A stretch of DNA of 64,000 bases from Tubulanus polymorphus. Taxonomy: Eukaryota > Animalia > Nemertea. Location of the stretch: the NCBI RefSeq assembly GCF_964204645.1, contig NC_134035.1, positions 9,828,451-9,892,450 on the forward strand, given 5' to 3'. A program made the position numbers and the translations under genes. Positions 1 to 64,000 of the stretch are shown in pieces; position 1 is the stretch's first letter; each line of letters opens with the position of its first letter. The notes beneath the pieces were generated by a model. It was not told where the DNA came from, made no database searches, and saw only the letters and a program-made list of their open reading frames with translations.

Positions 1-3000
1 GCGAATCGAAGCTTCGTCGAGAATTCGAAGTCTACGGCCCGATACGCATGGTAAGAGGGGAATATTCGGAGATAGATCGCCGACACGAGTCTGTGCGCGT
101 TATTTATTACTGAACGGCGTTTTCATCGCTGAACTTAACATACTTTATTTCTACGCGGAATTATCTTTAGTTCCGCTTCACATATATATATATATATATA
201 TATATCAGGGTCGGTACAATTCCTTGATTCGTTAAAAACGTCTTCTGAACAGAGAGTGCTTTTTAAGATTCTTGAAACTCCTTTAATTTGAGCAAAGTCT
301 TCAAAGAAAACTACAGTAGACTAACGTCTAAATCGGTACAGTTGGGACCAGGATATTTTCTTTACCCAATTAGGGGGTTATGGAATTAGAAACCTAGTTC
401 AGGTTATTCAACGGCTGAAAATTTGCTTACAAAACCAGTACCGAGATAAACAGTACCGGTTTAGTTTGAGTCTACTGTAATCGGGATGTGAAAGCGATGC
501 TGAAATTCGAAAAAACTTTTTCCTCGAAATTCCTTCTATCCGGGAATGACTGATCTGTAGGGACGGTGTATATGTATGAATACGGTTAACGTAGGAAAGA
601 TTTAATACGTATTTGATTGGAAACCGCCTCTGTATCTTACAGCGAGGTTCTCTCAATGGCAGTAGTTGCAGCAGCGATAACGCCGCGAACCCTGGCTTTT
701 TCACATACTCGTATTCAACGCGATGATCTTGTATGTAGTAAACTCCAGGCACAGTAAACCACTTGATAAACCGCTAATAGTTGATACGCGCGCGGTCGGC
801 GCTATCAATCGGCAAATCAAGAAACACTTCAATCATTATTAAACTCCTCCTTCAACTGATTTAAGTTTGTTTGATCTGGATTAATCGATATCGTGGTTTC
901 ATTTTTTTATGCATGTGTGCGCGTATGGTTTTTCCCTATAAGGCTATAATGAAAATTGATACCTCGTTAAAGAAAATTACTATGACTACGAACCAGGTAT
1001 TTTTAAAAGTTGAAAAAAACTTGCATTAACAAATCCAGGATAGAACTAATGTTTACATCAGTATCCACTTTAGTCAGTGAACTGTTTTTAGGACAAGGAT
1101 ATATTTTTTCTGTTTTCTCCTGGTATATTACTATTACTTATAAATGTAAACAGCCTTCACTTAGACTTGTAGTTATTAGTAACAATGTTTGAAACGTGGG
1201 TTTTCTTTTGATTATTCGTATTTTATAATCAGAAATGACAGAAATCACATTGATTATGATTCTCATCATTTGATGAGATAAATTGGGAATGCTATAAATT
1301 AGTTAAAAACTATAGAATTTCTGATATTTAGCCATTTAAGCAATTGAACTTAGATCCTTTATTTACGGGAGGATATAGATTTGATAGTTGATTCTCTGTT
1401 CCCTGGACTGGGTGGTAGAATCCTGATACTTGTTAGAAGTCCGATTCGGTATATTAGAGCTTTATATATTTAGTAGTACTGATAGATACAGTAGATACTC
1501 TGTATGCAATTTGATAAAACCCTGATACAGCAGATACTCTGCAGTTTGATAAAACCGTGATACAGCAGATACTCTGCAGTTTGATAAAGCCCTGATACAG
1601 TAGATACTCTGTATGTTGGGTGATAAAACCCTGATACAGTAGATACTCTGTATGTGGGGTGATAAAGCCCTGATACAGTAGATACTCTGTATGCAGTTTG
1701 ATAAAGCCCTGATACAGTAGATACTCTGTATGTTGGGTGATAAAACCCTGATACAGAAGATACTCAGTATGCGGCGTGATAAAGCCCTGATACAGTAGAT
1801 ACTCTGTATGCAGTTTGATAAAGCCCTGATACAGTAGACACTCTGTATGCAGTTTGATAAAGCCCTGATACAGTAGATATTCTGTATGTGGGGTGATAAA
1901 GCCCTGATACAGTAGATACTCTGTATGTGTGGTGATAAAGCCCTGATACAGTAGATACTCTGTATGCAGTTTGATAAAGCCCTGATACAGTAGATACTCT
2001 GTATGTGTGGTGATAAAGCCCTGATACAGTAGATACTCTGTATGTGTGGTGATAAAGCCCTGATACAGTAGATACTCTGTATGCAGTTTGATAAAGCCCT
2101 GATACAGTAGATACTCTGTATGTGGGGTGATAAAGCCCTGATACAGTAGACACTCTGTATGCAGTTTGATAAAGCCCTGATACAGTAGATACTCTGTATG
2201 TGGGGTGATAAAGCCCTGATACAGTAGACACTCTGTATGCAGTTTGATAAAGCCCTGATACAGTAGATACTCTGTATGTGGGGTGATAAAGCCCTGATAC
2301 AGAAGATGCTTTGTATGCTGTGTAATAAAACCCTGAATACTGATACAGTACTGGTAGAACCCTGATACAGTTGTTGTAGTGGGGGAGATAAAGTCACGAA
2401 AGACTATTGTAGTCCGATAGTGTAATTACTTGGCACATTGGGTGAAAGAACCCTAATAGAGTACTCATAGAACCCTGATACTGTAATTACGGGGCGGCAG
2501 CTGAAATGTTTCGTGATTGCGATGTGTATCATGATCATTAAATTCTATTGCTGATACTGATCCCGGCGTCTCACGGCGGCTGCTGCTGCTGCTGCTGGTA
2601 CATTCCGGTATCACACGTCATTAATTACAGATCCCACAGTTAATACGCATACATACATACATACATACATACAGGCAGGCACTGGCATCGACCGACAAAC
2701 GAACGCAGCTATCATAATGTGTCTCTGTTGTACGCAGCCGATGAGATCGGTCTCTCGAGAAATCTTTTCATGAGCTTCTCGCGCATTCGTTGAATCATCA
2801 GCAGCTCTTCGGCCGACGACGACGACGACGATGCCGCATACAGGCGGTTAGATTTTTATATACGTTCGTTTTCTGCCACACGTCGTCGACGATGCATGCG
2901 TTACATACGCGGTTCTGACGGCTTCGGTTTTAAATTGAAATTAAGCATCCGAATGCAGCCGTCGTCGTAGATTAACCGATTCAAAGGCGAATCGAGAAAA

Positions 3001-6000
3001 TGCGGCGCCGAAGTGAAAAGAGTTCATTTCGTAAACGCGACGATTTCAGCGATATTTTCTACGCGGCTGAAAACTTGAACGGTTTTGGTTATTTGATGGA
3101 TTTTTTTTTTTTGGCTCCGTACAGTTCTTTACAGATCAGGGAAAATCATGGCACACTCAGGGTACCCGCTTTAATCTAGAAATCAGGGAGTTTTCATTTA
3201 TTGAATATTCTGTTAATTGATCGGATTCCTAGGAGATCAAGCCAGGGAAACAGCAAGTCGGATTCTGAATTTATATTTTCCTGTTCAAAAAATCATACAA
3301 TTCAAGGGCCAGTTGCTGAAAATTTGGGTAAAGATAAATACCATAGGAACAATGAACTTTTAATTGTCTCTTCACCAACTTTTCAGCAACTACAGCCCCT
3401 GAGTCTTTTCTTGAAAAGTCGGGGAACATTTTTCGTGTCTTTAGGGGCCTGTCTAAGAACCGTTTACGCAGATGTTAGTACAGAGCGAGCGGTGATGAAT
3501 CCCGCCTCGGTGGCGGAGGCTGATCGACACCGGTCGTCGCCGCCGGTGATGAAACCCGCCTCGGTGGTGGAGGCTGATCGACACCGGTCGTCGTCGCCGC
3601 CGCCGTCAAATTTCATTAACGCCGCGAGTGACTTAAAAGCGTTCAATTTAACGAATGTTTACCCGCGATACGTGTTCATTCGCCGCGTCTGCTCCCGACG
3701 AGAAATATCGGATAATCGAATATTATCGATAAGTGCTCGGTGGTTTATTGATTATTGATTTCGTGTATACGTACGCGCGCGTGAGAGGTAACCGTAGAGA
3801 ATGTGTGTATGTGTGTGGGTCCGGTTATAATTGATAATGTGAATGTCGGGTGTGTACGCGTGTGTGGGCTTGAAGGCTTACTGTATTCATCGTGTTCTCC
3901 ATATGCTGATAATGCATTCGTTCATGATTGATTTTTTTTAAATTTTTGACCTTATTAGGTATGTCACTCGCAAACCTGATGTAACCTGCTCGTAACAAAA
4001 CAGGATCCAGGTCCGCAGTTATGAGTTGAATGTGACTCGGGAGTTAACTCATCGAAAATGAAATGATTTCAACTCTTGAGTTAACTCTCTTTTCTAACTC
4101 GTAATTGTGGAATTCGGCCCAGGGATTTTGATATCTATATGCTGGGATCTAAAAGGGACTGCTTTTATGCATTCACTTATTTAATTGGTCACTGGATAGT
4201 GGATATTTCTAAGGGGTGGTTGGTTTTCGGAGTAGGACGGATGTAAAAATGACAAGGGGGGCTTGTGGAGAACAGTGTATGTACTTCGATGCCCCCCCCC
4301 CCCCCCCCCGCGCGCTCGCGTTTTCCAAGAATCGCAACACAATAATAATAAAAGTAATGTTTTCAACAGATGTGCAGCCGAGTCCAATTTCCAGTTATCC
4401 GCTGGTGTGCGTATTGTCAGAGAAATGGTTTATTCGTCTTTGTACCCGATACTGAAAAATTGATATATGGCGTCGAAATCCATTCTTTTTTTTTAATTAT
4501 TATTAATTACCTACTTCACTTATTGGAAAATCCGAAGTCAAATACAAATTTACGGCTGTTGTAGTTGAACTGGTTCCGCTTCAACGAACTTGTCAGTGTT
4601 GACGAGTATGCGTACTACTTTCAAACCACGAATAACTGTTATATTCGTCATTTGTAATAGGGGCCGGGCGCTTACCTGGATATCGGCGGAAAGTCAGGGA
4701 ATGATCTTTTCTTTCAAAAAAGTCAGGGAATTTTGTAAAAAAAATTTTTTAATGAATATCAAGGTCCTTAATTTATTTGAAATTTTTGGTCTTTGATGGA
4801 GAAATCCGATGAATTGTTACGTATATAAATTTGCAATGCGTTTGTAATCCTGTTGATATAGATCCATTGTTTCCTTATAACGACATGCATGTAATAACAT
4901 CTGATTTGAATGAAAACTGAATCTAAATTTTGCCTATTTTTTGCGTATATTTCAGATCCGGTTGGTAACTGATAAGCTGTCTAATAAACCGCGGGGATAC
5001 GCATTTATAGAGTATGAACATGAACGTGATATGCATTGTAAGTATGCTAATCGAGGTTGACCTCTGACCTGACGTCACGAGTGTCCCTCCGGCGCCCCGC
5101 AGCAGGTGGCGCCGTTCTACGCGGCGTATCGATTACACCGTTCTATGAACGCGAGGATCGGTCGTGGTCGAAAAAAAAAAAACATTTACGATAACCATCG
5201 TTGAAACCATGTTGATGTGATATCCCGATCTCAAGAGTCTGAAATGTTTCCTTGAGCTAGAAGTTTATTCGACGTTTCGACTATATCCTTCTAAGTCCTG
5301 CATTTTTAAGCTGGTACCTCGTCTTAAGTTTTAAAAAACCTCTGATAGGTGAACGATCAACCAACCTAGCAAACACCTTTATGAATTTGATTTCCCTCAA
5401 AATTTCACATTGAATTGCTAGATTATTCTCTATTTTGCTTGAGGTTTTTTAAGCATATAAAGACTAGAATTACGACATGCTACGAATGTTCTCAAAGCCA
5501 CTAACGTAAGGCGATTACTCGAACCCCCCGCCCCCTCCGAAAAGGGGGTAACCCCTCTTCCACTGCTTGCATGCTATGGCCCAATCCCGGACTGGTACAA
5601 GGTCCCGGTTTTCCTCAGAAACTCCAAACAGAAGATGCTGTTAAGGCTGTTTGAAGCTTCTTTGACTTCATCGAAATGCCCCTAACTCAACAGAGACCCA
5701 AAACTTTTTGCCAAAACTATAGATGGCCGACGCCCGACTCGTGTAAACATTTCAGACTCGAGCGTAAGATTTTATATCGAACGTTTAAACGATATTCGTA
5801 CTCAACCGCTACGAACACGTGTTACACGCGTAAACTGTTGATTTACGCTAAACGATTGTCGTCGTCGACGTCGTTTCGCGAACGAGGCGTGTTTCGAAAC
5901 GTTTTGTGTCGAGCAACTCGCGCGGCAAGATGTATTAATAAGGTTGACGCGTTGGTGGAGTCAATAATTTCGGTGCGAACAGATGGTTTTAAACGACGCC

Positions 6001-9000
6001 ATTTAAACTGCTACTAAATTAAATCGGTAATAATGGCGTCGGTAAGATTTATAACGAATGACACAAAGAGAATTTTTTTTTTTTAAAAGGTGTATTTTGG
6101 ATTGGTAAGATTTTTAAATCGTGTCCTACGTAAAGGTACATATATAGACGTATCGAAATGATTAGTGGGTAAGACCAGATTGTGTAGGTTAGGTTTTGTT
6201 AAAGCAGGTAAAATAAGCAAGGTTTTATAAGTTGGAGATAAGGTAATTTAGTTCTGAAGTGTAGGAATGGGTTCGATATTCGGTAAACTTATAAGGTTAT
6301 GACAGGTAAACCACCTAATAAAGGTGAGGTGTATACATTAGTATGGGTTTATTTGGGCGAAGGTGTGTTGAAGAGCTGGCTGTTGCAATTTTGTATTAGA
6401 AAGGTGAAGTATGGGTTGAAAGTTCAGGTAATTATATCTACCGCGTAAATGGCTATGGGAGGTTGGGCTTGAAAGTTCATTGTTTTTAGTCTAAAGAGTT
6501 GTTTGGGGGTTGAAGTTCATCATCTCTAGACTAAAAGGGATATCTTGAAGCTGTTCAGGTATAGTGTCATAATATTCTAAAGGGTGGTTTGGAGGTTTAT
6601 TCTGAAGTTCAGGTATTGTATCATCTCTAAAAGAGGTGTCTTGAAACTGTTCAGGTATTGTGTTGTGTACTCAAAAGGGGTAGTTTGGGGGTTGATCCTG
6701 AAGTTCAGGTATTGTATCATCTCTAAATGGGCTGTCTTGAAACTGTTCAGGTATTGTGTTATACTCTAAAGGGTGGTAAGGGGTTGATGTTCATGATCTC
6801 TAGACTAATTGGGGTGTCTCGAAACTGTTCAGGTATTGTGTATACTCTAAAAGTTGGTTTGGGGGTTGATTGTGAAGTTCAGGTATTGTGTACCATGTTG
6901 TTAAGGTTAGGGCGGGGGGAGGGGGTGGCGTTTGATGTAATGACGAGGTTGTAAGTGCCTCGAACTAACGAAGGGTGTAAACCCTCGGTTCAGGTAAAAC
7001 AGTTTCCGGGTGACAAGATTCGTCATAAAATTGGACTGTTGTTTAGGAGTTGTGAGTGTAGGTATGTTAGGTGGGTATAAATACCAGATCAGGTGTAGTA
7101 TGGTCATCGCTATTTTTCCCTGAATAAAAAAATTAACAGAGAAATTTAGGCTTCCTTAAGATGAACACACTGTTCGTAGAAAAATGTTTTGAAAAAAACT
7201 AATTATCAAATATGGCTGACTTGCAGTTGTCAATTACGCCATAGAACTCAAAAATCCTAGTCCCTGAGAAATTGTTTGAAAATAGCTTGAAAATTACCGA
7301 TAAACGTTTTAGTTTTAAGTTCGATTGAAGTAAAATTTTCATCTGTTTCGTCCGTCATAAAAAAAAACAATTTCTGATTTTCGGTCATCAAAATTCTTAG
7401 AAACAAAATCCTATTAGATATTAGCAGAAAACCCTGTGTATATATATATACAGTATACATTAGAACTATAAATGCTTACTTTGACTTGCCTGCCATTGAA
7501 TCATTGAGTCGTAATGCGCATTTAACAATAAGCATAACGACTGTTAATGGTTTACTATGGCACCCTTAATCAGGTAGGTCAGGTAAGTTAGGGGTCGTGT
7601 GGATGCGTTAGTGAGGCTGCGCGGTGTGATTAAACTGGTCCGATCGTCATTTATAAAAAACAAAACTACGTAAGTTACTACTGCGTAAGTTTCATTCGAT
7701 TTTGATTCGTTTTTGTTGTTTATTTTTCTATTTCGATGATTATTATTGACTTTTTGTCGTATTTGTTTGATATATATATATATATATATATATCACCACC
7801 GCCATCATCTCTATTCCATTGTATTAAAACGTTACGCAATCGTCCGCGGATAATAGCGTCGCCACCGATGCAAATCGATGATATAAGGATAGGTAAAATA
7901 TATTGTGAGTGTGAAGGTATATTCGTAGGTTTCGAAGGTTTGTAATGCTTGGAGTTAATCGAATAGGGTTTCCGGGTGACAGGTAACACCCCCGACGGGT
8001 AAAGTTTGTATACCGCGCAGCAGATGGCGTTTCGGGTTTTCGTCCTTTAGGGTTTTTAGATCTTCAGTTTGTTGTCTCGTGATCGACGAATCACTCGAGA
8101 GAGAGTTTTGGTAAAATTTGGTTAGCAGGTTGAGGAATTGTCATCGATTTCAGATGATTGGTTAGTTGCACGTGTAAGGTTCCTCGTCCTTCCATCCATC
8201 TGCTGTTGCGTTTTCAATAGGCATGGTGTTCGATGTGTTTGATTTTTTTTCGACGAATGTCTTATTCATCGTCGTTCACGTTTTCGCATTCGATGTTCGT
8301 TTCAGCCGCTTATAAACACGCGGACGGTAAAAAAATTGATGGCAGACGTGTTTTGGTCGACGTAATGCGTTCGCGTACAGTGAAAGGATGGCGTCCGAGA
8401 CGATTAGGTAAGTAATGGACAGTTCTTGTGTCGTCATGGCCAACTTCGGTTTTCGTAGCTAGTCGACTAGTGGTCAGAACTAATAACCGAACGCACTATA
8501 GTTTGGTCGTAACGTATTTCAGCGCCTGCCATCTTGGAAATGGGTCGGAACTACGGTGACCGCGCTCAATCCCGTTGTCGACTATTTCCAGACCATAGTT
8601 CCGACTAACTGACATTCGGTTTTGTTTAGTTTGACTATAGTGGACTAACTCAGATAACCGAAGTTCACCATTGGTGGCCACAGACTTGGAAAACCGGTTA
8701 AATTCAGGGAATCGGAAAAATCAGCGAAAACTCTGGGAGTTTGGATATGTTATTGGCCGCCCATTTCTTGATAAACACGTGACTTGTACAAAGTGAATAA
8801 GTTGTAACATTTTAAACCACCAAATCTCTCCATTCACCCGCAGATTCAATCAGGGAATTTGTAAATGTGGAACATCAGAGAACAGGCTAAACCACACAGC
8901 ATCTCTGCAAAATCAGGGAAATCGAGAAATTTTGCCAGAAAGGGATCTGGATATACTATTGACCACTCATTTCTTTATCAATAAGTGATAAAGAATGAAT

Positions 9001-10398
9001 TAATAGTGAAAATTTAAACCAGGAAATCTCTCCATTCTCAGCGGATTTGTAAATGGAGGAATGTGGCCACCCTGTGTCAAAGATTAAGCCATAGCATCTC
9101 TGACTGGAGTTTTGTCACTGATCATTGTAATCAATGAGTGTGTATTAATCCATATTTGTCACTTTCAGGTGGAGGTCTTGGTTCAACGAGAAAGGGCGGG
9201 CCCGATGTGAATAGTCGATTTTCAGGACGCGATGATATGAGCGGGGGTGGTGGACGTGGTAGGAGTCCATCGCCGTACAGCGGCGGAGGAGGGGTGGGAG
9301 GTGGTGGTCCCGGCGAGCGCGAAAGAGGAGGAGGTATGGGCGGAGGCGGCGGTGGTGGCGAGCGAGGAATGAGGCGTAAACGTAGTCGTAGCCGAGAACG
9401 TCGAAGAAGTCGTAGCAGAGACCGTGAAAGACGTAGAAGTCGAGAACGCGAAGGTATTTTAGAAATCGTGATTAAAAGTCTTTAAAATTTTCTGAAGTAA
9501 AGTTAATGTCCGTTGTAACGCCATCCTTTTTAACACCACTGCTCTCTTGAGAAATTAACAAAATTCAAATTCAATGGAACAACAGTAGATAGTAGACTTC
9601 TAAATAAGTATGGGTAGAACCAGGATTTTCTTTACCCAATTGGGCAGTTACCCAATTAGAAAGCAAGTTAAATAATGTTAAGGATAAAAATTTGCTTACG
9701 AAACCACTGAAATTAGTAGTTTACTGAGATAGTATCGATTTAAGAGGAGTCTACTTTTATCGGAATATAAAAGTGATGCAGATGCTTCTTAGAAATTTGA
9801 AATTTTCTCCTTTGGGATCATTCATTTATTACGTACGCATAAAATTTGGATTTTTCAACCCCCCTCCCCCTCTGTACGCAAAATCGGCCATTTTTTCATA
9901 TACATTAAGCATTACAGTACGCAATTGCACTGACCCCTCCCCCCTCCCTTGATGCGTACGTAATAAATGAATGACCCCTTTAAAACTCCTCAAATCCTGG
10001 AATGGACTGATCGGTAGAGACCCTGTTATAGTTGACTGATCGAGTCTTCATTGTATTTTCTAACAGATCGCCGCCGAAGGAGAAGCAGATCACGAGATCG
10101 CGACCGCTCGAGGCGAAGTCGAAGCCGCGATCGTAAACGCAGCAGACGCAGTCGATCACCGCGCGAGCGACGATCGCGATCGGAGGAACAGGACGATCAA
10201 TACGGCGGCGGCGCGGACGGACAACGAAACGGTAGCGGCAAACGCGATAACTACGACGACGGTAATCAATACGGCGGCGCCGGGGACGACGACTTCGACG
10301 TGCCATACATCAAAGAGGAGCGCGTCGACGACGGATACGTGGAGAACGACCAGAAACCGTTCGTCGGGGGAATACCGGACGAGCCGGTGTCCGATTAG
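1..10398 (+). CDS. SNRNP70: U1 snRNP 70 kDa protein (5'-partial, 5 exons visible)
   Basis: Exons <1-50, 4956-5037, 8306-8407, 9169-9453, 10067-10398, all GT-AG and phase-consistent. Translation [88 protein letters not shown] plus an RS/RD tail is the U1-70K RRM and C-terminus. Confidence 0.97.
206..563. mobile_element. Non-autonomous DNA element (MITE family A, CAGGGTCCCTAC-type ends)
   Basis: The same internal sequence (aatttgcttacaaaaccac, aaatcggtacagttgggaccagg) recurs at about 9600-10024, 33053-33402, 41369-41680 and 44530-44962. The copy at 33053-33402 has inverted ends cagggtccctac/atagggaccctg. Confidence 0.65.
1480..2375. repeat. 39-bp minisatellite, about 22-23 copies, in an SNRNP70 intron
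   Basis: Unit gataaagccctgatacagtagatactctgtat followed by a variable 7-mer (gcagttt/gtggggt/gttgggt/gtgtggt). It explains the repetitive minus-strand ORFs 1462-2397 and 1764-2231. Confidence 0.95.
3489..3605 (+). repeat. 54-bp GC-rich direct duplication (2 copies)
   Basis: cggtgatgaa(t/a)cccgcctcggtgg(c/t)ggaggctgatcgacaccggtcgtcg, with GTGATGA at 3492 and 3546. Confidence 0.9.
6027..8005 (+). promoter_or_regulatory. Cluster of 5'-splice-site-like motifs in the SNRNP70 intron (candidate U1 decoy/sensor array)
   Basis: About 35-40 sense-strand AG|GT or GTRAG motifs, e.g. cag|gtaaaa 6208, cag|gtaaac 6306, aag|gtgagg 6324, cag|gtaatt 6428, cag|gtattg x6, cag|gtaggt 7574, cag|gtaagt 7583. Function is inferred. 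Confidence 0.6.
6415..6895 (+). repeat. Degenerate 42/54-bp (96-bp dimer) tandem repeat carrying ttcag|gtattg
   Basis: GT positions 6559, 6613, 6655, 6709, 6751, 6833, 6883 (spacing 54, 42, 54, 42, 82, 50). Confidence 0.85.
8438..8680. mobile_element. Dispersed repeat/MITE family B
   Basis: ggccaacttcggtt...gtcgactagtggtc...aactcagataaccg...gtggcc is found reverse-complemented at about 52955-53133 and 53611-53773. Confidence 0.7.
9814..9978. mobile_element. MITE nested in a family A copy
   Basis: About 26-bp TIRs gggatcattcatttattacgtacgca / tgcgtacgtaataaatgaatgacccc. A partial copy starts at about 15988. Confidence 0.8.
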
Positions 10399-12148
10399 AA
10401 CGTTCGCGTCGACGCGGGTTGTTTTTTCCCCAAGTGGCGGAAATGTCCGCCGCAATCGAAGTACCTTTTTAACATATTCACGGTTTGCATTTACTCATAC
10501 ATACGCTAGCGTTTAAAACATCGTGGTAGGTATTATACAAACTTTGGAAAAATGTGCGCGAAAGCTACATACATTAACTCTCCTGTTAAACATCTGTTGA
10601 ATTTCCTACGTGTGATTTCGATTAACTTTAGATGTATGCGTAATGATAACAATGCCAAATTTTTACGAAATTATTTTAAAACTAATGATGACGAATGCTT
10701 AAGATTTGAAGTGTTTTAATGGAAGATTGCGTTTTGCTGTAAATAGTGTTCGAATCGAAGGAGTTTCTCTCGTAGATGAAATATAAGCAATCGGTCTCAA
10801 TGTGCTGATATCTATTCAATCATTACATCTCAAATAGTTACTTTTAAATCCAATATATATACATCGACATGCTTTGTGTGTGTAGCCACATTCTAAGTAA
10901 AGAACACAAATCGTACATTATGCTGGAGAAATCTACAAGCCTTTCTTGGTTGACGGTTGAAGGTTCTATTGATTCATTTTGAGATGATGCACTGTTGTAT
11001 TTATTAAATCTCGAGTAAATAGAATTTTTGTATATATTGTACTTGATGAATATTAGTTTTGCGTTACTTGTTTCTGAGGATTAAAAGCAGTTTCAGCGGA
11101 GGAGGTTCAGTGAGAGGAAATGACTGGAATCACAGCCAGTTTTCGATAATGCAAGAATTGAGGATGAAACATTATGAGGATGAAAAGAGCAGTTCACTGG
11201 GTTCAAAACTTTTGACTAAGAAGGATGCCCTCATAACCAACAAACTTTCAAAACTTCCATAATTTCATTCATCTGAAGATTCATTATTTAAAGAATTGAT
11301 CCTCTGAAAAATAGATATGTTTCATCAGTTTTAATTATTACTCTACTGCCAGGGTCGGTTCCTCCACTGCCATTATAGCGTTCACCTGAACCGGGTGGCA
11401 GCACTGTACAGTCCCCTAGCGGAATTTCTGTGAACTAATATGTAAAACTGCCCATGCTTGACTTTTGACTAAGAAGGATGCCCTTATAACCAACAAACTT
11501 TCAAAACTTCCATAATTTCATTCATCTGGATGATTCATTATTTAAAGAATTGATCCTCTGAAAAATAGATATGTTTCATCAGTTTTAATTATTACTCTAC
11601 TGCCAGGGTCGGTTCCTCCACTGCCATTATAGCGTTCACCTGAACCGGGTGGCAGCACTGTACAGTCCCCTAGCGGAATTTCTGTGAACTAATATGTAAA
11701 ACTGCCCATGCTTGACTTTTGACTAAGAAGGATGCCCTTATAACCAACAAACTTTCAAAACTTCCATAATTTCATTCATCTGGATGATTTATTATTTAAA
11801 GAATTGATCCTCTGAAAAATAGATATGTTTCATTAGTTTTAATTATTACTCTACTGCCAGGGTCGGTTCCTCCACTGCCATTATAGCGTTCACCTGAACC
11901 GGGTGGCAGCACTGTACAGTCCCCTAGCGGAATTTCTGTGAACTAATATGTAAAACTGCCCATGTTTGACTTTTGACTAAGAAGAATGCCCTTATAACCA
12001 ACAAACTTTCAAAACTTCCATAATTTCATTCATCTGGATGATTCATTATTTAAAGAATTGATCCTCTGAAAAATAGATATGTTTCATCAGTTTTAATTAT
12101 TACTCTACTGCCAGGGTCGGTTCCTCCACTGCCATGATAGCGTTCACC

Positions 12149-14946
12149 GAATACGAATACGAATACGAATATTTATTACACTCCAACCATTCCCATGGTA
12201 TATGGAGGAAAAAACAGTATTTACAATTATTTACAAAAACAGTGGATAAAAGCACTTTGAAACATAACAAACGTTATTTACAACATACTATTTACACACA
12301 CTACCGGAGGGATCTATATACATCCAGACCTAATTTGATAAATTTAGCAAGTTTAAAAGTTGGAATTTTTAAAACATCAAGATTCCGAAAGGTATTTGAA
12401 TTTAGGTAGCTTTCACGGAATACGGTAAGTAATTTACAGTCAAAAATGAAATGTAGTTCGTCGCCTAAAACGTTACAGGTGGGGCATAATCTATCGGTTC
12501 TCGGTAGATGGAGATTTGACAATTCCCTTATGAAAATGGTACACGTGTATTTAGCTAAATACACGTGTAATATGAAATTACACGTGTACTTTTGACGTGT
12601 ATTTTGAAATACACGTGTAACTTAGGACGTGTATTTTAAAAACACGTGTAAATTCATATGTGGCTTCTGAAATACACGTGCAATCTGGATGCATGTACTA
12701 GGCTAAAAAATTATACATGTACCTTGTTTCTCATAATTGGTCACTTTTGTAAACTGCAATAAAATTTGTAATTACATCATTTAGCTTCACATGATTTTAT
12801 TAAAAGTAAGATTGTGCATGTAATGTTCGAGGAATTGAAGGAATCTCCTGTCTTTTTAATTGTTTGATCCTCATTTAGTAGTTTTTTCCAGGATGCCGTG
12901 TCAAAAAAGTCATGTTGTTTGTCCTGTATTGACTAGATTGGATCCTGTATGAATGAAGCACATGTCTTTGTTGCCCCTTGAATAAATCCAAAAACTGTTT
13001 CACAAAAATCATGATCTGAACAAAAAATTTTGGATATTTTTCATTTATTATCAAGAAAACTAGAGGCTTAGGGGACTGCCCAAGCCCCGAATTACAATGT
13101 TATTTATGAAAAATGTTGAATATATTGCTGTCACCAGCTCGAAGTGTTCTGCTTTCCTTGTAGGCCCATTCATTAATTTTGCTAGCTAGCTCTTCTTAGC
13201 CGAGGAGTCTTTTCAGTTGTTCATTAACGGGCATGTACACAAAAAAATGTCCTTTTTCCTCTAATGTTGCCTTATCATACTGTATAACACATAATGAACA
13301 TTTGTATCATACCTGCAGTTTTTTTTATAATGTCTTATATACAGGGCAGTAATATTTGTTCACCTCCGGACATAGAGAAAATCTTTTGAAAATAGGCTAA
13401 TTAGAACTGCGTAGAACCGCTTTTCAGTAACAGTAAATTCAACTGATCCAACAATCCAGTCAAAACAGTTGATGTGGATCCAGCTTTGAGGGAGAACGCC
13501 ATAATAGTAGTAACAGCCCCACGATGGTTCACCTCAGCATTTGTGTGGAGAGGATCATCTATTTCCATCAATGAGCTGTGGCTGCAAAACAGATTAAACA
13601 TTTTTGTGATTGGTCAAGTTCATATCGGATGAGTAGATTGGCAATTAAGATTGCATTTTTAGTCATAAGGCACTGTATTACTAACTTACGTTGTCATAAC
13701 CATTGTCTGCATTATTGGTGGATTGTGGCCATTTTCAATTCTTAAATCTTCCAGTTTCTCAAAATCCACTTCTTGAAAAATCGAAATGTCCATCATTTAG
13801 CAATTTACAGGTAGGAGATAAGACCCAATCCTGAACTGGAATAAGCTGGTCACTAAGTCGTCATCAAGCCGATTTATATAGTTTTCAAATTTGATATCCT
13901 TCTTATATTGTCTAAAATTAATGTATGGGTTATTATTTAGCCTAAAATCTGTCTCTTGCACATGCTGATCACGGAGTATACGGTGTATTTGTTTTGGAGA
14001 AGTCCTAGAGTTTACCATAGATTGTTGTGTCCATATATACGAAAGGCCACAGTCATCAAAAGTCTTCTTAATAAATAACAGCCAGGGGCTCTTAAACCTA
14101 TCATTCAGATATAAATTATAAGATATCTTATAGAGAATTGAACTAAGTTTACTTTGTTTGCACTCAATCGTTTTGACCCAAAAATTAATCATTCTACGCT
14201 TTACGCTTAGGCCTATATACATAGGATTACGTCCTAACTCCGCTAATACTTGAAGGTTATGGGAATATTTTGTAACTTTCATGATAATTTTACAAAATAA
14301 ACAGTGGAGGTTTTCTAATAAGTCAAGGTTTTCATATCCCCAGATTTCGCAACCGTACAACGCGATAGGAGCGACACACATGTCAAATAGTTTAAACATT
14401 ACATCTACTGGAAGTTTCAAACGTCTGCCCTTTCGAATAATAGAATACATAGCTTTCATAGCTTTATCATAGAGAATTTTTTTTGCTTTAGCGAAACTAC
14501 CGTTCCAATTGAATTTCACTCCGAGATACACATAATCCTCAACTAACTCTAACTCCTGATTACCGAACATGAATTTCGAAATATGCTTAATCCTACTTTT
14601 ACTTCGAGCGAAGACTAATATTTTAGTTTTATCAACATTCACCGTGAGGCCGTTGTCGGCGCAATATTCAAATAATGTATCTAAATGTGACTGGAGAGAT
14701 TCCTCATCTTCGGCAAGAATGACTGTGTCATCCGCATAAAGGATAATGAATAAGTTAAGTAAAGTCCCTAGTTCTGGGTCACAATTCACATTAAGCTTTT
14801 CAATATACGACAAAGTTGGTTTACCGCGCGTAGCAAAAAAGTCTTCAATATCGTTTAAGAATAAGGAAAATAGGATAGGGGATAAATTTTCACCTTGTCT
14901 TAAACCTCTATCAGCAGCAAAATACTGTGATGTGTTTCCGTTAAAA
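12149..14946 (-). mobile_element. 5'-truncated non-LTR retrotransposon (LINE ORF2, clade uncertain: RTE-X/CR1/L2-like)
   Basis: RT motifs GLRQGENLSPILFSLFLND and YADD, then YVYLG (ORF 13797-14813). C-terminal CCHC motif RLCPTCNVLGDELHFIFDC (12301-12524). The 3' tail is a (GAATAC)n microsatellite on the + strand at 12149. Confidence 0.93.
12525..13795 (-). mobile_element. Insertion splitting LINE ORF2; probable decayed CMC/EnSpm-like DNA transposon remnant
   Basis: Separates the two LINE ORF2 pieces. The left end cccttatgaaaa is followed by repeated ACACGTGT palindromes (subterminal-repeat-like). Disrupted coding remnants ...AFSLKAGSTSTVLTGLLDQLNLLL...KYYCPV. No matching right TIR was found. 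Confidence 0.45.
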
Positions 14947-15116
14947 ATGCCCTTATAACCAACAAACTTTCAAAACTTCCATAATTTCATTCATCTGGAT
15001 GATTCATTATTTAAAGTATTGATCCTCTGAAAAATAGATATGGTTCATCAGTTTTAATTATTACTCTACTGCCAGGGTCGGTTCCTCCACTTCCATTATA
15101 GCGTTCACCTGAACCG

Positions 15117-15239
15117 GGTGGCAGCACCGTACGGTATCCTAGCGGAATTTCTGTGAACTAATATGTATAACTAATGTATAACATTTGCTTGACTTTAGTT
15201 CACAGAAATTCCACTAGGGTACCGTACGGTGCTGCCACC
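15117..15239. mobile_element. Hairpin element with 45-bp inverted arms
   Basis: ggtggcagcaccgtacggtatcctagcggaatttctgtgaactaa (15117-15161) versus ttagttcacagaaattccactagggtaccgtacggtgctgccacc (15195-15239), 2 mismatches. Confidence 0.75.
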
Positions 15240-15370
15240 AAATTTGCCCTGCACTCTTCCACGGGATTCGAACCTAAACACTGTCTCTTTGCATTGGGTT
15301 CGAAACCTGCCAAGTAACAGCATGTGTGGTTACACTCAGTGACAATATACAAACAAATATGAATAGTCCA

Positions 15371-15500
15371 ATCATCCTCTCATTATTTTGATGGTCATCC
15401 TCTGCACTACCGTGCAGTTATCCTCTCATTATTTTGATGGTCATCCTCTCCACTACCGTGCAGTTATCCTCTCAAATATTGTGAGGTGATCATCCTCTCT
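15371..15500. repeat. 46-bp tandem repeat (about 2.5 copies)
   Basis: atcctctcattattttgatggtcatcctct(g/c)cactaccgtgcagtt repeated. Confidence 0.85.
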
Positions 15501-15569
15501 CCAATAAGCAAATCAAAGATAAAACTGATAGCAAAACGTTACTTTTTGTTTAGTTTAGAAATTCTTTTA

Positions 15570-15692
15570 TTCAAAATAAAATAGAAATGTTGATAAAACC
15601 CATCATAAAATAATCTCAGATTTTAAAATGTCATTATCTGGTGGAAGCGGATCATCATAACAAATGCCATAAGTAAAACGTACCACAGAGAC
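15570..15692 (-). other. Candidate distal terminal 3'-UTR exon of CPSF6
   Basis: Minus-strand acceptor attttcag at 15693-15700 and AATAAA at 15586-15591. Candidate upstream donors are CCG|GTAAGT (23313) and AAG|GTAAGT (17289). Confidence 0.4.
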
Positions 15693-18600
15693 CTGAAAAT
15701 ATGAAACATATCAGCTAGATCAAAACTCTCCCTCTCCCAGTTACAGTTACGACTTCAGTCACAGGATTTTAACAATTTAAGATGAGCTTTTTGAATAACT
15801 GACCTTAAAAACACATTCGAATTCGATCAATTAATGCAATCTTATCCGGACATCAAATTGTAGACATCACCATCTGTGTGCTTGTGTGTGTGACTATATC
15901 TAAAAATGACAGGCTTATAAAGGTTAGAATTTACACAATAGCGATTTAATAGACAAAGATGAGACAAGAGTTTATACACATGTATACAGGGATCATTCAT
16001 TTATTACGTATGCATGAAATTTGAGAAAGACCCCGTTAAAAAAACTATTACAGCAAACTCTCCGCCCATAGCGGTCAACTCCGGGACAAGCTAAATGTTA
16101 CCGGTACAGATTTTCAGATTTTTTTACAGTAGGGACAGAAAATTTCATGATTATTGCGCTTATTTGAATAGTTAACCAATAGACTGGTACGCTATAAGCC
16201 GAGTCTACTGTACATAATCAAAAATAACTTGTGACAATCATATTTTGCTTATACATGTACAGGGCAAGTATTTTACACTATCATTCAGTATCAATAATAG
16301 CATTTCTTCGCGACGTTATCTATCGGTTTATTTTTAATCATCGAATAAAAATACGACATCTCTGATCCGCTATAACGGGACGATTTCGAACTAATCTAAA
16401 ATATATCTTACGAGTAAGTAGATACAACTCATGGTAAACTGAACTCTATCGCATTTTATAACTTCAGTATTCATCAATACACCCTTGAAGATTTGTTAGA
16501 TAGGAAAAATAAATACGAGACAAAATATACTATACATGTAGTTAAGTAGATGAGAGCCTAGTCTAAAATTCATTTTTAATATGATTTTTCATCGAATTTA
16601 ATGGTAATAGCTCAAACAAGTCTCGCCGATAAGGCAACATGATGCCTTCCAAAAGATACTCGGTCACACCATATACAGTGTATGTACGTACTACAAATGT
16701 ACTTTCATGCAAGTCGGGTTAAAACTTATGCTCGTGAATATACTGTTAATATAGACTAGTTACCGATTAAAGAGATATTTGTTTAAATATGACATGAAAT
16801 TTCTTGCAGTATTTACTTCACATTTTAACGTTCGAAACTCACAGTACACAAAGAATAAGACATAGGTTCATAGGATGCAAATATTTTCGACGCACACGGT
16901 AAAAGTTCTAAACTTTGTGAAACATATTCATTCACCAAGGCATAAAAACTGTACGGCTATGCACGATATCCTTTACACATTTCTGGAGAATCCAATTCAA
17001 CTGTTCTGGGTTAAATTGAAAGTTTGGTCAAAATTTAAAAAATATCCATTTCTATAAAAGGGTGTTAGGAGGGTTCATAGACTTGCTGTTCATCTCAACT
17101 CCCCAAGTATTTTCAAATAACACCCATTCAAATCATCAATGACCGTTCTCCGCGCAAAATGCTATGAACCATCCTCTAAAAAGTCAAATATAAACCCCAC
17201 TATGTTGAAACTGGTTTCAAAAGTTATCGCAAACCAGTCCAATGACTATACTAAATACTGCTCAACACTCTTGATAACATTTGACTTACCTTAATTATCA
17301 GTTAGTTAACATCTTATCAATCAACGTGTCTGTGTAATAGCGTAGTCTTTACAACATCTTATTATGATAATCCTTTTTTACATGAGTTCAAAATACGAAA
17401 AAAATTGTTCCTCTTTTTACCTTACCCGATTATAGTAATTACATTCTTCATTTAATGATCCTTACACAAAAACAAGTAATTTTCATTCAGGTCGGTAGAA
17501 CAAACCAATCTGTTTCAAGTTGAAGCGGTAGAAAACTCAAAATTGTCCACGAATTGAAACTTTTCCGCGATAGATAGAAAAATGTCTTAATTGCGGTGAA
17601 ACACTCTGTCCATGTTGTTGCTATAATACAAAATCCCAAAATAAGAATGAAAATTATATTCATTGAGTAGATGATTTTAAGAATATAGTTGCAATTTGAA
17701 TGAAAATTATCTCAAGTAAGCATTCGCATTCTTTCTTATTAATGGGATTTCATATCAGAGAAGTGTCTAAGATCTTGGGTGACTATAATAGGTAACTTAA
17801 ATTTCTATCTAGTGTAGTCATAAATAAACATATAGCAATTGATATTCGAAGTCCTAATAATCAATAATGCATAAAAAATGGCAGTAGGAAAGAAGTATTC
17901 TTCCATTTGAAGAAAGCCCATCCGACCCGGATAACTAAATGTTTGTTTAAAATGCCCTAAATAAATTCTGTAAAAATAAAATTTGTGTTATGTTACAAAA
18001 CTTTACATATGGATTTATATAAGTGGGTAAACTACATTGATTTCATGATCATTTTTGGATGAATCTGGTTTTTTCACCAAGATAAATGATTCTTAAGTTT
18101 AAACATAAGAGAGAATGCACTTAATATTTTTTTAAGATGAAGCATGCATATCAGTATCCGCCGAGTGTTAGTGCAGGTTCTTTTGAAAATGCATCTTAAC
18201 AAATATCGACATGTATTGACAAGAAAATTCCCCAAAGTTGAAACAATTTCTGAAGGAAGTTTCATAGAATGACAAACCTACGCCTTTATAAACAACGTGC
18301 TATCGACTCCGGTCAAGACATATAAATTTGAACGTTGAAAATATTTCAATGAATACCCTAGACGATCCAGACTTCAGCGGAGTCTACCATACGCATATGT
18401 CAAGTACAGAGATGGTATAATTTGTTCTAAAAATTAAAACTGTTCCTAAATAAAAACGCTTTTCTATGATGCAACTGTACTTCACATATATTTGCAATAA
18501 ACTGTCAGCCAGTTTAACTATAAGAACGAACATGGGAAAAATGTCAAAATCAAGAGAAAACTACAAAATGAACACTTCCAATTCATGGCATTTGCGACAA

Positions 18601-21600
18601 AATTAAAATATTTTAATAGTCACGTTCGACGTACTAAGTTACAGTTAAGAAATATCGACACAAACATATATACGGTATAAACGAGCAGAAATGATCGGAA
18701 TAAAACTTGATCTCGATGTCTTCTTCTTGACTTTAAGTCGGCTCGTTCAGCGCGTTAAACTCTGCCAGCTGATCCGAAGACGATGATTCTCCGTAGATCC
18801 TGCTTTTGTCCGAGAATCCTCAACTTGTCCAAGTTGCAGTCCACGTTCCGTTGATAGATGATCATAAATCCGTTGATTCGAGGAACAACGATTTTACGCG
18901 GGGTAACAACAGAGACATTCTTAATATAACGACGACAAATGCTTATCAGTCGTTAATGTTAAAGTTTTAAAATGTATTTACAAATTGTCTAATGGTTGGT
19001 CGTACGTGATTAGATTAAGTTGTATATTTGTTTTCTCATCTAGTTGTTGATCCATACTCACAATATTAACGATTTTACACATTAAACGATGATGTATATT
19101 TACAAAGTACAAACACTTTATCAATCAATTTGTATTCAACCTAAAAATGGACAAAAGAAAAAGACAAAGTCGTTAAACGCAATTACGAAATTCAACAGGT
19201 TCGAACAGGTATTGGTGGAAAGAGATACTCTAAACCTACTGAGCGGACACAGTTCTACTCGCGCTAAGTTGATCGAATGCTGAACTGGAATTGTTCGAAA
19301 CATTATCGCATCAAACTTGACATTTTTCAAGGACAAAAATACAGATTTTCTTCATAATTGTAGGTTCGATTGAATACAAGTAGACTGCACCTTAATCGGT
19401 AGCGTTGGGACTGTAAATATCCCAAAAGAATCGAGGAATTTTCGAAATAAATCGACGAATACCAACTTGAGCTGTTTACCCAGTAAACCAGCACCGACAA
19501 ATGAGGTGTCTACTGTACGTAACCAACTTAGCAACGAGTTGACAGGAGTCTACTTAGCTCAAAAAAACGGATTTGTTTCTTAGAAATGATAGATCAGAAT
19601 GCCCTACTTCTAAATATCGCGCACAACAAGTACAAATACCATCACAGATCATCACAGGGTTTCCACTCATTCAACTGATATATTTCAATGAGTGCGCAGT
19701 TGATGACGAACGCTGAAATAAATGTTTCATTAGTGCATCGTGATTCGAACAGTGACGATGAAAATATGAAATTCAGTAATACCGTCGAGTAATTGAACAA
19801 TATTTGAATTTCAAATTGAAATTGACTGAAGGCACAAATGGATAACTATATTTCGGGATGGATTGTCATTCGAATAAAATGCATTACGGTACTACTGAAT
19901 TCCAAAATAGCTATCTGTAACAACTTGTACGCAACAATTTAAAGAGCAGCTCAAAAACTGGACCCATTTTGTCCGAATAGATCAGAAATGAACAGGATGA
20001 ATAACTGTTTAAATAGCCTAAACATACAGGGTTACAGATCACTATACAGCAGAGTACAACATACAATGATGAATATCATCAAATAGATACACAAAAAATA
20101 CCACAAAATACACATTTACACTTTCGGACCTTTCAATAATATGCCCATACAAGAGTATACAATTGAGCTCATAGTATCCCAATCAATCAAATAATCAAGA
20201 AATCTTTAGTCAAATTAAGTTATTAAGTTATTTTTCTATTCCTAATCTTCTTAAACAAGATGTCAGTTGTTATATTTAGAAATGCTCGAACGAGACTATC
20301 TTCTCGGGAGCATTCCGCTAAACATCAATGATAACCTTTCAAATGGACTTTAAGAAAAAGAACAATCATTTATTATTTTTCTGTTCTAATTGAAATGCGA
20401 TTGTTTGAACAAATTTTAAAGAATAATTGAAAATTATTTCCTACAAATATCACTTGATTTCCGCAAAGCATGAATAATGTACATTTGGCTATTCAATTCA
20501 GCAATAGCCACATGAATCAAAAGACATGATTTTTCATGACATCAATTTCAAAACCCAGGGTCCAGTTGCACAATCAGGACTAAAGACCCAATATGGCCAT
20601 TGAAAGCCCTAACAACTTTTACAATTCATTTTAGACGCTTGTTTACGAAGTCTCCACAGTGCAACCAGATCCCAAGCATCAGGATTGGAAGAAAAAATAG
20701 TGAGTCTAGCAACATTACCAATGGTAAAAAAGTATGTAAATAGGTGTTTGTCAAAATCTATAATTCTTGATAATGAATTGGTTTATTCTAACACGGTCTA
20801 TAGCACCTTAAAATCAAATATTCTTCAAATCAAAATCCTAATATTTGTCACCTTTGTGAACTAATTCGTTTTTCAACAGATTGATAGATTGATAAATGAT
20901 CAATTCTACTACTGGAAACATAATTATTTCATTCTCAGAACTTGCGCGACTTCCACAAAGAAAAAAATTCTCATACTCGAAGTTAAAGCAACACGTGTCG
21001 AAAAAAATGTTTTGAAACTTTTTCAGAAAATAGGCATTTAAAACCCGAGAGCTGGTCTTATAGATCGAACAGTGATAATACAGCAAACCTCACCCATCTT
21101 AGACTGGTACTGGGACCGGTAAAATCTGTCTGAGGTCAATGTTAAGGATAGGAAAATCCATTAGAAAGTCGGGAAAATGATTCTGTTTTTGTAGTTTGAC
21201 ATGTGTTTCGGTAGAAACTGGTAAATTAATGGGATTCGAACCTTCCCGGTCTGTTTTTAATTTATGCAGAACTACGGGTTAAAGGTTGCAGTCAATATCC
21301 GGTTTTTCCACGAGACCGCGCCGGTCGAATATAGTTTCTAAAACAACGAATTTGAAATAAGAGAATGTTGACGTAACACGTATTATAAGTTGTTCTGTAT
21401 GTCGTTTCACACTTCGAATAGTTGAAATAAACTAACTATACCAAATCGACTGCTTCGTCAATTTATTCGGCCGGTTGGCTATCCAACATGTTTGAGTTAG
21501 GTGAGGTTTACTGTTTTACCTGTTCCCGCAGCGATTTAAGTCTCGCCTGTTTCAATAATTCCAACTGGGTTGAGAAAATCTATATCTATATAAAGATAAA

Positions 21601-22907
21601 TCTATATGAAAGAATATAGCTATAAATAACTCAACCTATGAAAACCATAGCGTGTCTACAAGGGCTGATTAATCATTCAGCGTTCATGGAGAAATGAAAG
21701 AAATTAAACTAAACCATTGGTCATCAATGATAGGATAACAAGAAGACTTTTCTGTCCCCCCAGTCCTGGAGACAATTGCCAATTTCTATTCTAAATGAAT
21801 AACGGTTTTCCTTTGATTCATAGAACAGGGCTGCCAACCTCTGCAAAGTTATGAACCTCGGTAGCATCTATCGTATATCTGTACGCATCAAACAAACCAC
21901 ACCAGTATTTTTCGAGACGAAAAAGTAAGAAAATACCGAAAATCAGGAATAGCTAGCTGACGGCTCAAGACAGAAAATCAGAATTCACTACATCTGAAAG
22001 TGCAGGGTATGGGCAGCAGATCGATACACTGAGCACGCATCATATTCAACCCTTGTAGACACAATATTCGTACATATACGTAGGGTTAAATAATATGTGA
22101 ATGATATACATTAAATATATGACAATTAAATCTGAAATGAAACATTTGAAACAACAGTTCTTCGTGGCTCTTCGCTATTAAGATAAATGCTGAAAGAAAT
22201 TCGTCAAAAGTTATTATTAATTCCAACATACAAAGACATTTATACAGCACAAATCATCGTATGTAATAAAAGACAGTTTCGATATTAAAGAACTTAAAAT
22301 AATTAACATAAAGATTGTCATGAAAATACTTAAAGAATTTATCGGCAAACATAAATGGAAAAGTATCAGGTACATTAAGAATTGGTAATCGATCATTTAG
22401 TTAAATTCTTACCAAACACTAACAAAACAGTTGTTTTCAATGACCTTCATTACGCTTTTCAAAAAGTTTCCAATTAATCACATAAAACAAAGGCATTAAG
22501 TAGATTCAGAAATTTTTTTCAAGGTTTAAAATATCATATGCTTGAGGTAACGCAAACACTCAGAACAATCAGAATGGAAACTCCCCCGCCCGGGTTACGG
22601 CATCGCTGTAACTGATCACCTGTATTATTTCACACATAAATATACTACACATGCTTGCATCAGATGGATCAATATCGAAATGTCAATTCACAACGACCGA
22701 AAAACAGAGTTTATCAATAAATCATCACAAAGAAGTTAACGCTTTTCAACAGCTATACCTAGAGTCTATTATATAAAGTGTATAGACATCTGAACATGTA
22801 AATTTCTTATTCTAATCGAAGATCACTTTAAACAATATAAAATAAATATTTCGTCTGACTATTCTATCAATTCACTCGTTATCAAACAACATGATACCAT
22901 TCATTCA

Positions 22908-23158
22908 CAGGGTGGCCACTTTCCACCCATTTACAAATCACCTGAGTTTTTCACTATGATTATACAAAATTCCCTGAGTGAATCAGAGAAATTGCTAGGT
23001 TCAAAATATTACAATTCATTCATTTTTCATTGAATCACGTACTGATAAAGAAACATGCGGTCAATAGCATTATCTGAATTCCCCTAGTTTTCCAGGTTTT
23101 TGAAAAAATTCGTCAAATTCCCCGAGTTTTACAGGTTTTCCAGGTCAGTGGCCACCCT
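22908..23158. mobile_element. MITE family C (TIR cagggtggccact)
   Basis: Ends cagggtggccact / agtggccaccct. Further copies at 28327-28664, 34409-34637, 49512-49801 and 50492-50705. Confidence 0.85.
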
Positions 23159-23348
23159 CGATTCATCAGTTCGAAGACGACTTCTACCGAAATCTGAGCA
23201 AACACTTTATCAAACTATTTAATTAATACTTTTCATAATCATTGTTTTACACTTGCAATTTTTTTCCTGAGACGGGAAACATTTGCTTCTGTTTTGGCAC
23301 ATTTTTGACTTACCGGTAACGCAACGATGACGCAATGTTTGTTTATTG

Positions 23349-26300
23349 TTAATGTCGGCTGCTGCGACTACTCGATGTATACTCGACTTCGCGTTCGCGC
23401 TCGCTGCGTTCGCGCTCGCTGTCTCTGTGACTGCGCGACCGCGATCGCTCCGGGTCGTGGTAGCGTTCGCGGTCTCTCTCGCGATCGCGACTTCGCTCGC
23501 GGTATTCCTCGCGTTCGCGGCTACGCGACGAACGACGCGATCGACTGCTGCGCGACTTCTCTCTCTCGCGGTCACGGTCGCGATCTCTTTCCCGATCGCG
23601 CGAACGAGAACGTCTTTCACGACTTGAACCGGCGCTGAAAAAGATATAAACCACAAATCCAGTTTCAATCACAACTCATAGTCCTACATAGTTCTACTCA
23701 TAGTGTGCAAAATTCAAGGTAAGTTTGACCAATGTTGAAATAATTCCATTTTCAATGTATGAAACCCTGAACCCAGTTCCACAGTTCCGAGTTAAGATTT
23801 GACTCGGAGTTAACTCATTGAAAATGAACTAATCATAACTCTAACTCACAACTGTGGAACCGGGTCATAGAGTCTAATTTCAACCCAGTCTGGGCCTTGG
23901 GAGTTCAAATTGGATCCCTTTCAATTGGTTCACTCTTCTTTTCAGTCAAATCTAGCTCACTCTCCTAACCCGTTAACGACAGATGCAGAGCGACGAATAC
24001 TAATATCTCTTACCTGGATCCGTACGACTTGGCTTCGATACCGTGCAGCGTGTCCTGCAGGGAAGTGATCAGTATCTTACAGCGATCGTCGCTGGCAATC
24101 TTCGATTGTTTGATTAACGATATCGCCGTCACTAACGTCTCGATGGCGCTCGCGAAATCACCTATTATATAAAACAATTACGATATTTCGATTAACCCCG
24201 CATGAAGTGCCATCGTTTTTCAAAATTGTTTCCATGAAATATTGGGACACGATCCTCAGTAATACATTCAAACTCAGTCCGCCTTTAAATGAAAATATAA
24301 AATCCCACACTAAGAAGGATCATCGGTCAGAAATGTTACCTAAAACTCCTTTTCAATTCGACATTTCAACTTTCCTTATTAATATTTCAGTTTAGGATGA
24401 AGTTAAATTAAAACGTTGAATAAACTACCAGCCCAGTGAAACATTTTTCACTCTTTTTACCTATTTCTAGTTTCGAATCTTACAGGGTAACCACAAAACA
24501 TCCACCTCTGAATTCCCTGGTTTTTCCCAGTGAAACTTTTTCGAAGTTCTGATGAATTGTTTTGAATTCCCTGCGAGAAATCAGTTGCCCGTTTTCCAGG
24601 TGGTCACCATATAACATTTTCACATTTCTGCTCGACGTAAATCAAGTCGGTATTTCGCTGGCCAAAACGAAGTAACAAACTTTCCGGGGAAGGGGGATTG
24701 CTCTATCCTACCTGCGCTAGCGTCCTGTACAGCCTTCGATATAGCACTGCTGGACACGGTCTTATTACGTTGTAACATATCTTCATATTCCGACTCGGAT
24801 ATTGACGGCGGAGGAGCGTCGTGTCGGCTGGAAATAATAACACGCAAATCATTGTTATCGATTCGCAAAATCGTAGGAATGAAGATAGATATCGAATGTT
24901 GAAAATATGCAATTTTCAACAATTGGTAAAAACGCTGTGTCCGTGTTGTGACGATACATAGAGAATCACATCCTGAAGACGATTATTAGGCTACTGTCAA
25001 AACATTGTACAAATAAATTATTGGCTTTATCTCATCTTCCTCATTAACTTGATGTTGGATTCTCTATCAGTCTATTTTCAATGTTCAATATCTAATCTTT
25101 TTGGATTACGCACAAAGATGAACTGATTCTTATCACTATGAGGGATTTGAAGTAACCATAACCAAGCTATACATGTTGATACTACTAAGCAAAAACTTGA
25201 ATGCCTAACTCTCAGCACTAACGGAGGTTTAACTGTGTTTTCGACGTTCAATGTCTAACTTTTTGGATTATGCACACACAGAGATGAACTCATTTCAATC
25301 ACAACGAGGAGGATTTAAATAACCACGTCGATAATCAACAAAACCTTAAAACCTAATGCATTGAATGTCTAATATATGTCTAATAATAGGTCCTTTTATA
25401 TTCTAAAGAGATATTTAATAATAATCGAGCGCCAAAACTCAACATAACTCAAGAGATTAACTTAAAGAGATTTCATAATAAGCTGCATCAAGTCTACACA
25501 ATGATTCTTTTTAGTTTGATATACATTTCAATGCGAGGAGAGGAAGGATATTTCATCGTACCGCTAATGAGAGACGAGAGATTCATTGAAAATTACCTTT
25601 CAGAATGTTCATACCTATCTGGAGGTCGAGCGTATGGATCGTACGATACCTGCTGCGGAGGTGCACGATATGGATCTTGTGGCTGAAAGCGAAAACAACA
25701 AGAAATCTTATATTTCATACGAACTTTAAGAACCGACTTCTTTCCGTACTTGGAAATTCTGGAATATTGTTGACTACGTAATCGAATTAATGTCAATCTT
25801 TATCAAAACACTGATCCCAGACCACTGGGCCACTTTTATTTGACTTGCTTTTTCCCCATTTTATTTGACTTGCTTTCCACCCCCGACTATTCCCTGACAT
25901 GCACCTTTCTTTCCCTGACTCGATCTGCTAAGAATCCAATCAATTAAATAAGTCAAATACATAAAATGCAGACGGAAACTGATTGAACTTGATTTTACAC
26001 GCGATTTAGCAATCTTAACATATTTCCGCGTCTTATCCCTGATTTTCAGTTACAAAATTCCTACTTTTTAGAAGAAAAGAGAATTTTTTGAGTGACTCTT
26101 CTGTCACCCTGATGACTGTGCACCGTTTTTAAACTTACCGGTTGCGAGTTCGGTTGCGGTTGAGGGAAAAATGCAGGATTGACGTGAGGAGCAGGCGCTG
26201 ATTGAGGAGGCATCGGTCCAGGCTGAGGTTGCGGGTGATGCTGAGGTGGAGGCATACCTACAAAACCAGAAACTTCACCATCATCACCGTTCGGGAAGGT

Positions 26301-29300
26301 ATTTTCGCGAGATATATTTTCCCAGTATGAACTAACCTGGCGGCGGACCTCTATGTTGTGGAGGCATCTGCTGATGCGGCGGTCCCATTCCTGGGGGCGG
26401 CGGTCCTCCCGGATGTCCTGGTGGTCCGACTGGCATACCGGGTGGTGGGCCACCAGGATGCCCAGGTGGCGGGGGTCCTCCTGGATGTCCCATCGGCGGA
26501 CCAGGAAGTGGTCCTGGATGTCCGTGCGGGGGTGGTCCTCCGGGGCCTGGATACGGTCCTGGAATAGAAAACATTAGAATGCAATAATAATCTACAAACC
26601 TTTCACGTTGCTGTTAAATAGAATTTAGCGAATGGAAATTTCCTGCCCATTTTTAATAAATTAATTTTCACTTTGATTTTCTCAAATCTTAATCATCAAA
26701 TATTTGCATCCTAGGTAACTAGATCCTAAAATACAAACCAAATCTCAAATGATGATTTCCTGATGAATTTTTCAAAAACATACCTGGTGGACCCTGCATC
26801 ATACCAGGGCCTACGAGGTATAAACAAAACAATACTTCAGCATATGCAAATTCATTTCAAGTCGATTGAAACATTATTTATCTCGACCTGTATATGATTT
26901 ACCTGGTGGTCTATGGTCCCAGTCCGGTCGTGGCTGTGGTGGTCCATGCGGTGGCATTCTCTGTCCAGGAGGTCCACGCGGAGGCTACAAATACAATTCG
27001 TACAAAGAACTGATCAGATATTTTATATCTTTTCTGACTGTTACCCTTTCAGTGTGTCTATACCATATAATAAAACGGGATGGACTTCGCTAGTACAATG
27101 CGTTGTGGTGTATTGATGCATTTTGTCATTAAATTTTATTTCTAATCGATGATGGCAGCATCTGTCAAACAAATATTAGAGACTAACGATAAACTGCACT
27201 GCGGTGTAGACACACTGTAGCAGTAGGTTCGTTATTCAATACACTGAGGTGGATCTTATCTAAATTTTGAATCATCTTTCTGCACATTCAGATATTAAGT
27301 CAACACTGAAGAGTGAAATGCCAAGCTTATTCGATTGCGAAGCAAATAAGACATACTTACCATGCCAGGAGGTCCTGGTCTTGGCGGTCCTTGGTTTCCG
27401 GGATGACCAGGCGGCGGACCACCCGGGTGTCCAGGAGGGCCGCCAGGATGTCCCGGCGGTGGTCCACCGGGGTGGCCGGGAGGTGGTCCGCCCGGTCCTC
27501 CGGGCCGGTGTCCTGGGGGTCCGCCTGCAACGAACGAACACTCAAATATAAACATCAAACAAGAATTTCTTAAAATCTGATAAATTAACGAAATATACCT
27601 GGAGACGGACCTTGGCCTCTCATTTGGAAACCCTGCGGTGGGAACATTCCTCGTCCCCTTGGCGGCGGTCCTTGCGGTCCTGGTGGGCCTTGACGGTTAT
27701 TTTGCTGTCCAGGAAATCGCCCTGAAAATCATTTCAAAACATTCTCAGTCACATTTATATAACCACTTACAGTGCTCTCCATATTCTAGAATTTTAAAGG
27801 GGCTGCATTATGTGACACTGTGGCTGCTGACTTTCAATCCCCCCAAAAAAATCTAAATTTTGTGTAATCATCTATTATTCGTAATAGCTCGATATATTTC
27901 AAAGCAATCATCAGCAATGATACAATATTAACATCCACTCTAGTAGGGGCAGCAGATATTTTATAAGGGATGGCTGATTTTCAGAGTGGTGGATGAAAAA
28001 AGGCAAAGGGGTGTGGCAACTTTTTTAAAACCTCTTATGGAGAACACTGTCTTCAACGAAATGCAAGAATCGTTGAGAAATAGGAGAGAATTGTTAATAA
28101 AATGTAGTGAACTCACATGGCTTACCGTTTTGTTCTTTCTTCGCCTGGTTGTCGAACTGAGCAAGTGTATTACGGTTACAGTGCGTTACGACTGGTGTTT
28201 GTCCGTGGATCTCTTTCTGCGGCAGACGTTCCATCACCGTGCGCATCGACTGTTCAGAGTTCAACGCCAGAATTCCGAAACTACAAAACAAGGAGTAAAC
28301 GGATTATGTACAGCGACCTTCACAATCATGGTGGCCACTTTCCGCCCATTTACAAATTCCCTGATTTTTCCATGTGATTACACAGAGAATTTTCTAGGTT
28401 ACAATTCATTCATTTTTTTTTTTGATCTTAAAATAGGGATTGTCCCCATTATTTATTTATCTGGTAAATTTTGTTTGATTTTTCGATTGAGTGTCCCTTA
28501 CAGACCCACCACACCTGCCGGGAGCGAAACAGTACAATTCATTCATTAACTATTGAGTTAAGTCACAATATGGTCAATAACATTATCCATATTCACTTTC
28601 CAGGTTTTAGGTCAAGTTTGACAAATTCCCAATTTTCCCTGATTTTCCAGATCAGTGGCACCCTTATAATCATTAACGGGTTTGTTCTTGACAGATAGAG
28701 GGGAATCCAAAATTTCATGATATTTTCACGACCCTTTGCCAAAAATTCCCTAATTGAATCATCATATCAAGATATTCTCAGGGAGGAGCCATTTCTTTTC
28801 GGGAGGTTACTTGTGCAGTCCATCCCCAGCAATGACAAGAAGACACCAAATATTAAAATTCCCTCGTCTTAAAGAAGACTCTAGATTTCTCTAATTTTCA
28901 CAGCAGGAAAAAATTCTTAAAACCACAAGTAGTATCTAAATACTGAATTGAAGATACACACTCGGCAAATCTACTCTTAATTCATCTGAAAGCCTGCATT
29001 TCTCAGAACTCACCCCTTCGATTGACCGTTGGCTCTGTTCTCGTAGAACTTGATCTCGGTGATATCAGTAACTCCGACGCTGGCGCACGCATCGACCAAA
29101 TCCTGATCGGTGGTCCACTGAAAATACAGGAACAATTCGTGACGAGAATAACGAACAGAAAATGGAAAGTAACCAGATAAAAAGATTTCAAGTGCCAAAA
29201 AACACAGTACACCGGTGTATAAATACAAATAGTTAAAACATAAAGTCTATGAAAGATTTCTATTTTTATCCAATGTAGGCTAATAAACTGACTTTGAACT

Positions 29301-32037
29301 ATTCGAATTAGATTCAAAAAATATAAGTTATGTACGATGGAGAACTAAGAAGAAGTGACGACGAGTTGAACAGATTTTATTCAACGCATCACATCTTCGT
29401 TTTTTAGCTCTCCGTATCGAGTATCTACTCTGCCTGGGGTTTACTACAAACAAGATCATAATCGAGACTCGAGCATGCGAAAAGTCCAGGCTTTTATAAC
29501 GATTAACGAATGAATTAGGCGTTCATCGGAATCATCACGAAAAGAAGGACAGAATCTGACATTTCAATGATTTCAGGTGCCAAGACAGAGTACACCGGTT
29601 TACGAGTACAAATAATTGAAACACAAAGTGTGTGAAAGATTTTGATTTTCAACCAATGCAGGTAATACAGATTTGCAATGCTTTATACAGCATAACTACT
29701 CATCTGTGCATTCACAAGGAAAGATTAAGAATTGAAAAGGACGGACTGAATACAAGCAGACAGACAGACATACACACAGACAGAGATGTATATACAACAA
29801 CAATGAATGCTTACCCAGGTCAAGTTACCAACTGACGTGGCAAATCTTCGGTCGTTCCCCCCAGAATTCTGCATCGAGAGAACAAACAATAACCATGAAT
29901 ATCGAAACAGAAAAAAAAAACAAAACAAAACCATCGAAGAGTAATTAAATCAACGGCAAAATTATAACGAGTGAATTTACTGTAATTAAGAACACAGCAG
30001 AATTCTGGAAGGACTTGACACCGCAATGATTACATGCTTAAACCCTTAACAGATTTCTCTGTGTCGCTTTGAACTTAGATTTTGATTAAAGCGGATTAAA
30101 GCAGGCGCCGTATAAGAGTTTATTGGACAGAATTATACATCTTAGTAATGACCGTCTAATTCAATTGAAGAAATAATCCACAATTTATGAAGAAAAGCCG
30201 AAGAAAGTCACGTCCACGTTTTGACTCAAATACTAATCAGCATCCATTTTGAAATTGGCTTGTAGCATTTGAGTCATAATATCAATCTTCTATCAGTTTA
30301 ACTTCGTAATCGAGGGTTCTTTCATCAACTACTGAAAAACCACGTCTTGAAAATTGACACAATTTTTCGTTCCAGGAGCCAGTTGCTCAAAAGTTGGTTA
30401 AGAGTTAACCAGTAACAGCAGAAAGTTGACTTAGGGGTGACAATCAAAAGTACAATTGGATTACTACATGGTATTTATCCACCAGGTTATCTTCAACCAA
30501 CTTTTTATCAACTGACCCGGCTGGTATGTATGTTATGAAACAGCCGCTAAGCATTGTCAATCATTTGGATAAAATGTCTCTACTAGGTGTGACAATGATT
30601 ACTTACCCATGATAGATTGCCCACGTATGTAGCGTGTCGTCTGGTGGCCCATGGTTGCCCGGCAGCATTCGCAGCAGCCGTAGCCGTCTGCTTAGGGCCG
30701 GTCGGTTCCGACTGAAAATGAAAGACACAAAACATCTAGCATTGTATTTTACAATATCATTTATTTACTCAACACTATTTCTTATTGTATTTTAAGATTA
30801 TTTTGAATTTTTTGTTTCTAATTCATATTTCATAACGTATTAAGAGTTTGATAACCAAAGTTTTGGCCAACTTGTAAGTTTTCTTCTAACATCACCAGTC
30901 GTCCTAAATTATTTCTTAAATATTATTCATAAAATTTTATGAAATAATTTTAGTTATCTTATCTAAATGTCGTTGTCATCAAGTTTAGGGTTTCATTTCA
31001 TTGACAACTGTTAAGCTATGTATTAGTAACTATTGAAAGAACATTTGTGGGCCGGGAAAGAATCAATTACAGTTATCGTAGGGTAAGAAATATCAAAAGT
31101 AGCAATTAAAGGGTTTTCAGAGATCAGGGAAAGCAACAATCCCCGATTTAGCAGCAGGGTAAAATAATCCAGACCTCCCTTATTTTCAACATCACTATAA
31201 AGAACCATGTAATTCGTAGGTCGGGATAGTTTTTACGATTTAATAAGCTTTTGCTCGGGGCAACAGGTAAAAATACTAACATTATGATGAGCTGGAGGAC
31301 CATCAGCAGCGGGTCGGTCACCACCTCCGGTCGCTGGAGCAGTTATGACATCATCGTATAAATCACCTGCGTCGTTATTAAATTCATTTTCCTGAAGAAA
31401 TAGTTCAAATAATCACGTGAAACAGAGCGCGAATATAATGAATACAGCATTTGCTATGTCCATCGACATTGTATTTGAGTTAGATTTGGCAAATTTGTTC
31501 TCTGAAAGTGCGTTGGCATTTTGTGAGTGGTGGCGTTAAAAAGCATGGCATTATCACAGACTTCGACTGTATACTCAAAGCTATTTGATTTTCTTTTTTT
31601 TCATTGAAGCCTGATTGCAGCGCCCTCAAATGACAAAACAACGAACTAAAATGTGTTCTTTCAGTAAGTAAGTACCAGGATTCATTATCCCCTAGAAGGC
31701 TCTAGCAGCGGCATTGTTTAAAATAACCAACCCTCAACTCACGATATAATTGCAAGCAACAAACGCAAAAACAACAACTTGCATTTTTTGTTTTAACAAA
31801 GAACAATGAATGCCCAGCTCCCGTAGAAACCACCCGGCAAACTCGCACCCTTCTAAATCACAATATACTAAAGAGAACTGACCGTTATCAACCACTCAAA
31901 ATAACCCTCCAGATTCTATAATTTGTGCTCTATAAAGAGCTGCTAGAAAGATATCGATTCTAAACTGAATAAGACCTATTTACCTGATTAAAATCTTCGA
32001 TATTTTCATAAATATCGATGTCCACGCCATCCGCCAT
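23349..32037 (-). CDS. CPSF6: Cleavage factor Im large subunit (CFIm68, CPSF6/CPSF7 family)
   Basis: Exons 32037-31984, 31391-31281, 30711-30607 (or 29868-29815), 29117-29014, 28280-28126, 27721-27599, 27524-27361, 26984-26903, 26810-26784, 26558-26337, 26257-26139, 25682-25597/25615, 24827-24712, 24161-24014, 23634-23349. Motifs [45 protein letters not shown], a Pro/Gly-rich region, [43 protein letters not shown] and an RS tail. Confidence 0.96.
23772..23864. mobile_element. About 100-bp palindromic MITE family D
   Basis: cccagttccacagtt...aactgtggaaccggg. Similar copies at about 4005-4120, 38255-38358, 43425-43522, 48180-48300, 52195-52295 and 63117-63225. Confidence 0.8.
29815..29868 (-). 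CDS. CPSF6: Alternative duplicated CPSF6 exon 3b ([18 protein letters not shown])
   Basis: Acceptor ctctcgatgcag, donor TGG|GTAAGC, 54 nt, phase 0-0. Paralogous to exon 30607-30711, which ends [12 protein letters not shown]|GTAAGT. Confidence 0.8.
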
Positions 32038-32199
32038 TTTGAATGCCGCTTCAAGTTAGAAATAATCGCTGGAACGACCACAATTTTATTAATACCTTTT
32101 TCGGTATAATCTCTGTATTTTAGTTCAAATTATAGAAGCGATTATATATACCGTTACAGCAACATTTAAAGCCTCATTATTTGATGTAAGACCTACGAT

Positions 32200-32310
32200 A
32201 TGTAAAACACGTGTGATATTTGATGTATCGACGGTTCGGATTCAATTTTTCGCGGAGCGCACAAGAACCATGACGTCATCGAAGGCGCTGTTGGGTTCGA
32301 GCCCGTGTAT
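32200..32310 (-). promoter_or_regulatory. Putative CPSF6 promoter
   Basis: CRE palindrome TGACGTCA at 32271-32278, CACGTG at about 32208 and a B-box-like ggttcgagccc at about 32294, lying between the MOB3 AATAAA (32392-32397) and the CPSF6 ATG. Confidence 0.45.
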
Positions 32311-34320
32311 TATTGAAATACATTCGAAAGCTACGAAATGAGACGAGGCAACATAAAAAAACAACAAAAAATTATTCTGATAATTGCGACTTTTATTTTA
32401 CAAATATTAACTAGGGTTTTCAACTTTACACATTTTGATAAAACGTACATGGTGTAGTATACAACGAGACATATACAATACATAGCCTGTAAGGATAAAA
32501 TTATATATCCTCCACAGCACTTCTAACTGTACACATTACATTACAAAAATTTGATACCTCTCTAAAAGCATTTAAACAAATTTCCTACGTAAACATCGGA
32601 TACCAAAATCACAGCTTCAACAAATTATTTTTCTTCAGGAAGGGAAAACAATCTTGTTTAGGAATCATGTTAGATAATACGATTCTCTTGAATAGATAGT
32701 TAAACTCTGTATTTTGCCATTTTCAGATATTTCACTGGTTACAAGTTCCCTAGGGATAAGGTAGTCGGTAACTTTCAGTGGTTTAGCTTCATGACGATTG
32801 GATATTTTCACAAACCATATAAGCCCATTCGATAATGAAAGCTTACCTGGTAAGTGGTAATACCACCAACGATTAGGTTATTTACTAGGGATAAGTACTA
32901 AACTGTCAAACACAGATTTTACAAATAACGTATAAGACCTAGTACTAAACTTGACAAAACATCAAATTTATAAATCGGAAATGTTCTGTGTGGAATCATT
33001 GCTTCTTTCATAAACCTTAACAAAATAGATGATGATAAATAACAGGGTCCCTACAGATCAGTCATTCCTGGATATAAGGAGAAAATATCAAATATCGAGG
33101 AACTGTCTGCATCACTTTCACATTCAGCAGACTGCTCCTATATTGGTACTGTAAACCATTATTTCGGTGGTTTTGTAAGCAAATTTTTATCCTTAATACA
33201 CTATTAAACAAGGTTTCTAATTCGGTAACCGCCTAATTGACTAAAAAAATTCTGGTCCCAACTGCACCGATTTAGGCGTAGTCTAGTGTACAACTACAGA
33301 CAAAATTGAAGGAGTTTCTAACATTTTTTTTCAAATTAAAGGAGTTTCAAGCACCTATATTTGAAGGAGTTTTTAAGGAATCAAGGAGTTATAGGGACCC
33401 TGAATATCGACACAAACCGCAGTTTAACTTTCCCACCATTTATTTCGTTACAGATCAATTAATTTTGAAAAAATTTTTTCAGTTCATGATCGAAAAATTT
33501 CTAATTCGTTCGTAAAATAAGTTAGATAATGATTAAACATAACGTCAGTGTAAAATATTGCCTACGACATAATTTCAATTCTTCATCGAGAGTAAAATTC
33601 ACGAAAATGTCTCTGCGTATAAAATAAATTTCATATATTTATATAATATGATGTACATATGAAACAGGTAGCACCACATAAACACCCATACACACTCATA
33701 CATACATACAATACGCCACATCTCTCTCTCTGCTTTCATAGTGGATTCGTATTCTCCGTTCAAATAACATTGAATTCCACGTATAATATTCACGGGTATT
33801 ATGATGTTCAACACACGTATAAGGTTTGCAATTGCTACTAATTGAAAATCTAGGCAGGTTTCGATTGAGTCTCCCTACGACTGATTCTGGAACGCTCTTC
33901 TAGTGTGTTAAGCCAAACGCATAAATAGGACACAGAAACATGTTCCCGAGTGTTTCCGAGTGTTGTATACATACACAAGAAACAATAAACATGGTTTCGG
34001 GAACATTGTTTCTTAAATGAAACATGTTTGTTTTCATGTTTTCTGCATCGACTAAAATACACTTTACATTTTTTTCGACCAGAGTGTAGTATAATCTGAA
34101 AACCTAGATAGAAACGGCCCCGGTAGAGGGTTTGTAATCAGGATTTGCTGTTCTTAAACCGGAGTTCGTCCAATCGAAACCTGCCTTACAAACGGTGTCC
34201 AGATCTGATGATATGTCCGCGCTGCAGAAAAACATCGTAGCCAGGTGGTTGTTGTCGGGGTAAGGGCTGGCAGCGCATGCTACAACAGCGGCTTCTCCTC
34301 ACGCTCAATATCCATCCGTG

Positions 34321-36843
34321 TTAATGAGTTAGTTTTTCTGTCATTTCACGCTGTGGAGAGAAATAATGAAAATTTTTGGATTATCTAAGATTTTGACTAC
34401 GAATATATCAGGGTGGCCACTTTCCGTCCATTTACAAATCCCCTGAGTTTTCCATGTGATTACACAAAATTCCCAGAGTGAATCAGAGAAATTTCTAGGT
34501 TTGAAATGTTACAATTCATTCATTTTTCATTGAATCACGTATTGATACAGAGAGTTTTCAAGGTTTTTGGTAAAATGGGTCAAATATTCTCTACAATTTT
34601 CTGTTTCCCTAAGTTTTCCCGATCGGTGGCCATCCAGTACAAGAGGACACCTTTCACGATGGACTTCGTTAAGCCATTAAGAGTTTTAAGAATTGAATTA
34701 ACATAAGCCTGACTCCCAATTCACTGCCTTTTATTGAGCTGCATCATTGCAGAACTACTTCCTGCTATAAAATGGTTCTTCTCCCAGTCATGAACAATTC
34801 TAACATCATATAATGTCCTTACCAGTGGTTCCAACTCCTTTTTATCGACCAAATTGAATTCCGTGACAAAATAATAGAAGTGCTTGTAGCAAGTGTTAAT
34901 GTGGGCTTCCTGAAAAATACGTAATCGGATATATAGCGATTTATGTGGCTCGCGATGCAGATGAAGAATGTAAGATGAATATTTTCGGTCTCAACACGTA
35001 CGGCTCCAATGGCGACTAATCTGTCGAAATGATGGATATATACATGAACGAACACGCGGAAAAGTCGAGTCAGAATCTTCTTACAGGTCGGAAAATAATT
35101 CCGCGGAAATGGAACTCCTGTAATTAAAAGTTACACTCGAAATATAGCGTCAGGTTTGATACGAAGATTCGTAGATCTGTGTTTCAAACTTTTCTGATTC
35201 TTCGATTATATCAGTATTCCACAGAGAAAATTATCTTATTACCTTAACTCTCCTAATGTAGTGCTAAATTTTGTGCAAAATCGTGTGAATTCATTTAATT
35301 GTACTTCACAGAAAATCATACCTAATGTGACTGGAAATATATCTTCGTTATTGATTTGATTTTCAGCCCAGTCCATCAGAAGGGCTATATACTTATTGGC
35401 AGGTAAAGCTGTTGGTTTTTTGTACGTTAGACCATCACACCAGTGATATTCATATCTAAATGTATCAAATATAGACCACATTATGAAGAATTCTATTAGC
35501 CAGCGAGTATCATAAACTACAAACATTACACCACATGACTGGGTTTACCAGTTCGATTTGAATCTTGAAGTTAGTTAATTTTCAACGATAAAACTTGAGT
35601 CAAACACTAATGATTTGTGCAACTCAAGGATATTCTAACATTATAGGCCATACATAATTAACCCTTCCAGTGAATCTACACTGCAGTGCGGTGTATAAAT
35701 ATGAGATGGACTTTGCTAGTACACACCGCATCGCAACCTGAGTTTTTATCTCTATTGGAAGATGGCAGCACCTATCAAACAAATGGAATATCAGTCCATA
35801 ATGATACACTGTGCCGCGGAGTAGTTACATTAAAGCCCAAATAATATTCAACACACAGGGACGGAATTTTCAAAAAAAATTTCAAATTATCTCCAGCATT
35901 TTCCAGTATTAATTAATCAGCCCTGGTAGGGTTTTATCCTTAGATTTCTCGTAGATAAACGTTTAGGGACGAATCTTTCTCTTGATCAGCGCTAAATCAT
36001 TTTTCAATTCTTTCTATAAGGAAGCGATTCTACTTACTTCGGACCTCCGCACATCGTAGGACATGATTCTTCGGTGCAATACTCTGTAACTGTACCGTAA
36101 ATCAAATTGATTCTGTTGAAGAAGTCGACGACTGAAAATACAAGAGATTGTCGCACAGATTAGAAGAGTAGTCTGATGGTTTAAAAATCAAAAGGAAAAA
36201 AATCGAGAGCGAAATTTACGGAAAGGGGGCTGAAGATGAAAATGTACTTTTTCCACAAGAAACTCCTAAAATACGTGGCAGATCGATTAAATAAGGAAAG
36301 AAAAAAATGAAGCTGATGATTCACAGGCACAGTAGGACAGACAGCAAAGGATTTCGAAATTCTAGCGTCTCTGAGGCCATTTCAAATGAAATTCATGAGA
36401 CAGAATCCTGTTCTGTTAAGTCTACAAAAAATGTTCTCAACATTTTTGGAGGCATCGCAGATATTTTTTGGCCTATTCAAGGGCAAACCAAGCGGTCTGC
36501 TTGCCCTTTGGTACCCTCTTGAAAGATGCTCGAAAAATCAACATACCATGTACGGCAATCCAATCATTCATATTTTCATTTGGAGGCAACGAGACAACTT
36601 TCCTGAGGTCAATACCAGATTGCAACGAGGCAGTCGCTTGCTTGTGCAGGTTGTATTTCAATGTTCCGGGTTCAAAGCGTTTCTTCGGCCGAAATGTCTG
36701 GAAAATAAATGATTGAATTATCAAAAAACTTTAACCGGGCTTGTCCTGTGGATGATAGAAATCGAAAAGTGGTACAGATTCGTGATACCCACCTTGTCTC
36801 GGCCGAAAAAATTCATAAAACCAACTACTGGTAGATTAGCCAT
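34321..36843 (-). CDS. MOB3: MOB kinase activator 3
   Basis: Exons 36843-36793, 36697-36547, 36131-36038, 35455-35322, 35117-35002, 34909-34823, 34350-34321. Motifs [63 protein letters not shown] probable 5'-UTR exon donor lies at 37496. Confidence 0.95.
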
Positions 36844-38459
36844 ACTGCTTACTACCCATATACCTGAAACTAGAGACATAAATCAACTAAAATTAGTATG
36901 TGTTCTGGTGTCAGCCTGTCATCTGAGTAGACTTGGTGCGCTACAGTGAATAAGGCTTATTCACTGTCTGGTTAATGGATCATTGGATATTGGTCATGAC
37001 TGATTCTGGGACACAGTCCAGCTAGGCTCAGCTTAATCTATAAACCTGTAAACTAGTGTTTATACTAAACACAGCTGTTAGTCTAAGACAGATCCTGGCA
37101 CGAACAGCCATGTTGCTGTTGGTTTTGATGGCTTCCTGATTGAGTCGACATGGTCGAGATGACAAGGCCGGGTGACATTTCCATCGTTTTTAAGAGGTGA
37201 TAGAAAAATACCAACAAACAACTGTCCAAAAAAAGTTGTTCCAAAGCAATAAATCAAGAAAGCAGCTTCTTATTCTTTATGACATTGTCATTATCAATCA
37301 ACTGATCAAGTCAAGACATATATTCAATGAGTGATCATCTCCACTCGTCTCGTCTCATGTCGTTTTCCACCAATTCGGGATATTTTTTACCAAAAAAACA
37401 CTTCGCTACTTTCCTTCTTTTATGAATATGTATTTCTCATTTTTACTGAAGAAGAATCACGAATGATCTAAAATCACACCGGGATTCAAAACTCACCAAA
37501 TTATGCGTTGAATATTCAATAATTATTGCGAAAAATCGTCGATTTCTTTCTTCCTGGTTCTATTTATGAAGTGAGCAGTGTCACCCATGGACGACTCGGC
37601 GCCGCTCCTAACACTGAAATAGAGCGGTACGGGTCGGACGCCGCATCGGGCGGGCCTTAAAATCCTCACGCGAAACGTCGACTACTCAGACACTCGCAAT
37701 CGTTTGGTCCGAACTTAGCAAGATGATAAAACATTCTTTCGCAGCACGGAACCGCTTAGAAGAAATAAAGCCTATTAATTCAATTTTTAAAAACTTGAAG
37801 TGAAGAAGATGAAAATTGTTTTATTTATTCTACGATTATACTTTTTTTATTTTTACAATAAATCAATATCATCAACACCAGTCGCACAGTTGAGAACAAA
37901 CCAAAGTCCAAAAGTAGTCTCTTATATCAAAACTGGTCTTAAGTTGTTTGTTGTTTGAACTTAGTTGGTCTTAGGCTCCTGGAGTAGTCTGAATACCAGA
38001 CGTTGTTACAGTCCCAACACGATGTGCCCAAAGGTCCTCTGTTTGGGGAACATCGTTAAGATACAAGACAAACTTCTGGGGTCAGGCCGGTTGCTAAACA
38101 TTTAGTAAAGGATAACCAGCGAATAAATACCATCAAATTAACGATGAACTTGTAATTGTCACGATGTCAACTATTCACTGGTTAACTCTAACCAACTTAT
38201 GAACAACTGACCCCTACATTAACAAAATCTAAGCCATGGACTGGTCCAACTGGTGCAGTTTCACAGTTCTGAGTTATGATTTGACTCTGGGTTAACTCAT
38301 TGAAAATAAACTAACTTTAACTCAGAGTTATCTCTAACTCACGACTGTGGAACTGGGTCTCAACTGAATTCTAACAAAATGCAATAATCTCACAGGCACC
38401 AAGAGACAGCTTAATATGTCGAAATAATGCAGTCTAAGTAGTTCAGTAGTACACGTAAA

Positions 38460-38680
38460 AAATCGACACTCTATTGTTGCGTTACCCGAGCGACGCAATG
38501 TCAAAGGCCACTTTATTGTTGAGTTTCAAAAGCAACGCAATGTAGACGACCACTCTATTGTTGCGTTTCCCGAGGGACGCCATGTCGACGACCACTCTAT
38601 TGTTGCGTTTCCCGAGCGACGCGATGTCGACGATCCCTCTAGTGTTGCTTTCCCCGAGCGACGCGATGTCGACGATCGCG
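38460..38680. repeat. 42-bp degenerate tandem repeat spanning the SNAPC1 stop codon
   Basis: cgacgc(g/a)atgtcgacga...ctattgttgcgtttccc units at about 38491, 38533, 38575, 38617 and 38659. Confidence 0.85.
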
Positions 38681-39691
38681 TCTCTTTTTACCTTTATTAC
38701 GAAACGCTCGTTCTTTGATCGTCGCGCGTTTATTTCCGTGATCCCCGTCGCCATCCTCATCGTCATCCTCATCGGGGTTATAATCCTCGTCAGACGAATT
38801 CGATCCTTTTCTTCCTCCTCTTCGCGGACTGGACTCCTGGCCTGTTCGCGTGCGTTTTTTTCCCGGAGGAGACAAACTTCCCGACGGGCCGGCGGCGATT
38901 TTTTCGGCAACACGTTTTTCGAACTCGGCGATCGTGGCCTCCATCGTCTCGGTAACGTTTCGATGTTGTAACACGTCTAACGCCGGCGAGGGCCGGGTCG
39001 CCGTCGGGCCCGCCAGCATACACTTCATTTTATAATACTGTTCGTGAACGGCGTTTAACTGTATGGCCAAATCGCAATGCACCAAATCGTTGATTTCGCT
39101 TTTTACGATCGAAGACCCGCCGTCGTTCGACTTCTGCATTCGCGCGTCCTTCTCCACCCAGAAATTCCTAACCGGACGCTCGGTGGCGCTGAAATAGAAA
39201 CACTTCGACAGTATCATCTTGCGCATGATGAACTCGATGTCTAAATGTCCCTTTTTCGTTACGAGGTCGAGAAATTTAAGATAGCACTTCCATTGTTCGG
39301 GTTCCATCAGTATTTTCAGTTTGGGAACGTGCGGTTGGGTGTGATAGAGCCCGTACAACAAGTAGAGACCGCAGAGATTCGCCTGAAAACTCTTAAACGA
39401 TAAAAACTCTTTCGCGACGACGAACGTTTCTTCGATGAACTCGATCAGGCTTTCTTTCATGCGTCGACCCCAGAATATCTGCGGCATTTTCATATCGCGC
39501 CAGATTTCGGCGAATTGTTCGTATCGGATGCTGTCGGATGATACGAAGCGGCGACAGAGTTTTTGTAAATCGAGACGGATGCAGCCTCCTGTAGTATGAG
39601 AACTCGCAATTGTCAGTTCACCGGCACCGGCGCCGATCTCCTCAGCCATCTTCGTCGATTCAGTATTCATTTCCTCATTAGCAGAAGCCAT
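38639..39691 (-). CDS. SNAPC1: snRNA-activating protein complex subunit 1 (SNAP43), intronless CDS
   Basis: DLQKLCRRFVSSDSIRYEQFAEIWRDMKMPQIFWGR, GLYLLYGLYHTQ, GHLDIEFIMRKM and FYFSA match the SNAPC1 N-terminal domain. The first ATG is at 39691 (the ORF-track start at 39748 is TTG). Confidence 0.9.
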   Translation of the reverse strand: MASANEEMNTESTKMAEEIGAGAGELTIASSHTTGGCIRLDLQKLCRRFVSSDSIRYEQFAEIWRDMKMPQIFWGRRMKESLIEFIEETFVVAKEFLSFKSFQANLCGLYLLYGLYHTQPHVPKLKILMEPEQWKCYLKFLDLVTKKGHLDIEFIMRKMILSKCFYFSATERPVRNFWVEKDARMQKSNDGGSSIVKSEINDLVHCDLAIQLNAVHEQYYKMKCMLAGPTATRPSPALDVLQHRNVTETMEATIAEFEKRVAEKIAAGPSGSLSPPGKKRTRTGQESSPRRGGRKGSNSSDEDYNPDEDDDEDGDGDHGNKRATIKERAFRNKGKKRRDRRHRVARGKQH

Positions 39692-39749
39692 ATTCGCTCC
39701 TTGCTCCAATTTCTCAGTAACTGTCCCCTTCCGCCGAATGACAACCAAG

Positions 39750-40212
39750 AAAAAGTAATGTTTGAAAACTTTTTTTCGAAGCGCCCTATGAAAAACTGCA
39801 TAGATTTAAAATTAGACGGCCTTGGTCGGTATTTAGTACTACCAACTTATTACTCGCTTGCCACAGTATCCCAGTTAACCGGACGTAAAAAAAGAAATTT
39901 AAAAGATTCAATTTTACATTCCAATTTTTACAAGAAATACCTTGAGGAATTCCATACTTAATCACTAGTAGCAACCGTCAACGATTAAAACTTCAGCGCT
40001 GAAGCTTAACGGCCCGGAAAGAACTATTGGGCGAGAACGGGTGTCCGGTCAGCATCGCTGCGTCCGGGCCATCATTCCAAAATGTGGAGAACAAACATGG
40101 CGGATGAACAGAATTAAATTTCAACCCAATTTTTTTTAAAGTACTTCTTAGCGATCATTCAACACATCGGATAGGTTTATTTCCTCGTTGAAACCAGCAG
40201 CAGAAAATAATC
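39750..40212. promoter_or_regulatory. Bidirectional promoter region SNAPC1/MFAP1
   Basis: Head-to-head ATGs about 520 bp apart, a GC-richer patch at 40000-40075 and a YY1-like AACATGGCGG at 40094-40103. Confidence 0.6.
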
Positions 40213-43200
40213 ATGTCGATACCTGTGAAATCAGTTCCGATTCAGTCGACGGCTGGAGCAATCCCGATCAAAAATGAAAAAGGTATTGCCATCTTTCTCA
40301 ACGTCAACGAATCATCAATTAACATTTTATTGCACAGTTAGGGTTCATACAATGTCTCACAGAAAATCCCCTGAGCTTAAACTCGCACTCAAAGATCCGA
40401 TTCCATCTTTTCTGATTCATTCTGAAGAACGTTCATATCACATCATGAGGTCGAAATGAAGTTTTATTGATCGAATTCTAAATTTGAAAAAGATTTGCGT
40501 ATCAAATTTTTATTTGGAAGTAGTTATTTTGCCGGATCCGGTTACGGTCCACAAAAAGTTATTTGAGATGTCACCTCACTCAAAATCAGCCAATCAGAAA
40601 TGATTTAGGCATACGGTGAAATAACTTTTTTTGTACCGGATCCGGCAAAATAACCACTCCCTTTTTATTTTGGATAGCCTTCAAGAATATGACATCATAA
40701 TTCAGTTTTTGTATTGTTATTCAGGAGACACGATTATGCAAAAGGTGAAAGTCAGCAGATACGTTTCAGGGAAAAGGTAAACAATCTTTGATTCGATAGA
40801 TTTCGAGCGTCCCTAAACCTGTTACCAATAAAACTTGGAAATATTACATCGATGCGGATTTAATGTGATATTTCAGGCCGGACTACGCGCCGGTAGATTC
40901 TAGCGACGATGAAGAAGATGAATTTGGATTCACGACGAAAAATAAACAACCACAGCTGAAAACGGAGGCTGAATTAGACGACCCTCGTTTGAGGCGTCTA
41001 CTGAAGAAACACATCAGCGATGATGAAGACGAAGATGAAGACAGGTAGGGTACTCTACTTTCAGCCATTACTTCAATTTCGGTCGTCAAATTAATTGAGC
41101 TATTTACTATTTCACGTGATTCGAGATTCAAAGAAAATCTTAAGACTTTTTATTGTAGATGTCACCTGTTTTCTGAGAGTGTCTTAGATAATCCTACTGT
41201 ATACAAGGCACTTCAGAAATTCATAATTCTATGCTATCTATTGATTCTTTGAATTGAAATCATGGGTTACAAACTGATTACCGTGAAAGAGTTTTCAGAA
41301 AAGTTGTGAATTACAAAATTCAAAAAAGGAGATTTTCTCTAATAAGAACACCATGTCGAAATAAATAACAGGTTCCCTACGACCCCACGATTCCTTAATA
41401 ACTCCTTCAAAATGGAAAATGCATTTAAAGGTGCTTGAAACTCATTCAATTTGATCAAAATGCCAAAAACTCCTTTAAAACTTTTATAATTATTTTTTAC
41501 CCAACTAGGCGCTTACCAAATTAGAAAGAGTAGGAATCTGCTTACGAAACCACCAAAATAACAGTTAAGGAGGAGTCTCCTATAATCGGGATAAAAAGTG
41601 ATGCAGACGCTTCCTTGAAATTTTCTCCTTATATTCCCGGAATGATCCTGATTATATTGATGTTGATATTTTGTAGGGTCAGTCGTCACCGGCGTATTCG
41701 AGAACCAGAAATTCTCGCCAATTCCGACGACGACGAAGATACCGCTGTAAAAGTAGAGCAAGACGACAACGACGATGAACGCGTGGAGCCGGATGACGAC
41801 GAGGAACGGGACGATGAGAGAGACGATGAAAAGATGGTCGTAGAACGCGGTCGAACGTCGGTGCGTTACCGCGGCGATGCGGCGTCGGAGAGCAGCGACG
41901 AAGGAGAAGACGAAGAGGAATTAGACGACGAGGAAATCGAGCGTCGACGAAACGCTCTCCGATTGCGAGCGAAACAAAAAAATGAAGAGGTAGAAATTCA
42001 AACAATCTTGTTTAAAACCCTTTCAGCGCTGACTAATTTATACCTGAGAAAGTGCTGGAGATAATTTGAAAATTGAGAAGAATTCCACCCGATTGTGTTG
42101 AATATCAGGTATACCACTATATCGCGTCTACACCACGGATTTATCTACTCCTGCATAGAAAATCAGGGAGTTCTAATTCCTCTTGAAAATCAGGGAAAAG
42201 TTGGGGGTGGGGAATTTGAAATTTTAGTGCGACTTGTTGTCCTCGTTGATGGGTTGCACAAGTAACCTCTTGAGAAGAAACTGCCCCACTGTTGAGATAC
42301 CCAGTATTAATCAGGGAATTTTCTGTCAGTGGTCTGGGAAATATCAGGATCCTTAATCCGTAAGAAAGAGCTGGTTTGACGTAACGTTAAACGGGAAAGA
42401 GGAAATTAAGACGTTTATTGAGTCATTGATGTTGTAGGAATTGATGGACGTCGAAGATGAGAAATCGGAAGGGGAATCGGAGGAAGAATCGTCGGAATAC
42501 GAGGAATACAGCGATTCCGAAGAAGAAGAGAATCCAAGGCTGAAACCTGTATTCGTACGAAAGTATGTGTGAAAAATTCACTTTCTGTCAAGAATGTCAC
42601 TGAGATCCCCTGAAATTTCATTGTGTCCTTCAAGTGAAAATGGTTGGGTGAAAGTAAACCTAAGATCCCCTTAAAGGTCTCAAAACTTGGAGGTCTTTTA
42701 GGTAGCAAGGATTTCTATACGTGGTAATCAGAAACGTTGATAGCACTCGGCCTAAAATTTAATCATAATTCTACAGTTAAGTGTATTATATACAGGTAAA
42801 ATTAAACACCCCCGAAACATAAGACCTTAAGACCTAAGAGGGTTTGGGTAGCAAGGATTTCTGTATGAGAAATTTCAATAGTGCTTGATGTGAAATTCAA
42901 TGATTATTTTTCTTCAGAAAAGACCGAATAACCATCCAGGAACGCGACAGGCAATTGAAGAAACAGAGAGATCTCGAAATCGAAGTAAAGAAGATGGCGG
43001 AAGATCGACGAAGACAAACGTTACGAGTAAGTCTTCACGATCTCACGAAACCAATCTTAACTCTCCCAAATAATCTGAAAACCCTGAATAAATACTTTTT
43101 TGGCCAAGTGGACCCAGTTCAACAGGATCTAGGATTCTTAGAAGGGGATGGACCTGAAAATTGGAATGGGCACTTAATTTGAGAAGGGCAGATTTGGCAA

Positions 43201-45867
43201 TGCGAGGGCTGCAAGCACGAACATTTCTAAGGGGTCTGTTAGCCTCACTCAAGGATCAATTAAGGACAAAAAGGACTTTCTGACCTTTTATCACGGCCCA
43301 TTTGGATTTATTTTTCGTCTTTTTGAAATTTTCTTCGCAAAATAGATTTCTAGACTTTTTGGGTGGCACATTTGAATTTTGAAGGATGACCTGATCCACC
43401 CCCTAAATCCGCCCTTGACTTACCTGGGTTGAAATTTGACTGAAGAGTGTACTCATCGAAAATGAACTACGGTAATTTTAACTCATAGTTTATGTCAGCT
43501 CACAACACTGTGGAATTGGATCCTGGGGCCGGTTGCATAGTCATGGCTTAGACTTAAAACAGTCTAAGACCAACTAAGTTCTATAGTCAATCTAACAACT
43601 TAAGACAAGTCTTAAGATTTAAGACCACTTTTGGATTTACGTCATGACTGTGCAACCGGCCCCCTGATAATTTGAAGTCGATCTTCGAACAGTGTTCACT
43701 TCTCCGTTTGATTTTGTCTTCAAGATCGTCGAGGATGAATTGAAGAAAGAATTAGAGGAGGCTCGTAATACCGAGGAGGCGTGCGACGCGTTGATCACCG
43801 ATGAAGAGAACGATGAAGAGGAATACGAGGCGTGGAAGGTCAGAGAACTGAAGAGGATCAAACGCGATCGAGAGGAGCGTGAAGCGTACGTATCTGAAAG
43901 ACTTAATTCTAATAACTTTTTTTAATAAATTTTTCTTAACTTAAAACAAATGAGTATTGACACTGACCTGAAAAACCTTGACGATTCCAAGTTATCAGAA
44001 AAATCTAGAAAAAATCTTAAATTACCTAAATCCTTGAAAACTTGGGGTATTTGGATAATGTTTGTTGACCATGTTTCTTTGACAGTATGCGATTTAATGA
44101 AAAATTAGAATGTAACATTTTTAATAATCAGGGAAACTCAGGGGATTAGTAAATTGCTGGAAAGTGGCCATTCTGTTTAACTTTTATTTGAAAATCAGGT
44201 TTGAATCCTTGCCGGGGAGAGGATGGCCTCTTAAAACTCTAGTGGATAATTTACTTTGCATTAACAACTGTAAATATTGTGCCACGAGAGACTGTTTAGG
44301 GGTCTTAATTCAGAACAGGGAAGAAAATTGAAATTGATGAAATATTTTTACTGCTACAGAATCGAAAAAGAAAAGATAGATATCGAACAAATTCACAATA
44401 TGACGGAAGAGGAACGACGAAACGAGTTCCGCGTGAATCCGAAAACGATTACGAATAAATCGGTGAAAGGAAAATACAAATTCTTACAGAAATACTATCA
44501 CCGTGGTGCATTCTATTTGGTAAGTATTGCGGGACTGGTGATTAACTTTGGTCAGTACGGCTCCTTAAAAACTCCGAACAGAAAATGCTTACTGAAGGTG
44601 CTTGAATCTCCTTTAATTGGAATAAGATACCTGTAATTTTGAGAAATAGGTTATTAGTAATTTTCGTCTAGTTTCATAGTTGTACATTAAACTACCACTA
44701 AATCGGTACAGTTAGGACCAGGAGTTTTTTTACTCAAGTAGGCAGTTACCAAATTAGAAACTGAGTTTAGATTGTGTTAAGGATAAAAATTTGCTTACAA
44801 AACCACCAAATTAACGGTTTACCGAGATAAACAGTACCGATTTAGGAGGAGTCTATTGTAATTGGGATATTAAAGTGATGCGAACGCTTCCTCGAGATTT
44901 TCTCCTTTGAAACTCCTTGAAAACTCCTTATATCCAGGAATGATTGATCTGTAGGGAACCTGTTAACCCCTCTCTCGGGTTTCAATTGATCGTTAACATT
45001 TTCTTATTGTGTTGTTATTTACAGGATAACGATGATACCGTGTATAAACGTGATTATTCGTCGGCTACGCTCGAAGATCACTTCGATAAAACTATTTTAC
45101 CCAAAGTCATGCAGGTAAATAAGTATACCCGGCTATACGCAACAGAACGCTGTTATGTATTAGGGAAATTGGGGAATCCTGGATTTAGTTATTATCCCTC
45201 TGCTGGAAAAATCAGGGAATTCTGACTCTTTTCTTGAAAATCAGGGAAAAATTGTGGAATTTGAATTGTTGGTGTCGAGGGTACCAGGAACTTCTTGATA
45301 GTGAATACATTGGAGGAGCATCTTCAAGACCCTTGTTTTGCAACATGAATATCATACTTATAATATATGTGTCCTTCATCCTTTCGTTTTGTACAATTCT
45401 GTTAAAATTCAAGGAAAAAGTTAAGTTATTATTAGTTATAAGTTAGTTAAAGTGCGAATACTTCAGTAATTTCAATATATCCTAAATCTTGTCTCTACTA
45501 AGAGTGTTACCCTTGAGTAGGAAAAGTTTAAGCGCAAGTTTATTTTGAATTGTTGTCCTCATTGAATACACGAAGGAACCAATAGCAATTACACCAATAA
45601 TTTGCGAGTTAAACCTTTTTGTGAAACTGGGCGCAGTAAGCAAAATCTAAATCATTCAGATGATGAAACTCAGTTTCTGTCTCGTTTCAGGTCAAAAACT
45701 TCGGTCGTTCGGGACGTACGAAGTACACACATCTCGTCGATCAGGATACGACATGTTTCGATTCTCCGTGGGTCGCCGATACGGCTCAAAATCTGAAATT
45801 CCAAATGGCTAAAGGCGGCGGAATGAAACAGCACTTCGATCGACCGTCCGTTAAAAAACGTAAATAA
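40213..45867 (+). CDS. MFAP1: Microfibrillar-associated protein 1 (spliceosomal B-complex factor)
   Basis: Exons 40213-40282, 40725-40776, 40877-41044, 41677-41989, 42438-42562, 42918-43026, 43725-43885, 44360-44519, 45025-45114, 45691-45867. Motifs [99 protein letters not shown] at 46001. Confidence 0.97.
43525..43664. mobile_element. Palindromic MITE (ggggccggttgca TIR)
   Basis: ggggccggttgcatagtcatg ... catgactgtgcaaccggcccc. Related elements at about 30376-30518 and 38084-38213. Confidence 0.7.
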
Positions 45868-46331
45868 GTTACGGATTGTTACGTAACAACAATACGAGTC
45901 GATGCATTTGAAAAAGAACTGATTGTGTGCGTATATGAGTGAAGAAGAGTAGATATTATGATTCCGATCTGTGTCTTTATGTATTTACTGTAAATAGATT
46001 AATAAAATTATTGAATAAATAAAGGATTTTTGTACGGATTGAATATTATTTTCGAGGAATCTTTCAAGTGAGGGCAACAGACTGAAGTCTTTGTCTCCTA
46101 GTTAAGTAGTTTTTTCACTTCAAAAGAGATTAGATAAGTCTACTGTAGTTACCGTTTATCAACATGAAGTATAGAGACGATAAATATCTTATAGAGAAAA
46201 CGTTTATTCAGCTGAATCTATTTACAAATACTGTTTATGCATGCAAATCACATAAACTATCATTATCACAGACGCGAGAATTTATAAATGCTTAATTATT
46301 GAATCGGGAAAAAAAATCATCGATCGACGAA

Positions 46332-49300
46332 TCAAGTCCATTTGAACACTCGTAGATTGCGTTCGGTAAGAGAAGCTAAAAAGTGTTGATTGTTGAGAGT
46401 GTACGCGCAGCTTTGAAGAACCGGTACGCCTCCGTTATCTAACCTCTGTATTATTTCTCCGGTGCTCGCGTCCCAAATAAACGACTACGAAATATAAAAT
46501 ATATTTCTCATTAGAATCGCGGTAATTCGAATATAAACAGGCAAGGATCCAGGAAAATTGGAAGGCCAGGCTCGAAAGGTCCAGAAGAAAAGATAATTCA
46601 AAGTATCTGAGGGGTCGGTGAAAGTGACTTGCTAGGCTCAGATTCTTAAACTGGCATCGCATGAAGTAGATTTCCCTTGACTAATGGTTCAATAGATTTC
46701 CCTTGACTAATGGTTCAAAAGTAGACCCAGCCGGCTGCCTATCCTACCCTGAACATTACTTTTCTTTAAAACTATGATCAAGTTAACCATAGCCAACTGA
46801 TAGCTATAGGAATGAAATGATTACAAATTCTATCGCAGTTTACAAAATGACCCGGCCGCTGCGGAGAAACAAGGTTTCATTTTTTCAGCCTTTTACGTAC
46901 GTGACGAAAGTTGGAAAATAGCTTAACCCTTTCAGTGCTGACTAATCAATACCCTATAGTGCTGGAGATAATTTGAAAATTTTGAAAAATTCCACCCTAG
47001 TGTGTTGAATAATGGGAATACCACTATAGTGCGTATACACCACAGCGCGGTGTATCGTTAGTGACTAACAGTTCACTATGTTTGACAGGTGCTGCCATTT
47101 TCAAGAGAGTTGATTACATCAATACACCGCAGTGCGGTGTACTAGAAAAATCCATAACCGATTCATACACTGCACTGCAGTGTAGACGCACTGAAAGGGT
47201 TAATGTTGCGTACGTATTTCATGAATGAACGCTCTACGATACAAACCTTTCCCGATGCTTCGTCACCCGCACAAACTAACAGGTGACCGTCGATTACCGG
47301 ATGACTGTAAATCGTAGATCGCGACAACAGTTTCATCGTGCTCCCTCCGTACAACGTTTTCACCGTCGCGCACTGCCATATCAAATCGTCGTCGTCGTTA
47401 TCGTGTAAGTTTAACTTCGTCCTCTGCATCGAACAAACCTGCGATACACATTTTACTTCATTAAAACCCTTTCAGTGCCGACTAACCATTGTGCTCGAGG
47501 TAGTTTTAATAAAGATTTCTAGAAATTCCACCCCAGTGTGTTGAATAAAGGGTTAACTGAACTGACAGGAAACATTTCCAAATTATCGAAATGATGACTC
47601 ACAGTGAGTAAAATTAACTGGAAATACACAAATTGGGAGTAAAAAATAGTGATGACTTTAGTAATGTTACAAATCATGTCATGGCAAGTGAATTTGACTG
47701 TATCATTTTCAATAACAGTAGGTGCTTTTTGAAAATACGAATCCCAGCAGGAAGTCGATAATCGAACAGGTCAAAATTTTCAGTTTAATATGTGCTTGTA
47801 TTAAAAGCTCCTGTCAAAGCTCATTTGTAGGACAGACTGTTGTTCAATCGGGAAAACTACCTCATGTCTGACGGATGGTGCAGTGGACATTGGTCGAAAT
47901 GATCCTAATAGTGTCTTAGTCGACGGATCCAGAGCTAAACTCGTCATTGAACCTAGAATGAAATACAACACACAAATCAGAATTCCTTCAAATCTATAAA
48001 CAATAGCTAAAAAGAGTGCTCCACTGACCTTCCAATGCTAAAATATGAATTTTGTAATCGTTTTCTTCCTTGGTTTCAAAAAATGAAGTGGAATCTAACT
48101 GTCCAACTAACAGTCCACCAGGACTAAAAATACAAAAGCACCCCATATCCATAAAGCGCGGTTATCTGAACCGATTCAGGACCTAGTTCCAAAGTTCTGA
48201 GTTGAGATTTGACCTTAACAGTGAACTCATTCAAAATGTACTAACTAATTTCAACTCTAACTCACTGTTAACTCTAACTTACAGAACTGTTGAACTAGAC
48301 TCAGGTTGTTTTCAGGTCATTATTCTGCTAAAATCTATTCGTGATAGCGAGTCCCTATTGGCTCAGTGTATTCTTTTATAATACAATTTTGCAGCTTATA
48401 TTGTTTTATGTAAAGTGTTATGATTCCGTTAAGAGAACGACGCCATATAAAAATAAACATTATCATTGTTATTATGATTATCATTATTTTCAACTTACGT
48501 GATATTTTCGCGGTATTCCATCGGCATGTATTGTAATCCTACGACCGGTTTACGCGAGCCGTTTGTGTTCAACAATTGAACGTGTTCGGACGTGTTTCGT
48601 ATGTCATAGACGACGACGGTGCCGTTTGCTAGACCGGCGTACATGTAATTACGATCGGCGAGATTCCACGTACAGCTCCACACTCCGCTCGGCGCGTTAT
48701 AACTGAAATATCATACGGAAAATGTTACAGTTCTATGATGATATACACTCCTCACTACAAGGTACTGCTAATCATCTTATAAAACCAGGTAGTCACCCTA
48801 GGTTGTACCTCACCCTCTGATAAACTGCCCTCCCTGGTTTATGCCCATACTCTCTAAACCGCCAAAATTGTTATTTTCTCTGATCCTTGACTGGGATATT
48901 TGGCCTCTCAAATATGGAAGCGAATGAACTCAAAGCAGCGGACATTAAACATTTTGTCAGAACACGTTCAAAAAGTGACCGTCCAAACTTGAAATCTGAT
49001 TCTTTTAGGACTTGTAACACGTTTTAATTGGAAATTAACTACAAACACTGGACATTATACATTTTAACAGCACACAGTACAAAAACTGATCGGCAAGACT
49101 TCACGCTAATGACGATTGTTTGAATGGGTGATTGTTTGGAGGGGTGGTTCCTGGTGGCTGCAGATTATGTAATGACCTCAATCCGTTGGAGAGAGTTTTA
49201 TACATCTAATGTCTACTTACGTTTGAACGACGGTGTTGCTGATTAGACTGGTTAGTTTAACAGTTTTATCCAGCGATCCCGACAATAATAAACTGTCGTG

Positions 49301-52300
49301 ACTGAGTGGATGTACAGCTATATCGCGTATAGAGTTCTGATGCACGGCTGTGTACTGAGTGGCGCGTAAATCTAAACAGCTTACCTGTAATATAGACAGA
49401 ATGATGAAATCAACTCAGAGACCCACAATAAATCACTGAAGATGGGTAAAAACAACAGTCTAGATAATTTACATTATTAATCTACACAATATCGCAGGCC
49501 TTTTATATAGTCATGGTAGCCACTTTCGGCCCAGTCACAAATCCTGAAGTTTTCGATGCAATTACACAAAATTCCCTGAGTAAATCAGAGAAATTTCTAG
49601 GTTTCAAATGTTACGATTCATTTTTCATTGAACTATGTATTGATAAAGAAACATACAGTCAATAGCATTATCCAAATTGCTTTCCAAGTTTTCCAGGTTT
49701 TTGGTAAAATCTGTCAAATTCCCAAAAGTTTTGTCTGATTTTTTTTTAGAATTTTCTGACTCCCTGAGTTTTCAAGGATTTTCAGGTGAGTGGCCACCCT
49801 GAGTCATATATAAACATCCCATATCATCATCTCTAGCTGCTTATTTAAATTTTGAGTCAATTTAATTCATTTTACTTTTTGGATTCCGTATCCAGGGAAT
49901 AGTGGATTAGCCGAAGGTTTAGAGATCACCAGCGCGCCGATCTGTCCGCAAAACGTCATCACGCGGCAATTTCCGGCCCGAGATATTTCAATAGTTCGTT
50001 CCAATAGGTAGCACTGTTTGGCGGTAGCTTGCTGCTGGTTGGGTTGAGCGTTATGGGGTGTTCCGCCAGCAGGCGCATTGTTCAAAGCAACTCCCGACCT
50101 GAAACGTATAGACAATCATCGTGAATTGAATAAACATTGTCTCGACGGAACCTAGCCGAAATTTTAACTCTGCCTGACGAAATTTATAGGTAAGGTTGAC
50201 TTGTTTCTAAACAGTAATGATACATGGCGAATTCATCGCACAACACAAGTTGCCTTTTACTACTAAAGCAGATTATCGTCTGTCATTCTATGGAGTGTGT
50301 TGTCTCTTTAATTTCGTATATTTTTAACATTTCATATTTTGAGCGTATATCCTTTGTACAATTTGTCTAACATGTTATTATTGCTTTGGACATAAAGATA
50401 TACCTTAATCCGGTAAATTGTTGTAATATCTAAGTTTTCACATTCAAGCGAACAAATTTCTGGTTAATCATTGAACAGGAGTTTCATATATCAGGGTGGC
50501 CACTTTCCGCCCATTAACAAATTCCCGGAGATTTCCCCGATTTTCCCATGCGATTACACAAAATTCCCTGAGTAAATCAGGGAAATTTCTAGATTTAAAA
50601 TGCTACAATTCATTCATTTTCAATGGTATCATGTACTGAGAAAGAAACACACAGTCAACAGCATTATTTGAATTCCCCGAGTTTTCCAGGTGAGCAGCCA
50701 CCCTGTTTAATGTAAGTTCTACGAGATTTATGTCCGTCATTTGTAATAGTACGTACTCTCTGAGGTTTGTAAGTTGTTGCTGTCTCGTATCCAACTGTTC
50801 TTTCAATCGTCTGCACTCATCGATCATCATCTGATACTGAACGCGAGACTGCGCGGCCTCCATTTCCGCGCGACGTCGAGCCTCGCGTTCTTTCTCTAAA
50901 TCGGCTACAGCTCGGTCTCTATCGGTCGTATCTAACGCCTACAATTATCGAAAACACAGGCTTGAAAAAAATATCTCAAATTCATTCAAAACAATAGGAC
51001 AGGCTACGCTAAAACCTACCCGTACTGACTTGGCGTATATAACACGGATGTCTTTACGAGTAGCTTTACTGTTACAATGCGGACACCTGCTTCCCTGACC
51101 TTGTAACCATTTCTCGATACAACTGCAACAAACAATTCAACAATTATAATATCTATCGATTAATTTGTGAGGCCAGTTTTCTGTGTTATTTGACCTAAGA
51201 CCCAAATGGGCTACCAGTATGTTCCGCCAAAATTAAGCCAACTTTCGCAGAAAAACAAATCCGGCCAAGGGGAAATAATGCAGTGCGATAGTGAGAATAT
51301 TTATGAAATATTTTCAAACCTTAATCCGAATAGATGTCCACACTTTAATGAACATATCCTGTGTTCACCGGAGGTCGACCACGACTCAAAACATATCGGG
51401 CAACACTGAAAACAAATGCATATATACGGGTAAAAGTCAGTAATCATTCCCTTTAACGACTTCATTAGTTATTGAACAGTAGCTTTGACGCAGGACACTT
51501 TTTTTCATTATAGATATTATTGTCGATTATTTACCTCAGAATCGTCATCTTGTTCAGGAGACAGCATAGCACGAGCAGCGGCTAAAGATGAAGTCTGAAC
51601 TGGAGTGCTCAATGAACCTGGAGCTGGAGCGCTTGATGGACCTGGAGCTGGAGCGCTCGATGGACCTGCAGCCGGAGCGCTCGATGGACCTGGAGTGCCC
51701 GATGAACTCTGAACAGGGTTCACTGAACCCTGCTGAGCAGGTATATTCTGTAAAGTTTGAGCGACTGGTTGAATATGATCTGCAGCAGTTGAACCTTCTT
51801 CAACTTCCATCGACTGAAACAATCATAAAAAGAAAACACCGAAATAGGAGCAGTTCAACAATTTTTGTAGACACCATTTTTAACTATTGACCGTCCATCG
51901 AAAGGAACAAATTTCACGCAATATTTATTCATTCATACCCTCTCCTGTTCATTATCGTTCATTGCATCTTCACCAACAGATGATGAGGAGTCATCATCAT
52001 CACCGTCAGTATCTTCCTCCTAAAATACGCGTAAGAAACTTATGAAATGCAAGATTTATATCTTAATCGAGTCAACTTCCAGTGATATTTTTCGAATTTG
52101 AAATTCTACTCCCAAACAAGTCCAAGGAAATAGTGGAATATAAGACAGATATTTCAAATAGAAATTCTATTCTTCAGTTTTTAAAGAAATACTGGGCCTG
52201 GTTCAGGTTGTGAGTTAAAGTTGACTCAAATCAGTTCAATTTCAAATGTTTTATCCCTACAGTCACATCGAACTCAGAACTGTGGAACTGGATCCCCTAA

Positions 52301-53220
52301 AGAACATATCTAAAGATCTCGAAACGCAATTATGGCATATAGAGAAAAGATCTCGAAAAACTTACGGTAGTACTATCGACATCGATGATTTCTACATTAA
52401 GACCGACTGCAGGTACGGTAGATACCGGTTGAGTTATGTTTTGAGGTTGTACTGCAGCTGTATGCAACGATGACGGCACAAGATTATTCGGCTGATTTTG
52501 AGACGACTCGGCCGGACGAGTACTGGTGCTAGGTTGTATCGAACTGCTCACGAATACCGGTGCCACTGTAGAACTGCTAGCAACAGGAGGCTGATGCTGC
52601 TGCTGCTGTAAGGAAAATGTAGCAGCCGGTCTTATCAAACTGACACCCGCAGCTCGACGGAGCTGAGATGGCGCCACGAAACTCATCGATTCGCTTAAAA
52701 CAATTCTCGGAGTCGGTTGGCGCTGGTTTGATGAAGATGGTTCGTTGCACGCTACTAGTGTTGGTGAAGGAGCAGCAGGTAAATTTCCCCTAATTGTTAT
52801 AATTCCTAGACCCCTTTCTCCAAACCGAAAGTTTATCACGTTTCCGCTGTTGCGTTGACTGTCATCTGCCTAGAAATTTAAAAAGAGAGATGAACTAATC
52901 AAAATGAATCATTCGCTCTTCAGAGTTGCTTTCGCTTTTGTGGTCTGTCGACTGGGCCACTATAGTCGAACTAAACGAAACCGCATATGGGCCACTATAG
53001 TCGAACTAAACGAAACCGCATATCCGTTAGTCGGAACAATATTCCGGAAATACTTCGAAAATCAAGCGTATTCGGCTATTAGTTCCCACCACTAGTCGAC
53101 TAGTGTCAGTGACGAATAAAACCGAATATGGCCCTCGTTGCTTGTGCAGCCTACCTCTTGCAATTCAGCATTATCCCCAGATTGGTAATTAGAATCTGAT
53201 GATGAAGAATTATTTTCCAT
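46332..53220 (-). CDS. RFWD3: E3 ubiquitin ligase RFWD3 (RING + coiled coil + WD40)
   Basis: Exons 53220-53155, 52869-52366, 52019-51939, 51813-51535, 51405-51320, 51122-51020, 50938-50757, 50098-49876, 49384-49221, 48702-48499, 48123-48029, 47952-47861, 47438-47247, 46484-46332. [49 protein letters not shown], then WSCTW...YAGLANG, ending [15 protein letters not shown]. Confidence 0.93.
46927..47199. mobile_element. piggyBac-type MITE with TTAA target duplication
   Basis: ttaa-ccctttcagtgc ... gcactgaaaggg-ttaa. Partial copies at about 35661, 42018 and 47467. Confidence 0.85.
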
Positions 53221-56200
53221 TTCAATTTTTCATGAAGACGATTATTCCTCCTTAAAAACATAAGACCATTTACATTACAACATAATAAATCTTAATTTGT
53301 ATTTGTATTGATTGCAAGTTTGGCCGCACGATCAATCAATCTGAGTCTAATTCAGTCTCACGACAAAAAGTATCTCGAATTTCTATATACCATCATTTAA
53401 GATTAAGGCGCAATTAGAAGAGCAAACTTGTATTCATTGCATTTATGAGTTTTATTTACTTGGGGGAAAAAACTGAACAGACCGCCCAATCACCAAATAC
53501 TGCCGTCAAGTGCTGCCACCTAGTTTATGTACAAAATGTATCATGCCTGAAGATGTTGCAGTCTTGGGCGATAGCGGGTCGCTCCGGGAAAATTGCAGGA
53601 CTTCTAGTAGATTGGGCCACCCGGTTATCTGAGTTAGTCGACTACGGTCGAACTAAACGAAACCGAATGTCCATTAGTCGGAACTATATTCCGGAAATTG
53701 TTCGAAGATTAAGCACATTCGGTTATTAGTTCCGACCACTAGTCGATTAGATACGATAAGCCGAATTTGGCCCTGGCTGCCGACGTATCTATTTCACTTT
53801 CGCTTTCATTATTTTCTGACTGAGGAGGCGCCGCAGAATTCACCAAACAACCAGATGTCTACTATAGTAGTGGCAGTGCTTAAATGGGTGGTCAGTTTAG
53901 CCAATTGGTTTGAATGTTTAAAAAAACAAATTTGCCGGTTTGCAAGATCTCCGGAGTGGTGTGCAGTGGCGGATTTTTCACTCCGAACCATCCTCGAAAA
54001 ACTCGCGTTCAATGCATGATTTATGAATCACACTGTGGTGCTCCTGTCCTGTCAGACGTTTCAAAATCAAACTGAGTAGCGTTAACGGTCGAGCTTTAAA
54101 ATCGGTTAATCAAGTTCTATGTTCAAATTTATTTAACGGAAAAACTATGACAGGCTATGTACTATACAGAGATCAAAGGAGAGAAAATACAAACAAACCA
54201 CAAAATTCACAATTTTCAACAAGCCCAATTATAAAAAAGAGAAAAGAAAGAAATTTAGCTTTCTGCGTGGTCCAAGCAAAGAGGCCGCTGTCGCAAGCAT
54301 CCAGTCCACGGAAAGGACAACGAATGAACGAAAGGAGAGGAAATGAGAATTGATTAATTTCGCAAACTTAGAGTGTATGAGCTAGAAACTTCAGAAGATG
54401 ACGGATAGGATCTAAGTTTACGTTTTGAATCATCGATTGCCGTTTAATCGACTCGTGCCTTTTTCGCATGGTTCAACCAACTACCGGCCTTTCTCAACTG
54501 CCAGCTCTTAATCAATACGCTGAACCTACGACTTCCAGCTGCTAATCGTGCTACAGATGTCATTGAAATTGTGTTTAGGTGACTGGGCTAATTATTACAG
54601 AAAACTCCGACATAAGATACATTTTAGTACACATCATTTTCAACTATTGACCACCCTTCTAATCACGTCACAAAGTAAATATTTCATTTATCTTGAAATC
54701 GAATCGAATCTGACCGGTCCCCTTCGAACTGACCTCCAAACAGAAAAATCTCCGAAATCCATGTCACTCAAGTGTAACTTGTTCCGTTATGCATATCATC
54801 ATCATCCAGGATTCTATACTCGGGCGGGAAGCGGGGGAGTAGACACCTTAGTATTCTTTATCTAAATAATACTAAAATAGATATATTTATATTGTATTCA
54901 AAAGACGGTAGCCTTGTGCGTGATATTTCATTTGATACTCTAGCCCAGCATATGAATATATACGTACACTTTTAAAAAATGCCGGAGGGATTGACAAGCT
55001 TCGTATTACATTATATTTCATTTCTTTTACTGACCCAACCCTACTTTCACGGAAAATTGACAACCATCATGATACATGATTACATAAATTTGATGGTTAA
55101 TATCGATCGTTTTTCAAAAATTTTTCAAAAAAAAATTCCAAGGCCAGATTTATGAATGAAGAACTGCATTAACAGTTTAATTGGCCGAAGGGTAAGATTC
55201 CAAATTGGTCTGCACGAATACCCCTAGTACGTTTCTCGGAAGTATAGACACTCACTTATCACCTCTTCAAGCAAGATATTCGGACCCAAAATCTGTATCG
55301 ATTCATTCTCATTATCGATTACAAATACATTCGGACGTACACTAGGTTAAAACTGTAATTCACTCGCGGAAAAGTATCTAAAAAGAATGGAGGACAATAT
55401 ATGATCTTTTCCTTTATAGCTAATTCCAAATCTTTTAAATTAGGCCAACAAAAATAAACCCCAATCAGTCGCTTGCCCGTTGAGGCTGGATGTATGATTG
55501 CTTATACGAACAGAAATTACCGATTATGTACACAAATTATTATGTTATTTCGACTAATTTAATTACGTTATTCCGATTGACCATTCCTACCATATCTCTA
55601 CTTTGTGTGATTTCACAACGTTCCTGGCAGGTGTGACGGGGACACCGAAATGAACATAACATCAATTCAAATCAATCCACCAAATATGAGGGACAATATT
55701 CTATTTCAAAATAAATTAGATTTGTTTTCTTTTCATATGCATTTCATTTCCATTATATTGTGTACACAAATTTTCAATAAAATCCACATTCGTCACAAAA
55801 TAACATTACAGCAAGTTTGAATATTACGCAATAATAACAGATATGTTCACACTGTGAATGCGCCGTAGATTCTAAGTTCTGTTCGAAGCTTCAGCTCGTC
55901 CGAAGGTGAAAATGAACAATGAACATGAATTAATAAGATAGTGGTCAGTTAATTTCTGTCAAATTATTGTGGAATCCTGACGTCCAAAGGCCTTCCATTA
56001 GACTGGGAAATATACAGACATGAATAATTATGTAATGGGTTTACGTAACTGGAACGTTACTATATTCTATCCGCACCCAAAAGTTCTTACAAAAAAAAAA
56101 CGTGATTACTATAATACGTCACTCCTTTCAATAAAGTCTCTAACGAAGAAACGTGACTTCTTTTTTTCGTATTCTGTTCGATAACCTACGCGTGTTGAAA

Positions 56201-56472
56201 GAGAGAGAGAGAGAAAAAAACTATGAAAAAAGTTTCAAACGCCTCCTTCTGTATAAAACAACGGAGGAAGACAACGACGCGGAATGAAGTTCAGAGCGAG
56301 CGTTCGTTGACCTTTATCATCGTAGTTCATAACATCTCAATTTAACTGAAGGCCATCGCGCGGAGAAAGTGTCGTTATAAATAAAAGACCAGACTGTCAA
56401 CTTGTTAGATTTATACGTACGTGGAGAAACCGCCTGGACGTCCGCGTTTGAGTTTCAGTTTAACAATAAATA

Positions 56473-59400
56473 ATGGTATGTTCTTCGCAGAGCTCCAAGA
56501 TGTCGACATTAATACCGCACATGTCCGTTAACAGAACGTTTCTACTACAAACTGTATTTTATTTTTCTACTCATCGACGCCGCTACCGGCCAGAAATTAC
56601 CTTAGAAATTATAAGAAAATTATTTTTCCAGGTAAGTGCATCTTTGTTTTATATTCTTATTTGACGGAACGTGCGCTCACATTTTCTGGGTTAGACCTTT
56701 TGTAAGATATTATTTTTCTATCTAACGCAAGCGCGCATTTTCGAATGCATTTGCCTAAAAAGGGCTGTGGTAAACAAGTCCATTCTTTCGTTCAGATCTA
56801 TCGATGGGCCATACAGGTTAAATCTTTTGACCGACTAAGCAAATTTCTTCGGCGAATCATTCACGGTATAATTCGATTGCGATTGAATTCGGGAGACCAA
56901 GGTTGACGCGTTTAGGCGAATGCGGTGTGAAGACTGATTCGCCGAATATCATCGCCGATCAAAAGATCTCATCATTCAGTATATATTTTCTATTCGGTGG
57001 AGGTGAAACAAGCAATCGCCGATTAGAAACTCGGCGATGATATCTACGTAGATAGGATACAGCTTAAGGCAATTTAAAAGAGAGCACTGCCACTTTTCAT
57101 CAACTGGAGAAAAAATTTATAGATATCTTAAGACAAAACCATGACACAGTTTGGTTTCACATCGTCACTGTTCTCAATTGTTGCGTTCAAAAATTCCAAG
57201 AATCGCCAGCAAATATCTGCATTTCATTTCCTTTAAAATGCTGTATAACTTAAGTTCATCGAACAAGGGGCTGCAGAACTATATATGATATTCAATCTAA
57301 ACTTATGTTTTAAAAATGAGCGCAATTCATCGCAACAATGCGGACCTCGAGGGACCGCCACAAAATGGCGCCTAGAAACTGGAAACTTCTTTATTGGTCG
57401 ATTCGCCAATTGAAAATGCGCCTCGTGTCCGTTGCACATTATGCAAAATTTGTAGAAAATTGATGAAATACTGTAACGGGCTTGTGGTCTGCGGAAACCA
57501 TTTTGAACCGATAATTAGCGTGAGTTAACAATTTGTCTTTTTCGATCGAAAACAGCGAGCAGGAAATCAGTTACGAAAATCCGCTACGTACATTGCGTGG
57601 TTTAACGATCAGAAATCTGATCTCTGTACTAAACATGTATCGTCTGTGAACAATGCGTCAAGACAATTATATGATTGTAATGTTATTTAATACTATTCGC
57701 GTCAAACCCAGATTTAACAGTGACGATGCCAGTCCGTCCGTCCAAAAATCCGTGACGTCGATGTTTGGTATAGAAAACAATGTTTTTTTTACCGATATTG
57801 CGCTTGAAAACAAGCCTCTAGGGGAATATGTTTACAGTAATTTTTCATTCCGTGTTCGAACGAAGAAATCTAGGTGCTCGTGATGTATAAACATCACAAT
57901 ATGACCGGTATGACCGGTTGTCATGAAATTCGGCGCTGCGCGCGGTTGATATCTCGACATTTCTATCCCAAAGGCCGGCGGCGGCGAGGACCCGATTGCT
58001 TATAACAACCCTGACGTAGACACGGTCATTCGTCCGGTCATTTCACTTGGCTATGAATTATTTCTATTTACGTCAAATTTGCCATCAATTGGTGATATTC
58101 ATGAATTATCTAATAGTGTGCCCTCACACGCCAGACTTTGACCGGTTGGTTAAATATTAGAAATCATGTTTTACATTTATGCAATGATCGGATTGTAAAT
58201 AATATCCGGGTAAGATGAAAATCCGGATTCAGCTGATCCGAACAAAGTTTGACTGTATCTTTATACGGATATATTTCTGTTAAAACCCTTTGTATTTGAA
58301 GACGGACTCCAAGTCACCGATTGAATAGCAATTTCTGTTAGGCGTAGCTTGAAAGTCGTCTGTATTTATTGGACCTCCAGAATACAATAGAAGTATTCAT
58401 TGTGATCTGTTATTTACAGCTGATGCTTTGAACACGAGAACTGTGATATTTACAAACTCAATAGCTATAGTTATATTTGATACATATAAAAGTATGATTA
58501 GGTTTAACGCCCATATTGTGCTGTTAACAAGAACTAAGACAAGTACATCTATGATTTACACCCAAAAACCTTCAAGGCCATCCTCGCCAACACAAACCCT
58601 GGCCGCAAACCCTGCATTGGTCTATAACATTGCCCAAAATTCCCCCAAGATCTCTTTGGCGGACGGGTTCGAGCCGCTAAGCGGCCACCAGACCAGTCTA
58701 GACAACCAGATGTGCAGCGAATCTGCCGGTGTCAAAAACAACGCGTTTGATTGGCTAGATATATACACTGTGGCAACCTGTCCGCCCAAGGAATTCTGGG
58801 CAATGTAAAACCTGGCAAACCCTTCAATAGACCAACGAAGGGTTTGCAGCCAGAGATTGTGTTGACGTGAGTTTTGGCGGGAGGCAATCAAACCCTGGCA
58901 AGCGAGGATGCGACAACGTCCTCATACAGTGAATGCCAGTGGATTGTTGCAATTCAGCAACGCCGTTAATTTTTTTTCTTAGCGTTGATGCGAAAGCTAT
59001 ATGAGGGCCATGGCAAAATCCCCTCCCCTGTAACGATCCCTGTCTTTGATAGTCTGAATACTAATACTTTATCGTAGTCATCGTGTAACGTCTTGTCCAA
59101 TGACTAACGGGGCAGAAACAGCGTGCCCCACGTTATCGATGAAGGACGACTGCGAGCAAAACCGCAAAGAAGTTCTGGAGTTCGAAAACCGCGGACATGA
59201 TTTGGAGCACACTATCTGTTCAATTGGGCGTCCATGATCTAATTTGGATATTCATTAAGACCTAGTCTATACGCATACGCCATTGGTTTATTATCAGTCT
59301 AATGAATCTTTATATCAACGGGAAATTCATTTCTATCCCAGCACGAAGTGGAAGTTGAACAGTGTCGTGCTAGTTTGATATTTTCCGATCTTGCTCAGTC

Positions 59401-61436
59401 TGGCGGTTAATTTAAAACGTTCATCTCTATAATCGAAACTATTTTGGATTGATAAAGGTAAACATACGTGTGGATGAAGCCAGAGATATGATTTGTTAAA
59501 TTCTCACAATAATGCAGAAATTAATAGACCCTTTGAGATAACTCTTGGGTGTAACCCGCGAGAGTCTTTTAGGTTCAGAAACGTCAATCATTTACACTTA
59601 GCAAATGAACCTTTCAAACTGGGTTTATTCCATTTAGTTACAATTTACGAGTGATAGCGGGTATTGTTATCGAGTCACCACAGCTTTAAGCAATTGTTAG
59701 TGAACTTCCATACTTCATTAGTTATAAATCTCGTTCCGTGGTCTATAGTTAGCGGGGAGGGGGGATGGAGGGATTCCCATTCTGACCAGGACGCTCGCCA
59801 GGACATCCACAGTGTAGTGAACCCCGCTTTCTTCCAGCCTGGATCCGCCCCTGGCTGTCGAGCTAAAGAGGTTGCCGGTTTGAGTCCTGGTAGGAGGGAT
59901 GGTCGAGCTTGGGTTATCGGAGATCTCAGTCTAACATAATCTAATTTTGTTTTTTTTAGATATTCTATATGCAAGCGCGTCGGATTAGACTGACGGATGT
60001 CGTAAGGTTATTGGTCTGGTCAACGTTATTTAATTGGTCGGAGGCGATGGTTAGACATAGACATACTCCCAATCGACTTTTGTTACATGCGCAACATATA
60101 CGAGAAATTCGAATTAACCTTAAGTTTCTAAAAGGTAAAAGTTTTGGCTTGGGTCGAAAAGGACAACTTGGCATTTTTTCTTTCAATGGTCCTTTCAACA
60201 AATCTTATACTTCATCATAGAATACTACGTATGTTTTTTTTTCAGAGTTTGAGATAACAAGTTGAATATATGTTTTTTCCTTTGCTAGATTGTCAATGCC
60301 CTCTGCCAGTGTGCGCCCGAACGCCCCGTAGATGTCTAGTAACCGGAGTTTGCACGGCATGTAAAGCCCCGAACTACGGCAAACGATCTCAGGTACGTGT
60401 TTCGACCGACAGGTGGCAGCTTGTCGTCTGCGAAATCATGAATGAAGTCGATTCACGACCCCAAGATGAATTGCACTATATAAGAACGACTTTTTTCTTA
60501 TAAAAAAAGAAACAAGTCGAAACGATCACGTTTGATCGCGCTGTCGCAATTTTAACACGAGAAACAAGAACGTGAATGTATTGCCTTTCATGAGAACGGG
60601 TTAACGAACTCCAGCCCAGTCAAAACATCGTTAACACCTCGAACAACATGATTCGTGGGTTGGAGGTGCACAGTTTCATACGTTTCTGATATTTCAGAAT
60701 AACGAAAATTTGTCGATTAAAGATGGCGACTCGATGATGAGGCGTCAGCTACCAGAGAAGTGGCAAAGAGATCAGATTCTTACAGGAGGTTAGTATCGAC
60801 TTAGTGACATAATAATCTTTTCGTGAAACCGTTTCGCGAAACTCGAGTACGATCGATACAGACGCCGTAGTAGTTCGGGTCAACGATCTTATTTTTACGC
60901 AAACCGCGTGATTAGCTGGTTACCAACCAACGATGTTAGGTAGCTCAAATAAAAATAGATTCAAGCTATTTTCATTCCGCTAAGGCGAAAGATCATTCCC
61001 TCATCGTTCATTGTCACGAGTTGGGTTACATAACTATATTCTAATGCAGTTATATATTCAATAATTAATCATTGACTTCATTCATTGTCACTTTTGCCAT
61101 ATATATATAATAAGTGTCATACGCTTTAAGAATGATACTGTTATTATCATGTATGACCAGGGAGGTGCGAGTACCTCCCTGACGTTCAGACTCCGAGAGA
61201 ATATATTCAAAGTGTTACGCATAGTACATGACATATTATCTCATAGTGCTACTAGATAAAATGATGGGCACAGAGTTATAAACTAATTTCCGTTCATTTC
61301 AGATAGTGAATTTATGGGTAGGCAGGACCGCCAGCACCACGTCCTCGCACGACTAAAACCCCCAGTGACCCAAAAACAACGGGACGTTTATCTATTGCTA
61401 GCGCTGAATCGTAGAATATCAAATACCGATCATTGA
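56473..61436 (+). pseudogene. Probable decayed multi-exon EGF/laminin-EGF-like gene (or lncRNA)
   Basis: Splice-bounded segments about 56473-56631, 59960-60001, 60289-60392, 60698-60788 and 61303-61436, with AATAAA at about 61567. The joined frame reads ...ASASD*TDGCHCQCPLPVCARTPRRCLVTGVCTACKAPNYGKRSQ with an internal TAG. Confidence 0.35.
58570..58912. mobile_element. Long foldback (palindromic) element
   Basis: caacacaaaccctggccgcaaaccctgcattggtctat...acattgcccaaaattcc...ggcggac pairs with gtccgcc...ggaattctgggcaatgt...atagaccaacgaagggtttgcagccagagattgtgttg. Confidence 0.7.
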
Positions 61437-62304
61437 TAATGAAAGACGATTAAAATACAGTACGGTTTAATATTTTCCTCATCCACGTGTGATATATCAA
61501 CGGTTACGTATATAGATATTTATTGTATATAAATTTTGTTTGCTCTGTTTTGTTTCGTTTAGCAAAAATAAAGCTAAGCATAAAATTTATTTTATTCTGA
61601 ACTATGTGTCGCCATGTGTCTAATTTTATTTTCGGGAATATATTGGCAGTATCTACTCCGTACATCGAAACGCAGTGAGATCTGATTGCAAAAGATATTT
61701 CACTTAAAATGCATCGTCAGGGATGCGGCATTTAGAATGAAATCTATGACTTCATGAACCCGATCCGTTTTTCAAGAATTTTAGCATCAAATGAAGAATT
61801 GAAATCGTGCTCATTTTTTAGAAATTCGATGTCTTCGTAGCAAATAGTGAATATCAGGGGATTTTCTGGTCCCCTGACTTTCGAACGATATTCCGCTATA
61901 GTGAGTGCCTCCCCCAATCCAGAAAATGGAAGAGACAAAACACAATGGAACTGAAGGCAACATGACCCGAACATAGAACAGTTTAGACTCAACGTCAAGC
62001 GGAATTTGTTTTTTCGATTTTTCAATTATTTTTTGCCTCCTTAATGTCATTATCGGTAATAAATGATAATTCTAGGATAAAACGACTGGCCCTTATCCAC
62101 TTATCCAAAGAGCTGATCCCGATCCTCCCTCCTCGCGACATAGATCTCTGACAAAATGATCGAAAGGTCGCGATGATAACAATTTCGATAAAAGCAGCCT
62201 ACATTGTAAGAGCAACGACCTGACTGAAACGAACAAATGTTTCTGAGAACGTAGTGGGCTGATGTCATGTGAGATCAAGATCAACATGTGTTGTGTGTAT
62301 ATAT

Positions 62305-62455
<151 letters not shown>

Positions 62456-63244
62456 CAATGACGGGTGTGCTCCCTCGACTGGGAGTTGGTTCGTTCAAAT
62501 CAAATTACATCGTCTTTGTTCGTCGACCTTTTCGAGTCGAATGGGATGAGGGTGAAATTAAGTTCGTTGACCTACGCTCGCGTATACAATACTTTTGTTT
62601 TCCACATTTTGAAGAAAGGATGCATATGTAACTGTTTTCCTGATTTTGCATATCTTATAATATATTTCTTTTACAATAACAATTGCTAATAACTATCTAA
62701 ATATACAATTGTTTACACTTGGTATAACAATATTATTACAATACAATTTCATCTGCACTCGAAGAGTAAGAAGCATAAAGAATACGAAATATCCTAGCAC
62801 GTTGTTTTTAAGCAAAAATGATAAGTCATTCTATGTGGAAATGTGTAGCTCTAAGAAGTGTGAAATCAAGACTATACCTGTATACCAAAAAAGCATTATT
62901 TTGCAAAGATTTATTACTAGAAAAATCTTTTGCTCATTTTTAAAGAACGAAGTACATGAGTCAGAATGAACACTTCATAAAACGTCAGTTAATACAAAGA
63001 TTTAGAAATCATCGCCAGAAGTAATTTAACCGTATTTAGTATATATAAGTACCGGTATACCAAAAAAATATATATATTTTGCAAGCATTTATAACGAAAA
63101 AAATCTCGTGCTCAAGGGCCCGATTCCATAGTTGTGAATTTGAGTTATCTCGCAGTTGGAATCAGTTTATTTTCAAATGTCATAAACTGAAGAGTGAAAT
63201 TCAACTCAGAACTGTGAAATTGGATACAGAGTGAAAACTTAGAT

Positions 63245-63909
63245 TTAGAAATCGTCGTCGGTAGATGAATCGCCAATGTTTCGTATATCATCCATACCTC
63301 CTCCTCCTCCCACGATCTCTTCTTCGATTACAACCGTTTTTACGTCATTCTTATTCCCATCGTCGCCGCCGTCGTCGTCGGATCTATCGTCATTCGACCT
63401 CAGTAGTTCTTCTTGCGCGTCCTCCAGAGCGTCTTCCATCGTTTCGTATTCTTTCGCCTCCTGTTTCTTCGTCGAGTTTTTGTTCTTCTTTTTTCTCAAT
63501 ATTTTCGGGATTTTTATCTTTTTAATTTTGAATCGTCGTCGTTTCGGCGCGTCGGGATCTCGTTTGCCGAAAATCACGACCGGTCGTTTGTAAAGTATGA
63601 CGGCAGCGGTTACAATCCCGGCCACACCCAGGATACCAACTACCGCTCCGACTATAGCCCCGACTGGTGTCTGGTTCTCAACCTTTTCGAGCTTTTTCTC
63701 TAAAACTGCTTCTTTTTTCTATTGAAATGAGTTGGAAATTTGCAGCAACAATATTCTAATATGTATACAGCATTTATATAATTCAGACATTAAGTAAATA
63801 AAACTCACCTCTTCTTTGTACAGTTGCTTTTCGACCTTTTTCAATTCTTTCACCACTTTTTCTCCAGTATCTTCTTTCTTCGCCGGTTTCAATTTCTTGC
63901 TTTCGTGCC
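63245..63909 (-). CDS. 3' end of an unidentified type I membrane protein (5'-partial)
   Basis: Exons about 63909-63809 and 63718-63245 are in frame. A Lys/Glu-rich stalk, TM helix VGAIVGAVVGILGVAGIVTAAVILY, then a basic and an acidic cytoplasmic tail. Confidence 0.7.
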
Positions 63910-64000
63910 CTAAACGTGACGCCAGGAAACTCAATAACGGGAAGATGATTTTCCAGGTTTCAATTCAATATTATTGAAAACATCCATAACTGTTAAAAAC

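Follow-up and report, generated by a model that had tools for sequence, protein, structure and literature searches.

The window, a stretch of 64,000 nucleotides from the nemertean Tubulanus polymorphus, contains the gene for U1-70K, in which one intron interrupts the RRM at DMH/S in phase 1 (slashes in sequences mark actual or putative splice boundaries). The coordinates and translation of the flanking exons agree with the initial annotation, which had placed the array in the U1-70K gene and matched the 82-nt and 102-nt exons with their phase-1 DMHS junction to human SNRNP70 exons 7 and 8. The downstream exon has up to 97 % identity to U1-70K proteins in a protein search, and the joint 5037>8306 is of the GT..AG type in a spliced RNA contig (run X2). 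If the intron were retained, translation would pass through 7 intron codons and end at a premature termination codon (PTC), the TGA at 5058-5060.

The same note had equated this intron with human SNRNP70 intron 7, and the match of position and phase in the fish Chanos bears this out as orthology. The position and phase (between ...ERDMH and SAYKHADG, phase 1) are common to Tubulanus, Lineus, Owenia, Helobdella, Mya, Batillaria, Limulus, Danaus and Chanos, and in Chanos the orthologous intron is the longest of its gene. In the caddisfly Arctopsyche the gene copy has lost this intron altogether. An Rfam scan of 4500-10500 (E <= 1) gave no known RNA family. The features of the locus are listed in Table 1.

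Table 1. Positions of exons, intron and intronic elements, numbered within the window.
Feature	Position	Strand	Description
U1-70K RRM exon, 82 nt	4956..5037	+	Ends with first base of Ser; orthologue of vertebrate exon 7; from translation, tblastn with Lineus U1-70K and spliced RNA contig
Array-bearing intron, 3268 nt	5038..8305	+	Authentic donor ATT/GTAAGTAT
Acceptor-like sites, moderate	5618..5755	+	YAG at 5618, 5631, 5693, 5755; 11-13 pyrimidines in 20; candidate poison-exon 3' splice sites
Block A, non-repetitive part	6027..6405	+	TCG/GTAAGA, CAG/GTAAAA, AAG/GTGAGG and CAG/GTAATT among sites
Tandem repeat	6406..6890	+	11 half-units of ~42-54 nt, period 96; supplies 8 array sites
Block A, 3' part, G-rich	6891..7100	+	Sites CAG/GTAAAA, TAG/GTATGT, TAG/GTGGGT, CAG/GTGTAG
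A/T-rich spacer	7101..7560	+	0 donor-like sites on +, 3 on -
Block B	7561..8005	+	10 distinct donor-like 9-mers sense, 0 antisense
Conserved island	7563..7612	+	Pyrimidine-rich tract and CAG/GTAGGTCAG/GTAAGT; acceptor abuts two donors 9 nt apart
Acceptor-like pair	8036..8059	+	15/20 pyrimidines, TAG/ at 8050 and 8059; directly 3' of block B
U1-70K RRM exon, 102 nt	8306..8407	+	Ends ...GWRPRRL; orthologue of vertebrate exon 8

Donor-like sites in the intron

Sites were counted as 9-mers with GT and at least 6 of 9 matches to CAGGTAAGT. The whole intron (5038-8305) contains 39 such sites on the sense strand versus 7 on the antisense strand; 10 of the sense sites have at least 7/9 matches and one has 9/9. 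All but four of the sense sites (35 of 39) fall in block A (6027-7100, 25 sites on + and 1 on -) and block B (7561-8005, 10 and 0). The array that the initial annotation had described, about 35-40 donor-like motifs in two blocks and almost all on the sense strand, is thus confirmed, and its closely spaced pair, CAG/GTAGGT with GT at 7574 and a perfect CAG/GTAAGT with GT at 7583, was found at these positions. The 500-nt bins starting at 6001, 6501 and 7501 hold 12, 11 and 10 sites; bins of the window average 1.95 (sd 1.9), with 6 in the one ranked next.

Dinucleotide-shuffled sequence had been named as the control for this density, which proved higher in both blocks. Block A has 25 sites versus 12.3 ± 3.1 in shuffles (1 of 500 shuffles reached 25), and block B has 10 versus 3.1 ± 1.6 (0 of 500 reached 10). 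In 6027-6440 there are 11 sense and 0 antisense sites, with 4.4 ± 2.0 in shuffles. The counts are therefore 2-3 fold above dinucleotide shuffles, and no window in 254 kb of Tubulanus genome reaches them. The composition of block A (G 29 %, C 10 %) was noted, and composition accounts for about half of the raw count; 8 sites come from the tandem repeat.

Sites were also defined by U1 pairing (duplex energy <= -6 kcal/mol) and compared with a background of 200 kb of Tubulanus genome and the rest of the window. The number of distinct U1-pairing sites per 500 nt was 13-14 in the intron versus a background mean of 1.28 and maximum of 9 (200 kb, both strands). Four core hexamers reach 21 in the best kb and 32 in the intron in total, where the background maxima are 11 and 19. 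The background hot spots are tandem repeats with at most 5 distinct 9-mers; the 25 sites of block A comprise 19 distinct 9-mers, and all 10 sites of block B differ from one another. CAGGTA ranks first of 4096 hexamers in the intron (14 versus 0.6 expected; reverse complement 0), and the non-tandem parts of blocks A and B contain AGGT 28 times versus 8.8 expected and CAGGTA 7 times versus 0.3 expected. The enriched motif is specifically the U1-complementary core, and the 5' end of Tubulanus U1 snRNA is canonical (it starts ATACTTACCTG).

In the tandem repeat, GTTCAG/GTATTGT is present in 8 of 11 units. The other 3 of 11 are missing AGGT, and the repeat itself is therefore under no obvious constraint. 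The idea that its conserved core is the donor was rejected, as only 8/11 units have one; taken by itself, the repeat says little for selection. A transposon or multi-copy origin of the blocks was ruled out by single-copy status, since block A and 7101-8305 each occur once in the 268-Mb genome. The pair at 8050 and 8059 are the only two strong acceptor-like sites within the intron, and from their sequence it is possible that they serve as alternative 3' splice sites of exon 8.

Conserved island and orthologous introns

The 16-mer core of the island in block B has a single occurrence in the 268-Mb Tubulanus genome and recurs unchanged in the intron of Lineus longissimus that is orthologous. Tubulanus and Lineus share the string CAG/GTAGGTCAG/GTAAG exactly, and its counterpart in Batillaria is CAG/GTAAGCCGG/GTAAGT with the same 9-nt spacing. 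The second donor lies 9 nt downstream in these three species and 16 nt downstream in Owenia. In the four lophotrochozoans, 12-14 of the 20 nt before CAG/GT are pyrimidines, and the juxtaposition of a polypyrimidine tract with AG/GTAAGT, a feature of recursive sites, was found in all four. These comparisons suggest that a compact acceptor and double-donor element is common to lophotrochozoans.

Reading from the acceptor at 7573, an in-frame TAG is met at 7609-7611, and the 9-nt unit between the donors is in frame. Splicing from this acceptor to the GTAAGT donors with GT at 7670 or 7685 would give candidate PTC exons of 96 or 111 nt, as predicted from sequence only. No joint 5037>7574 was present among the RNA contigs. 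A conserved hairpin around the double donor was rejected (fold z-scores +0.28 and +0.61, with two structures that differ). As for long-range pairing of the island with the intron start, the partners that scored best belong to a dispersed GC-rich repeat and do not correspond across species.

Sense-only enrichment was also found in the orthologous intron of eight other bilaterians, which answers the call made in the initial annotation for a look at related genomes. Density, measured as four core hexamers per kb on the sense strand, is shown in Table 2 for the intron versus the rest of the gene. Pooling seven species (without Tubulanus and Batillaria) gave 3.97/kb in the intron versus 1.11/kb in the rest of the gene (p = 3e-38), with 0.82/kb on the antisense strand. 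The enrichment in Helobdella is weak (p = 0.19). Introns of 10-34 kb in the U1-70K genes of Lineus, Owenia and Mya showed no enrichment.

Table 2. Core hexamers per kb (sense strand) in the orthologous intron and in the remainder of each U1-70K gene.
Species	Intron	Rest of gene
Tubulanus	9.63	0.84
Lineus	5.76	0.67
Owenia	6.72	1.08
Mya	3.17	1.17
Batillaria	2.62	0.56
Limulus	3.31	1.48
Danaus	3.92	0.81
Chanos	4.18	1.10
Helobdella	2.06	1.04

In the introns of six other species GGTAAG ranks first of 4096 hexamers (39 versus 6.6 expected; reverse complement 9), GTAAGT second, CAGGTA sixth and AGGTAA tenth; in the rest of those genes the same four rank 573, 2834, 158 and 406. Because the enrichment is common to eight other bilaterians, it is an old property of the intron and not a lineage invention. 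The earlier description of a greatly expanded version in this lineage is overstated: Tubulanus is the densest (9.6/kb versus 2.1-6.7/kb elsewhere), but the eight other species are enriched too and there is no qualitative difference. The pattern suggests that the intron has been rich in U1 sites, and regulatory, since before the protostome/deuterostome split, and that what may be conserved is motif density and strand, not sequence.

Intron sequence in RNA

Run X2 was taken as RNA because it contains three GT..AG joints. Two of its contigs, 5008-6906 and 6915-8335, tile the unspliced intron and extend ~30 nt into both exons. Their mean k-mer depths are 75 and 110, and those of spliced contigs are 300-590; contig depth is a poor measure and this is one sample, so the retention estimate is rough. 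In this run, coverage of the neighbouring introns is confined to 4514-4665 and 8692-9106 (depth 11-14, with 0-14 over their unique parts), and the intron 5038-8305 thus stands well above both neighbours in RNA (contig level, one sample, run X2). Runs X3 and X4 gave patchy unspliced contigs of ambiguous nature, and run X5 the dispersed repeat only.

No junction with any array donor or internal acceptor was found among the RNA contigs, nor any that supports the acceptor-like sites at 5618..5755. Contigs drop rare isoforms, so the missing array junctions are weak evidence against their use. Of the two RNA signatures anticipated in the initial annotation, the unspliced intron is therefore present among the contigs and an alternative junction with an array donor is not.

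Known U1-dependent switches and the role of the array

In human, mouse and zebrafish SNRNP70 intron 7, U1 snRNP on cryptic 5' splice sites drives a PTC exon (PMC3798272), in agreement with the initial annotation. This intron 7/exon 7a switch operates in U1C-U1-70K cross-regulation (Rosel-Hillgartner et al. 2013, PMC3798272). The Tubulanus intron resembles it in gene, intron position, phase and sense cryptic 5' splice sites complementary to U1, in the in-frame stop on intron inclusion, and in the accumulation of the intron in RNA. The vertebrate switch was described as a single alternative 3' splice site together with 3-4 cryptic donors in a vertebrate-conserved region, whereas Tubulanus has ~35-40 sites in two blocks, partly from tandem duplication and not alignable to the fish intron, and its best internal acceptor directly abuts donors. 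No significant local alignment was found between the introns of Tubulanus and milkfish (Chanos), the one vertebrate sequence compared, so any homology to the exon-7a region of vertebrates is one of position alone. The Tubulanus intron is best classed as a variant form of the autoregulatory module in vertebrate SNRNP70 intron 7.

Both a retained intron and an NMD isoform have been described for human SNRNP70 (PMC4737145, PMC6097662), and its intron 7 is counted among the retained introns in the papers behind the decoy-exon or detained-intron model (Parra et al. 2018, PMC6097662; Pimentel et al. 2016, PMC4737145; Boutz et al. 2015, PMC4281565). The Tubulanus intron likewise is retained, longer than 1 kb, in the gene of a spliceosome component and with putative unproductive splice sites inside. 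A decoy exon, however, is one conserved cassette that has a splice site at either end, whereas the Tubulanus donors vastly outnumber plausible acceptors. It has also been shown that 5' splice site motifs lead to U1-70K-dependent nuclear retention (PMC9074902). In ENOX1/Enox an ultraconserved pseudo-5' splice site acts as a U1-dependent intronic silencer (PMC13100119); U1 snRNP binds this intronic AGGUAAG, which is never spliced, and the site weakens the definition of its host intron and is responsive to the amount of U1-70K. There, one 9-nt site lies in a gene unrelated to U1-70K, whereas Tubulanus has a homotypic cluster within U1-70K.

The island invites comparison with the USSE of U11-48K and U11/U12-65K (Verbeeren et al. 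2010, as cited in PMC3798272; PMC5473595). The USSE is an ancient element of exactly two U12-type sites that gives unproductive isoforms as feedback, and it shares with Tubulanus tandem 5' splice sites in the pre-mRNA for a protein specific to the recognising snRNP. Two adjacent 5' splice sites in an snRNP-protein gene, conserved across distant species, were found in Tubulanus, Lineus and Batillaria. The Tubulanus sites are U2-type (GTAAGT and GTAGGT), within a far larger cluster, and not U12-type, so the island is an analogue of the USSE and not a member. By this analogy the nemertean and gastropod double donor with 9-nt spacing looks like a major-spliceosome counterpart of the USSE.

Taken with the enrichment shared by eight other animals, the array indicates that the U1 particle probably limits production of its own protein. 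We consider it probable that the Tubulanus array acts in cis in a negative feedback loop on U1 snRNP which lowers U1-70K output. Plentiful assembled U1 snRNP would occupy the pseudo-donors, including the conserved acceptor and double-donor element, and the authentic exon-7 donor and exon-8 acceptor would then lose their productive pairing. Either the intron would be kept in the pre-mRNA (with a stop after 7 codons, and 5' splice site motifs favouring nuclear retention) or a stop-containing cryptic exon would be included, and both outcomes would yield less U1-70K. U1 binding, cryptic-exon use and the effect on protein level are what we infer here, and the interpretation in the initial annotation is partly supported overall, with U1 loading and dosage sensing by the array as its putative part.

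An unlikely alternative is that the U1 sites are non-autoregulatory and aid U1-70K mRNA, either by recursive splicing, with the island as ratchet point and a 9-nt backup exon, or by telescripting, in which U1 on these sites would shield the intron from premature cleavage and polyadenylation. The island does have the exact anatomy of a recursive site (pyrimidine tract, CAG/GTA(A/G)G and a second donor, with the 9-nt unit in frame) and AATAAA-like strings lie within the A/T-rich spacer, but most array sites are without any acceptor, the feedback under telescripting would be positive and not homeostatic, and the orthologous vertebrate sites are inhibitory switches (PMC3798272). The intron is also just 3.3 kb, and the lack of enrichment in the far longer introns of Lineus, Owenia and Mya is contrary to a length-related or protective role. 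The motif could instead be a platform for another RNA-binding protein with an (U)AGGU, GGUAAG-like or G-run preference, of the hnRNP A/B or hnRNP H type for example, its likeness to a 5' splice site being incidental. G runs are plentiful in block A (GGGGGTTG in the repeat units) and many sites are weak U1 partners (6/9 matches); this reading is nevertheless very unlikely, given that the top hexamers across species, GGTAAG and GTAAGT, are not UAGG or G runs but correspond to the intronic half of the donor consensus, which pairs with U1 and U6, and that the strongest, conserved sites match the U1 complement at 8/9 and 9/9. Just as unlikely, and already disfavoured, is a functionless by-product of a G/T-rich minisatellite whose copies and decayed copies contain AGGTA, with strand-biased composition adding the rest: the repeat-derived sites, the share due to composition, the raw counts matched by random genomic tandem repeats, and the part that tandem repeats contribute in the fish and horseshoe-crab introns all speak for it, but the CAGGTA excess persists in the non-tandem parts alone, the sites are mostly distinct 9-mers in single-copy blocks, the motif tops the hexamers in six species that have no sequence of this intron in common with Tubulanus and does not do so in the rest of their genes, and the neighbouring intron has a 39-nt x 22 repeat that is without the donor core.

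The negative feedback reading bears on a general problem. Almost all introns are defined by U1 snRNP, which has a further role in the control of premature polyadenylation, and how cells gauge and hold its amount is only partly understood. To our knowledge, U1C/U1-70K in vertebrates is the one dissected U1-dosage circuit, with three or four cryptic sites, and it has been shown in vertebrates only. For minigene and antisense tests the island and the blocks offer short, well-defined targets, and the natural series from weak to very dense arrays lets one ask whether site number tunes sensitivity. Tandem duplication in the orthologous intron is independent in Tubulanus, Chanos and Limulus. We tentatively put forward a wider possibility, that Bilateria carry in one fixed U1-70K intron a homotypic cluster of U1 sites that is selected for density and not for sequence, grows by tandem duplication and acts as a multivalent read-out of free U1 snRNP setting U1-70K output, its core being a major-spliceosome counterpart of the U11 USSE. 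If this is true, Tubulanus would have the most extreme natural version of the cluster and would be a good model for it.

Donor-like sites in the U1-70K intron

The window covers two thirds of the U1-70K gene, its 3' portion, on the + strand, and the array is located inside the 3268-nt intron 5038-8305, between exons 7 and 8 (vertebrate SNRNP70 numbering). Donor-like sites were defined as 9-mers carrying GT at positions 4-5 and matching CAGGTAAGT at six or more of the nine positions. The intron contains 39 on the sense and 7 on the antisense strand, confirming the sense-strand array and two blocks (block A, 6027-7100; block B, 7561-8005) described in the initial annotation, and the CAG|GTAGGT and CAG|GTAAGT pair was present as claimed (7571-7588). 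The array was also unlike the rest of the window: the 500-nt bins at 6001, 6501 and 7501 hold 12, 11 and 10 sense sites and no antisense sites, versus a window mean of 1.95 (sd 1.9) and a next best bin of 6.

Dinucleotide shuffles gave 12.3 ± 3.1 sites for block A, where 25 were observed (reached in 1 of 500 shuffles), and 3.1 ± 1.6 for block B, where 10 were observed (reached in none of 500). Composition (29 % G and 10 % C in block A) therefore accounts for about half of the sites and the remainder is specific. In the non-tandem parts, compared with first-order Markov expectation, AGGT occurred 28 times (8.8 expected), CAGGT 8 (0.9), AGGTAA 8 (1.0) and CAGGTA 7 (0.3). Across the whole intron, CAGGTA was the most over-represented of 4096 hexamers (14 versus 0.6; reverse complement 0).

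The background was 200 kb, read on both strands, from eleven other places in the same 268 Mb assembly of this palaeonemertean. Per 500 nt, the intron holds 13-14 distinct U1-pairing sites (duplex energy ≤ -6 kcal/mol), versus a background mean of 1.28 and maximum of 9. Background density of the four core hexamers averaged 0.95 per kb and peaked at 11 in 1 kb and 19 in 3.2 kb; the intron reached 21 and 32.

Features of the U1-70K locus (window positions unless a fetched gene sequence is named)
Feature	Position	Strand	Basis
U1-70K exon	window start	+	translation
U1-70K exon 7, 82 nt including the first base of the next codon at its 3' end	4956-5037	+	translation, protein comparison
Moderate acceptor-like sites, 5' of block A	5618-5755	+	
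Strong acceptor-like sites, the only ones elsewhere in the intron, just 3' of block B	8050 and 8059	+	
U1-70K exon 8, 102 nt, translation of the exon ending ...GWRPRRL	8306-8407	+	translation
Further U1-70K exons	starts 9167 and 10065	+	protein comparison
Shaker-type potassium-channel gene overlapping U1-70K	L022 (Lineus) 1-11816; L025 1-44220	-	

The protein has VDVMRSRTV (8308-8406) in place of the VDVERGRTV or VDVERARTV of nearly all other animals; Glu-to-Met is an unusual substitution in this highly conserved RRM strand. A 338-aa ORF 3' of the gene (13797-14813, minus strand) resembles a non-LTR retrotransposon reverse-transcriptase domain with a YADD motif. In Lineus, Mya and Haliotis, the Shaker-type gene (BTB_2 + Ion_trans) lies on the other strand from U1-70K and overlaps its 5' portion, and this antisense pair looks conserved throughout Lophotrochozoa.

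Orthologous introns in other animals

Exon 8 alone served as the query to reach annotated U1-70K proteins and the corresponding genes with their introns. Intron position and phase were identical in nine species, sense donor-like 9-mers exceeded antisense in all nine, and they exceeded dinucleotide shuffles in all eight species tested (Batillaria was not shuffled).

Density of GGTAAG, GTAAGT, CAGGTA and AGGTAA (per kb, sense strand)
Species	Group	U1-70K intron	Rest of gene
Tubulanus	Nemertea	9.63	0.84
Owenia fusiformis	Annelida	6.72	1.08
Lineus longissimus	Nemertea	5.76	0.67
Chanos chanos	Teleostei	4.18	1.10
Danaus plexippus	Insecta	3.92	0.81
Limulus polyphemus	Chelicerata	3.31	1.48
Mya arenaria	Mollusca	3.17	1.17
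Batillaria attramentaria	Mollusca	2.62	0.56
Helobdella robusta	Annelida	2.06	1.04

When all hexamers were ranked without bias in six species, with Tubulanus and the repeat-rich fish left out, GGTAAG came first (39 versus 6.6 expected; reverse complement 9), followed by GTAAGT in second, CAGGTA in sixth and AGGTAA in tenth place. Over the remaining 147 kb of these genes, which include real donors, their ranks were 573, 2834, 158 and 406. Pooled over seven species (all but Tubulanus and Batillaria), density was 3.97 per kb in the intron versus 1.11 elsewhere, with 0.82 on the antisense strand (p = 3e-38). The much longer introns of the same genes had no such enrichment, which is therefore an old, intron-specific property. 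The proposal of a greatly expanded, lineage-specific array thus held only in part: Tubulanus is the densest example of an enrichment common to the other eight species.

Because the introns do not align between species, motif density and strand are what persists. The cluster has been fed by tandem duplication independently in Tubulanus, Chanos and Limulus. The Chanos intron (L024, its gene sequence, 4570-5150) has an independent donor-like minisatellite, built of 39-nt tandem units with CTG|GTAAGG or TAG|GTTAGT. The Limulus intron (L026, 24700-24790) packs six GGTAAGT motifs into ~70 nt, in three doublets with the 9-nt spacing of the nemertean and gastropod double donor.

In the caddisfly Arctopsyche grandis, a gene annotated as U1-70K isoform X1 (L038, 501-1719) lacks an intron at DMH|S (residues 1-211 run without a break), and its C-terminus is odd and of non-RS type; a retrocopy or a faulty gene model may explain it.

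Unspliced RNA and a conserved island

Sequencing run X2 was taken to be RNA because its contigs carry three GT..AG joints (5037>8306, 8405>9167 and 9451>10065). Two contigs, 5008-6906 and 6915-8335, tile the whole intron and reach ~30 nt into each flanking exon, so unspliced exon-intron borders are present in RNA. Mean k-mer depth was 75 and 110 for these and 300-590 for spliced contigs; of the two neighbouring introns, the only unique pieces represented were 4514-4665 and 8692-9106 (depth 11-14). Contig depth is a poor measure, and we conclude from it only that the array intron, unlike its neighbours, is well represented unspliced. Retention leads to a TGA seven codons into the intron. Junctions using an array donor or internal acceptor were absent from the contigs, which is weak negative evidence because contigs lose rare isoforms.

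Summed contig depth in all runs was very high (reaching 42,000), and loose ends were numerous, at 5091-5287, 8440-8636 and 9819-10015, which are dispersed repeats within introns of U1-70K. Given a contig joint at 5259>8439, the first two may be copies related to each other.

The sole significant intron alignment was between the two nemerteans (7563-7612 versus Lineus L022 21221-21270). Within it both species have the same 16-mer, AGGTAGGTCAGGTAAG, found only once in the Tubulanus genome. In this island a pyrimidine-rich tract is followed by CAG|GTAGGT and, 9 nt on, a second donor. In Batillaria both layout and spacing recur (CAG|GTAAGCCGG|GTAAGT), and Owenia has that layout with 16-nt spacing. 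All four have 12-14 pyrimidines in the 20 nt before CAG, which was not a criterion in choosing them. Read on from the island acceptor, the exon 7 frame stays open for 12 codons in Tubulanus (stop TAG 7609-7611) and for 18 in Lineus, and downstream GTAAGT donors (GT at 7670 and 7685) would yield stop-containing exons of 96 or 111 nt. The island can therefore be read in two ways. In one, an alternative acceptor sits directly against decoy donors, as would be expected for a poison-exon switch; in the other, the island is a recursive splice site and its 9-nt in-frame unit a backup exon. A structural role gained no support from any conserved hairpin.

Candidate roles of the array

We lean towards U1-dependent negative feedback, in which U1 at the array sites would promote intron retention and/or inclusion of a stop-containing exon. 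A productive role of the U1 sites, in recursive splicing, as in the second reading of the island, or in protection against premature polyadenylation, seems unlikely. We think it improbable that the array is a neutral repeat by-product. Block A does include a tandem repeat (6406-6890; 11 half-units, 8 with GTTCAG|GTATTGT and 3 without AGGT), and each block occurs only once in the genome. Raw-count hot spots of the background are tandem repeats reiterating one or two 9-mers; among the array sites, 19 of 25 9-mers in block A and 10 of 10 in block B are distinct. As an internal contrast, the tandem repeat at 1485-2336 in a neighbouring U1-70K intron (39 nt x 22, 88 % matches) lacks any donor-like core; its units create long minus-strand ORFs. 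Equally doubtful is a role of the array as platform for some other G/U-binding protein.

Tubulanus U1 snRNA genes start with ATACTTACCTG, which makes CAGGUAAGUAU the perfect partner. At least 18 U1 snRNA genes lie above the Rfam cut-off, mostly clustered on contig C10 (0.7-3.4 Mb) and also on contig C3; several weaker copies are likely pseudogenes.

In human, mouse and zebrafish, three or four cryptic 5' splice sites of the same intron are bound by intact U1 snRNP, which thereby activates an upstream acceptor; the resulting PTC exon 7a lowers U1-70K, in a loop closed with U1C (PMC3798272). Retained introns of spliceosome genes include the human one, and a cassette taken from it has been tried as a decoy exon (PMC4737145, PMC6097662). 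5' splice-site motifs make unspliced RNA subject to nuclear retention that depends on U1-70K (PMC9074902), and one intronic pseudo-donor can silence its host intron in a U1-dependent manner (PMC13100119). In the literature, as far as our incomplete coverage extends, we found no account of the U1-70K intron outside vertebrates or of a many-site cluster. The underlying mechanism is already known from vertebrates, and the Tubulanus array fits this family of U1-site regulation (exon 7a switch, retained introns, pseudo-donor silencer) by position, motif, strand and behaviour in RNA; the U1 snRNP dosage sensor proposed in the initial annotation remains an inference.
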